Notes: generated from the sequence alone by a model not told the origin. 64,000 bases of DNA from Epithemia pelagica (GCA_946965045.2 OX337238.1:2232001-2296000), one strand, 5' to 3'. Counted from the first letter of the stretch, positions 1 to 64,000 are shown. Numbers and translations: made by a program.

Positions 1-3000
1 CTTCGACTCCGAATGATCCACTTTGAACAGTCACGTCATTTGAAATCACAATAACATCGCGGCCCTCTGGGTACTCGGGTGTCTTCATGGTGACTTTCCA
101 TCCCACCATTCCGACCTTGTTGGTTCCCACAGTTCGGCTTCCAAGGACAAGAGCACCAGTGTCGTCTTCGAGAAGCTCTTGAGCAGAGAAAACATTTCCA
201 GGAGCCTCAATGGAGGATCGTGCAGGCAAGCCACTGATATATTCATCCCATTCAGCAAGCAAACCCACTTCCATAAGTCCCAAGAAATCGTACGCATACG
301 TTGAACCAACACGACGAGCGTTGGCACGCTTCATCTGGACAATGTTCGATGTGGCGTATGGATCCAACACACACATGGATGATTCACCGCTTTCTTCCAA
401 CAGACAGAATTCGGTTGTGACGCCAGTCACAGGGTCGGGTGCTTCAAGGTATGCATTCGGGGTAAGGTATTGGCCATCAATCGACGAGGCAACAAGACGA
501 ACGCTTCGAGAAATTGGTGTGCCATCCTCTGCCGTAGACAACAGACGAATCTTGACTTCGATCTCGTCCACCCGCAATTTCAAAAGGCGTGTGGCAAGCT
601 TACTCTTCATCGATCCCATAATTTCCTTGAATCGCACGGCAAGATCAGTCGGGGAGCTGCCTTCGATTTCATAGAGAGAATGCAGGAAGATTCGTGAAGA
701 CGATTGACGTGTCACCTTCGAATTAGCTTGGGCACGCTCAAGTTCGTCAAGACCTTGTTGCATGGCTCTCATGGCACCAAGATCGGTCACCATTCCAGGG
801 CTGTGAGAGATTCCTCGAACAAATACAACTTGAGGAGCTCCACCTCGGATCGGCTTGTCAGATTTCTCCGTTCCAATGTAAACCTGAGCATTTCGACCAA
901 TAGCTGACGTACGCTCAAGATTGAAATTCTCAGCAAGACGATTCAACTCAAGAAGGTCAAAGAACGTAGGTCTCATGTTACGACGGAGTGGATCTTCCTT
1001 GAAACCTTCGCTCTGAGGGAAGGTGAAATACGAAGGATCCTTCTTGTTGTTGGGAAGGAGGAAGTTCGCGTCTCGGATACCCAATGCGTCAAGCTCCTTG
1101 CTATGGTCGGCGAGTAGGTATTCAAAGGCGCTAATCTCACCACTTTTACCGTCCGCAATCGCAACATGCAAGATGTTCAATGGACCTCCCTCAGCACGAG
1201 TGGGTGCTTCACCAATGCTCTCTGACAGATTCTCGAGGATTCCAGAAATATCAGATTTCAGACCATCAAATGAAGGGACGACGGAAAGAATTCCATGTCG
1301 AATAGGGGCTTTGCTTTGGTCGACGTCAGCAAACTGGAACGTGAACAAGCAGGTGAGACGACCGTCTTTTTCAGTGACCTGGAGGTCCAAGATTCTGTGA
1401 GCCCGGTAAACACGGCGAACATAAACTTCCATAGCCGCCATTTTGACGTCACTTGCGGGGTCGGTAAATAGAGAGGTCAAAAGATCCACACCAGCCGAGA
1501 GCGTACTGCTTCTAGAGAGCTTTGTAAAGTCAGCGGCAGGGTCGTTCAATTGAGCACGAAGTTCTTCTGCTCGACTTTCGAACGACGGAACCTTCGATTG
1601 ACGAATAATCTCGTCCGCAGCCAAGGCAATTTCTCCGTAAACCTTGTCCTTAAGCTCGGCCAGTTTCCCCAAGACTTCCATAAGCGGTTCAGGGAGACCT
1701 GCAGCTCCGAATCGGTCATCAAACAATTCAACTTGGCGGAGCATTGCAAGTACAAGACGTGCGCGGTTACGAAGTTGCTGGTGAGCCTGGTTTTCGGCAA
1801 TGACAAGGTCCAAGTCTTCCGCATTGGCCTTGGTCAAGTCACGGACAACGTCATCCAGAAGCTTTCCGGCAAAGATGCTTTCGACGCGCAAAAATTCGTT
1901 GAATGCCTCTGTGACAATAGCAGCGGCTGACTCCAAGTCCTCAACTCCTTCAAAAGGCTTTTGGGCAACGACTTCGGCATCACCACTGAAACCGGCAAGC
2001 AAGTTCTTCAAATCGTCCATTGGGGAGGTGGTATCTTCACCCGAACTGTCAATGCTGAGCTTTCCTTCAAATGTTCCGATTTTCTTCACCTTGGATGGAT
2101 CGGCCAGTTCGAGAGATGCAAGTAAGTCACCAGCAGAGATCACTGAACCAGGGGACAACGAGTGCGTAATCTTTCCCGTTTCACTGGCTTTCAGAGGCAT
2201 GATCATCTTCATTGCTTCGACCTCAACATAGGGCTGTCCAGCTTCGACGTCTCCTCCATTATCTTGGAGATAGCGCACAACCTTACCCGTCACATCTGTA
2301 CGGAGCTCCGAGGGATCAAAAATAGCAGGCCTATATCAAGAAACAAAAAGGTGAGGTTTTGCCTTCTCCACGCTGACCAAGTCCAAACTCTCTCAACACT
2401 TACATCAAAATCGTGTTTCCATCCACCACCAAACGAAGACCAAGGGGTTCGTCCATACCGAAGATGCGATGAGTTTCACCACCAAACTTGGCAATCAAAA
2501 ATCCTTCCGCATTTTCCGTGACTTGAACTTCAATGGTGCTTTCACCACACGTGAGGATCATCACGTCGGCAGCCTTGCGCTCCACGTGGAAGGGATATTT
2601 CATATCTTCAAACGCCACTTCGACATCAAACGAGTTGATTGCCGGAATGCCACTCACGCTCACTTGACCCTTGCGGAAGGATTCCTTCACTTCCTCCGTC
2701 GCTTCCTTGACATTTTGAAAGGCACGGAACACAGCAGCCGAAACGACCGTCAAGTCCTTGTCCAACTCCACCGAGACACTCTTTTCGCGAATGAGTCCAT
2801 CCAACCACGATGTATCAATGGTGTTGTCAATGAATTCCTTGGTCTCGAGAAGCTGAACCAAATACTCAACGGTGGTACGAATCTCTCCACGCACTTCAAT
2901 CTGTTTCAAGGCCAAGATCAAGGCCTTTCGGGCTTGTTCACGGGTGGGACCCTTGGCAAACAAGTGACCAAATTGACTGTCGGCAAATTCATGGATCCCT

Positions 3001-4763
3001 CCGTTGGCTCCGACACTAAAGTATCCCCACACACTGTTGGTGGACTGGAATTTGATACGTTCAATACTTCCCGAGGTGGGCTTGAACCCCTCGTCGGGGT
3101 TTTCGGCCGTGATACGAGCGGCAATCACATGGTGCTTGATGGGCTGGTAATCTTCCGTCATAAAGTCAATCGGTTCCGTCTCGTACATGTCCTTGCCATA
3201 CATGGCACGAATCTGGGGAATATTGTAGAGGGGAATTCCCATGGCAACCTGCAATTGTGTGGCAGGCAAGTTGACATCCGTGATTCCTGGAAAAGGCACA
3301 AACGCAAAACAACCGGCAAGTCAGCCACTTTCTGGAATGTTTCTCATTGTCGTCACCTCAAATGATAAACTTACCCTCTAATGGTGTTCAAGAGAAGAAA
3401 CCGCCAAAATAGAAGAAACAAGAATCAGTGTAAGACGCTTTGCTTCTGTAGTACTTCAACTGGTAGAAATTCATGATTTCCGAAGATACGTACCAGTCAC
3501 GGGATGCTCGACTTGCAAACGGGGGTTCAATTCCAAGAAAAAGTAATCGTCCGTGGCGGCATTGTACAGGTACTCGACCGTACCGGCTCCCTGATACCCA
3601 ATGGACTGGGTCAATCGCTGCGCGGCCCGTTGCATTTCCTTAAAGGTGTCCGGCTTGGCCACAATGGGTGGTCCTTCTTCAAAAATCTTTTGGAATCGAC
3701 GTTGTGTGGAACAATCACGACCATTGAGAGCAACGGCATTGCCATGCTTGTCTCCGACAATTTGGACCTCCAAGTGGCGAGCATTCTTACACAATTGCAT
3801 GACAAAAATCGGACTGCCCACCACTTCATTTTGGACTTGAATAAAGGCATTGCGCAAATCTTCTTCGTTGTCGACAAATCGAATTCCTTTTCCTCCGCCA
3901 CCTTCAGAGGCCTTGATCATGAGACCTTCTTCGTATCCAATCTTCTTGGCAGCTTCAATGGCTTCTTCGACGTTGGAACAAGTACCCTTTTTGAAAATAT
4001 CATCGGGAATGGTACCTTCGGGTGTCAAGTTGGCTTGGAGGGGACCATCGTCGGGACCTCCAAAACTCCCACTCCAGGGAATGGAGGGCACCTTGGCGGT
4101 TTGGGCCAAAATGTTGGCCGCAATCTTGTCTCCCAAGACACTCATGACCGGAGCCGTCGGACCAATAAACTTGACGCCAATCTTGGCCAAGGCTTCGGGC
4201 AATTCGGGTTTTTCTGAGGCATGTCCCCATCCCGGCCACACGGCATCGGCGCCCGTTTCTTCGGCCAACTTGGTAATGAGCGGTACATTGGCATAATTGT
4301 TGGAGTTCTTCCCGCCCGGCACTTCGACAAAGGAGTCGGCCAATCGGATGAATTCGGCATTGGCTTTCATGTCTTCCGGACTGGCCATGGCGACAAATTG
4401 GACGGCCCGTTCGTCGCCAAATTCCATGTAGGCCCACTGTCGCATGGAAAAAATCGCCTTGGTGGCGGCCATTCCATTGTTGGCAATCAAGACCTTGCGA
4501 ATGACAAAGTCACCGCCCCGAGACTTGACATAGTCATCAATCGTTTGCGTCGTCGTCGTTGTCGCTGCATCTTCCACCGTCGCCGACAAGGGAGCCGTGC
4601 GTTGCGGGTGTGAGGCAAGCGGTGGTGCAAAGGTGGTGGTAGTACTTGCAGCAGTCTGTTTGCTGGAGGGTGATGTCGTCGTCCATGTTTGAGACACAAA
4701 GGCGGCTGGAGCTGCACAAGCAATACATAGACACAAGGTGAGATACCGAAGTGGGAACCTCAT
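1..4763 (-). CDS. ACC1: Plastid homomeric acetyl-CoA carboxylase, 5' portion (runs off the window at base 1); exons 4763-3494, 3377-3375 (3-nt micro-exon), 3286-2404, 2330-<1
   Basis: Signal peptide ending AAF (MRFPLRYLTLCLCIACAAPAAF, ASAFAP-like). BC motifs KVLIANNG, KASEGGGGKG and ELNPRLQVEHPVT. Biotin site EAMKM at about 2218-2204. Carboxyltransferase start (KTPEYPEGRDVIVISNDVT) at the window edge. GT-AG introns 3493-3378, 3374-3287 and 2403-2331 keep the frame. Confidence 0.97.
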
Positions 4764-5651
4764 GGTCGTCGTGTAGGATGAACCCCCTGGTTCCAGTGTT
4801 GACACTTTTTGGAAGATTGCTCTCCTTCTCAAGATCGTCGCGTGATGGTGGTGATTGATCGTTCACCGGAAAAAGACACCACAACGAGAGAAAGAATGAT
4901 GAGGGACATCTCATCACACTCCTCTCGCTCTGGTCGGTCGACATCACAATCACACACACAATACACAACTACAACACCCCCTCCTCCATCGATGATGCCT
5001 GCTGGGAGGCAAAAGTACGTCACCACTGGTCGCGCTAGGTTGTACTGAAACGAGAAAGATCCATGTGTACGTACGTACTCTTGGGTGATGTGAAGCCGCC
5101 CGTGACACGAGGCGCCATCACCATCATCATCATCATCATCATGGCGGCCATTCCAACCCCGCTCCTCCTTGCGGTCCTCATGGTGGCAAATGATTTGGGT
5201 GAGACTATTCCAAATCAGTTGTTGCTGTTGTTGGTTGGTTCTTCAATCTTGTGTGTGTCGGTGGATTGGATCGCGGTGCGTAAAACTGGGGCACAGTGGC
5301 TTCGCGTTGTGTCACAAGCGATCCGAAAAAAGATTTGGTGCAAAAGGTTGATGGCTTGCGAAGTGCGAAGACACCCCCGCTTTCGGCCGTCCTGCCACCG
5401 CGCCGGCCAAACCCATAGCGACGCCATACTATCACCCATTAAGTACCATGAGGAACAATACGTCACCCCTTCTCACGGCGGAGTGCGGTATTCCCGAACC
5501 GCCAGCAACTTCCGGTAACTACACGTGAGTCGCATCTTCTCTCCCAATACCCAACGGACGAAACCAAAACAAAGGATCGATATTAAAGCAAAGTACGTAT
5601 TATGATACCGTAGAATATGATTTACCATTCTCTAGTACGGAACAAACGGGA

Positions 5652-5910
5652 ATGTCGAAAGGTATGTCGTTCGATGTCTGTCGTTTGATGTCGTTTTTGA
5701 TGTTGTTTGATGTCGTTTCGGGCTCGCGCGCAAACATGGTTTGCCTCAAAATCCAGCGGTGCTCATTCAGTTGACGGGCCTACCGTCAATAAGTGACTCG
5801 TAACCTTGTGATTTCTCTTGAAGAATTTCAACTGCTGGAGAGTACATATTCTGTTGGCGATAAAAACATCCGCCGACATCATCCGACATCCTCCCACATC
5901 ATCCGACATC
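5652..5910. promoter_or_regulatory. Inverted pair of phased ATGTC/ACATC motif arrays around a small hairpin, in the ACC1 / SAP-protein divergent intergenic region
   Basis: ATGT(C/T) at 5652, 5664, 5674, 5688, 5700 and 5710. ACATC at 5866, 5876, 5886, 5896 and 5906 (exact 10-bp period). TTGACGG-gccta-CCGTCAA hairpin at 5771-5789. Function unknown. Confidence 0.4.
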
Positions 5911-6636
5911 TAGCAAATCCTCCGACGATGTTTTCCTCATATTGAAATAATCTGTACCTAGTATGGTCATATCAGAGGTATTACTGTGTGATAATGAAGA
6001 ATGTTATATCGTGACGATACTCTGAGTAGTAGAAGGATTACCTACGTTTTGAGTCCATTACCGGAAGTTGCAGCGGGGGTTTTGGTTGTGCCGCTTTGTG
6101 GTGGGGTTGTTGGAGGGAATGAAAGCGATGTCACGGTCCAACGATCCGGTTGGTGGGTTGGTGTTTGGTGTGTCGACATCATCACATCCTTATATATCTT
6201 CCTACCAGCATTGACCATTGGCATTAATCACGAGAGGACACACTCAATGATCTCTTGTTTTTGACGGCATCACCAATCACACTTCTGGTGTCTTCTTGGA
6301 GAGGAGGTGGGTCTGTGTCGTTGTGGGGGGAAACGGAAGGAACAATCGGGCAACGATCAATTGGTCCAAGTCTAACAACTAACAACCACACGTCCGAGAA
6401 ATGATTGTGTGTGTGTGTTCGTGGTAGTGGTAGGATTGTGAATGGCTATTGCACCGACTGTCCGACTCCTGCATTCTTTGCAAAGTGCTGTGCGTGTGTG
6501 GGTTGGGTTTCCTCCTTGGCATTGTATCGGGTGGTGGAGCTTTCTCCATTGAGTGCCAATGCCATTGTCCAGCTCCACCGGTCGTCGTCGTTGGCGGCGG
6601 CATTCGTATGGTCTGGATAATGCTTTCGTCGTTTGG

Positions 6637-7557
6637 ATGGTGGGTGGGAGTCTCATGGCCTCGGGTGGTTGCCTGGTATCGTCCTTTTCCTCGGCAAGTA
6701 CCAGTCGAACCACAACAACAACGACAAGTCGACCCTCCCGGCCAACCAGGACCGGGAACCACCTCCAGGCGACACCACGAGGACGACCACAAGACAAGAT
6801 GGACGATTCGGAGGAGATACTGTGGGATATGGAACAGCAAGTCCGTGCTTCGGCGCAAGCGCAAGTGGACTACAATCAAGTGGTCAAGCTCCTTTCGACC
6901 ACATCCATCGACAGCAGCAGCAGCACCACCGCCAACAGCAACGACGACGACGACACGACCTTGTCCACAAGAACCACCACCAACAACAACGAATCCATTT
7001 CCGAAAGCCTCCAATACACGACCTCGCCGCCGTTGCCGACCGTCTCGTGGCAAATTGCCTTGGCCGCTTCCGTGGTATCCTTTGCCATGATGCGGTTTCT
7101 CTTGCAGGCTTCGGCATGGCTGTCGGGGGCTGTGGCTGTGGCAATCTTTGCCGTGGCCTTGACGGATCCCGTCGAAGATGACAGCGGTTTGGTGGGATCC
7201 TTGGCCCGTCTCGTGGGACGTCAAACGATCCAATCCTATCAAGGCACGATTCAACCCAAGGCCAAGGCCATGGCGCGAGCCGTGGTCACGGGTCAAGATG
7301 AATGGAAATTGGTCCAAGCCCAATTGGTGGCCCTTCAAGAGGAAAATGCGGCTCTTTTACAATGGAAACGGATCCGATTGCAAGCCGAACAAGACTTGTC
7401 CCTGTACACGGTCGAGCAACTCAAGGACCAGTGTCGGCAGCGAGGATTGCCCGTGGCCAAACGCACCAAATTGCAACTGCTGGTACAATTGTTGGAAGCA
7501 CAAGAAGAAGAAAAAGAAGAAGCCGGACAAGATACATCCGCAAGGAGCCAAGGATGA
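6637..7557 (+). CDS. Two-TM membrane protein with C-terminal SAP domain, possibly plastid-targeted; start codon uncertain
   Basis: Intronless ORF with two hydrophobic helices (WQIALAASVVSFAMMRFLL / WLSGAVAVAIFAVAL), a coiled coil and a SAP-like motif TVEQLKDQCRQRGLPVAKRTKLQLLVQLLE. Confidence 0.7.
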   Translation: MVGGSLMASGGCLVSSFSSASTSRTTTTTTSRPSRPTRTGNHLQATPRGRPQDKMDDSEEILWDMEQQVRASAQAQVDYNQVVKLLSTTSIDSSSSTTANSNDDDDTTLSTRTTTNNNESISESLQYTTSPPLPTVSWQIALAASVVSFAMMRFLLQASAWLSGAVAVAIFAVALTDPVEDDSGLVGSLARLVGRQTIQSYQGTIQPKAKAMARAVVTGQDEWKLVQAQLVALQEENAALLQWKRIRLQAEQDLSLYTVEQLKDQCRQRGLPVAKRTKLQLLVQLLEAQEEEKEEAGQDTSARSQG

Positions 7558-8067
7558 CATTGAACCATGACAGACGCTCTGCTTGTCTCTATCAATGATA
7601 GGTTGGTGGTGTTCAAGACAACAGAGGCAACGCGTTCCTCCCGTTGCCTCGCTTGGGTCATTCGTTCACGCCACCTTCTCACCTGCTCTTTTTTTGACGA
7701 CTACGACCAGCAAACATGTACGGTTGTCGACATTCCGTGTTGAGCCATGTGGAGTGCGACACTTGTACAACCACTCTACAAACGCCACAAACGACACGGC
7801 GTCGTGTATATGGCTCCTCCTCCTAGAGTCATTGGGCAACTACAACCGGGCCCGACATGGTTTTCGATCGGCATGGTAGCGAGCTGCTTTGACTACGCCT
7901 TGACAGAAGGTCACCAAAATCCCTACTGGCGACAAAAGGGATGTTGTAAAACCCATGATACATGCACCTAGAGTTAATCAAACACTACGTTCATTCCGAT
8001 TGTTCGTCCAAGAATTACAGCACGTTGACAGGCTGGCTGCACTAAGGCAAATGTCATCCCCTCGGTC

Positions 8068-8772
8068 TCAGTAATCCATTCGCGTCAAGTCGCCGACGGC
8101 GTCCCAGCCATCCGAGAAATCCATTTCCCTATCGCCGTAGGCGTCCCAGCCGCCCGCGCTCTTGAATAGCAGAAATTTCTTGAAAAAGGTTTCCACTGTC
8201 ATGCTCAATTCGGCAAGCTCTAGAAAGTCCATACCAAGCACATTTACATCGTGGAACTTCCGTGGTGCTTCTGTGGTTCCTCCTGGAGACAGATGAAATG
8301 TCAATGGGGATGATTCGTCGTCATTTACGAACAAACTCAGTTGCTTCGGCATAGCACAAGTGGGGTCGTCCAGAAGAGCCATCATGGCCTCTTCGCACAA
8401 ATAGGAACATGGTGAGCCAGTGTCAACCAGAAAGAAAATGTTCAAAATTCTGTCTTGTCGTTCGTGCCGAGCATAGCAACAAGGAAGAGAAATCATGAGG
8501 CGTTTGTTCTGGCCATAAATCTTCCCTGTTGCCGGCCATTTCCGACAATATTTTGCTTCACTTAAGTACTCATCTCCCCGTCCGATTAAATCAGTGAGAA
8601 TCTTTGAATGCAGAAGTTCGCTTGTGATATCTGGAAACGCCATATTCTGCTGGTCTGGAGCGGGCGGATCCACGAGCGAGTCCTCGCTCGAAGTCTCGCT
8701 CGAAGTTGGCAATCCAGTATCAGCAGTCTCGATTGCGTTGACAGCCTCAGATGTCGGAATCTCGTTTGCCAT
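8068..8772 (-). CDS. Stand-alone retropepsin-like (clan AA) aspartic protease
   Basis: 234-aa intronless ORF with FFLVDTGSP (DTG catalytic motif) and downstream NVLGMDFL (G-x-D-F-L motif). No gag, RT or integrase adjacent. Confidence 0.75.
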   Translation of the reverse strand: MANEIPTSEAVNAIETADTGLPTSSETSSEDSLVDPPAPDQQNMAFPDITSELLHSKILTDLIGRGDEYLSEAKYCRKWPATGKIYGQNKRLMISLPCCYARHERQDRILNIFFLVDTGSPCSYLCEEAMMALLDDPTCAMPKQLSLFVNDDESSPLTFHLSPGGTTEAPRKFHDVNVLGMDFLELAELSMTVETFFKKFLLFKSAGGWDAYGDREMDFSDGWDAVGDLTRMDY

Positions 8773-9168
8773 CTTGTGTTCTTGAGTGCTTGTATTTGGA
8801 ATGGAATGGAATTGTATTGGTGCTGTCGATTTGTTTGTGTCGGTTGTTTGTGTTTTGGAAGAAATTGTGGGTGCGGGATTGCTTCAGGTTTCCTGGTACT
8901 GTTTTACGTAGCTCCGTACATACGCGCTTCTCGTAGGCTTTTCTCGTACAAATTAGGGATTTTCGTGTAAACCAAAACGGATAAGGTTATGGATATGGAG
9001 CATTCGATGCTCGCCGCCGGCGGCCTGCGCGACGCGCGCGAAAAATGACCGTCGGACGAAAACGCCCATGGGTCGCTTCCTGTCAAAAAATATCCGTCCT
9101 CATTCCACTCACCGCTGTCCCCTTGGAAACAACAGAACAACAACAAAAGTCACAGTATAGTGCCCACC

Positions 9169-10191
9169 ATGTCTACCGCCGAAGCCGAAACCAAAGAAGC
9201 CGATGGGGATGTCGAAATGAAGGATGCTCCAGCGCCTGCGGCCGAAGAAGACATGGGGGTGGCGACTGCCCTGGTAAGTATTCTGTCGCGTTTTGGTTTG
9301 TGTTGGTCCACACGTTTCGCAGACGCTGGAAGAACGGATTCTGGATTGCATCAAGTGATTGCATCTCTTGATTAGATATCCGATAAAGAGAAAACAAAAT
9401 TCGTTTTAAATTGTTCACATGCACTTTGGTGCCTGCCATTTTCTTGCTCCAGCCGTAACAATGGCAAATCCTCCTTGCTGTCATCCCGAAAGAATGGGAA
9501 ATGGACGTCTCTCTCATGACCTCTGTCTGTTCTTTTTCTCATGATGGTACACAGGGGATGGGAGCGAAGAAGTCTCCTGCCGAAGAAGATATGGGGGTGG
9601 CGACTGCCCTGGTAAGTGATCTGTCGCGTTGTTTGGGGTTGTGGACTGAACGTTTGGCACACGTTGGAAACGAGTAGATACCCAATGCAAAAAGGAAAAG
9701 AAATTCTTTTCAGTTTATCCACAAATGCGAAATGGACGTCTTCCTCATGACTCTTGGTCTTTTTCTCATGATACGGTACGCAGGCGAAAGGAGCGAAGAA
9801 AGCACTTACCGCTCCACGTTTTGAAATCAAAAAATGGAATGCGGTGGCCATGTGGTCATGGGATATTTGTGCAGATACGGTAAGGCATACGAAACCAAGA
9901 CCTCGATTACCGTTGCTTGTGGCAGAACTCTCCCTCAATGCCCTTGTTTTTGTTGCACAGTGCGCCATTTGTCGAAATTCCCTCAATGAGCCGAGTATCG
10001 AATACCAAGCCAATCCTTCTCCGACAAATGACAATGGTTTGAGCATTGCTTTTGGAAATTGTGGCCATGTGTTTCATTTGGATTGCATCCAACGGTGGTT
10101 GAAAACGCGTTCAGTCTGTCCCCTTTGCAATAAGGAATGGGATTTTGCCAAGATTGAACGTATTCCGGGGTACGGACAGCTTGGCATTTAA
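9169..10191 (+). CDS. RBX1: RING-box protein 1 (cullin-RING ligase subunit); exons 9169-9273, 9555-9611, 9784-9879, 9961-10191
   Basis: RFEIKKWNAVAMWSWDICADT|CAICRN...CGHVFHLDCIQRWLKTRSVCPLCNKEW RING-H2. All introns are GT-AG and phase 0. Confidence 0.95.
9235..9810 (+). repeat. Diverged internal tandem duplication (about 340-bp period) of the exon-end/intron/exon-start unit in RBX1
   Basis: GCCGAAGAAGAyATGGGGGTGGCGACTGCCCTG|GTAAGT occurs twice (donors at 9274 and 9612). Intron 3' ends GAAATGGACGTC...TTTTTCTCATGAT...GTACrCAG occur twice. Confidence 0.9.
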
Positions 10192-10856
10192 AGAGTCGTC
10201 GTCGGAGGAGCTGTCACGTTCGATCCACTCCTTGGCACGATGAACAATGACACCGAGATACAACAACGCACAAACAAATAGCGTAAGCTCGCACGAAAGA
10301 GCACAGCGTCGGAAACCTTATGGGTGTGAAATTCCAATTCTCTGAATAGTTTTGTTTTTACTATTCGCAATATTAGTATTTACGAATCCTTCCTTCCTCC
10401 TTGTTGTTTCATAGACGGGCGTACGGCGTTTGTGAGTCCGGACTGTTTTGGTGTGGTCTGGTTTGGCAGTATTGTTGTTCTGGAGTCGTCACAAGACCAA
10501 CTGCTGATGAAACATGTTGCGTCTGGATGATACACGAAAGCGGCAAAATTCGAATGGAGTGATAGCCGCTCAAAAGAAAATTTCTTGAGGGTGTGGCCCC
10601 TTCAATCGACAAGCGTGGAGAAACCTACATAAAAAAATACCGTCGAGACATGCACCATTGAGAACCCTCCACCAGCACGCAGAAGACGAAAGATGGAAAC
10701 GGAAAGTGTGTGTTACATAGATATAATAGAGTACAAGTTGACTAATAATAAGAGTGCAAGTCGCAAGAAGGATTTGAGAAACTGCGCCTGTGAGTGGAAT
10801 CGGTTGCCAAGAGGAATTGGGTGTGGTTTGGTGAAACAGCCCTTTTGCTTGTTCTT

Positions 10857-11777
10857 TTAAAGAATGGCCACCAACGGTGGAACGACGCAAACGGCCACTC
10901 CGGCTGTAATGGCCGTTCCCAGGATGATACCATGCTTGGCATTTTGCATCATCATGCGTCGTCGGACACTGCTGGTTTTCTTTTTAAAGACGGCCGCCAT
11001 GTCATTCAATTGACTACTTTTTTCTTGCATACTGTGCAATTGTTCTTCTCGCTCCATGATTGCGGTAATGTTGGATTGCATCAATTCGGTCGCTCCTTCC
11101 AAACTTTCCGTCAAACGTGCCATTTTGCCCAAATAGGTGACTTCTTGCATGCGTTGCAACAAGATGGAGGCAAAGGTGGCTTGACAGGCCAATGTGCCAC
11201 CGGTTCGCCAGGTGGGATCCCCGGAACGAGGCATGGCAGTCAAACCCACCATTTTTTCCAAAAAGGACTTGACATCCGACAATTGCGTCGCATTGTTGGT
11301 GGATTCCCAAGTGGTGGCTTCCGGATTGTAGACGGCGGCAAAGACCCAAATCAAGGGTTCGTTCTTGTCCTTGTGGGAAGGAGACAAGGCATTGGAAGAA
11401 GAATCCCAGTCGTCCTCGGTCGTGTGTTCATAGACGTGAAACTTGATGCCCTTGAGTTTGGGAGTCCGTTGTGGTGGGGATTGGTCCGTCGTTGATGCTT
11501 TGCCACCACTTTTGCGGCCAAACCAGCCATCGCCATTTTTGAGCGTAAAAAATTCCCAGCCGGGTGTCGGCTTTTTGGACAAGATGCCATGGGCCGTTTG
11601 GGAGACGGCACCGTCAAAGGGATCATCTCCGGCTTCGGCCAAAATGGTCCCATTCCGAGAAATGGACGACCACAAGATTTTGGTGGCATGGGGATCGTTG
11701 GCCGTGACCGAGGAGGAGGACGACGAAGCGGACGACGACGGACTCGCGCCGGGTAGGGACGAAGGAGACGATGCCAT
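10857..11777 (-). CDS. Longin-type R-SNARE (VAMP7/synaptobrevin-like)
   Basis: Longin-like N-terminus (ILWSSISRNGTILAEAG), R-SNARE coil (LMQSNITAIMEREEQLHSMQEKSSQLNDMAAVFKK) and C-terminal TM anchor. ATG at 11777. Confidence 0.85.
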   Translation of the reverse strand: MASSPSSLPGASPSSSASSSSSSVTANDPHATKILWSSISRNGTILAEAGDDPFDGAVSQTAHGILSKKPTPGWEFFTLKNGDGWFGRKSGGKASTTDQSPPQRTPKLKGIKFHVYEHTTEDDWDSSSNALSPSHKDKNEPLIWVFAAVYNPEATTWESTNNATQLSDVKSFLEKMVGLTAMPRSGDPTWRTGGTLACQATFASILLQRMQEVTYLGKMARLTESLEGATELMQSNITAIMEREEQLHSMQEKSSQLNDMAAVFKKKTSSVRRRMMMQNAKHGIILGTAITAGVAVCVVPPLVAIL

Positions 11778-12292
11778 GATTGATTGATAGGAGACCAATG
11801 AAATTGATATGGATCTCAAAGCACAAGTGGATTGCAAAGGCAAGGAAGAGAGAGAGAGAGAGAGTATCAAAGTGGTAGAATGGGAAGCCACAGAACCAGC
11901 GATGAGAAGATGAGTCTGTTGGATAGCTTGCACAATCTACTTGTACTTTTTTGGGGGGTTGAAATGAACCACACGACAAACGACAAGAATCATTAGCGAG
12001 AGCAAGAGCAAGTGTGCTCGCGCACCTTGCTTCGAAAGACCGTTTGATTTGATCGTGGTTTCACATCTATCTTGCGAGAGTGTTGGAATGGCGCGCTCAA
12101 GAAATGTCTGTGTCTGTCTACTTCTGTTTCTCTTGCTTGAGTATAGAGCAGAGTGTACAGAATATTCTTAGTCGCTCTAACAGTCGCTTTTACTGTCGTT
12201 GTTTGGTCTCCGAATCAAGATAATCATATCTTCCATGTCCCCTTCCCAGAAAAATTTTCACTGGAAATCACAAATCACAAACAAATCACCAT

Positions 12293-12671
12293 ATGGAAAC
12301 CCTTCGCACGATGCAACAACATGTTACGGCCAGCTGGAACCATAATCAAGGCCTACTGGCGTTGGGAACGACTGTTTTGGTGGTCGTGGTCGGACATTGG
12401 ATCTGGCAATGGGGGTGGAATCCTCCTCCTCGGTTCCCTCCGATTCGTCCCACAAGAGTCGCTTACTGGACGAACTCAATCCTCTTCCGACCGATTTGAG
12501 GTTGCACGAGAACCAAGACCAACAAACCAAAGTGCAACCAAAGACGGAGGAGGAAAAGGATGGGAAGCAGCAGCATCCGGAGGACCACCCAGCGAACCAA
12601 ACCAGACCACCACCCTCCACGGCAGCCGCCGAAACCACGACCAACACCCGTTCTTCTTCTTCTTTGAGTAC
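12293..12671 (+). pseudogene. Truncated, frameshifted copy of the 5' end of the VHL-PUB gene
   Basis: METLRTMQQHVTASW... near-identical to 16151 onward. A 1-bp deletion (GAATCC vs GAATTCC, near 12418) shifts the frame, and the copy ends at the duplication junction. Confidence 0.88.
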
Positions 12672-13120
12672 AATTGCGTCGCATTATTGGTGGATTCCCA
12701 GGTGGTGGCTTCCGGATTGTAGACGGCGGCAAAGACCCAAATCAAGGGTTCGTTCTTGTCCTTGTTGGTCGGAGACAAGGCATTGGAAGAAGAAGAAGAA
12801 TCCCAGTCGTCCTCGGTCGTGTGTTCGTAGACATGAAACTTGATGCCCTTGAGTTTGGGAGTCCGTTGTTGGTCCGTTGTCGTTGTTGCTTTGCCACCAC
12901 CACTTTTGCGGAGACCGATGAAGTCGATATGGATCTAAAAGCACAAGTGGATTGCAAAGGCAAGGAAGAGAGAGAGAGTATCAAAGTGGTATAGAATGGG
13001 AAGCCAAGCACCAAAGAACCAGCGATGAGAAGAGATGAGTCTGTTGGATAGCTTTCACAATCTACTTTTTTGGGGGGTTGAAATGAATCACACGACAAAC
13101 GACAAGAATCATCAGCGAGA
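12670..13120 (-). pseudogene. Fragment of the VAMP7-like gene plus its 5' flank, with an internal deletion removing the start codon
   Basis: KDKNEPLIWVFAAVYNPEATTWESTNNATQL identical to the intact gene. The equivalent of about 11518-11791 is missing (joined at a GG microhomology near 12910). Confidence 0.88.
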
Positions 13121-13149
13121 CTTCTTTCAAGACGTCGTTTCAGCACTGC

Positions 13150-13785
13150 AAATGAGTCGAATGGAATTGGTCCCCGAATACGCTGTAGATCGGGATGGCG
13201 ATTCTCAACTGCGAGGAGGCATCGGGCTTCGCGAGCACCGAAACCAAGCAGAGTGAGCTACTAGCACCGTCATCCCCGTTGGAGGCAGCAGAGGTAGAGT
13301 TCCTCGTCGCGGCGTTAGCCAGATCCGGTGGATTGGTATTCACCCGAAAGTTACCATTCGGTGATAAGGAGGATGCGGCATGCTTCCCCACCGGTGACTT
13401 TTCTTTTTCGCCGTCCAGGTCTCGGTGATTAGTCTTCTCGCGAAAGACCGATGTCTGGGGTATTTCTCCCACTGAACGGAGTCATCGTCAAACCAGCCTT
13501 TCCTGGGGTTCGGCACAATCCCAAGCGTACCGATCGGAGGACACTTTGTACCGGTTTGTTTTGAGTGCCAAGGATCCAGGCGTCGGATACTGGATTGACA
13601 CGGTTGGTTTGACCCAAGGATTGATTTCCTTGTGTTTGCAAGGAAAAGAAGAGGAACCATCGGCAGAGGAACTCGAATACCCCAAGATCGAAGTTGTCAC
13701 CTTACTTTGGCAAGAACGATCGCAGAACGCAGTTGCGGACCCGTCAAGTTCATGCCCAGCGTCGTTACATCAACTGGTAGGCTAG
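13150..13785 (+). pseudogene. Decayed DUF1214-like (bacterial-type) gene fragment
   Basis: HRQTSL...YRFVLSAKDPGVGYWIDTVGLTQGLISL resembles the DUF1214 pattern RQTSLN...RFVVS..DPG..NWLDT.G..G. Upstream frames are broken by a stop (13426-13428) and frameshifts. Recognised by eye only. Confidence 0.45.
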
Positions 13786-14091
13786 GAAGGTGTAGACTTC
13801 GAGCTTTCCAACTTACGCGGCCTTCTGATGTTCCATTCCTACTACACAGTACGTCTTCCACTATCGTATTGCTGTCTCTTGTACTATGTACCAGAGGAAT
13901 GATCACAAAGGTTACCCGTTTTCCAAAAAACATAAGTTCTCACGTCTTTGCGGAAGAGTCAGAACGCGTCGCCATTTAGCATTCGTCGAACTCTCAAACA
14001 ATATTAGCCGCACCTCTACATTTGAACGATGCTAGCAGTATTACGAACCAAACAAGCCGTTTGCAGAATGTAACCCTCATGACGGTTTGGT

Positions 14092-15774
14092 CTACTCCAT
14101 CAGCTGGATTGTCGTCGGTTGAGGAGACAGCCGCATATAGCATTGGCAGGATCGGCAGTCGTCCGCAAACACTAAGGAGCACCGATCAGCAGCCAGATTC
14201 GGACGTCCTCCATTTACACGGCAGTCGACGACAAGCCATTCGTCGGCTTCGACATTCTGGTACTTCCCAATGATCCGCCTCAAATGTTCACCAATTCCAT
14301 CTCCGTCACGAACCAATTCCAGTCCCCACTTAGCGCCATGCCTGATGTAGAAATCGAGTTCTCCTGTTTTCATTTTACCCTGCATCAAGGCCTCTGTGCC
14401 GTACTCTGGAACAATGCGATATGACGGAGGAAGCAGAGAGGCAATAGATTCATGAAACAGCTGCTGAAAGACGGCTTCCTTTGGAGTCTGCAGGACACCC
14501 ATTTTGTTTACTTGACGCGCCACTCGGAGACGTCTTGCAGACAGTCTCGCGGCAGCCTTTGTGACCAATTCAGCCAGACTCCCCGGTGGTTCAGAGCTAA
14601 AACTTGCCCGTGGGTATACCATTGAGTAGTAAAAGCTGGCCGCAGCAGGGCATGTGAATCGGTTGCTTTTTGACAAGATTCCTGCCTTCTTCAGCTTGCT
14701 GACGGCATCGTTATCACGACGAGAAGAGGTGAAACCTTCGCCAACATCAACTTTATAGGCATCAACAATGGAATCAAGGATTTGGAAATGGGATTCGGTG
14801 TCGACTGTTTTCAAGGGGAAACAACGTTCAAGAGACTCCAAAAATGCCGCACCTTCGTGAAGTTCCTTCACCGCCATCTCTTCGCTGAGGATCTCCTCGG
14901 ATGGGATGTCCACTGAAAAGCTTTTGTAACCAATGATATCCATCCCAATGGCGAAAGCAGCTGCATTTCCATTCGTCAGGCGGAATAGATCTGATTCGTA
15001 TGTACGCCAGCTTGGGTAAACAAACCTGATCTCGAATAGCTCTTTTGCCTCGTCTTTGGTCAACAGCAAGTCTTCAACTTCAATGCGAGGTTGGCTTCGC
15101 AAAGCAATGGGTGAGTCATCTTCGTTCGTCAAAAAGTATGTTGCTGAAACCACAACGATCACATTGGCACACCAGTCACTCCCGTTTCTCCTCTTCCTGC
15201 GAAATGAACGAAGAGAATCCGCACTTGTTGTCGTCGTCGTCTTCTTCCCAAAACCAATGGAATTGCGGGTTTTCACAACGTCTTGCCAGAATTCGTGGAA
15301 TTTCTGTCCGTAGAGCTTCTGTGCATCGTCAAAAAGAAGCCAAACCTCGGAGTACGACTGAAGATTCGCACTAAGCGTCTTTTCCTCGTAGCTAACTCCG
15401 ATTCTGTCTCGTACGTAGTCAAACAAGTCAAAGTTCGGTCTACTCGGTCGTGATGGACGGACAATTTCCGCGTGGACGTTGTCCCTGTCATTCTGATGAA
15501 GACTTTGAATCATCAATTGAATCAAACTTGTTTTGCCACTGCCAGGGGGCGACGAAACAACCAAAATTCCAGCCTGTCGAGCCTGGTTGATCGCTTTCTG
15601 CACGAGGTCTTCTCGCTTGAGGTAGGAATCTGGATCTTCTAATTTGATTCCATCCAGTACACCACCTCTTCGACGTCTAACGGCTGTGGCTTCCAGAGAT
15701 TCTTCCGACTTCGACTGCTGTATATTCAACACCTCTTCACCATCATCTGTTTTGCCGTCGCTTTCGTCGGCCAT
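14092..15774 (-). CDS. Crinkler-type protein: P-loop NTPase + C-terminal restriction-endonuclease-fold (PD-(D/E)xK) domain
   Basis: Intact intronless 560-aa ORF from ATG 15774. Walker A SPPGSGKTS, Walker B WLLFDDAQ. REase motifs KEAVFQQLF, GELDFYI, KWGLELVRDG.IGEH...GKY, WLVVDCR. Confidence 0.85.
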   Translation of the reverse strand: MADESDGKTDDGEEVLNIQQSKSEESLEATAVRRRRGGVLDGIKLEDPDSYLKREDLVQKAINQARQAGILVVSSPPGSGKTSLIQLMIQSLHQNDRDNVHAEIVRPSRPSRPNFDLFDYVRDRIGVSYEEKTLSANLQSYSEVWLLFDDAQKLYGQKFHEFWQDVVKTRNSIGFGKKTTTTTSADSLRSFRRKRRNGSDWCANVIVVVSATYFLTNEDDSPIALRSQPRIEVEDLLLTKDEAKELFEIRFVYPSWRTYESDLFRLTNGNAAAFAIGMDIIGYKSFSVDIPSEEILSEEMAVKELHEGAAFLESLERCFPLKTVDTESHFQILDSIVDAYKVDVGEGFTSSRRDNDAVSKLKKAGILSKSNRFTCPAAASFYYSMVYPRASFSSEPPGSLAELVTKAAARLSARRLRVARQVNKMGVLQTPKEAVFQQLFHESIASLLPPSYRIVPEYGTEALMQGKMKTGELDFYIRHGAKWGLELVRDGDGIGEHLRRIIGKYQNVEADEWLVVDCRVNGGRPNLAADRCSLVFADDCRSCQCYMRLSPQPTTIQLME

Positions 15775-15948
15775 GGTGCCGGTGTCCTTCTGTCGATCGT
15801 GGCAGTGACGGTCTTTCGCCGAGGTGTGTTGCCCTTCTTCCAGTGTCAAACAGAGCGGGTCATGATTTTTCGATCGAGCTTTAGATCTTAACAGTAAAAC
15901 AGTAATCGCTGTCGGGATGGGGCGGCTGAGTTCAATGATAACCCAAAG

Positions 15949-15974
15949 CCCCCCTACCCCCTAACCCCTAACCC
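15949..15974. repeat. Short telomere-like C-rich repeat / G-quadruplex motif (CCCCCCTA CCCCCTAA CCCCTAA CCC)
   Basis: Degenerate (C)nTAA repeats directly at the right junction of the insert. The minus strand reads GGGTTAGGGGTTAGGGGGTAGGGGGG. Confidence 0.6.
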
Positions 15975-16150
15975 ATTGTCTATGTTTGTCTATCTTGCTT
16001 GAGTATGGTGCAGAGAGTACAGAATATTCTTAGTCGCTCTAACAGTCGCTTTTACTGTCGTTCTTGGGTTTGGGTGACTTTTGTGACTCTTGTGACCGAA
16101 ATCAAAGTCTGCGATATATTTTTTCTGGAAATCACCACCACACCACCACC

Positions 16151-17788
16151 ATGGAAACCCTTCGCACGATGCAACAACATGTTACGGCCAGCTGGAACCA
16201 AAATCAAGGCCTACTGGCGTTGGGAACGACTGTTTTGGTGGTCGTGGTCGGACATTGGATCTGGCAATGGTGGTGGAATTCCTCCTCCTCGGTTCCCTCT
16301 GGTTCGTCCCACCAGAGTCGTTTGCTGGACGAACTCAATCCTCTTCCGACCGATTTGAGGTTGCACGAGAACCAAGACCACACCAAAGTGCAACGAAAGA
16401 CCGAGGAGCAAAAGGATGGGAATCAGCAGCATCCGGAGCACCATCAAGCGAACCAAACCAGGCCACCATCCTCCACGACGGCCGCCGAAACCACCACCAA
16501 TACCCGTTCTTCTTCTTCTTCTTCTTCTTCTTCTTCTTTGACTACTCGATCCACGAAACCACAACAGGCCAACGCACACGGCAAGAAGAAGAAGAAGAAT
16601 GATTCTACCAGAGAACAAAACCCCTCTACGACTGTCATGGACCCTCGACGCAACGAACCTTCGTCCTCACACCACAACAACAGCAACAGCAACAACGCCA
16701 TTGTCTTTGCCAACCAATCACACCATCATCCCGGTTTGGCGGGCTTTTGGTATTGGTGCGATGTCGAATCCAGTTTGTATCGCATTTACAATTTGGGTCG
16801 CACCGATGGTCATGACGTGATTCCTCCCTATATTCCCAAATCGCGAGCCGGATGCGTCCAAGTCCACCTCCAAGTCACCAATCGATCCAATCTCCCCGTC
16901 AACGTGTATTGGACCAATTATCGCGGCGACGAAGTGTACAAGGGTCACTTGACGGCTCAGGGCGGCGTGTGGCATCAATATTCCTGGATTGAACATCCCT
17001 GGGTCTTTCGACATGCCCAAGACGGTCAGGTCTTGTTGCATTACATTCCCGATCGCATTTTGCCCGCCACCGCCTTGGATCACACTGTACCAACCCAACA
17101 CGAACAGGATGGATCAGGGTTTGACCGAGCGGCGTCGCAAACGGGCATTCATCAATTTGCCATTTGCAATCCTCCGGCAACGATTCCGAAACCACCTCGC
17201 ACCGACGGCGGCAACAGCATCCACAACCACAGCATCAACCCTTGGAGTACCGAAACGACCATTCCCAATCCCTTTTGCATTGCCCTGGACGATCCTATTT
17301 TGCCTTTTCCCGCGCAACATACGATTGGTTCGTCCATTGAAGACGCTGTGGCCTGGACGATTCGACACATGTTACGGGTGGCGCAACAATCGTCGTCACA
17401 GGTCATGGTTGTGAATTGGGACTTGATTTTCCAGTATTTGGACAAGATTGTCCAGCATCCGACACAAGCCCAGTATCGTCGTATCCGATTGGCCAATCCC
17501 ACCTTTTCCTCCCACATTTGGAATACACCGGCTCGAGGATTGTTTTTGGCCGCTGGCTTTGTCGAACAAGGCAGTCATGCCGAATTGGGAACGAATGGAA
17601 CCGACTTTCCCACCTCGTGCGTCACGGAATTGTCCCAAACGATCCAATGGATACGACACTGGAAGGATCAATGGCCGACGCTCTTGCAGTACCAAAACGA
17701 CGTCATTCAACCCGACGGAGCTGAAAGTGGCACGGGACGGGCCGGATTTGGAGTCGCAGGATCCAATGCCTTTCGACAGAATCAGTAA
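16151..17788 (+). CDS. N-terminally membrane-anchored protein with VHL beta-like domain and C-terminal PUB domain
   Basis: Hydrophobic anchor LLALGTTVLVVVVGHWIW. VHL-like VHLQVTNRSNLPVNVYWTNYRGDEVYKGHL...YSWIEHPWVFR. PUB-like LIFQYLDKIVQHPTQAQYRRIRLANPTF...LFLAAGF. Confidence 0.8.
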   Translation: METLRTMQQHVTASWNQNQGLLALGTTVLVVVVGHWIWQWWWNSSSSVPSGSSHQSRLLDELNPLPTDLRLHENQDHTKVQRKTEEQKDGNQQHPEHHQANQTRPPSSTTAAETTTNTRSSSSSSSSSSLTTRSTKPQQANAHGKKKKKNDSTREQNPSTTVMDPRRNEPSSSHHNNSNSNNAIVFANQSHHHPGLAGFWYWCDVESSLYRIYNLGRTDGHDVIPPYIPKSRAGCVQVHLQVTNRSNLPVNVYWTNYRGDEVYKGHLTAQGGVWHQYSWIEHPWVFRHAQDGQVLLHYIPDRILPATALDHTVPTQHEQDGSGFDRAASQTGIHQFAICNPPATIPKPPRTDGGNSIHNHSINPWSTETTIPNPFCIALDDPILPFPAQHTIGSSIEDAVAWTIRHMLRVAQQSSSQVMVVNWDLIFQYLDKIVQHPTQAQYRRIRLANPTFSSHIWNTPARGLFLAAGFVEQGSHAELGTNGTDFPTSCVTELSQTIQWIRHWKDQWPTLLQYQNDVIQPDGAESGTGRAGFGVAGSNAFRQNQ

Positions 17789-18389
17789 CAACAAAGAACC
17801 ATTCCCTTTGGCACCATCGAGATTCAGTTGGACAAATCCAGTTTGGGACCCAATCGTCCCCTCCAAAGTCTCTGCAATTGACTATCCGATCCAAGAAAGT
17901 CCCTGCTGAGGCATCCAATGGTGATACAGGGAAGGATCCTTCACCTTCCCCTCCTGTTACAACAACAGTCGCGGCACCGACCGTCTGACAAAAGCTCCTC
18001 CGACAGCAGCTCCACCTATGAAAGCTCCACGCAAAGATCCTCATCCTGCGTCGGCTTCTACCAACCCGAACCAACAATACCCTATAACCTCATCAAAGGG
18101 GGTTCATATCTATCTGGTGAGCATTCTCCATCTGGTTCACTAATCCTCATGACTCACCCCCGCTGGGGGGTACAGCGAAGGTCGAAGAGGAGGCAACCCA
18201 AAACCCAACCCCCGAAAAACCAGGCGCCCCAAAACCAAACCAATCAAACCTATACAAGAAAACCTAGAAACGGTAGAAACGGACCCGTGGACGGCACAAA
18301 ATTAGAACACGCTGGACGAGGAGGCAATTGCGGTCTCCAGGATGCATCACGTACACGAAATACAAAGCGCAACCACAACAGGTGCCACA

Positions 18390-20771
18390 ATGGATATGGA
18401 TAACTCATTTGCTCAGTGGATACGCGGGGACGAGCGTGTAAACGATGCAGAGGCGAAGGCGGTACTGGATGTGCTGCAATAGAGAAGCGGACCAGGAATA
18501 TTGAAGCTTAGTACGGCGAGGGATGCCTTGTTTGATGCCTTCAAAAGAAGACTCCTCAAGGATGATAATGATGTTGATGATACTGACGTGTCTGCGCTAG
18601 TATCCTTTGTTATCGAATCTCGCGATCAGTTCACCACTATTGACCAGTTTGAGAGAGGGAATATCTACAAGACCGCCAAGCTCCACAAGGAGCTTCTCCT
18701 CAGCAACAACTTGTCGGATTACGTGCAAGCCGCAGAGAATAGCTATGAGAATGCCAAGCCTTTCCTCGACTATCTATTGGAACTCCAGATGCATGATACG
18801 GATGGATTGGAGCCGGATGATAAAGTTTCTGAACCGAATCACTACGTATGCATCACAGCATCTTCTGGAACCGGGAAAACGCAGCTGGTGGCAACCGCGA
18901 GTCTCAAATACGAAGCGGCGACAACCATATACTTGAATTTTTCTCTTGAAGGCTCTAATCAACGGTTCTACAAACCTCACACGTCCAATCAATCAGGGGA
19001 ACTTTTAGTGAAGTTGATTGAAAAGTTCGCAGGGGAAGTTCGTGGCAGTTTGATCCCGGAAGAGGACAAAGACAAAGAACAGGAATGTGTGACAGCCCAT
19101 AATATTGGTCATTGGGCCAAGCATCATGACAATGGCACGTCCCTCTTCGTCCGCATCTTGCATGGCCTTCTGCTTAGCGATGAAGATCCCAACGTTTCGT
19201 CCCGGCTCTGCCACGGAAAAAAATTTTACCTCCAGGCGCTGAAAGCGGTGATCCAAGCAAAGAAAACTAAGTTCCTGGTGTTTCTTGATGAAGTGCCTCA
19301 AAAGACATCTGCTTATTTCAGTAATGTGCTGTGTCTGAGAGATGCACTCCGATACCTGGGCATTGCCCCTATCCTGATGAGTACCCAAATTGGATCTCAA
19401 GACTATGTGAGCGACAGCTCACGAGACTCGCTTGATGTCTGGACCGATGTCTTGTCAAGACTTCCTCCCTATGCACCCTTGCCTACAGGGTCATCGATTA
19501 GACCGTACATTGTTGAGTCGGAGCGTCCCCTCGTCCTTGCTAAGGTGTTGGAGCTGATAAACAGTGATGAGGGTGTCTCGTTGCGAGGAATTGTCGATGG
19601 AGTACGAAGTACGCTTCAGGAGACAAAGGGCGTTGCGTGGAAGTCAAACCCATCTCTTCAACTTGTGCAGCTTTTTGGTACGGATTTCGAAATTGACCAG
19701 GAGACATTCAGTTCGGCTCACAATCTTGTCGGCCATCACTTTGGATGTCTGCAACACCAAGTGAAGTTTGATCCGGAGAATCTTGGGGTCGAATACAAAT
19801 GTTCTGAGGCGAGATCGTTTGGCAAAACAGTTGCTGTGGCGCCCGTTAGCGCCACGTACGAGCCCCTACTCTACCTTGCTTTGGTGACATGGGACGAATC
19901 CATGCTGCCAGGTGCGAAAAATAGGTACTTCCCTTTGGTTGACAAGAAAGGCCACGCTCTAACTGTGAGGGAAGTCTTTGAAACCTACAAGCATGAATTC
20001 AAGCCCAGAGAAAATGCTGCAAATGTGCACGCTATAAAGAAGGATGGCGATTTGTTGGAAGTTCTCGTCCAGGCCTCTTTCACTTTGGCATCGATGAAAA
20101 TGAGCAATGATGACGGATGCTCTCTCCCCGGTGTTGCCCCTCTTGTTCGCCGGTTGATGATGAGAGGAAAGCTGAATGCCCTTCCGCAGACCCCTCCGTT
20201 ATTCGAGTCTATGATCAAAGGGTTTGATTGGCCCACGATGCCGGCACTTGGTGGCTCTAATTCTGGGTTGCCATCAGATAAACTCGGCAAGGACGCTTAT
20301 ACAGGCTTCCTCAAAAGACGTCCGGACAAAGAAATGGTCGATGGTTTCATTATTGAGGGCGGTGAAGCCCCTCTGTTCAGTATTGAATGCAAAAACTACA
20401 AAGATGGAGTTGACGCAACAATTTTGAAAGAAGTCTTCGTGAGGATCCCGTCGAGCGTGAAGTGCAGCTTTGTGTTTGTGTCCAGCATGAAGCGAGAGAC
20501 GTTCCAAATGACAAAGTTGGCTGACTTGAAGAAGTCTTTCATCAACCATAAGAACAAAGGCATCAGTGTCGTGAGATGGGAAGAGAACAAAGACCCATAC
20601 GTTTTGAAGGTGAAGGGCGGGGCTGAGTTCAAAGCTACTCAAACAGAGTTGCTCGTCCTCATCATCGAGGTTGGTACTATTGATGCCGGTGAGTTAGACC
20701 GAAGCAAGAAGCGTAATTCACCGCCCTGTTCAAACTTTCCGATGGGGACAAAACGTCATAAGAGTGGGTAA
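18390..20771 (+). pseudogene. Second Crinkler-type NTPase + PD-(D/E)xK nuclease gene, with a single in-frame TAG at codon 31
   Basis: ATG 18390 gives MDMDNSFAQW...LDVLQ, then TAG 18480-18482, then an open frame to 20771. Walker A ASSGTGKTQ, Walker B FLVFLDEVP, REase GDLLE...PDKEMVDGF...FSIECKNY. Confidence 0.75.
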
Positions 20772-21774
20772 ACATGAAACTCCCAACAAAGTATTCCCAA
20801 AACACAATTACCTACGAACACTCCTAGCTAGTTGTTGACTCAACACTCAACACAAAACCCACAACGAGGTCGAGGTATCTGAACTGGTAACTGGATGCCT
20901 GATCATCTAAAAAAGATAATCTTCACCAGAAAATCCGAACTTTTCATCGCGTTCCATTTCGGAAATTTTAGCAGAATTCGTAGTCTACCTACCTAGATCT
21001 CATGTTCGACATCCGAACATACGAAAAGACCTTTCATCTGCGTGTTTTCTTCTGAGAACTGCGAAAACACAAGAAGATCGCTCTACTCTAGTGATTGAAT
21101 TCTTTACTCAGTCTCTCTTACCCCTATAGTTACGAACCTTGGTGGTTGTCCCACGACCCACGAGCGCTCCATTATCCGTATACTCCTAGCAACAATCAGT
21201 TCTTCAAAAAGCCATGCCTCTCTCACATGTAGTCCAACAACTCTATCGCATTTCCCACACTCTTGAGACTCGAGACCCACCTAGTCCTCTGGTATGATAT
21301 CCCAGATCACAGAGACTATTGTTGTATGGCAACAAGATATTTTTCCGCCCATTGATTTATCTTCAAGCTCAAAGCGCAAGCTTTGGTTTGCACACGATGC
21401 AATCGTGAGACCCATCGCCACGACCCAATCTCTTATCCAGAGGTGCCTCCAAGGCAAGCTCCAAAAGTGAAATCCGTGAACTATACCTCTTTTATCCCTC
21501 TACACCTCGTGAATGAGGTGATTTTCTACGGGACAATACAACTAAACACTTCATTTGCGAATCACACCGAAGGTTTAGGATCAACGCTCCATCCTTCGTT
21601 AGGTCTTGATTGTGATCTTGACCCATATCCCACCTACTAGTTAGAGGAGTAGTTTTTCGATAGCTCAGTAGCCAGATGCCGGGCCTGCGCGACTCTTTTC
21701 GAGCGACCGAACCATGACCGATGAATGAGTCGGCAACTTTTGGCCACACAGAGGTGAAAGATCGGAACGACACA

Positions 21775-22830
21775 ATGGGAAATAGGATTCGACTACAACG
21801 ACCTTGGACACGTTGGTGGTGGTTGTCCATGTTGCTTGCGTTTGCCAGGAGGAAAGCTGCAACAGTACAAGTTTCAGGATTGGCGCCCCGAACCTCGGCG
21901 CGAGCAGCGTTCCAACGGATGAGGAAGCAACACCGAACGCCGCAGACATGCTACCAACAACAACAACCACAACGCAATGCGCCTCTGGAAGGACAACAAT
22001 CCAACCTGTTTCAAGCAAACACTAGAAAAGAGCATTTACATGCTTGTTGTATGGATACTACTACCATTCAAGAGTTTCGTTCGTCGCATTTTATGTCACG
22101 ACGAAGAGCCGTTGAAAGAGGCATTGGGACGACAGTTCTTTTGGCCTGTTCCATAGTTGACGGTACGGAACCAGTCAAAGCAGCCGAACCAGCACGACAA
22201 TTGGAATTGTGTTTGGTATCTCTGTTACGAACCCTTTACTGGGCCCAAAATCTGTCGCTTCGCATGCGCACTGCACAACAAGCTGGTTCCCTACAAGGAC
22301 AACGGGAAGCCTACGTGGAGGCTCGATTAGGAGCCAAGGCTATTTTGACATCAGGAGGAAGGACACAAGGACTCTTGGGGAGTCCACCGACTCCCATGGC
22401 TGCTCAAAACTTGTACATACTTTCCACCTTGCAATTGCCAGCCTGTTTGCGTGATTTACAAACTGCCTACAATCCCAACAACAACGTCTTGTTGGAACCA
22501 CGATGTCAGGACCTCAAGGAGGCCTTGGCCAGTTTGGTGGAATTTGATGGAATGGATACCTTGCAAGATCCCTCACCCCGATCGTCCCTCACCTTGTCCC
22601 AATGGAATGATAAGAAACAAGTCTATGTCCAACGCTTGTTGGACGAACGCATTGTGTTCTTGAGTCAACAAATTCTCAATTCCTATCCATCGCAGCCAGT
22701 GGAAACGAGTCGCAATTATATACAACGATACTATCCCGATGAAGCTCCGCCGCCACCATCACCACCACCACCACGAGACGACGTGTCCCAGGATGAAGCT
22801 AGTCCTAGTAGTAGCACTGAAACAACGTAA
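21775..22830 (+). CDS. Hypothetical protein, possibly thylakoid-lumen targeted
   Basis: Long intronless ORF with a hydrophobic N-terminus, then a twin-arginine-like SRRRA, a hydrophobic stretch and VKA-AEP (AxA-type cleavage). Start uncertain. Confidence 0.55.
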   Translation: MGNRIRLQRPWTRWWWLSMLLAFARRKAATVQVSGLAPRTSARAAFQRMRKQHRTPQTCYQQQQPQRNAPLEGQQSNLFQANTRKEHLHACCMDTTTIQEFRSSHFMSRRRAVERGIGTTVLLACSIVDGTEPVKAAEPARQLELCLVSLLRTLYWAQNLSLRMRTAQQAGSLQGQREAYVEARLGAKAILTSGGRTQGLLGSPPTPMAAQNLYILSTLQLPACLRDLQTAYNPNNNVLLEPRCQDLKEALASLVEFDGMDTLQDPSPRSSLTLSQWNDKKQVYVQRLLDERIVFLSQQILNSYPSQPVETSRNYIQRYYPDEAPPPPSPPPPRDDVSQDEASPSSSTETT

Positions 22831-23155
22831 TCCATACACGACTATGCACTCGGTTTCTTTTGTGTTTGTTGTGGTTTCTCTCCCGATGCATGGTATGGCG
22901 GGTAGGAACACAACTGTTGAATGCCATTGGTATGCACACCCCGCACTCGGCTGTGCTTCGTCCAGAACCAAGACTCTTCTCTCTCGTCAGATGAGCAAGA
23001 CTGTTGTTGGGGTCCAAAGGAAAGTAAGATCCATCTGGCCGTAGAGGAACGAGTTTGTCGTGTCCCACCACTGTAGTGTGATTTCTCTCACAAAGTAGTA
23101 TCGTGACGATTTTCAACCTCTGGTACGCTAGCACCACTCGAGCGCGAGGCACCTG

Positions 23156-25012
23156 TCACGACCGCCATGGCAACCACATTCTCCACTGGCCATTTGGGTC
23201 GGATTCCTCAGCTTTCCTCCGTAGGAACTTTGCGTCGTTTCCCGACACACCATGAGTGGCAGTCGCAACCGCACAGTACAATGATGACGACGACGACAAC
23301 GAGGAAGAGGAACACCAGAGGACGGAGGGATTGCGACGGAGCAACTGATAAATGGTGGTCAACTCACAGCTGTCTTGCTGTGGTGGCTTGGACGGCCGGG
23401 CCGCTGCTGCGGCGGCCAATTGAAAGGCATACAATCCAGTCACTGGATCCACACGATTCAAGACACTGGGAGCCGCTCGACACAAATCATGAATGCCATC
23501 CATCCAACCATATCCCAAGCACAAGGCTCGATGCAAGGCAAGTTGGGAAATGTATTTCTTCTTCTTGTCGTCGTCGGCGTCGGAATCGAGTGGCAAGGAG
23601 GCAGGAATCAGAGCCGCTTGAGGGTGAATTTGCAACAAGAGCGTCAACATGGTCCAAGATTCCTCTGGATGCTGCTGTTTGGGTTGGTGGATGCGGTATG
23701 CCAAGGACAAGCGACCTCCTCCTCCTTTTCGTTTCGGTTGGTGATGTGCGGTATTGGAACAAGACGTAACCGACAACGAGTTTGGAACAACTTGTTGTTC
23801 TGGTCGTGGACGAGGAGTGTCAACAATGCGGTCCACTCCCAAGGCCACATGAAGAGGCAGACAATTGGAATGGTCCCTTTCCCAAACCTGATGTCGATAC
23901 TTGGAAAGACAATACTCGAGAATTTCGCAAGGACAACCCAGCGACCCCAACGAGACGGCCGCATGTACCACATGGAGTGCCGAGGAAATGTTGCGATTGG
24001 TATCATCATCATCATCATCATCACCATACTCCTCGTCACCCATGAAAGACAATCCCTGTCGTTGCCTTGCCATGGCATGCAACACCAAGTCCACCTTGTG
24101 CCAAAAATCAGATGTTTCTTGATTGTGAGTGTCGTGATGAGTTTCCATGACATCTTGCACAGATTCTTCTTCTGCTTTGTCTGCAGAGGTACTCATGGTT
24201 GTCGTCGTAAGCATGCTATTGTTGTTGCTGTTGTTACTCCTCTTGTTAGGGACAATGACAACTCCACTGGGTCGTCCCTCCCACAAGGCCGAAAGGACGG
24301 ACGCTCCATATTTGGTCCGTCTTAAGAGGGTTTCCGGTGCCGCCCGAATCAAGGTTTGCAAAATCGCTGGACTTGCTTGACAGGTACAAGCCATGTGCAA
24401 TGGCAAATCACCCTGTCGTCGTGATCTCCAGGTGGCGGTCGCCGGTGCCGCCTGTAACAAGGCATGAATCACGGCCACAGGTGGTTGATATTGACAACAG
24501 GCAACAAACAAGGGTGTTTCCCATGTATCGCCATCTTGATACCAGGCATCCCAGGGACAATCTTTTACGTGTTGTTGGACACGATCCCAATTCCAATCCA
24601 AGACCAAATCGTACAATTCACAACTTGGAGAAGCACAAGAAGAAGAAGAACCTGTGGTGGAATCCTCTCGAAAGCCCAAAATGTCGGTGCGACCACCAAC
24701 CTTGAGAACAAAGGAAGGAATCCAGCCTTCCATACGAAGTAACCTGATTGAACGGGCGACTGCTTCACACCAGACTCTCCACATAACCTTCCAATCACTA
24801 ACCGACGGAACGGAGAGGGCATTCATGGTGGCCTGGCAAGAACCTGCCACCAAACCCAAAAACCGAGCTACAATTATTGGATTGAATCGCACAATCACAT
24901 CGTCTTCTTGTTGATCCGGTAGATCTTTTTTGGTTCGACCATCAGCAACCAATGGGAAGAACCACTCCATGACCGATTGGATCCAGGGCATGGTGGTTGT
25001 GGTTGGCATCAT
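23156..25012 (-). CDS. Ankyrin-repeat-like protein (diatom-expanded type)
   Basis: 618-aa ORF with ETPLFVAC, DLPLHMAC, CLPLHVAL, LALHRAL and a terminal DPVTGLYAFQLAA...ELTTIYQLLR.NP motif. Confidence 0.75.
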   Translation of the reverse strand: MMPTTTTMPWIQSVMEWFFPLVADGRTKKDLPDQQEDDVIVRFNPIIVARFLGLVAGSCQATMNALSVPSVSDWKVMWRVWCEAVARSIRLLRMEGWIPSFVLKVGGRTDILGFREDSTTGSSSSCASPSCELYDLVLDWNWDRVQQHVKDCPWDAWYQDGDTWETPLFVACCQYQPPVAVIHALLQAAPATATWRSRRQGDLPLHMACTCQASPAILQTLIRAAPETLLRRTKYGASVLSALWEGRPSGVVIVPNKRSNNSNNNSMLTTTTMSTSADKAEEESVQDVMETHHDTHNQETSDFWHKVDLVLHAMARQRQGLSFMGDEEYGDDDDDDDTNRNISSALHVVHAAVSLGSLGCPCEILEYCLSKYRHQVWERDHSNCLPLHVALGVDRIVDTPRPRPEQQVVPNSLSVTSCSNTAHHQPKRKGGGGRLSLAYRIHQPKQQHPEESWTMLTLLLQIHPQAALIPASLPLDSDADDDKKKKYISQLALHRALCLGYGWMDGIHDLCRAAPSVLNRVDPVTGLYAFQLAAAAAARPSKPPQQDSCELTTIYQLLRRNPSVLWCSSSSLSSSSSLYCAVATATHGVSGNDAKFLRRKAEESDPNGQWRMWLPWRS

Positions 25013-25349
25013 CCTTTTGGCGCAAAACGAAGAACATGCGAGGTTGGTGGCATAGTCATGTCATTGACATTTTTTCAAAAGAGGCCATTTATTTTTCCAT
25101 TGAAATTTCTCATCAAGCATCATACTCTCAAGCGTGAAAATCAACTCGTGAATAAAAAGGTTGAATAGTCAGTTCATTTATGTTCTTCATTCACGAATAG
25201 AATCAGCTGGGACATATCTCTATTGTAAGCTTCTACAATAAGGTTAACCTTACTTCCCTGTGATGGCTACTTTTTATCCTACAGTAAAATGTCACAGAAA
25301 AAAATGAGGCGTTGTTGTGTTTGTCGTATCACCATGATCGAGAATTTCG

Positions 25350-26186
25350 ATGTACGCGATGACGATGATGATGATGAAACAATTCTTGTTCCTGTTTGGT
25401 AGCAGTAGGATCGTCTCTGGATTCCCTCTCTGGCCTCTCCCCAGGACGTTGTACGGCGAGACAGAGGTCCAATCCTCGCCAAGAAACCATTTCTCCTTGC
25501 AAGCGTCCTCCTCCTCCATGGAATACCCCGATGAAAACGACCGAGTCTCGGCCAGTGTGGTGTATTTTGACATTCAAGTGGCCCAACAAGATCTTGGTCG
25601 ACTCGTGTTTGAGTTGGCCAATCCTTCACCCTTGCCGTTGCATACGGAAAATATCATTCAATTGGCCAAGGGATCACGACGGGGCGTGGATCCCCTCGCG
25701 CACTATGTCGGTTGCGAATTTGACTATTCACCCTTGACGGTGGAAGACGGCTTGGTTGGTCGGTATCGATGGAGTCATCAATTGCGTGGTCGGGGACGCA
25801 ATGGCATTGGCCGAGCCGATCAACCCATTGTGGAGGCGGACAATCAACGACGCAACACTCATTCCTGTTTTGGAGGCCAATACTACGGCGTATCCACCAC
25901 GACCTACACGGACAAGGATGACGAGCTTCGAGTGGATGGTGAAGAGGCAGATCCTCTGGTCTTGTTGACGGTGCCCATTTTGGGACCGGGTCAAGGTATG
26001 AGCAAATTCAGTATCGTTCGAGTGGGTGAATCTCCCAAGGAATGGGGCGATCGATTGCTCTTGAATTCGGGCGTGATTGGCAAATTACAACCCTCGTCAT
26101 TGCCAGTCTTGCATGCCATGGCCCGACAGCGGCAAGGACCTCCCACCGTTGTGGGAGCAGGAGTACTCGATAATTCTGGGGAATGA
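25350..26186 (+). CDS. Divergent cyclophilin-like protein, probably plastid-targeted
   Basis: Signal-like N-terminus ending VSG-F. Cyclophilin first strands VYFDIQVAQQDLGRLVFEL...ENIIQLAKG. The rest is divergent. Confidence 0.65.
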   Translation: MYAMTMMMMKQFLFLFGSSRIVSGFPLWPLPRTLYGETEVQSSPRNHFSLQASSSSMEYPDENDRVSASVVYFDIQVAQQDLGRLVFELANPSPLPLHTENIIQLAKGSRRGVDPLAHYVGCEFDYSPLTVEDGLVGRYRWSHQLRGRGRNGIGRADQPIVEADNQRRNTHSCFGGQYYGVSTTTYTDKDDELRVDGEEADPLVLLTVPILGPGQGMSKFSIVRVGESPKEWGDRLLLNSGVIGKLQPSSLPVLHAMARQRQGPPTVVGAGVLDNSGE

Positions 26187-26536
26187 AAACCACAAACGAC
26201 GACGACGATAACAAGAAGAAGAAGAAGACAATCAGTCAATCCATGAAACCACTCGAGCAACAACTTGGATCATTTTCTCTTTTCGAGTAAACACACACGA
26301 GCCACGTTATTGCTCCCCCTGTATCGTACGCAACTGTGATGAACTTTCAAAGCAGTGCCAAACGGTGTGAATATAGTCACCTCTATGGAAAAAGATTCAA
26401 TCGCTTTCGTATGTCTTTTTTACCTAGTTATAAATGTTTTCTTAACGCAATGATTCAAAGGTCATGGTTTTGTGCATTGGTTTTGGTAGGCATTCCCCCA
26501 CATTCTCTCGTGTCCACACTGGGTGTGACTGTTGGT

Positions 26537-27973
26537 TTACGCCACATGATAGACGTCGCCTTCCATCAAAGACTTGAGGTACTTGACTTCGGCCTCGTCA
26601 TTTTCCTTGAGGGCCGATGTGACAATCATAAAGTCCAACAAATCGTCCAAATCGGTCTCGGCCAATTTGGCAAATTGGACAATAAAGAGGACAAATTCTT
26701 GGCAGTTCAATTTCTGATCTCGATCCACATCAAACGCATCCATGAGCTCAATCGCTTCGTTCACAGTCGACTTCATGCTACTGGTTTCTTCAAATTTGCT
26801 GTACCAAAGAGAAGGGAACCAACAAACAACACGTCAGATCAAGCACTGCACAAAACAACGATCCACAAACAAACAATGTTTCTCAGTGTTGACGTACCGC
26901 AAGCCCAAAATCATTTCATCGAGACTGACCGCACCATCATTGTCCAAATCCCACAAGATAAAGAGTTTTTGACAACGTGCCAATTGCGACTTGGCGACAC
27001 TTTCATTGTGTTTTTCCACCGCTTCTTGGAGATCCAACACTTCTTGCACGGTTTCTTCCAACATTAAAATGGCCAAGAGTTCGTCCGTGGTAATAGTCAC
27101 GGGTTCACTGGCCGCCTTGGTCATGGCGTCGGCCACGTCGTCAAATTCAATATGTTCGGGCGAGGCGGCGACAATGTTAATGATAAATTTGGCAAACTGT
27201 TCGTAATCCAAACTACGAGAATGGTTCTCGTCAAACAAGAAGAGGGCCACCATGGCAGCCTTGCTGGAATCTTCCAAATCTTCCGACAAGCGGTACATGC
27301 CCATGACGACTTCTTTAAAGTCCACGGAACCATTGCCGTCCGTGTCAAACAAATCAAACAAGGCCTTCATGCGTTTGTCCACCAAAATCTTGCGCGATTT
27401 CTCCTCTTCCTTGACGACGGCCGTCATGTCTTCCGAGACAATGGCACCAGCCACATTTTCTTCAAAGGTGTTGCCCGTCTTGGAGAAAATGACGGCCATG
27501 ACCATCATTTCCGAAACTTCGTGAAAGGTCGTTCCCAAAGCTTCCGCCAAGGTTTCGGCCATGCTCTTAAAGTCCGTCTTGTTCAATTTGCCGCTGCCCT
27601 CCTTGTCAAAGGTGGCAATCCGATCAATGGCCAACACCAAGGATTCTTCAAAGTTGACATCGCCTCGAATTTTGCGCATTCCATCGGCCAACTCGGTCGC
27701 ATCGACGGCACCGTCACCATCCTTGTCCAACAATTCAAACAAGGTGTCGAGTTTCTCATCGTCACTCATGTCCGCCAATTCATCGAGCAGGGCTCGTTCG
27801 GCCACCAAACTCATAATGGTAAAGTCCAAGACAGCTCGGGTAAACTTGACATACTGACTGGCATCCTTGGCCTTGCCCGACTGCTTGAAACTGCCACTCA
27901 GTTGCGCCGCATGGCGAATTTTGGAATTTTTCATGGCGGCATCCTTCTTGCTTTGCGTTTCTTCCGACGACAT
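26537..27973 (-). CDS. Multi-EF-hand calcium-binding protein (6 EF loops); exons 27973-26898 and 26798-26537
   Basis: Loops DKDGDGAVDATE, DKEGSGKLNKTD, DTDGNGSVDFKE, DENHSRSLDYEQ, DLDNDGAVSLDE, DVDRDQKLNCQE. A 99-nt GT-AG intron joins the two ORFs in frame. Confidence 0.88.
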
Positions 27974-28599
27974 GGTTTTCTGTTTGAGGGATCGTTTGTA
28001 CTAGTAGTCTTGGGCGTTTATGTTGTCTCCGGCTGTTTCTTCTTGAAAGGTTTGACACGTCTTCTCTTCTCGTCGTGACAACACCACAAGTGGGTCTTTT
28101 TGTAAGCTTCGCGTCGTTTTTGCTCTTGGAAAGCGTATCTTTTTCGACATGAATCCTGTGTTCGCTTCTTCTTCTCGAATCTCCTCACCCAACCTTGGTA
28201 CAGTTCTCGCGATAGTCAAAAGATACGGTTTGCCAGCTCAGCACAAATTTGGCGGTCCCACAGGAAAGCAGCCCGAGTTTCGCATCAAAATCCCAAACCA
28301 TGAACCCATGGCCCCTACTAATACTAAGGGCATTCGGAAAAATGGGATGGAACAATGGCATACTATACTCTATGTCAGGTTCTTGTGCCGGATCCGAGCC
28401 CCCTGGCGGCTTTTCGTTGGCCCTTTTGATGCTGCTTGGACGTGCACCTTCGCCTCTCGTCGTTGGGCATAAAACGACGACTATATATCTGCAAGACACT
28501 CTCCCATACTATGGATACACAAAACAAAGAAAGTTGCAACGCTTCATTCTATTGATCATTTCTGTTTTAGAAAATTGTCGATTCTTCTATGCGATTCTT

Positions 28600-30024
28600 C
28601 TATGATTCGCTGGGTAACACGGGCATGGCCACGGCGGAAAGACTACTGTCTTTTTGGAGAGCCTCCAACAAGGATTGAACTTGACTGTAGGAGCATTCCT
28701 CGGTTATCCACGCACAGGTTCCTTCAGTTCCGGCCGAGGATGGCAGTGGACCTGCAGTCGCCAGGGGGACCCCACACTCGTTACAGTGGGTCTCGACTAC
28801 CGTCGGTTCCGTCGTTGCGACACGGATATAAAAGGCACTCCGAAATTCACTCGTGCTCTCCAACGTCGTTTGGTGCGGAAAGGGATCGCAACTGGAATCA
28901 AAGACACTGTTGGCAATTCTCCAAATGTCGGCCACTACCGAATTGGCGGTGGGGAAGCGTCCTGCTCCGGGACCGGTATACAAACAGGGTCCCATATTCT
29001 GGGACGTTACCGCCACGGCATTGCCACTGCCGCGCACCGAGGCCAAGAAATGTGTCTGGGGTACCAAGGCCGGCAAGACATGAATGGACACCTTCTTCTT
29101 CTTGTTCGTGTCGCTTTCGTCGTCGTCACTACACGAGGCGGTGCCCAAGAGTTTAATCGTACAGGATTGGGCCTTGGCGTAGGCAAAGTCCGCGGCGGTA
29201 ATTTGGGAAATGCCCACACACGCCATGCTATCGGGAACAATGGTGGTACCAAAGGCCAGTTTGGCCAAGAGAGCTAATTTGGCTCGGACGTCATGTCCTT
29301 CGACATCGGCTGTGGGATCGGCTTCGGCATAGCCCAAGTCTTGAGCTTCCTTCAAGACAGCCATGTAGTCGGCCCCCGCTTCCATTTTGGTCAACATAAA
29401 GTTGGTCGTTCCATTGGCAATCCCTTGGAGTTGGGTAATGGTATCGGGTGTATAGGCAGTTTGTAGGGCATTGATAATGGGAATACCTCCACAGACGGCT
29501 GCTTCATAGAGCAATGGTTTCTTGGCCGCCAAGGCAGCCTGCCGCAATTCGTCCAAATGCTCGGCCAAGAGGGCCTTGTTGGCCGTCACGACGGATTTGC
29601 CCTTTTGCAAGGCCTCCAAGACAACCGTTTTGGCCAATCCGGTACCACCCATGACTTCGACAACACAGTCAATCGATTCATTGTCCAAAATATCTTGGGG
29701 GTTGGTCGTAAACAAGGTGGCCGGAGCCGCAAAGTCGCGTGGTTTGGTCAAGGAACGGACGCATATTTTTTCAATGGCCACCTTGGACGAGGCCGATTTT
29801 AACAATTCATAGACGCCTCCTCCTGTAAAAAAAGTTTTTGCCATGGCAAAAGAGAACGACGGTTGTCAGCGAATGGATACTGTATGTAGTCGAAAATAGG
29901 AGCCAGCAAAACACAACACGCACTATCCTACAAAATACAAAAGGAACAAACAACTACCAGAGGCTCACGCACCGACAGTTCCTCCTCCAAAAATTCCAAT
30001 TTTGAGCAACGGGGAGGATGCCAT
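28600..30024 (-). CDS. HOM6: Monofunctional homoserine dehydrogenase; exons 30024-29973 and 29822-28600
   Basis: Splicing restores the NAD-binding motif KIGIFGGGTVGGGVYEL. Also VVTANKA, YEAAVCGGIP, NGTTNFML, GYAEADPT.DVEG.D and GPGAGRFPTANSV. Confidence 0.93.
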
Positions 30025-30806
30025 GGTTAATTGCAGTAACTCTGTGAATTCTTTGACAGTCTGAAACAGAAAAGAGAAACAATGGGAAAGGGGCAGCAAA
30101 GATACGGTAGAAGATACACCGTTTTGCTATTCTTTGAGGGGCTAGCACGACGGACAGACGATGGCTGTGGCGTACGGCTAGTGTTGGTAGCTGATCATAG
30201 GCCTACAAATTCCAATTGGCTTCTCAAAGGAATCTATCGATTTGGATGAGGTTGAAAGAAGGTTAGTCAAAACCGTTGTTGATTTAACTAAATTGATTCC
30301 CGACAGAGCACTTTACCGCTAGCGACCATGGACTTGTACGTAGATAACAGGTCTAATAGGATCAGGAGGACGGGTTACAGAAGAAAGCCGCCTAAGAAAG
30401 TTGAATTGACTAAAACAGAACGATGCGTTCGTACCATTGTGGAAAGTCCAGGGTCTAAGCGATTCAAGCTTTGGTGAAGGAATAAACCTTTTGAGACGCC
30501 CGTCAAACCTTCTCATTTTGTGGAGTCTACCTTTATACATGTCTATTTTCTCAATCATAAAATGGACAAGAAATGGCGACAGTGTAGATCCACAAACCAC
30601 AAATGAATCCTACGTCCTTGAATTTTGGGACACATCTCTTCTCTTTTGTTTCTTTTTCGTCAAGTTCCAAGTTTAAAAAAGCCTCCACCTAGCTCATGAA
30701 TCTTGTTGGCAATGATGACCACCACCGCCCACACCCCCAACAACGACAAGAAACGGCATTGTATGCAATGAGTGTATTGAGTATAGAGTATTGGGTGGAT
30801 GAAGTT

Positions 30807-32765
30807 TTACTCGGTATTTTTCTGAACGACGTCGCCAAAACATGATACCGCGTTGGTTTGTGTGGGACAGCTGTCGTCGTCTCGACAGCGTCGCTTGAAA
30901 ATTTCCATATACGATTTCAGAACAGGATCCTCCTCTGTCTCTTCGTTTGTTTCATCGTCTGACGTTACGCTCCAACCCGAATCAGAAGTTTGATCATCGT
31001 ATTCGACCAAGTCGGCGAGATCAAACAAAACTACGTGTTCTTGGAACATGCCCACATGGCGCCAACGAACATCACATTGCTGGTACTTTTTGCCAGTTTT
31101 CTCCCTCATGTTTTTAATACCGGCTTCAACTTCATTCAATCTCTTTTCACGATCATTTTTCGGAATAGGTACGAAAATCGGCATGACCACTGCATAGAGA
31201 CTGCACATCTTGACGACGTCAACTTTTCCTTTCAAAAATTCGTAGCACTTAAACATATTGTCCTTCTCTTGCGTACATGCCTTTTCTGCTTCCTTTTCCA
31301 ATTCATCGTTCACAAAGACTTTCATCGCAACGAGATTTCCCGAGTCATCAAGTGCCTGGAAAACATTGGAACTGTTACCCTGACCGAGGTTTCCAACTAT
31401 ATAAAAGGCCCTATATGAGATGTTCTGGTGGTCCCGTCTGCAATAGAACGTGGATTCGACTTTCTTCCTTGCTCTTCGATAGACTTGCCGATTGTCGCCT
31501 CCAATTCACCCCACTCACACCGATCCGTGTTGTTACAAACTTGAAGTGCTCTCGAGAACAAGTAACTGACACCATCATGGAGATTACAGGTCTGCTTCTG
31601 GAAGGCTCTGAAGGCTTCCTTTGAAATTTTTAGAACAGTGTAGACAAGCTTCACCAGCTCGTGAGCCTTGTAATCCTTTTCGGAAACGTAGAGTACTCGC
31701 CCAGATGCGTTCTTCGTGAAACTTCCCCATTGATCGCCCCCCTGGCTTTTTGGCTTGGTAGGTGAGAGAGTCTGACCATCAGAGCCTGAATCATCGACCA
31801 AGGTTGGAGAGTCAGAATCTTTTTTGACTGTGTAAAAAATCGAAGGAGATTTCATTTGGGGTGGAGACTGTGATTGTGACATCAGCGTGGATGCTGAAGT
31901 CACAGTCTCCGCCCCAAATGAAATCTTTTTGTCATTTCCTACGTCGTTTTCGGTAAAACCTGAACCATGCTCAAGTTTCATTGCCGCGTCGCCGTTCTTG
32001 ACGGATCGAGTCAAATCTTCCGCCTTGAGAGAGCCGAGAAAAGACTCCTCAAAGGACGTCACCAACACCATATCGGTTGCGACGTTGAAAGCTTTCATTG
32101 CCATAGCATGATCAAATGCATGCCCTACGACACTCGTATAACTTCTCAACTCTTTCTTTGACGGCTGTTTGACCTCGATAGCAATCAACCCGACGTTGTC
32201 CCGACCACGGACTATCATGATGTCAGGGTGGCATCCAAAAAGGGTCCGTTCAAAATTTATTACAAGCTCCTCTCTTTCGAAAACCCTTTCCATTGCAAGT
32301 ATTTCAATGGCGTCAACAACAGCCAGCGAGGTGATGTTGCGGATGCCACCTAGGTAAGGTATGCGCGTTCTCATTGGAAAGCCTTTGCGGAAATCCCAGA
32401 AATGGTTGATAAGAGCCGACGAGAATTCCCAATAATCATCAAAATTTTCCTTCTCTAATTTCAGAACATCAGGAATCGATAGGTCGAATGTGTCAATTGA
32501 TTTTGACGTTGCTGTCCGCGGTGTAGCTAAAATTACTCTTCGAGACCAAACGAAAGTCCCCTGGTTGTGCATCCATCAAGGAAGCAAGGCCTCTGAACAT
32601 ACGTATTTCATATGCTTTTCGCATCCGCTTTTCATCGATATCTGACATGTCATCCTCTTTCCGTCTCTTTCTGGAAGGCTGCAATGTTCGATCAGTGGAA
32701 TCAGTGTTTTCCGTCAAGCGGCGTGGTACATTAAAAAGATGTTGTGAGGGATTTAATTTGTTCAC
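30807..32765 (-). pseudogene. Crinkler-type PD-(D/E)xK nuclease + protein-kinase-like fusion, broken by two compensating frameshifts
   Basis: Three overlapping ORFs; the first and third share a frame. Nuclease FER...HPDIMIV...AIEVKQP. Kinase LGQGNSSNVF...VAMKVF (read in the frame upstream of 31325), CDVRWRHVG and VLFDLAD. Confidence 0.75.
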
Positions 32766-33454
32766 TCATTGCTTTATGCTGTCATGCGCAATTGATGGCT
32801 GTTCCTGCAGCAGTCTGGTAGCTCAATACCAGCCAGTAGCCCAGATAATTGATGCAATAGGCAAAGAGACCTACAATAGGTAGAATCTCAAAATCGAATA
32901 CAAATACTCTAGACAATCACAAATTCAAACTCACTGGTTTCGGCGCCGGTGTCCCTGCCGGCCCCAGCACTTCAGCCTTCGTTTCAGACAATTGCTCCTC
33001 TTCTCCCGTATTCATTGTTTGATATGATGCTTCACTCGCCTGTGGTGCAGGGTGAGAAGCGATGAATGAAGAAGGAATCGTTGTTGTGGAAGGTTAATAG
33101 ATGGAGCATGGAGCATGGAGCGATGCACAAAAGTACAAGGGATAAAATCATGAGCGGTCACCCCCCGATTCAGACGACAAAAGGGGAGTCAAAAGGGGAG
33201 ATTTCGTTCAGATGAGGGCGTACGTTTTGGGGGTGACTTGAAAATTGGGGATATTCGAATGCATAAGGCCGCCATGCGCGCGCCGGGCACGATCACGACC
33301 GGCGTCGCGATGGCATTTTTTGATTTTTGTCTGTTCTCAAGTTTCCGGTTTCCACTCCACTTCATCCATGGGATCATTGGGATGAATGCCATCATCATTC
33401 GGTAATCGTTCCATTGGCAACAAGAAGAAATAACCTTTCCAGAATCCACCAACC

Positions 33455-35338
33455 ATGGGGAACGACAAATCCGGAAATGAAGGTCCTTTTACTGGAAGGA
33501 ATCTTGCACCAGCCAAAAAGATCACGAAACGGAAATCGAACAACGAAGTTTGGAATTATAAATGTTCCATGGGAATGTGCATTCTGTTTGTTGTCCTGGC
33601 CAGTTTGTTGTTGGCTGGCTATTACACGTTGTTCGGGGGTGCATCAGAACAAGGTGCACACATTCGAGGGAGTGAACTGGGAACACCGTTACCATCTTAC
33701 GTCAAGCTTCCTTCCGACTTGATTGGTTTGACGTATAGTGGCAAGGATTTTCCCAACGATGCCGGAGTCGTTCCCACCTATTGGAATTGCTCTCGTGTCT
33801 CAGGAGATTGTGAAAACCGTCACAGCAGTCCTTTTTTCCATCGTCATGACGACTCGTCTGTCACCTGGGGACCCTGTTATGCCATTCATGGGTCGGTCGA
33901 GTGGAGAAATCAAGTGGAACAAGAATCCAATCGCAATGGACAATCTCCATCCATGTATGCCGAGTTGAACGACCATAAGATTGAAGAAGACACCCATATC
34001 AGTGGTTTGTGTCGACCTGGTTTTGTGATTTTGGGAGCTGGAAAATGTGGGACGAGGTGAGTGATGCGAAAAGATGTTTCGCTAAAACCGCGGTTTCCAT
34101 TGAAATTCTGACACAGGGTTTTAATAGCTCTCTCTACCATTACTTGACGAGTCACCCTCGTGTACTGCCTGCCAAAGAAAAGCAAATTCACTATTTCAAG
34201 GTACATCAAAGACGTTTGGCGTCTGTTGTTATACCTTACGTGCTTACTGAGTTCTGATTGTTTTCCGATGTCATTTAGTATTTTTTCGAAAAGCCCTTGA
34301 AATGGTACTTGTCGCACTTTCCTACCGCTGTGTCCTTTCTTGCTTCGGGATCTCTCATGACCGGAGAGGCGAGTCCAGGATACCGTGAGTCATGTCCTTG
34401 CCTTGTGAAAACTCTGACGGGTAATGTCAGATATATCTAACCTTATTTCTTACTATCACCGCTTGACCGCAGTCCCATATCCCGACGTGGCACCTCTCAT
34501 GGCAGAGCGAATGCCAGGATCGAGACTTATTGTTGTGGGCCGAGATCCCATTGATCGCATGTACTCGTCCTTTGTGTACAGCTACATTGATCCTACCATT
34601 GAACAGTTTCGTAAAAATCGCGTCAAGGGCGTTCCAGAAAATCTTACCGATGACGAATACAAGGAAAAGTACCTCTTTTCGTTTGAAGAAACGATGCGCG
34701 CCGAATTGAAAGTCCTTCGCAAGTGCCTGGCCGAACCCAATGGTTCCGCCATTGTCAAAGCGAGAGAGCGATACAAACACAGGCCTTGGTCCAAACCGTA
34801 CGTTACGCGCAACTCATCGCTGCCCTTACTGACCGATTTGGACAGCTTTTGTTATGGTCAGCGGGTCAACTCGACCGTTTTACGGAGGCAGTGGGCCGAG
34901 CTTGTGCGCGAAAACCCGGAAAAGATCATTCTCGATATCAGAACGCACTTGCTTCAATCTCACGTGGGTCGAAGTATCTATGTGCTGCCATTGGAGTGGT
35001 GGTATCTTCATTTTGATGCCAATGATATTTTCTTCTTGTGTACCGAAGACATGCGAGATTTGAGTGGTAACGGCATGGAACCCCTGCGAAAATGGTTGGG
35101 ATTGCCCACTTTCAACTTTTCGCAAGTCTTGAGTCAGGGTGCTTACAATGTGGGAGGACATCGAGGATACGACAAGGAAGTGACGTGGGACTCTTTAACT
35201 CAACCCAATGCGACGGGATCCTTTTCTCCCTCCAAGGTGATTCCCTTATCACCGGAATTTCGACAGGAATTAGAAGACTTTCTCCGACCCTACAATGAAC
35301 GTCTCTTTTCGTTGGTGGGGAAGCGATGTCAATGGTAG
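33455..35338 (+). CDS. Type II membrane sulfotransferase (heparan-sulfate O-sulfotransferase-like); exons 33455-34056, 34128-34200, 34279-34384, 34473-35338
   Basis: TM anchor. Spliced 5'-PSB motif [33 protein letters not shown] and 3'-PB motif RDPIDRMYS. Three GT-AG introns keep the frame. Confidence 0.9.
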
Positions 35339-35906
35339 TCGCAATGCGGTACTGTCACAACACGGATGATGGAACGTAGAAAATGAGGCTCATGTTGTTC
35401 GGTTTCCATGGTTCATTAGTTTGGGGAACCTTTCACCGTTGGGACAAGGGCTCGTGTTAAAACTAAAACAGATCTACACATGCTTGAACGAGGCTCCACA
35501 CATGTCGGAATCACCGTTACCAGACCACGAATTGAAACAGTTACTCTTGGCTACTGTATTGCACAACAGACCATCCAATCTGTGCATTGTTTCGTGCCTG
35601 CAGTCATGGCTAGGAGGGGGTTTGAAACGATGATTCTACAAGGGTGACAGCAAAAAGTCGTTTCTGTGTTTATCAATCAAACGATGATTACAAGGAATGT
35701 GAACAGTCTAAGATAAAGTTTCTACGGGTTTCGAACACCAAAAGAGATCACCAGCCAGGGCATATGTGTCCGCAGTTGGTTGCTTCTTTTCATGTTTGTC
35801 TATCGTGTATTTGGTCATGCCAATCGTGTGTGTACAAAATTCGAACTCTCAAGTCCGTGATGGAGGGAACGCCGTTCCGCGTCATCCAAAATGGACGTCA
35901 ACTCGG

Positions 35907-37043
35907 CTATACCGAGACATTGTTGACGGCAATTCCAGCATGGGGAGCACAACACGAGACAAACCAGGCATTTTTCAAGTCATTGTACCGTGTCCGTGTC
36001 GTCGCAGCTTGTTCATCGGTGCCTCCACCCCAAACGGCCGTCTTTTCGGGTGTCCACGTCCGCAAGGTGCGTTTGACGAGTCGTTCTTCCAACAAGTGCA
36101 TTTGCGTCTCCAAGGCTGCCGCGTCCGTGTTGGCTACAGTCGAAGAGGCTTCCGAAGTGGCCACGACAAACCAAGAATCGTCCCACAAGGAAAGCAAGGG
36201 CTTCCATCGAGCAATTTCATCCTCCACCGATCGTTCCTTCCACATGTCATCACACGACAAGGCTGTCTGCAAGACACCAACGTCCTCCTCCGCCTTTTGT
36301 TGTTGGCCTTCCAACAAACCGAGAAGCAAATAGAGGCCTTCCACAATGACAATGTCGTCTTCTGGTTTGAGGTGGACGGCATTCGGAACCGGGTCGGAGA
36401 GTTCTCGAGAATAGGTGGGAAAGGAAAGAGTCGCGGATCGGTCGTCTTCTTTGGCGCGCGTCATATCTCGCACCATGGCTTCGGCATCAAAGGTCCACGA
36501 GGCACCCCGTCGTTTGATATCCAGGGATCGCTCTTTCAATTGTGCCTTGGAATAATGATAGCCATCCATGGGAATGACTGTGGCACGCACTCCATCGTAT
36601 TTGGAGGATGCATGGTGGTTGATCCGATCGGCGACGGCTTCCGTCACGGTACTCTTGCCCGCACCGGGGCATCCGGCGACCCCAATCCACAAACGACGGC
36701 GTTCGTGACCAGCCACACCGGCTTTGGCATCTTGGGCACGAAGTTCGTGCAATTTCGACACGGCCGAGTCGGCCAAGTTCTCGTAGGTGGATTCCATGAG
36801 TTCGACTTTTTGTGCAAAGGCCGCTTCCAATTCACGTACTTGTTGCTCCAACAAGCGAGTATCCGGCAAAAAATCGAGCGAGGACGATGGCGTAGTAGTA
36901 ATGGGTGCTGCTACAGACGGAGCAGTAGATGTAGCCGTAGGTGTACTTTGCAAGGGCTGAACCACAGGGTGTTGTTGTTGCACAGGCTGATGATTCGAAG
37001 AAAGGAGGAGAAAGGGGATCGCGGTGTCAAGTGCAAAATACAT
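35907..37043 (-). CDS. P-loop small-molecule kinase (YFH7/pantothenate-uridine kinase-like)
   Basis: IGVAGCPGAGKST, IPMDGYHY, RRGASWTFDA, IVIVEGLYLL. First ATG at 37043. Confidence 0.85.
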   Translation of the reverse strand: MYFALDTAIPFLLLSSNHQPVQQQHPVVQPLQSTPTATSTAPSVAAPITTTPSSSLDFLPDTRLLEQQVRELEAAFAQKVELMESTYENLADSAVSKLHELRAQDAKAGVAGHERRRLWIGVAGCPGAGKSTVTEAVADRINHHASSKYDGVRATVIPMDGYHYSKAQLKERSLDIKRRGASWTFDAEAMVRDMTRAKEDDRSATLSFPTYSRELSDPVPNAVHLKPEDDIVIVEGLYLLLGLLEGQQQKAEEDVGVLQTALSCDDMWKERSVEDEIARWKPLLSLWDDSWFVVATSEASSTVANTDAAALETQMHLLEERLVKRTLRTWTPEKTAVWGGGTDEQAATTRTRYNDLKNAWFVSCCAPHAGIAVNNVSV

Positions 37044-38136
37044 GGCGTTGGTTGGCTCACAGCGCGAGTAGCAAAAAAAAAGGTAAAGGGCGAAAAACTG
37101 TGAGACCCCAAAACTCCAAACCAAAGAATAGAATGTGTCACCATGATGTCATCCACAGAATTGATTCCTTATCACACGACACAACACGTGAATTGACATC
37201 GACGATTGGTGACACGGCTATTGACACTCCGATGTATTTGTATGCGTTTGGAGGGAATCTTTGATCCGGGACTCAAATTATCCAATCAAATCTCGTACCT
37301 ACGTGGCGTCCGACGTGGTGCCCATCCTGCCAGCAATTTGCCGCATCATCCAGACTGCCACCAAAAGTACTAGCGCTATCCGCAAGCAGCTGTCTCGGGT
37401 AGCTAACAGCTGGACCATGGGCGACGAACCTCGAAAATACAATCCTCCCAACGGCAAGGCCATGGGAGTAGGTATACTTGGTGTGCAATCTGGAATCTGG
37501 AAGTGAAACGGATGTGGATCGGCTACATCTTGTGTTGCAGATGGGAGAATATTTCGGGTGTCAAGATTCCTGCTGAGCGACTCATCTAGATACTTCCTAG
37601 AACATTGCAAGAGTAGCAAAACGTTTCGTTGGCTGGAGTATTCGCGTATTCCTGATTGGCCCGGTGAAGATTCAGATATCAGTGCGAGATATCTTTTATT
37701 GTACGGACGCTCACGCTTGCTTTTCCACAAGCCACTCCTCTCGATCTTGTACCGAATGCATTGCCGCACTGGAAATGTTGGTGCCGGTCCTCGACATGGT
37801 GTGAGTGTGGGAGCGATAGAACGAGCTCCGAGTCCAGAGGTTTGGGACAACAATGGTCTCGTAGATTCGCAGTGATTTAGCAGCAGAGTAATTGTCTGTT
37901 GTGTCTGCTACTCTCTAGAGAAGATTCCTCCACCATTGTTGCGTTCCTTCAAGGAGATCTCATGTCGTTGGTCGTTGTGTTTCCTTGCGCGGGTATATGC
38001 GGGATATTCAGTCGCACCACCACCAAATGTAGTCGCACAGCCCGCCCTTTTTCCGCGCGCGTTCCCGTCGCCTTCGCGGATCTCATGATGGTCATGTTGG
38101 TTTCCATATTCTCTCACGGAGAAAGAGAGAGAGACC

Positions 38137-39605
38137 ATGACGATGAAACAACAAGGACGGAACCATGACCGAGTGGACAAACCTTATCATCGTGGACCAA
38201 ATCATCGTCGAAAAGAAGCCAGGCACGGAGCACCCGCGATGCAGCAGGGCCAGCTCAAGACACTCCAGAAATGCGTCTCTCGAATCAATGTGATTCTGTC
38301 GATTGGCTTTGCTCTCATTCTTGTCACAACCTGCCTCATGCTGCAAGAAATGAACCTCGTTTTCTTATCGGCATCCAATATCTTTGGGTCAATCCACAAC
38401 GTCCCCGATCCATACCAAAAACCACCACCTCCCATGACTATTTTGGTCCAACTCTCGGGTGAATTTGGCAATCACTTGAGCAAATTGGCATATGGACGAG
38501 CCTTACAATTGTGGTTGCAAGAGGAATATGGTGTAAGCGACAGTCAATTGGTTTTGCGGCACCAAGGAGGACGATACGCCTATAAGTGGGAAAAGACGCA
38601 GGCCGATTTGAAACGATGTTTTCCGTGGACGCAATCGCTCAACTTTTCCCAAGGAAATGACGACCCCATCTACCAAGACTTTGTGGAACAATACAGCAAA
38701 AATCAAACGTCTCCACTCTACAAACGATTTCATGGCATTAATGGTGTGGTAGACCAACCTCTCTCGCCTGACGGAACAAGGCAGGATCCACATGCAATTG
38801 TGGCACGCACCTTGCATTCTGTTGTTCAAGCGTACCGAAAAGCGGATTCCTCTCCCTTTATTCTCTACGCGGATCAGTTTGTTCATGGCAATCACTTCTT
38901 TTTGGAGCTATACTACAGCGAATTTCGCAAAACGTTTGAAATGTCCTTGGACTGTTGTCCCATCAACGCCACAGTTCCTCAAGGCGATGAAACGGTTGTG
39001 GTACGAAACCAAACAGATGGCAAAGGAAAGATGTTTGATCATGTTCCTTGTTTTGTAACTGTGCACTGACCCATGCGTGTTTTTTTTTGTTTCAGCATAT
39101 TCGAAACTATATGCAAGAAATGCCGCGCAAACGTGGAAAGGCGACCGTGTATGAAGAAGCCGATCCCACCACCATGGCGCATCGAATTTTGGGCCATTTG
39201 CAACCCCCTCGTGACAGGGTGGTCCTGTTGGGACCAACCGTACCAGGTCGGTTCCGAAACAACTCTACTGGTGCATGGACCGTGTTGCGCGACCATGCTA
39301 CGGCCTTGCGAGAACGGGGCCTTTCGGTTCGCATCGTCAACAAGACACACGCCCCCAGCAACGAGACGTCCCTTGTCGATATGGAGGATTTTTGCTTCTT
39401 ACTACGTGCGCAAAAAGAATTGGTGGGGCTGCAAGCGTCCACCTTTGTGTATTGGGCATCCATTCTGGGACAGGCCAAAACCGCGCAGTTGTATTCCATG
39501 GATTGGTCCAATTCGAATACTTCCGCATCGCATACCAAAGTGGGCTTTTCAACGGACCCGCGCATCCAGTTTGTCACCGTCAAACCCATGGACAGGATGA
39601 ATTAG
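38137..39605 (+). CDS. Type II membrane glycosyltransferase, GT11 (alpha-1,2-fucosyltransferase)-like; exons 38137-39000 and 39096-39605
   Basis: TM anchor. LSGEFGNHL (cf. GxLGNQ). Splicing creates TVVHIRNY (cf. V-H-x-R donor-binding motif). Late motif STFVYWASIL. Confidence 0.6.
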
Positions 39606-40053
39606 ACCCTGTATCGATTCCTGTAAAAATTGATTTTTTGCGTTTCCTCGGTCACCATATCTGGCGTCAGTACCATCCTAGACAAAGTAGAAGGAGTCGA
39701 TTGGTCAGGTACAGACACTATAGGTGCTCTATTTTGCAGGCACCAGTTTCAAGCAGCGTTGTCGAAGAGTAATATATTCTGCATTCTCACGTCAGTGGCA
39801 AGTGGCAATGTGCGTGCGCAACAAGCCAACAGTTCTTGTGTCCACCTTGTCTTGTCGAAATCATTGGTAGGTCGCCCGGTGTGACAGCAAACGTCCTGAT
39901 AACTTGTCTTCGAATACTTAGCAGATGAAGCCAAAGGGGCAATTTCGCCACAAAAAGGATACGGTTATAAAGACGTTGATATAACGCTCACTTGCTCCTG
40001 ATTATTTGGTCTTGAGGATATCGTTGTTGATCTCTTTCATTCGTGCCGTCGGC

Positions 40054-41231
40054 ATGGGTGAATGAGACCTGGAGAACATTCATTACAGAGAGTCAATCGA
40101 TCGGGAGCTTGGCATTCCTCTGTGGATTAAATTAAATACGAGTCGGGAAGTTCCAAATGGAATTGAAGATGGCCCGGTGAAGGAGAAGAAAACCAACGCT
40201 TCTGCCAAAATTGATCAACTGACGGCGGAACTCGAGAAAGGAAAACAATCCCAAAAACTACAGGACCTACAAAAAGAGGACGTCCAAGATGATAATTCTG
40301 ATGACGACGAGGGTGATTCAGACAAGGGTGGTTTCTGTGGGTCAATGAACCTTCAAACGCAAGTGGTATTGGGAGTTGCAAGTACTTCTCTTGTCATCAA
40401 CATTGTCGCCATGGCTGTTGAAGCTGCCACAATAATGTACATTGCAGGCATATTAGCGGTTCTCATGGCACCGGTTGTTTTCGTCCTCCAACTCAAACTG
40501 AAAGACACTGACTGTAAGTGCCACTCTCAGCAAGGATTTTGAATCCGGAAATCGCTCTGATTGGCTCACTTTTCCACATTTCAGCCATGAGAAAAGTTCA
40601 AAATGCTTTGAGAAGTCACGTGAATAGACTGCAGGATGAGAACAATAAGCTGACTGCTGAAACGAATGTACTTGAGGAAGAAGTTACGAAGTTGAAGGAT
40701 CTTGAGAAAGACCTTGAAGAGATAACTTCTGCGCAAGGAGCCAGTGCAGACGAATTTCGTCAGCTTGTCAAAGAGAACCAGGAGTTGATCGAGAAACAAA
40801 GCGTACGTATGATGAACAACTACTGTTTCCACCACAGACCTTGTCTCACTCTCAATTTTCCTTGTTCCTGGTGGTTTTAGGCCGCGGTACGTCATAGCAC
40901 TGCCCAAGTGTTGACCTCTGTCGTCATTGGTTCCGATCTAAATGCCGATGGAACAATATCGGAAACTGAGTTGAAAAGACTCGAGATTCGGCTCAAGGCA
41001 TTTCCAGGTATTTCTGTAGATACGACGGCGATGCGAGGGTCGTTGGCCGCGTCGGGGGGAAGCGTCGGTCGACTTTTGGAAATGGCGCACAAATTATCCA
41101 AGCAGCAATCAACGTCGGGGAACGTTGGAAGTAATCGCGTTCCCACAGCTTTCTCAATTGTTACCGCCGAATGTGAGAAAGAGGGCTCTGATGATGACAA
41201 CGAGGGGATTGAGTTGTCGGTTAGTGCGTAA
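40054..41231 (+). CDS. Two-TM coiled-coil protein with an EF-hand-like loop; exons 40054-40513, 40585-40802, 40881-41231; possible nonsense codon at codon 4
   Basis: GT-AG introns join three ORFs. TM pair, coiled coil and DLNADGTISETE. The ATG at 40054 is followed by an in-frame TGA at 40063-40065. Confidence 0.65.
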
Positions 41232-41480
41232 GGAGAATGACCTTGTTTATCTACCTAGGAGTAGTTCAGATGAATAAACCGTCAGTCGTCAAAACGTAAT
41301 ACTCCCAAGTAGGAAGGGAGTAGGAAGATAGCTGAGTCCTGGATTATTCGTTCAGTCGCATGTGGCGTTGATGGAAAGATACACGATTGGATGATGTCTT
41401 GACACATCTGTCATTTGACGCCAAATTCCAATGCTAGATCTGGTCTGTGCTTCTGATTTCCTTGTCAACAGAACAAAACC

Positions 41481-42383
41481 ATGGTGGTCAAGCCTGGAAT
41501 GTATCCGCTCGTGACATTGTGCCTAGTAATCTCGCTGTCCCTCACAGCAACAGCCTTTGTGCCCGAAGGTCGATCCGGGAGGGTACTGCAGAGGCAGTAT
41601 GTGGAGCAGCTTCCGTTCCAACCGTCGGCGGCGCACCGTCGCTCTTCAGTGTCATTGAATGCCTTCTCGCAAGAGCAGCAAGAGGTGGAAGTGAGCTCAT
41701 CGGAAGTGGAGCGACCGGACCCGTCCATTCTACTCTCGGCTAAAGGGGATTCGGCTCAACGGTTTGGCTTTGTCGCCATTTGTGCCTCATTGGCCGTTGG
41801 TACCTACTTGGCCGTGGACCTGTTGAGTGCCATTGAATGGATTCTTCCTGATAATTGGTTTGATCTCTGGAGGGATTATACGTGGCCTGTTCCGCTCGGA
41901 TTGATTTTCCTGGCCGCGGGTGTCGCACACTTTCTTCAAAAGGATGCCTTCATCGCCATGGTCCCACCCCCAGGCACGTGGGGTGGTCTTTGGAAGGTAC
42001 GTCACCATCGAAAATGATGCGAACAATGAACGATGGAGTAATGTTATTGACGAGTTTCTCTATGTATTTGCTTTCAGGTGCCCGCTCCCGGTGCGGACAA
42101 GTTGGGTTTGACCTACGAGGAATTTCATACCTATTGGACGGGCATTGCCGAAATTGGGGGTGGACTCTTGTTGATTTTCGGAGGTCTCAATCAAGCCCCT
42201 CAAGTCCCCGCCTTTTTGCTCTTTTTGCTTACTGCTGCTGTCACGCCAGCCAACATTTACATGGCCACACACGATGTCCAACCACCCGGCCTTCCTCCCA
42301 TTCCCTATCCTTTGGGCCATTTCTACCGGGGACTTGCACAATGCATTCTCTTGGCCTTTTTCTTCAAACTCACCTTTCAGTAA
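41481..42383 (+). CDS. Plastid-targeted DoxX-like membrane protein; exons 41481-41996 and 42078-42383
   Basis: Signal peptide ending [13 protein letters not shown]...[14 protein letters not shown] and TPANIYM motifs. 81-nt GT-AG intron. Confidence 0.8.
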
Positions 42384-43022
42384 TGAGAAGAATATGGAGA
42401 ACGGAACTTGATGGACGTATCCCATTTCCCATTGTCCATTGCCTGGAAGCACACGACCATTGTGGAACTTTCTGACGTGCGACCGACGCCCTTAGTCACG
42501 AATTTCTGAATCCCGGGAAATAGCCCCGCACAATGACACCGCAAGCCACGCGTGCACACCACCGTAGCAGGAAAAAGTTAAAACGAAACATAAGCCCTTA
42601 TAGTACTCTATTCCGTCCCGATGTGTAGAATTTAAGGGACAAAGGTACAGAACTATAAGGCAGAATTACAGTACTTCCAGCGCCAAATCCACGCATCGAT
42701 CCAGTCAGCATGTCCGTCGGACGTGTCGCGAGACTCTCGAAAGCGGGCCGGCGTACCATCATGTGAAAGGTACTTATTTTTAGACAGTAAACAGTTCCCA
42801 AAAGAGGATACCTACGCTCGGGAGTTGGACGCAGGAGTCGGAAGTGACAAGGACGATTTACGTGGTGGCCTGTGGCTTTATCGTCTCTCGCCACGATGAT
42901 TCAGCAGGGTCTTCAGGAGTTGAACCATAAAGACTTCTCAATTCTCAAAACTTCCTCATCACCCGAATGGCAGAGTCCATCCAATACCACTAAAAATATA
43001 CAATCAGCAATAACCAATCACC

Positions 43023-43977
43023 ATGAAATCAATCACCTTGTTTTGCATGCTGATGGGACTCGTCCCCGCCACTGGATTTATCACGGCGCAGTCGGTGAGA
43101 CAAGAACAGCAGAAAAAGCGACAAGCACGCAGTGCCTTTGGTCTGCAAATGGCCGAAGGCGACGAAAGTGAGGTGCGTTTCGCGACGGACATGATTTTGA
43201 GAATGATCCTGTCCCAGTAAAGGTGGATCCTCACAGGAAATATAATGTGTGTTGATGTTTTCCTCCCTTTTGGATTTTTCATGTTTTGGCATTCAGGCAT
43301 GGCAAGCACCCAAGTCAGCCATGATTGGTGGTGCTGGTGTGAACAACGCTGGTGAGCCTCCTTTTGAAATTCGAGGATTCTCCCTGGGAAACCTCGTCAT
43401 TCTTTCGGGTGTCGCCATTACTGTTGCTTCGTTTGCCGAGTATTTGTCCGACTCGAGCGATAGTTTGAACGTGTCTGGATTGGGTTTTGTCTATGGTATT
43501 CCCATCTTTTTGGCCGGTGCTGCCCTCAAATACGCCGAGATTGACCCCGTTCCCGTCTTTTCAACGCCCCAAGGCGAAGCGATTTTTGAGAGCAAAGCCA
43601 CGGAAACCATTCGCAAAATTAAGCAGGATGTGACCAGACATCGATATGGAGATGAAGCTCATTTGGATTCGACCGTGAAAAAGCTTGGTTTAGTCGTACC
43701 AGGGAAGGATTATCCTCAATTGCAAGAGTTGCGGGAGGAAGAACAAGATGGCGAGTTGGCCTTTACCATGGTATGGCAATCCATCGACACGCCCTACAAA
43801 ATGTGGGCCGATCCACGACGGGTGAAAAAGTACGAAACATTCTTCGGCCCTGGTGTGAACGCCGAAGTGGTCAAGATTGATGCCGAACAAAGACTGGTGG
43901 GTGTCAGGCTTACAACGGGAAGTCCCAAAGCTACTGCGGAAAGTGAAGAAGAAACCGCTGCTGCATCCACATCGTAA
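43023..43977 (+). CDS. APE1: Thylakoid membrane protein APE1/Slr0575 (DUF2854) homolog; exons 43023-43172 and 43297-43977
   Basis: Bipartite presequence (…PATG-F). YGIPIFLAGAALKYAEIDPVP and DVTRHRYGDEAHLD motifs. Confidence 0.85.
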
Positions 43978-44399
43978 GCGTCTGACTTCCTCACCCACGT
44001 TTTCGTACATTGATACACCTTTACACCTTTTGCTATCATAACCGACGCCTTCAAACGGCGCCTGTAACATCTTTCTTACTGGATAAAGTCTTATAATTTA
44101 TGCTCGTACAAGCACTTTTATCTTTGACTCATATATTGTCCTCGTCATGTCGTCTACGTGTCTAACCCCATGGAATCCTCCCTGGGTTTCCGTTTCAAGA
44201 CTTTGGATCTCGTGATAAAGAGGCTCCATCCATAAGAAGCCATGACCTTGTGAAACTTGGACTTGTGATGCAACACATGCCATGAACTTGCATTACAACC
44301 AAGTCATATACGTGCGAGTTCAGTCTTTCTGCATGTCGCATGTTTCAACGCAGCGGAACGGAGATCTATACTGGTTGCCAGCCAACAGAGTTCGACATG

Positions 44400-45548
44400 T
44401 CATGTGGCTGTGGTGGTCGTTTTGTGCTGAATTCGTGATGGGTGTCGTTGGGCATGATGTTCCAGTGCTTGATGGATGGCACTGAAACAAGCCTCTGCAG
44501 GAGTCCAACGTTTTCTGTCAATCGATGCCTTGGAGGCAGTGCCATTGGAATTCCAATGCCATTGTTGCACCATCTCCAAAACACAGTCCACGTTCAGGGG
44601 CTCTGACGATTCGAATCGACATGTTGCGTCCTCTGTTTGCTTGGAAGGGCGATTGTCTGTTGTTTTGCAATCACTGTTTTCTGTTTGTAGACCAATCGCT
44701 TGGTCCTCACGCTGGTCCTGCTGTACAAGGACAAGATGGGCCTTGGACAGAGGCAACTGAAAGGCTGGCAAACACAGTTTCTCCGCACGTTGGCGACTCC
44801 GATTGAGTTGAATCCGACGATCAATGAGCAAGCCAACGACCACGGTATGTGGAGGAGGTTTGGAAGGATCCAAACTATGGGATGCGTCCGGTGACAAGTA
44901 CACTGCTTTCATCCGGTTTGGATTCATGGTGACACTGTCATTTGCCTTTTGCTGCACGTTTGAATCAGCATAAAAGGAGCTCAATGTACGCTCAGAAAAG
45001 GAGATATTCGATGGGAATGGGAAAGGGATGACATTCTTTGCTTTGGTGTTTTCTTGGGACCATAGCTGCTCCATTCTGCTCTTGAGTGCCTCTTCAGCGG
45101 CACTGTCGGGACAATCGAGAATTTCCAACCTTGCCATAACATATCGACGCTCTGAACATTGGTTTTTGTTGCTATTGACGTTGGATGCTTCATTTTCCTG
45201 GATATGGTGTTGTTGCCACCACAAAAAGTTGACCAGTTGCCTGGAAATGGCCAAAATCTTTTCCTTTCTTGATCGGGCTTCCTTTGGAAGACCGTATCCC
45301 ATGTCACATAAAATCACAAGCTCGCCATCCTCTTGACTTGTGAAGTTTGCAGAGTCGGTTCTCTCTTGGTTGCTCGTTGTGCCGAGTCCATCGTGATGTT
45401 CCACTACGTGTTTGGGTGGTCGTTCCGACAGATTGAGTTGTGTCGTCTGTGAACTAATGACATCGACGTCGAGATGATTGTGACCCATTTCATTATCCTC
45501 AGGATGAGGATCCACCATTCTCAGATGCATTACAGGCATAGAGATCAT
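44400..45548 (-). CDS. Trm10-like SPOUT tRNA m1G/m1A9 methyltransferase
   Basis: VYLSPDASHSL, VVVGLLIDRRIQLNRS...LP and LNVDCV motifs. Confidence 0.7.
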   Translation of the reverse strand: MISMPVMHLRMVDPHPEDNEMGHNHLDVDVISSQTTQLNLSERPPKHVVEHHDGLGTTSNQERTDSANFTSQEDGELVILCDMGYGLPKEARSRKEKILAISRQLVNFLWWQQHHIQENEASNVNSNKNQCSERRYVMARLEILDCPDSAAEEALKSRMEQLWSQENTKAKNVIPFPFPSNISFSERTLSSFYADSNVQQKANDSVTMNPNRMKAVYLSPDASHSLDPSKPPPHTVVVGLLIDRRIQLNRSRQRAEKLCLPAFQLPLSKAHLVLVQQDQREDQAIGLQTENSDCKTTDNRPSKQTEDATCRFESSEPLNVDCVLEMVQQWHWNSNGTASKASIDRKRWTPAEACFSAIHQALEHHAQRHPSRIQHKTTTTAT

Positions 45549-45700
45549 CCAGGATGGGGTCTTCTGTCATGCGCCATCGGAAGAATGAGGGTTTGTATGA
45601 GCGTTCCATGAGCGACTTCTAAAGGTTGCATCGCGTTTGTGTCGCGGTTTATGCGTACGTGTGCGCATTCATAAACTTGAGATCGAAAAAGAGTGTCACC

Positions 45701-47023
45701 ATGGCGTTCCGTCGCATCGCCAGCAAAAGCAAGCGTTTTGTCTCGTATCCATCGCGAAAAATCGCACCAACGTCATCCATTGAGACATGCGATGGATCGA
45801 CAGGGAGAGCCGTGTTTGTGTTCTGGTCTTCGGCACTTGCCGCGACGGTAGCTGCCCATCATCAAGTCGCACATGATCAGGAACCACAATCCCCTCTCAT
45901 GTACACTGCATGTGAAACCAAACAAGAAGTCAAGATAAATCGCCGACAGGAAGACACGAGGAGTTCTCAGTTCTCGTTGGCAAAAAATCGAATCATCTTT
46001 ATGGGAACTGGATCAAGTACGGGATGTCCAATGCCTCGATGTGCCATGGTTCTGGGCGGGTCGTCGGATGTTTCCGAACTCAGCCACTATCAAACATTGC
46101 TGAGGGATAGATGCAAAGTATCCCTCGAGGCCATCCAAGGGGGAGATCCACGCAACAATCGAAACTATCGAAACAATCCCTCTTTGGTCATTAGTCACCA
46201 GGTTCCCGTCATGACGGAAGGAATTGCTACAGGTACGACAACCAAGAACATTATTATTGATGTGGGTAAAACGTTTCGAGAAACATCACTGAGATGGTTT
46301 CCCATTCGAAATATCCAGTCCTTGGACGCGGTCGTGTTAACTCATGAGCATGCGGATGCATCCTTTGGATTGGACGATTTACGCGGGTATCAAAAATATG
46401 AGCTGGCATCCCTGGAAAGCGACAAACTCAAACACAAACGATCTGTGCAGATCCCCATGCCGGTCTTTTTATCGCAGCATTGTCTGGAAGATTTGGCTGG
46501 ACGTTTCACGTGGTTGTTCCCAAACCATCAGCAACCAATGAAACAAAGACCAAAAGATAGCGACAAGCCTGTCGTGGAACGTCATGTTGCATCACTGGAC
46601 GTCCAGGTATTTGAGCCCTTTGTTCCATTTCATGCCGCAGGTCTTTGCATTGTCCCTCTTCCTGTTATGCATGGCGAAGATCTGGTATCGTTTGGATTTG
46701 CCTTTACGGTCGGTCAAACAAACATTGTCTACTTGAGTGATTTGTCGCGCATGCTCCCCGAAACGTTGGAATACATTCACACGAAACTTCCTCCAACCGA
46801 CATTTTGGTGGTGGACGCCTTGCATCCAGAGAAGACGAATCCTGCCCATTTCAACATGAAGGAGGCTGTCGAATTGGCAAGGCAGATTAATCCCAGGAGC
46901 CAAACGTTATTGGTCGGCATGAGTTGTGATTCCTTTCTTTTGCATGACGAAATGAATCAAGCGCTTGCAGCCAAGTACGGAAATGTTCAGTTGGCCCATG
47001 ATGGCCTTGAGATAGAGTGCTAG
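45701..47023 (+). CDS. Metallo-beta-lactamase-fold hydrolase, PhnP-like, with organelle-targeting-like N-terminus
   Basis: FMGTGSSTGCP, IIDVGKTFRE, LTHEHADASFGLDDLR (HxHxD motif), VMHGED, YLSD and HF. Confidence 0.88.
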   Translation: MAFRRIASKSKRFVSYPSRKIAPTSSIETCDGSTGRAVFVFWSSALAATVAAHHQVAHDQEPQSPLMYTACETKQEVKINRRQEDTRSSQFSLAKNRIIFMGTGSSTGCPMPRCAMVLGGSSDVSELSHYQTLLRDRCKVSLEAIQGGDPRNNRNYRNNPSLVISHQVPVMTEGIATGTTTKNIIIDVGKTFRETSLRWFPIRNIQSLDAVVLTHEHADASFGLDDLRGYQKYELASLESDKLKHKRSVQIPMPVFLSQHCLEDLAGRFTWLFPNHQQPMKQRPKDSDKPVVERHVASLDVQVFEPFVPFHAAGLCIVPLPVMHGEDLVSFGFAFTVGQTNIVYLSDLSRMLPETLEYIHTKLPPTDILVVDALHPEKTNPAHFNMKEAVELARQINPRSQTLLVGMSCDSFLLHDEMNQALAAKYGNVQLAHDGLEIEC

Positions 47024-47209
47024 AGAAGTGAAGATAAGATAGACTCATCAACTTCTTTGAGAGATTTTCCGTATCTGAGTCGCGCTTTGATTTGGGTCGC
47101 TTCTTTTGAGTCGTGGCTGCAGCGTTCGATCCACGAACAAAAACGGCACAAGAATCGATCTCGATTCATTCCACTGTCCAGAGAATCGAGAGAAAGTGGT
47201 AAAGTCGCA

Positions 47210-48424
47210 ATGGTATTGGTAATTCCTCTGAAAGCTGCTGTCCGGTTTGACATGGCCAAAGCCTTGGGCGACTGGCTGGACAACGATGAACAACAAGTGT
47301 CGTTCCAACCATCGAACCCATTGCAGTTGGTCACACCCAAACCAGACTTTGGATCGACCGCCTGTCGCGACGATTTAATCCGTTTCGCATCCTTGCGCAA
47401 TTGCCTTTCCGATGCCTTACTCAAGGCTCAATCTCATATTGCTGCCTTGAAGGACGGGGCGTTGGACGATTGCCATGAATATCATGCTGCCCTTCTGGAA
47501 TTTGAGCGCCGAGGGTTTCCCACCCTGGATGATGAAAACAATGGATTGCAACTGAAATGGAAGGCTGCTTGGGCGCCATCTAGAGACGAGACTCATTCGC
47601 ACCTCCTTTGGGACCGATCCTGTGTTACTTTTAACATTGTTGCATTGCTCTCACATCAAGCATCGCAATGCAGTATCAGCGACCGTGATGAATGCAAGAA
47701 AGGTGTTGGCTTGTGTCAGCAAGCAGCATCCATCTTGGAAACCTTGCAAGAATTGGTCTCCTCGCAAGATTTTGCCACAGTCGATTTGAGCATGCCCATG
47801 TTACAGTTCTGGAAGGCCTTCTTACTGGCTCAAGGACAGTCCTTTGTCTACCGAATGGCTTCCTTGGGCAAGTCAGGAAACCACGGGACGTTGTCAGGCT
47901 TATCTCAGTCGGCCTACAATCTGTTCAATGATGCCTTGAGCAAGGCACAGGATGCTCGATTACAGTCGGAAGTTCCCAAGCCTTCGAAACAGTGGGCAAC
48001 CTATTGCAAAGCTCAAGCCATGATGGCTGCGGCCAAGGCAGAATATCACCAGGCTGCGATCCAGCGATTAGAGCACAAGTATGGCATTGAAATTGTACGA
48101 TTGCGGCAATCCCTTGCAAAACTTCAGGCCTGCCAAGAATTCATTTCATCCCTGTCAAATATTAGCAAAAAGGCCAAGGAAGAGGAACGTCAAGCCGCGG
48201 AGGAGGAACGTAATCTGGTAGATTTCACCAAGCGAGAATGCAATGTTATTCTACCTGTTGTCAGAGACCGACTGACCGAAATTGAACGCGACAACTCTAA
48301 AATATACAATGAAGACGTCCCGAAACAAGTACCAGAGATTGAGGGAAAACAGCTTATCAAGTCATCAATGGGCTATCCACCAACGATGCTTTCACCTCAA
48401 AGGAAGCTTTTTGTAGGGTTGTAG
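47210..48424 (+). CDS. BRO1-domain protein (BRO1 domain only, 404 aa)
   Basis: LQLKWKAAW...WDRSCVTFNIVALLSH, KKGVGLCQQAASIL, LAQGQ, YGIEIVRL and DNSKIYNEDVP. Confidence 0.85.
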   Translation: MVLVIPLKAAVRFDMAKALGDWLDNDEQQVSFQPSNPLQLVTPKPDFGSTACRDDLIRFASLRNCLSDALLKAQSHIAALKDGALDDCHEYHAALLEFERRGFPTLDDENNGLQLKWKAAWAPSRDETHSHLLWDRSCVTFNIVALLSHQASQCSISDRDECKKGVGLCQQAASILETLQELVSSQDFATVDLSMPMLQFWKAFLLAQGQSFVYRMASLGKSGNHGTLSGLSQSAYNLFNDALSKAQDARLQSEVPKPSKQWATYCKAQAMMAAAKAEYHQAAIQRLEHKYGIEIVRLRQSLAKLQACQEFISSLSNISKKAKEEERQAAEEERNLVDFTKRECNVILPVVRDRLTEIERDNSKIYNEDVPKQVPEIEGKQLIKSSMGYPPTMLSPQRKLFVGL

Positions 48425-48725
48425 TTAAGCACGATCCACATGTTGCTGTAGACAACACTTATGTGTGATCAATCCTCCTTGATGCTACGACAAGTTCTAC
48501 AGTCCGCGTTATGACAGAACAAAGGTTCTTGAAAATTTGTTGTCAGTGAAGACTGAAGAGACAAATGTATGGATATGTTTAAACCTTTTGACTACGTCAT
48601 CTTGTCCTTTTCATTCTATCATACCGTTCCCAGAAAATATTCGGCGCTCAGCGCGGGAACAGAACGGACCTCAATACCAGACTGTATGATCTTTTTCAGA
48701 AGCAGGTGCAAACACCACAACGTCT

Positions 48726-49280
48726 CTAGCGCTTCTTTTGGTAGTTGGAGTAACCAGTACGACGGTTTTGGGCCTTGTCTTCTTCGACTTCTTCCTTGAC
48801 AATCTTCTGCATCGTCCGTGTGGTACCCGCATCGACCTGTTCAAGCTTTTGCAGCTCCGTCGCCATTTGTGCGTCCGCAACCTCTTGAGCAGATGCGCCC
48901 TTAGCTGGGGTGAAACCCTGGTCTGGAACAACGTAGTCTCCCTCGCTCTTGTGGTAGGCATTGTCAGAAGTGTACTCTTTAGGGACGGAAAGCATACCAT
49001 GGTCGTGGTCTCGCACAGCTGCCAACCGGGAAAATGTTCCAGACCGTGCGGTTCGGTTTTCCTGAGCCTTCACGTTTTTGTTGTGCTTCTTTTGGTGGGT
49101 AGAATAGGCGGCAGCATTTTCTTGTTGCTGGAGCGCAATGGCAAGGCGGTGGTCCTTTTCTTCCTGCGTGAGGTTGGGGTCATCCAATCCCATGTTTTTG
49201 TTAGTTCCTCTTACTGGGACCGCGTTGGCGGTGCCCATCATGACGTAGTCGCCATCAGGAGTTTTCGCTTCTTCACTCAT
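48726..49280 (-). CDS. Small protein with two MIU/UIM-like ubiquitin-binding helices
   Basis: DHRLAIALQQQE and DAQMATELQKLE match the D-x-x-LA-x-x-LQ-x-x-E pattern. Confidence 0.65.
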   Translation of the reverse strand: MSEEAKTPDGDYVMMGTANAVPVRGTNKNMGLDDPNLTQEEKDHRLAIALQQQENAAAYSTHQKKHNKNVKAQENRTARSGTFSRLAAVRDHDHGMLSVPKEYTSDNAYHKSEGDYVVPDQGFTPAKGASAQEVADAQMATELQKLEQVDAGTTRTMQKIVKEEVEEDKAQNRRTGYSNYQKKR

Positions 49281-50237
49281 TGTTAATTGTACCGGTTCGA
49301 CTCAAACTACAAAGACAACAAAGAGAAAGTGAGAAATCATTGGAACGTGCCTACATCAACGAACAATGACTGCGATGGAGGGTGCTGTTCTTGAAATCGA
49401 CTGTCTCGGTTTCCCCAAGTCTGTGCACGAACTAATACAGCGCATTGCTAAGATCCAGTACGAAGGGAAGACTCAACAACAATGATTGAGATCCATACGG
49501 AAACTGTGGCACAGCTCGCTCTCCATCTACAAGACGTATCCTCCGCCATAAAACACTGGAGGATCACAACATCGATAGATTGCCCATCATTGTCAAGCCA
49601 TGATCTCACCTTCGTCGTGATTTGGTTCCAAGGGGTTTGGCAATTAATACATCCGAACTCGCTGATGAAATCAACGGGCACGCCTGTCGACCTGCCATGT
49701 ACTTATTGTACATACTATGCCGGGCCGGCGGGGTGTTTGCATCCGTTGACATACCGTAAAAATCACATCTATTGCACCATCGTATTGGTGCAGAAAACGC
49801 ACGATTTACCTGTAGAATGAGCGCGCCCTACCCAAAAATCGCGTGCCTCTCCCTCCAACAGAGCCCCACTCCCTTCAACACGGAGCATTGCCATCGTGGT
49901 GGAGAGGGTGGGGGGAGAAGCCATGGCAAAAAATCCTTATCTTTCGCACGAACACTGACGAATTTTCAATCGTCGATATTATGGGAAGGGTAAGTCCGAT
50001 TTTCACGAACCGCAGTGATTTGGAAAGCGCCTGACGAGCTCTTTCGAATGAGCTTCTCAAGATTGTTCAATTAGAAATACTTATGATGTTATACATTCAA
50101 ACATAATTCGGAAATAATCTATAATTGATTCGGAAAATTAACCACCAATCCGTTGGGTGGTACACATTGTGCATATAGAACGCGAGCCTGAAAATTTCAA
50201 CGGATGGTGCACTAGATGTGATTTTTACGGTAATCCT

Positions 50238-50542
50238 TAGAGGTTGGACCCGCACCGCGGTGCTGCGAATCGGATCCGCGGATACGCGGTGCTGATCCCT
50301 GGAACCGCAACGAAAGAGACTGGCGGTTCCGATCCGCACTACTCGCACCTACGCACAGTAAAGGCGGGGTGCAGCGATTTGGTCCTCTCTAGGTCTGACC
50401 GCCCGTACGTCACATTTGTGCAGAGTACATAAAATCCCATAGTAGTGCGGAACTGCGGAACACGCGGGTTCTTGGAGCCGCAAAGGCTGGGATGCGCGGG
50501 TAACCTAACCGCATCGATTTGAGCTCGCGGGTCCAACCTCTA
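50238..50542. mobile_element. 305-bp non-autonomous hAT-type MITE
   Basis: Perfect 16-bp TIRs TAGAGGTTGGACCCGC (50238-50253) and GCGGGTCCAACCTCTA (50527-50542). Perfect 8-bp TSD GTAATCCT (50230-50237 and 50543-50550). Subterminal CCGC/GCGG motifs. Confidence 0.95.
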
Positions 50543-50698
50543 GTAATCCTCGCTCGGTTGTCATCTTATAACTGAGTAGCTAGCAATAGCTACCAATTCA
50601 TTTTCCCATGAGAATTTAGCCTACCTCTCTAGCTAGGAGGAGTAAGATGCGGCAAAATGAACAATCATCAGGGCGGCATTTCAAAAGTGACAGAATAT

Positions 50699-51629
50699 CT
50701 AATTGCTTGAGCTATCTTCGTCGAAGCTCACATTGAATGGCAGGTTCAGATAGGCCGGGGACTCAAATTCTTTGGTTGCCAAACCCTTGGCAACAGGTTC
50801 CAGGATCTCTAGCCGTTCAATGTTGTCGTGAAGCTTCTTCATACCCTCCTCTCCTGTACAAAACACAATCGTCTCTTTCGTAGCAGAGTCGACAAAAGGT
50901 TTCACAATAGACCAGAAAGCCTGAAATACAAACGGTGGGTTCAAAAGATACGCTCTGAACATACGGCCAGGAAAGTGCTTCTGCAAAATATCGAGTGTAT
51001 ATCGGCTGGTTTTGAGAGGAGGTGCACTGCTCAGAGTGAAACCCTCATAGTCAATCAACAGATTGACTTTTTCCAAGGGATCCTTTGCTCCAAGCTCTTT
51101 CGATTTCCGACTGGTACAAGCAATCGCTTTCTCTAGATTCCAAACCAAGTGTTTCATTTGATCCTCTAGAACATCTGAATTTTCACGAGCAGGGCGCATA
51201 TACATCAGCGCTCTGCCGTCAGCGGTATACCCACGGATATAAATTTTCCCCGTAGAGTTCTCTCGTTCGAGCAGTTGTTTGTACTTTTTGTCCCCATCTT
51301 CCGTCGTGGCCTTCACCAAACCATCCGTATCGAAATCCTTCCTCCATGCAAGAGCTGCCTGGATGTGTTCTAGTCCCTTTTTCGCGTTACCCTGCCAATG
51401 GAAGCAAATGTGGTTTTGAGGTGCTCGGGAAATCGTCTGAATCTTAGCCGACGGAGGAACCTCTCACCTTCACTGCTCGAAGATGGCGAACAGGCATGGC
51501 AGGATCTGTCATTCGCGCCTTTTCATCCTCCGTAAGCGATTCCAAAATAAACGCCACGCCTTTTCTTTCCGCATCGGGCTCAAGCAAAGGAGTCTCTCCG
51601 CCTAGATGCACTTCATTCGTCGACGTCAT
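50699..51629 (-). CDS. CRAL-TRIO (Sec14-like) lipid-binding protein; exons 51629-51468 and 51391-50699
   Basis: RHLRAVK|GNAKKG...LAWRKDF, GKIYIRGYTADGRALMYMRP and HFPGRMFRAYLLNPPFVFQAFWSIVKPF. Confidence 0.9.
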
Positions 51630-52243
51630 TGTTGCAATTGAAAAAATTGAAATTTGTGAGAAAACTTTCTTGATCGACCATGTCCATGCGGATCGGAATA
51701 TTTTCTCCTGATGAGGAGTAGTGAGTCACGATTTGGGTCCCTCAACAGCAGCAAGCTGGGTAAGCTTAGCAAGATTTTTAGGGAGGAGTAGGTTTTGGGT
51801 TGTCGATCGTCTATCCCCACCATGGTAAGACGAACAAGACAATTCACAGTCTCATATTCTCATATGGCTCTCCATTCTCCAAACCCAATCAGCATGTTAT
51901 TTTAGTTCCATAGTTCTTTTGTCGACAGTTTTTTCTACCTACCTACTAACTTCTGGTGCAATGATATTGGTCTCGCACTCGCAGTCGTAATCATGCCGCC
52001 AATTGGGAGCAGTATGAGACAGCAATATGAAACTGACACAAGCCAGCAATTCCATATGGAACGTGAACATGGATGAATATCCATTAAAAGTTTCCTGAAT
52101 TGTACAATGGTTCAAGTCAGTTCTAGCTTACAGCGTTGAAAGAGTTCGGTATTTCGATAGACGGTTTATTCCCAGAAACTATACCAGGCACAGCATCTAC
52201 AACACATCAAGCAAACGGAAGGAAAAGTGGGATAAGTCTCGTT

Positions 52244-53026
<783 letters not shown>

Positions 53027-54108
53027 GTTGTGATTGTTGTATTGTTTGTGCAAGTAAAATGAATACTGTCTAAAGGATCGTAATACAAACAGATAAATGG
53101 GTCAGACCACCTTGGCTCATCAAACCAACGAAGCTGTTCTACGAGCACCTCCAACGGCTAATCTTAGCACCGGGAAACAGTGAGATTCCGGATTCCGTCA
53201 GAGGAACCGCACAAACAACACGAACAGATGGAATTTCTCAGCCACCAAAATGACAGCCCCGACAATGACCAGATAGGTCGGCTGAACTCTGGAATCGCAA
53301 ACTGTCCAGTGTTACTTTTGAAATGAACTACAAAGGCCACAAAAATTCTGTCGCAATGTCGCTACGGATTGATTTCATGCCCATCATGGTCAACAGACAC
53401 AGTTCCAACACTCACCGTGGACTTCGTTAGAGTGGACACGAAAGAGAGGACATGGATTTGGGTGACCCTGTTTGAACGAGCTGAGCAGAATGTTGGAGGG
53501 GAGGGGACAGACGGGACACTCATCAATTCTCTTCGCGTAGGCCATTACAGAGATTCTTTGGCGTTATGATTTAATTTGTATGCAAACGCCCAGTATTGGC
53601 CTGGATGGCAGGCGCGAATCACGGGACAGGATGTCGTACGGCGTACAGACCGTCTCTTTCATGTGGCTGTTGACAGGATCAATAACTTTCTTCATATCCG
53701 TAGGAACCGGAATATCAGCTTGGTCGGGTGTAGATTTATTTTGAGTACGATTGGCGATTGGCCAATTTTGAAAGACTGGTTTGTTCTATTGAGTCTTGAC
53801 AAGAGTGTACAAAAATCACCTCCACTCCGATAATAGTTGGGCATAACTTAAGATGGCGCGCGTCAATGACCTAAATAGACGATCCACTACGGTGTAGATT
53901 TGTGGAGGGTACGCCGACCAGCCCCTCGCCTTTTTCTCGCTTCTTTTGCCCCTTGCAGGCAGCCGCTCCCCTTCGTTTTCTGTTGTTCTGTATTGTAGTC
54001 TGCGTTTCGGACTCGGGGCTCGGGGATCGTTGCACGCTGGCAACGCTGTTGGGTTAGGTTTTTCCTTGACGACAAACATCGATTTGACGCGTCAAGGGTG
54101 ATCACACC

Positions 54109-57068
54109 ATGGGAGCTCCCATGGACGACGGAACCGGCACGTCCAATGCACCGGGAACAGCTCCAACGACTCCCAGTAATGCGGCTGCAAATGGTGGTTC
54201 AGGGTCTGGAAGAGGAGGCTTCAAGAAGCTGTTTGGTCGACGAAAAATGGGCAGCGGAGGGAACACGGGGAATACATCCGGAGGTAACGCCTCTCCCAAA
54301 AGAGAGGACCGGTCACCATCCAGATCTGCAACAGCGGCAAGAAACGAAAAGCCAGCGAGGAAAGGAAAGAGATGGACTCGGTTGTCAACAGGAGGGGGTG
54401 GTGGTGGAGGCAACTCCAAGAAGGAAGAACGGAGCATCGAGGAATCTACAGATAACACAACAAATCATGATCTTTCGCGAGAGGACACTGTTCAAGAACA
54501 GCCTCCTGCTCCCACACCTCAGCCATCACCGAAGGAGGATGTAGAAAAACCAGCAGATCCATTCGATGATGATCAATCTGCACTCAAATTGGACCCGGAA
54601 GCGGAGGAAGCGAGACGTGCCCTTTTGATGCAAAAGAAACTGATCAAAGAACGTGATGGATTCTGTCGCCGAGTAGATGCGTACGACGGACAAGTGATTA
54701 CGGTCGATGGATTTCCCTCCTATGAGCTCGGATCCTATCTCGGAGGAGGTGTTGCAGGCGTTGTGTATGAGGGCCATCGTCTGAGACCAATGGAAGATTA
54801 CCCCGTTCGTCTAGGAGCTGCCGAAGACACACCTGTAGATGCGATTCCTGGGGTCGATGAAGAAATTAAGCCTCCTGGTATCATCAATGTTTGGGGTTGT
54901 GTCCCAACAACGGCGGAAGAGGCAGTCCAGGAAGATCCTGTACCACCAGAAGTTGTTCCTAGGGCAGGAAGTGTACTGACTGCGGACAATACTTCCATGG
55001 TGACGAGCAACAGTGTCAAGCGACGCAACAGAACATTCAAGGAGAACCAGGCACTGGAGATGACTGTAGACAACGACCAACTGGTGATTATTGAAGGTCC
55101 CGATGCACCAAGTCGGTCAGATCATTATGCGAAAGCCGTTTCCATGAATCAAACAGCTGACAATGATGATACTTCCATTTCCTATGGATTTATGGAAGAA
55201 ACTGTTGCAATCAAAGTTCTCAACCCAGTGAGCTTCCGAACGTTAGCCCCTGATGCCATTCAGAATGCGGTTGTAGCACGAAAGGGAGCAATGATGGAAC
55301 GCGATGTTGTTACGGGGAAGCAACCGATGGAGGAACGACATGTGTGGTGGCTCGTCAATCCAAACAGTCGTAACTTGAGAACGTTGCAGCGATATTCTGT
55401 ACCAGCAGATCCTACAGCTCCTCGGCGTGTCGAGGTTGACCGTGGTTCGGCTGAAAGGGGCCTCCGAATTAGTCTCGTGGCAGCCTATCGCGACGAAAGC
55501 AATGAGCTCAAGGAACTTCCCTTGACTCGATGCATTGAAATCTGGGGCCATGTACCATTTGGTGCTTCAGATGGCGAATTCCGAGGACTCATGAAGGCTA
55601 TTGATGCAATCAATGCTGGTCACCCTCCACCTGCTGTTCCTTCCTTCTTCCAGGACGGTGTTCCTGGACGTGTGGGTACCGAACGATCTGGGTACAGCAC
55701 TAGCAACGGCACTCAAGACTCTTCCAGTTTGGAAAGCCATCGACCAAAACCAATGGAGTCTAAACGAACGTAAGTCCATGAATTGCGCGTGCAAATCTTT
55801 AGTTTGTATGGAAGAAGACACCTCACATCTTTCGTTCGTAAAGTGGAATTTATCGAGCAGCAACTACCTCGAGAACAACTGTTTATTGTGAAGAACTGAA
55901 AGCCTATATTGCATTACCCGCAGTGCCATCAAAATACATCAAGTGGCTAAGACAAAGAAGAGCCGCGACGAAGGAAATTCGCAACATGATGCTGATTGGA
56001 CGGCATAGAAATGTAGTGCATTTGTTTGAAGTTTTGGAGCTCATTCAGGAAAAGAAGTCCACCATGTTTCTTATCTTGGAGCTCGTTAGAGGAGGTGAAC
56101 TCTTTGACCTGATCAGCAGCAATGCGGCAAAACTGAGTAAGGACGATGTGGTGCCTCCAGGATTCACGGAGTCAGAGACAGTGATGAGAAAGTTCTTCCG
56201 AGAACTATCCTCAGGTGTCCGGTACTGCCATCACAACGGAATCGCCCATCGTGACCTTAAACCCGAAAATCTTTTGGTGCATAATGGAAAAGATGGTAAA
56301 TGTACTCTCAAGATTGCAGACTTTGGTTTATCAGCTGTGTTCAACGTCAATGGTGAACCCATTTCTGATGACGTTACCTTTGCGGAGTCATCCTACATCT
56401 CATCCTACATGTCAGCTCCTCCACCACCCGAAGAAGATCCACCGAACAGCACGACTGGTGATGAAGGGGCCATCGATTCTCCAATAAAATCCTCAGTCAA
56501 CAAAATAATGCGTGCAGGAGGTTCTGCATTGTCTTTCTTCACATGTGGTGTGGTGGACGAAACGTTGTTGAACCCTTGTGTGCCTCAAGCAAACGAAGAT
56601 GAGGGCCAACCGTCTCCCCTCAAGCGCATGACGTCAGTTGTGGGTTCCCCACATTATGTGGCACCTGAGATTATCTCTCAAAACGAGAAACGCCGAAATC
56701 GAACAGTTGGATATGACGGCACCAAAGCAGATGTCTGGAGTGCAGGTGTTATCCTTTATGCCATGCTCTTTCGTTCTTTGCCGTTTGGCGAAGATTTGTT
56801 GCGCTGCCCTCGTTTCCAATCATTCAAAAAATGGTACGATGATGTCAAGCACTCGGGACGAAGGGCTTCGGCGTTGGCTGCCTTGGACCCTGTGATCACC
56901 GAGCAAGACGAAAGGGAATTGCTAGGACCACAATGGTTCTTCCCCAGCAAAACCAGTCCGGAATCACGAGACTTGATAGTCTCTATGTTGAACCCGGATC
57001 CCGATTATCGACCATCAATCAATATGGTGCTGCGGCATCCATGGTTGCTCAAGATTGGCGACACATAA
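54109..57068 (+). CDS. Ser/Thr protein kinase (CAMK/SNF1-like) with large N-lobe insertions; exons 54109-55769 and 55844-57068
   Basis: LGGGVAGVVY, VAIKV, KEIRNMM, HRDLKPEN, IADFG, GSPHYVAPE and DVWSAG. A 74-nt intron (GTAAGT...AAG) joins the frames. Confidence 0.88.
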
Positions 57069-57156
57069 TCGGAGGACACTCGAGCTTCTACTTTCTAATT
57101 TCTCTCATCACGTATAGCTTATATCATATAGAAGTAGTATGGCGTTTTCTATTAGA

Positions 57157-58152
57157 TTATTTACGTGCCGTGTCGTAGTTTTCAACGAACCAGTCGACGG
57201 ACTTTTGGATTCCATCTTCAATCGAGGAAAACTTATAATCTGGACGATATTTTCGGAGCTTCATGTTGGCGGCAGTCTTTTTGAATTGCCCATCCGACTT
57301 GGATGTGTCAAAAACAACCTCCCCCTCAAACTTCATTGCCTTTGTTACAGCCAAGGCAACATCTTTGATGGACACTTCATCAGCTTCGTCAACCGAGAGC
57401 GTAATGGGAGTGGGATCGTGGTACTCTCGCATCACCCACACGGTCAATTCCGCTAAATCGCGAGAGTAGACAAATTGACGAAGAGGCGTACCGCTCCCCC
57501 AAATGGTGAAGGGAGTCTTGTCTCGCTTGGCAATGTAACATTTATGAATCAAGCCTGGAATGACGTGACCCTTTTCAATGCTAAAGTTGTCATCCGGGCC
57601 ATAAATGTTGGTGGGGATAATGGAAGTGAAGTTGCATTTATACTCTTCCGCATAGGCACGGTTCATGGTATCAATCAAACGTTTCGCATATGCGTACCCT
57701 TCGTTGGAAGGATGAGGAGGACCGTTGTGCAACATTGTTTCGTCAATCGGATAGGTTGTTTTGTCAGGGAAGATGCATGTCGAAAGAAAGCTTACAAGCT
57801 TCTGAACCTTGTAAATACGGCAACATTCCATGACATTGTCGTTGATCAAAATATTTTCTCGAAAGAACTCAACTTTCTGAGCCATATTGGCAAACAAGCC
57901 GCCAACCTTGGCCGCCAAATGAATCACATGTGTCGGCTTGTAACGTTCAAACACTTTTTCCGTATCCTGTCGATTTCGCAAATCACCCTCCTTGCTGGAC
58001 AAAAAGACCCATGTTTCTTGAGGGGCTGTATTTCCGTCTTCTTCCACATACTTCTTGATGGCAGTGCCGACCAGACCTGAACCACCCGTCACCATCACCA
58101 CCATGGCCTTGGACGGTTCTGAGTCTCCATTGGTCTTTGTTTCGGTGGCCAT
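57157..58152 (-). CDS. TSTA3: GDP-L-fucose synthase (GDP-4-keto-6-deoxymannose epimerase/reductase)
   Basis: VTGGSGLVG, HLAAKVGG, LSTCIFP, SNEGYAYAK, PTNIYGP, WGSGTPLRQF and DGQFKKTA. 331 aa from ATG 58152. Confidence 0.95.
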   Translation of the reverse strand: MATETKTNGDSEPSKAMVVMVTGGSGLVGTAIKKYVEEDGNTAPQETWVFLSSKEGDLRNRQDTEKVFERYKPTHVIHLAAKVGGLFANMAQKVEFFRENILINDNVMECCRIYKVQKLVSFLSTCIFPDKTTYPIDETMLHNGPPHPSNEGYAYAKRLIDTMNRAYAEEYKCNFTSIIPTNIYGPDDNFSIEKGHVIPGLIHKCYIAKRDKTPFTIWGSGTPLRQFVYSRDLAELTVWVMREYHDPTPITLSVDEADEVSIKDVALAVTKAMKFEGEVVFDTSKSDGQFKKTAANMKLRKYRPDYKFSSIEDGIQKSVDWFVENYDTARK

Positions 58153-58525
58153 TCTCAACAGCAGTTTGATATGGCGCTCAACCCTGAAACACAAGCAGCT
58201 ATGCTTGTATACCCAATACCCAAAAGACTTCGATCGGCGTCCTTTGTGATTTGTGACCGGTGGAGATTTGTGAGAATGTCCTTTGCCATTGTTTGTGTCG
58301 GACTGTTCACTGTAGAGCAAAGAGTAGGGAAATCATCGAACCAAATCTACTCTACACCCAAAATAAACTATGAGCTCATACTTCTACGTATTCCTAATTC
58401 CCACCTGGAACTCTGGGTTCATAGGAATGGGTTACGAATTCTGGCTATGATATACCTTCTCATCCTTCACGGTGAGAAGAATCTATAAGCGGAGCTCATG
58501 TGCTATTGCCTGTTTGTTATGGAAG

Positions 58526-59274
58526 TTAATGTTCTTCTCCATCATCCACGTATCCTTCGGGCAGTTTGGCTTCTTCATTCAAGATATCTTCGGAAATGAG
58601 TCCCCAAACAGGTACCTCTGAATGTCCCAAGTCAGAGAATAGCTTTGTACGATTGGGGAGACCAGAATCAGCCGGTGGATTGATAAACATTTTGAGTTCC
58701 ACCACACAGGCGCACTCCACGACAACACCACCCAACATTTTGACCAGCGATATGGCGGAGCTCAGTGTTCCACCGGTGGCGACCAAATCGTCGATAATCA
58801 ACACACGATCTTTATCCTTAATTTTGTCGCGTTGGACCGTCAATCCGTCCCGATTCCCATACTCCGTCTTGTAGTCGGCGGAAGTAATGGAGTTGGGCAT
58901 TTTCCCCTTTTTTCTCATCATGATAAATGGCTTCTTCAGCGCAAGAGCAATCGGAGGACCCAGGATGAAACCTCTCGCGTCCAATCTGAAGTCAAACAGA
59001 GCGACTAGGTCGTTCAGATATCAAATCATCTCATGTTCACAAACGACATGACAAAGAGCACGTACCCAGCAATGACGTCAATTCCGATTTCAGCGTAGCG
59101 CTCTGCGAAAATGTCAACAATCTTTTGAAAGATGGCTGGTTCATAGAGGAACCCACCAATGTCGTAAAAGCGCGGAATTCCCTTGAACGGAAAGTATGGC
59201 AAGTACTTGGCAATTTCGCGGGCTTCCTCTCCATCTTGGTCGTACTTGAGAGCTTTGTCTGTCGTCGACGCCAT
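58526..59274 (-). CDS. APT: Adenine phosphoribosyltransferase; exons 59274-59066 and 58985-58526
   Basis: FPFKGIPRFYDI, IAG|LDARGF and PRPP-binding VLIIDDLVATGGT. Confidence 0.94.
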
Positions 59275-60140
59275 TGTGTTATTGATGTGATTGCTTTCTT
59301 CACCGCAAATGTCAGATAGAGCTCGATCGACAAGATCTGTTGTACAGCAGGGACAATGGCTAGAATCCTGACCAGCAAGAAGATGAACAACAAATGCCAA
59401 GATGAGAACTGATGCCATGCGTTCGCTTATGGGGCGGGGCACAGAAAATGTGAGGGTTGAGGGTGTCGGGTGACGTGTGCGCCCATCACGTGCGCGATCT
59501 TGGAGGGAGAATCTACCCTCACCATATCGAGCTACTCCTACATGTAGCAGAAAGCCGATCGGATATAATTCTGAATATATCCTATGCCCAGAGAGGAAAT
59601 GGATGTCGATTCATGGTGGAGAACGATAAGACCAGAAAGACATTGGAATAACCTCCTTTTAATCTCTGGACTGAGTTCAGTCTGACTGTCAATCCATCCT
59701 AGCCTTAAATACAGCGACAAAACTCATGACCCTATCTACCTAGACACTTTCAAGGCCATTAGGAAGAATGAGGGCAAGGTCCTCAAGATTGCGTTCGTGT
59801 AATGATCTAACCACCAATCTTGCAATACCACCATGTCCAACCTCCACATGCGTCTCTCAAAGATTCAATGAAGCATTTTTTCATCAACTTGACACATCCG
59901 GATGGGATGTCATTTTTCGTTCAAGATTCAGACAAATATCGATCGAGCTCTCTCAGGCTACCAAGAAAAGGCGTTGTTATCCAGCAAAAGTTGGACCTCA
60001 GCGGCTGTTGTGACGGCATCGGAATCGTAAAAAAAGTTCGCGAAAGACTGTTGGACGTTGTCACTGACTTTCAAAGATCGAATGGACCATCGTTTTCATA
60101 TTCGTTGCGCTTTCACAGGCCTATCAGAATGTTTTCCAGT

Positions 60141-60587
60141 TCAAGTGATTGCTTTATCCTCGAAACCTGGAATCACACGATTTTCTCGGGATCTTACATA
60201 TGTGCGGTAATTGTCTTGATCTGGATATTGCTGTGCGGAATTGACAACCGAACGATGGATTGACGCTTTGGCCATTAACGGAATGGCAACGCCATCGTGA
60301 CCGACTCCTGCGTGCTTCAAAGTGAAAACAAAATGAAATTCATAAATCAACCAGATGAGCATGATCAAGAGCGCTATCCCCATCCGTAAGAACCAATGCC
60401 CATAGACCTTTCTCCAATTTTTCGCATGCGCCAATATGTCGCTGAGATCATCGAAGTCCGCATCCTTCTTCTTTCGCCGCCCTTTCGTTGGTTTGCGGCT
60501 TCGAAAGATATCAAATAACTCATGTACTTTCATCATTGTCCCAGTCTCATTCTCATGACAACTACCAAGGACAAAAGAGCAGGTCAA
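60141..60587 (-). CDS. Hypothetical single-TM ORF, possibly part of a degraded gene
   Basis: 148-aa ORF with a basic stretch and a hydrophobic helix (MGIALLIMLIWLIYEFHFVF). No recognisable motif, and no convincing splicing to neighbouring ORFs. Confidence 0.3.
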   Translation of the reverse strand: MTCSFVLGSCHENETGTMMKVHELFDIFRSRKPTKGRRKKKDADFDDLSDILAHAKNWRKVYGHWFLRMGIALLIMLIWLIYEFHFVFTLKHAGVGHDGVAIPLMAKASIHRSVVNSAQQYPDQDNYRTYVRSRENRVIPGFEDKAIT

Positions 60588-62323
60588 AGAACAAACTTGT
60601 CACCCTCTTCCGAATCCGAACGATCTTGGTCTGTTAGCTTCTCGGGGTGACCGTGATGCTTTTGGTTCCGAAGATTCGAGAGATTTGAGGAACAAGGAAC
60701 AAGACAACTCGACGAGAATTCGCATGGATGCAGACAGATGTTAAAAGTTCAAAACTATGAAAGATGCACAATGACACTATACTCCGAAATTGAAAGTGCA
60801 CAGAGCAAATCTCAGCGAGAGTTGAGCGAGTATCTGTCTTGTGTCTTGCGTCATGCGCTCGTGTCTCGTGCATCAACGAAGAAGGAGATCATAGACTATA
60901 TGCGATCTTTGCCCTTGTTCTTTTTGGGCCGAAGGATCGCGCGCGTCATCCGATGGGTATGATGCTTCGAAAGTGTATTGTATTCTTTGACACACTCTTC
61001 CCTTTTCTTTGCTGGCAGTTCGTGGTTCGTGGACCTTCGTGTTCGTGGACCGCGCATCTTTTAGACCCAATCGTTCGTTGATAAGAGCGACATGGATGGC
61101 AGACAGATTACAGACAACTCATGCTCGAGCAGAAGGCGGAAGTCAACCATTCGAGACTCTTCAGATCCAATCGTTGAATTTCAATGCAATAATAAGCTGG
61201 ACATCTAGCAGAATTAGAATCCTTTCTCCGTTTCTTTTCCATTCTAATCTATCTATCGTAGTTTTGAAAATATAATCTACTTAGAGGGATCAGTGTCGGT
61301 TGTCGGTTTTCTAACCATCACTCGTATTGTTATGGAAGTTCTTATCAGAAATCATTTCATGCTTAGAGACTAAGTCACATGACAATAGAATATTAGATGA
61401 TCATTTGATCTGATTAGATGACAGGAAAGACGTTGGTTTCGATTCCCATGACATGGTACTCTTGGCCATACAGTGAACAGTGAGTCCATTCCGTGTCATG
61501 GGACTTTCTGTTGAACGATTCGAATCATTGTCTCATTCATCGAGGGCTTGCGTGTTGTTCGATTTTTTCGGACCAAACGCACGTTACACGTTACGCTTCG
61601 GAACCAGTTTCCATCGGCGAATCAACTCCCTCCAAAAAACTCATATCGGACACGGCATTGACTCTTCTCTTCGCTCTCTCGGCTTTTGGCTTCATGTGTG
61701 CGTTGTGCGGCGGCGATTTGCGAAACCCAGCCAACCGCAGCACTCGCCACCACAACCACACACCTGGGCGCACACACCAACCTCTCCCTTCGCTTTGCTC
61801 TTGTTGTGTCGCACTTAGGACATCAAAGAATCGAAGAAGTCTTGATCAACACGTTTTCTCTCGCTACAACTCGGTGCACATGTCAGATGTGCGCTCCCTT
61901 TCTCTTCTCTTTCTCACGTACGACTGTGTGGCACCAGTATGTAAATAATAGATATGAAACCTGACAGGACGAGTTCTACATACACGCAACACATGCCCCA
62001 CTACTACACAACGAGCCAACAGACAAGAACCTGTGTCATGATTCAAGTGTTTTGAGATGGGTGTGCGATGCGCAGCTTCCCCCTGCTTGCTTGCTCGTCC
62101 AAACATACCCAACAGCACACTCTTATCTACCAGAACGTAGATCGCCATCTGGGTCAGTTTTATACGGGTTCATGTTGTGTGCAGTCGTACCACATCACAT
62201 GGAGAGTGTTCGTAACACAACCACACACAACGAAGAAACCACAAGACAACCAACGAAACAACTCTCGACGATTCGAACCAACTCCTCTCTGCTTTCCATT
62301 TGCCATTGGAAAGCCTCATTAGT

Positions 62324-63079
62324 ATGACAGCAACCGTAGCACATCCGAAAAGCATCCTAGTTACTTCACGATGTTCGTCTCGCTACAGCGATGACCGCTC
62401 GTCTCCGATCAAGGCTTCCAGCGGTTCGAATTCGTGCAACATTACAATGACCATGGCCGGTCCATCTCCAGTACTCCTTACGGGGAAACTAAAGAACCTG
62501 CGGAACTACTATGCACGAAGGCGTCCAACGCTCAAACCTCCCACTCCGGTGTTGATTGTCTCTTCACCGGAGTCCACTCGAGTTCGGTTCCGTCCTCGTG
62601 TCTTTATCCGTGAAATTCCCAATCGCAAGGACTACAGCAAAGCGGACAAGCGAGCCATATGGATGCCTCGTCAAGAACTCAAGAAGTTGATCCTCAAGAA
62701 CCACACTGAGTTTTCCTTTGAAGGTCGAGACTGGCGGAATGCACCCGAAGAAGACCAATTTGGAACCGATGAGGACGGACAATTGCTTCATCCGGTACAT
62801 TTGGCATTGAAGAAGAAGAAGCGGGCTCCACAACCACAGCAAGTGTCTGCGGCGTCGACTCCTTGTTCCTCATCAACAGCTGTGATTCCCTCACTGGCTC
62901 CCAGGAAACGGAAAAGCAACGCTGTTGCCGGCAAAAACCGACGTTGCCTACGAAGACTTCCTCTGAGTTATCAAAACACCAATGCTGCGGTGATTGAGGA
63001 TGATGAAGAAACAAGTGACGAGGAAGAAGAGGAACTAGTTCCGGAACTGAAACGAGCGCGCATTCAACCCGCCTGCTAG
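62324..63079 (+). CDS. Diatom-type hypothetical protein with conserved VRF...W...EF..EG.DW...HPVH domain
   Basis: RVRFRPRVFIREIPNRKDYS...IW...NHTEFSFEGRDWRNAPEEDQF...LLHPVH, plus basic and acidic low-complexity tails. Confidence 0.75.
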   Translation: MTATVAHPKSILVTSRCSSRYSDDRSSPIKASSGSNSCNITMTMAGPSPVLLTGKLKNLRNYYARRRPTLKPPTPVLIVSSPESTRVRFRPRVFIREIPNRKDYSKADKRAIWMPRQELKKLILKNHTEFSFEGRDWRNAPEEDQFGTDEDGQLLHPVHLALKKKKRAPQPQQVSAASTPCSSSTAVIPSLAPRKRKSNAVAGKNRRCLRRLPLSYQNTNAAVIEDDEETSDEEEEELVPELKRARIQPAC

Positions 63080-63576
63080 TAAGGCGGAGGCCATGATGCT
63101 GCCTATGCTGTTTAGCATATGCCCCTATCCAACATGTTGTGCGGTAGCTGTTCTTTTGCGACTTTCATTGTGTTGACAGGATGATGTTGTAACCACTAGT
63201 TTTGTACATTTTTCCAACTTTTTCAATTCCATTCCAACCTAAAACTGGAACAGTGTCATTGCATATCTCTACTGGCGGAGCTCTCAAGATGAAAACCGTG
63301 CGATATTGTTGCTAATAACAGTGCCGTTAAGAAACAGTCCATGGCTTGGTGACTCCGCAGTTGCAGCAACATTTACCGCTGCCATGAACTCTCGGACGAG
63401 GTATTCCTCTTTTGATCCACCAGAAACTCATCCATCGCTAGATGTCGTCAACAAGGAGAGAGAGAGCCTCTGTTGACTGTCCATCCTACAGGAACGCCTT
63501 TGGCAGCACTGTCACAAGTGGAAAATGGGACGGAAGATCGTCGTTTCTCAAAACCCTGTCATGATTCTCTGTCCCC

Positions 63577-63944
63577 TTATACGGGCATTCCATAGGAATC
63601 CCTTGTGGCGACGGATCCCACTACAGATCCTGTTCCACCCGAGTCTCGCATTTGCTCTCTCAACAATCGTTGGGGAGTCGAGTAGCCCATCACGACATCG
63701 TAGTCATGGAAAATGGGGTCCAGAGGAAGGGGCCATTGCCACAAGGGTCCAATCCCAAAGACATGTGACAGGGGAATCGGCTCTTCATCGGAATCATTCA
63801 AGGTACCATTGGCCTTTTTCTTGAGTCGATCGATCGTGCCGACGCCGGTAATGATTCCATAGACGACATTCATGAGCATGGAGCTGGTAAACAAAAAGCA
63901 GGCCACACCCAGTATACTCATGAGTCGAACCAGTTGCAACAAGA
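63577..63944 (-). CDS. Last exon of a DHHC palmitoyltransferase-like gene (upstream exons lie beyond the window)
   Basis: Final TM helix, TGVGTID (TTxE-like) and VFGIGPLWQWPLP (PaCCT-like). Acceptor TAG at 63947-63945. The DHHC motif itself is not in the window. Confidence 0.55.
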
Positions 63945-64000
63945 CTATTTGAAATACACAAGATTCGTCGGCACAAAAAAAGTAGTTCCAGCCCAACAAA

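Follow-up and report, generated by a model that had tools for sequence, protein, structure and literature searches.

Where does the glutamate of the RLQVEHPxTE motif come from in a gene whose two long exons, when joined directly, leave it out? The question is raised by an acetyl-CoA carboxylase (ACCase) gene on the minus strand of a 64-kb stretch of DNA, the whole of which we call the window. A sequence-only reading of the window had placed the missing residue in an exon of three nucleotides within the apparent intron, and had gone on to suggest that in-frame skipping of this exon could give a second, delta-Glu isoform of the enzyme. Here both proposals are followed up with domain annotation, public sequencing runs, enumeration of splice placements, a sister genome and a tree of related proteins.

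Results

Gene identity and domain layout

Judged by its domain content, the minus-strand gene encodes a homomeric, multidomain acetyl-CoA carboxylase with putative targeting to the plastid; the host is taken to be a diatom-like alga, an assignment drawn in part from the presequence type. Its parts are listed here in the direction of transcription, with window coordinates; throughout, a slash within a sequence marks a splice or cleavage position.

3494..4763, minus strand: first coding exon, from the ATG at 4763 (from translation) to ...LQVEHPVT plus G, base 1 of the Glu codon
3378..3493, minus strand: intron A, 116 nt, GTACGT...cattAG, with a CTGAT branch-like motif and a pyrimidine-rich 3' part
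3375..3377, minus strand: micro-exon AGG, 3 nt; the preceding G plus AG gives GAG (Glu), and the last G plus GA gives GGA (Gly)
3287..3374, minus strand: intron B, 88 nt, GTAAGT...ttttccAG, with a CTGAC branch-like motif
2404..3286, minus strand: next coding exon, Biotin_carb_C and BT domain, opening GA ATC ACG GAT GTC AAC = (G)ITDVN
2331..2403, minus strand: intron C, 73 nt, phase 2, GTAAGT...atatAG, our control for a plain intron
1..2330, minus strand: following coding exon, biotinyl/BCCP domain, ACC_central and start of the carboxyltransferase, running past the window start

By translation, precomputed Pfam annotation of the open reading frame P0001 and PDB matches, exon 3494..4763 encodes, in order, a putative signal peptide with transit-like presequence, Biotin_carb_N and ATP-grasp (PF00289 and PF02786 on P0001). 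The reading frame of exon 2404..3286 (P0121) carries PF02785, with the BT domain (PF21385) on this same middle exon, and PF00364, PF08326 and PF01039 (Biotin_lipoyl, ACC_central and Carboxyl_trans) lie on the next same-strand reading frame of L002, which is this genome. The order along one strand of L002 in the precomputed Pfam annotation is accordingly Biotin_carb_N/ATP-grasp, Biotin_carb_C/BT and Biotin_lipoyl/ACC_central/Carboxyl_trans. Biotin_carb_N, ATP-grasp and Biotin_carb_C together with the RLQVEHPxTE catalytic-loop motif, which is whole only with the micro-exon included, are those of a biotin carboxylase, and in the PDB the ACCase exons find counterparts in the biotin-carboxylase domains of ACC from yeast, human and Chaetomium (E = 1e-27 to 1e-36). 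BT, biotinyl, central and carboxyltransferase domains belong with them to a single polypeptide, the C-terminus of which lies beyond the window. A spliced 6.2-kb contig of the sequencing run X6, described below, joins the ACCase parts within the examined region 2200-4900 and continues below 2200.

The translated N-terminus reads MRFPLRYLTLCLCIACAAPAA/FVSQ... (FVSQTW), after which come about 70 residues rich in Ser, Thr and Ala, the presequence being encoded at 4695-4763 on the minus strand. We take it to resemble the bipartite plastid presequence of diatoms (ASAFAP-type), a putative assignment. Phe at position +1 after the signal peptide is a hallmark of diatom plastid import, and Phe stands at the predicted +1 of the putative signal peptide here (4695-4763, minus strand).

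Splice signals within the 207-nt gap

On the minus strand the upstream exon, with translation ...FLELNPRLQVEHPVT, ends ...CAA GTC GAG CAT CCC GTG ACT G (3494), directly after which stands GTACGT. The downstream exon starts GA ATC ACG GAT GTC AAC at 3286, preceded by the acceptor TTTTCCAG, whose last base is 3287, so that the outer gap between the long exons is 207 nt. Direct joining across this gap gives VEHPVT-GIT without the Glu; splicing with the micro-exon gives ACT GAG GGA ATC. Inside the gap a pyrimidine-rich stretch leads into cattAG/AGG/GTAAGT, and the CTGAT and CTGAC branch-like motifs stand about 35-40 nt upstream of the respective acceptors of introns A and B. The genome therefore holds a copy of the three bases between a canonical acceptor and a canonical donor, with workable introns of 116 and 88 nt on its two sides, lengths that are normal for this gene given the 73 nt of intron C. 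Coordinates, exon ends, the 116/88-nt split and the branch-like motifs, as first proposed, were all confirmed on our own minus-strand reading.

Intron B also contains a second in-frame AG/AAA/GT (3329-3331, minus strand), which would yield T-E-R-I. We rejected the AAA at 3331-3329 as the exon because the mRNA holds AGG and the donor of the AAA, GTGGCT, is weak; AG/AAA/GT could occasionally give rise to mis-spliced mRNA.

The three bases in mature mRNA

Four public runs were aligned on 2200-4900 as assembled contigs, which show that a form is present and not its proportion or any minor forms. Contigs from X3 and X4 are collinear with the genome, introns included, and are DNA. Run X6 comes from the same study as these two and bears the same organism label, its library type not being on record; we take it for RNA on the grounds that two introns are missing and that depth is zero inside introns (0 in bins 3292-3473). 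Its contig of 6,228 nt, at a word depth of 1,076, is collinear over 3494-4679 and has a further piece at 2403-3287. Intron C serves as the internal control: X6 lacks it, with a joint from 2329 to 2403 that skips 73 nt (CT..AC, cut +1) and has no letters between. At the site in question the X6 joint runs from 3494 to 3287 and carries two additional letters, CT on the plus strand and AG on the minus. Read on the minus strand the joint is G(3494)-A-G-G(3287)-G(3286)AATC; the exon's third base, a G, was assigned by the aligner to 3287, the G of the acceptor AG, and the mRNA is hence ACTG-AGG-GAATC (in full, ACTGAGGGAATC).

A second run, X1, recorded as a metatranscriptome, contributes a 543-nt contig from a relative about 90% identical (52 differences over 541 aligned bases), in which the same two letters occur at the same joint and introns A and B are absent, again giving ACTG-AGG-GAATC. 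The three bases are thus found in mature mRNA in both X6 and X1, while the plain intron of X6 shows no extra letters. A direct joint from 3494 to 3286 is listed for none of the four runs at contig level. The junction check called for by the sequence-only reading thus came out, at this level, in favor of ACTG-AGG-GAATC, carried by X6 and X1, with ACTG-GAATC in neither.

X6 and the window differ at 15 positions within 2460-4694, some of them common to DNA runs X3 or X4 (e.g., 2460, 4047 and 4089-4284). As the differences are partly common to DNA runs, they suggest that the material sequenced contained two haplotypes or strains, as opposed to RNA editing.

Is the exon regulated?

The skipping proposal, in its developed form, holds that the three bases are a regulated cassette whose conditional, in-frame omission produces an inactive or dominant-negative delta-Glu ACCase and so tunes plastid fatty-acid synthesis. 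Skipping does keep the reading frame, and most plant coding micro-exons show some alternative splicing, though they are usually included (PMC8831610). The inclusion form alone was seen in the two contig-level data sets, contigs being prone to drop minor variants. No skipped junction is present in the contigs of X6 or X1, a form of data that cannot show minor forms, and no VEHPVTG[IV]T protein, the product of skipping, occurs among 250 relatives fetched. It also should be considered that the donor GTAAGT and the acceptor, both strong and conserved, are what would be expected for constitutive use. We therefore regard a regulated cassette as unlikely, and the delta-Glu isoform envisaged at the outset found no counterpart in contigs, which drop minor variants, or in the proteins.

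Source of the three bases

Using a local script, placements of the 57-nt joined string against the genome were enumerated. The AGG-bearing mRNA has no two-piece placement on the genome and 24 three-piece placements, among which AGG at 3377-3375 is alone in giving both introns GT..AG ends. An alternative pair of splice sites supplying the Glu, which would have told against the initial proposal, is accordingly absent among canonical placements in this enumeration. Shuffling the intron interior 200,000 times gave some canonical Glu-restoring 3-nt exon in 5.4% of cases, AG/AGG/GT in 0.8%, and AG/AGG/GT plus a GTRAGT donor in 0.04%. A single occurrence of the 13-mer TTAGAGGGTAAGT is found in the 64-kb window, where 0.03 are expected. 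Introns A and B show no similarity to each other (z = 1.6), and no other copies of either were found in the window or in L001, the sister locus described next, beyond chance words of 12-14 nt; an origin by internal duplication or from a repeated 'introner' element has no support, with the two introns dissimilar and further copies absent.

The next-best match to the protein, P0002, reads into an intron after VEHPVTG just as P0001 of the window does. Its locus, L001, lies on a 543-kb contig of ENA assembly ERZ25042306. There the upstream exon ends ...CAT CCA GTG ACA G/GTACGT and is followed by a 100-nt intron, then by ...cttttAG/AGG/GTAAGTac, a 245-nt intron and ...tgttcAG/GA ATC ACT GAT GTG AAC. 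The search for a conserved AG/AGG/GT in other ACC1 loci, proposed together with the exon, was thus successful in L001: TTAG/AGG/GTAAGT is identical at 13/13 positions (window 3381-3369 vs L001 5415-5427) and in the same codon position, and the outer donor G/GTACGT is identical also. The introns around it have diverged. Because their lengths differ (A/B of 116/88 nt in the window vs 100/245 nt in L001), a global alignment misplaced the micro-exons, and we compared each intron separately with shuffles; intron A aligned no better than shuffles (z = 0.7) and intron B was weakly alignable (z = 3.2). An identical 13-nt block inside diverged introns points to selection on the micro-exon splice signals, and by this comparison TTAG/AGG/GTAAGT is under purifying selection. 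Conservation of the micro-exon was found in this one other genome only.

These data bear on whether the AGG might come from elsewhere, through non-canonical sites (e.g., a 2-nt AG piece with a CA acceptor), through insertion or editing, or from an intron-less strain or allele. On paper 23 non-canonical placements exist, X6 differs from the window at 15 positions and possibly stems from another haplotype or strain, and the record is silent on its library type. The canonical placement is unique, however, and its 13-nt block is perfectly kept in the sister genome while the introns otherwise diverged; the collinear contigs of X3 and X4, from X6's own study, contain the introns; and X6 is also without intron C, with depth of 0 only inside introns, as expected for cDNA. 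An outside source is in our view very unlikely. Judged by canonical splice sites and conservation, on which the assignment rests since the mRNA alone is insufficient, the AGG of the mRNA is exon 3377-3375.

The glutamate and the spacing of the protein

Solved structures offer an independent view of the junction. In the PDB alignments the residues at the two exon ends pair as T372/V375 in human ACC1, 378/381 in yeast, 390/393 in Chaetomium and 382/385 in human ACC2, always with two residues between them. The direct join supplies one residue (Gly, from G/GA) and the micro-exon two (Glu + Gly), which restores the family spacing. The exon-terminal Thr aligns with residue 300 of 1bnc, making the missing Glu E301 and the Glu of VEHP E296, in keeping with the E. 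coli numbering (Glu296...Glu301) first suggested. By word search, VEHP.TEG[IV] is present in 113/113 site-crossing sequences among the best 120 relatives, and the Glu in 195/195 site-crossing sequences among the 250 proteins fetched. The predicted junction peptide is identical to P0065 over 28 residues. In these alignments the restored Glu is invariant and equivalent to E301 of E. coli biotin carboxylase, five residues after the catalytic Glu.

A single 207-nt intron, with a main mRNA joining ACTG to GAATC and an enzyme reading VEHPVT-GIT without the Glu, is almost certainly wrong, for although its outer GT (3493) and AG (3287) make a canonical, in-frame pair that a simple gene model would pick, X6 and X1 both carry the extra bases with no direct junction, 0/195 relatives are without Glu and none has VEHPVTG[IV]T, and the spacing in solved structures demands two residues.

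Age and distribution of the architecture

The diatom ACCases P0003-P0120 represent this protein too, with 81-87% identity over the biotin-carboxylase core and the same short phase-2 intron C; they differ in having ACT GAG GGA ATC uninterrupted, with no micro-exon. In about 100 of the 120 best relatives the reading frames cross the TEG site and end within 0-31 residues at ...T(I/V/T/L)LM. These ends are read-through into the conserved intron C donor, and so the roughly 100 relatives represent genomic frames without an intron at the TEG site. Intron C itself (..NTILM/PAIFD) lies just ahead of the biotinyl domain, and its position is shared by about 100 of these 120.

Three diatom-like loci carry one phase-0 intron at LQ/VEHP, namely L003 (4156-4269), L004 (1754-1826) and L005 (from 2209), in the form CAG/GT...AG/GTG GAG CAY; it lies 19 nt upstream of intron A of the window, and ACT GAG GGA ATC is uninterrupted in all three. 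A maximum-likelihood, midpoint-rooted tree of the 326-residue biotin-carboxylase core separates their proteins into two sub-clades, one with P0106 and the other with P0097 and P0115. Given this separation, it seems from the tree that a 20-nt stretch of ACC1 gained introns repeatedly. The same tree pairs the window with P0002 as its sister (support 100/95; 91.4% identical), both nested among lineages without an intron at the site.

Further carriers were sought in two ways. A word search with the middle exon returned only the window's own reading frame, and no other genome, with a reading frame starting at the window's 3286 acceptor; a pattern scan of metagenome DNA with the end of exon 1 plus donor (GTNGARCAYCCNGTNACNGGTR) yielded no further micro-exon carriers. 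At least 120 loci matched GTNGARCAYCCNGTNACNGGTR, and almost all were set aside as chance occurrences of VEHPVTG in unrelated, mostly bacterial genes. The sole biotin carboxylase among them, L106 (OJFX01014933.1), was set aside as a different paralogue. It encodes FYFMEMNTRLQVEHPVT/EMITRQDLVEWQL on the minus strand, at about 559-640 of the reversed locus, and its sequence suggests a eukaryotic alpha subunit of the methylcrotonyl-/propionyl-CoA carboxylase type. L106 has an ordinary 54-nt intron (G/GTATGA...TGTAG/AA) in the same phase-1 position in the Glu codon as intron A, a shared position that would be either old or a preferred insertion site.

With most relatives lacking an intron at the site and the two carriers being sisters, the micro-exon architecture appears to be derived, young and confined to two genomes in the data searched, which are a small sample.

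Discussion

The locus is very probably to be read as two short introns (116 and 88 nt) flanking a constitutively included 3-nt exon, AGG. The mRNA contigs, the unique canonical placement and the conservation in the sister genome together bear out the original proposal that the exon is real and supplies the Glu.

For introns of about 100 nt intron definition is expected; this gene's introns measure 73-116 nt, and introns A and B would each probably be recognised across itself. AGG/GTAAGT matches the CAG/GTAAGT consensus at 8/9 positions. The entire micro-exon would fall within the U1 footprint on AGG/GTAAGT, abutting the acceptor of intron A, and this near-perfect U1 match probably offsets the missing exon body. 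The 3' and 5' splice sites, 3 nt apart, are probably not occupied simultaneously; with simultaneous assembly on both unlikely, the introns would probably be removed one after the other. As to origin, a pair of intron gains, 3 nt apart, presumably took place in the common ancestor of the two species, at a point where most of the sampled relatives have unbroken coding sequence.

Exons of this size are known from other groups. Land plants have coding micro-exons of 1-15 nt, such as the 1-nt exons of APC11 and VPS55 (Yu et al. 2022, PMC8831610); most exons of this class were unannotated, read mappers mishandle them, and the 1-nt exons have a conserved strong GTRAGT donor (PMC8831610). The ACCase exon shares with them an internal position at a length too short for exon-definition signals, canonical sites with a conserved GTRAGT-type donor, and placement in a conserved protein region (PMC8831610). 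The plant exons are usually included and are typically missed or misannotated by gene prediction and mappers (PMC8831610). Unlike them, the ACCase exon is found in a diatom, a stramenopile, next to the catalytic loop in an enzyme of central metabolism, and in contrast to their clade-wide conservation it is young, occurring in two sister genomes only.

Animals have a class of neuronal, SRRM4-dependent micro-exons of 3-27 nt. The ACCase exon resembles them in size class, in a multiple-of-3 length that keeps the frame, and in inserting one or two residues in a folded domain. The animal cases, however, are mostly regulated cassettes with long introns and intronic enhancers, whereas in the ACCase gene the introns are of about 100 nt and only inclusion is seen. 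According to PMC9929638, animal micro-exons of 3-30 bp are well known and MPC1 has a constitutively included 4-bp exon.

There is also a likeness to recursive splicing, in that a 3' site abuts a strong 5' site, implying stepwise removal of the flanking segments. Long Drosophila introns contain recursive splice sites, or zero-length exons, at AG/GTAAGT ratchet points. The ACCase case differs in that the mRNA keeps three bases, which by comparison with related proteins would be essential for the protein, and in that its introns are short, with no need for subdivision.

Within diatoms, the multidomain plastid ACCase gene of Cyclotella cryptica was reportedly described by Roessler and Ohlrogge in 1993, and a 73-bp intron near its biotin-binding site is said to have been reported. 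Our literature searches found no link of micro-exons with diatoms, the only co-mention, with each word once, concerning vertebrate synaptic adhesion molecules, and none on a micro-exon of an ACCase gene, where co-mentions mostly concern the plant transcription factor WRINKLED1. Ultra-short micro-exons being known in plants and animals, the diatom ACCase case is a new, well-supported example.

There are practical consequences. The prokaryote-style reading-frame calls in both genomes break at the micro-exon site, P0001 ending ...VEHPVTGTYLRKS at a stop and P0002 continuing ...VEHPVTGTWNF..., and in keeping with this it is plausible that gene predictors miss the 3-nt exon. Gene models that ignore it would describe an ACCase without an invariant residue beside the active site, or a truncated protein, which would matter both for annotating and for heterologously expressing an enzyme that is a frequent subject of algal oil research.

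A bolder extension would make the exon a recently evolved switch, with condition-dependent skipping giving an inactive or dominant-negative subunit in an oligomeric ACCase. We hold this to be quite unlikely; were it true, it would mean post-transcriptional control of carbon entry into plastid fatty-acid synthesis in these diatoms.

The locus is a compact natural substrate on which to study how a spliceosome working by intron definition deals with 3' and 5' splice sites 3 nt apart. With most sampled relatives having no intron here and two sister species having the full architecture, it would also represent a rare datable birth of a micro-exon, by two intron gains three bases apart in a strongly constrained coding motif.
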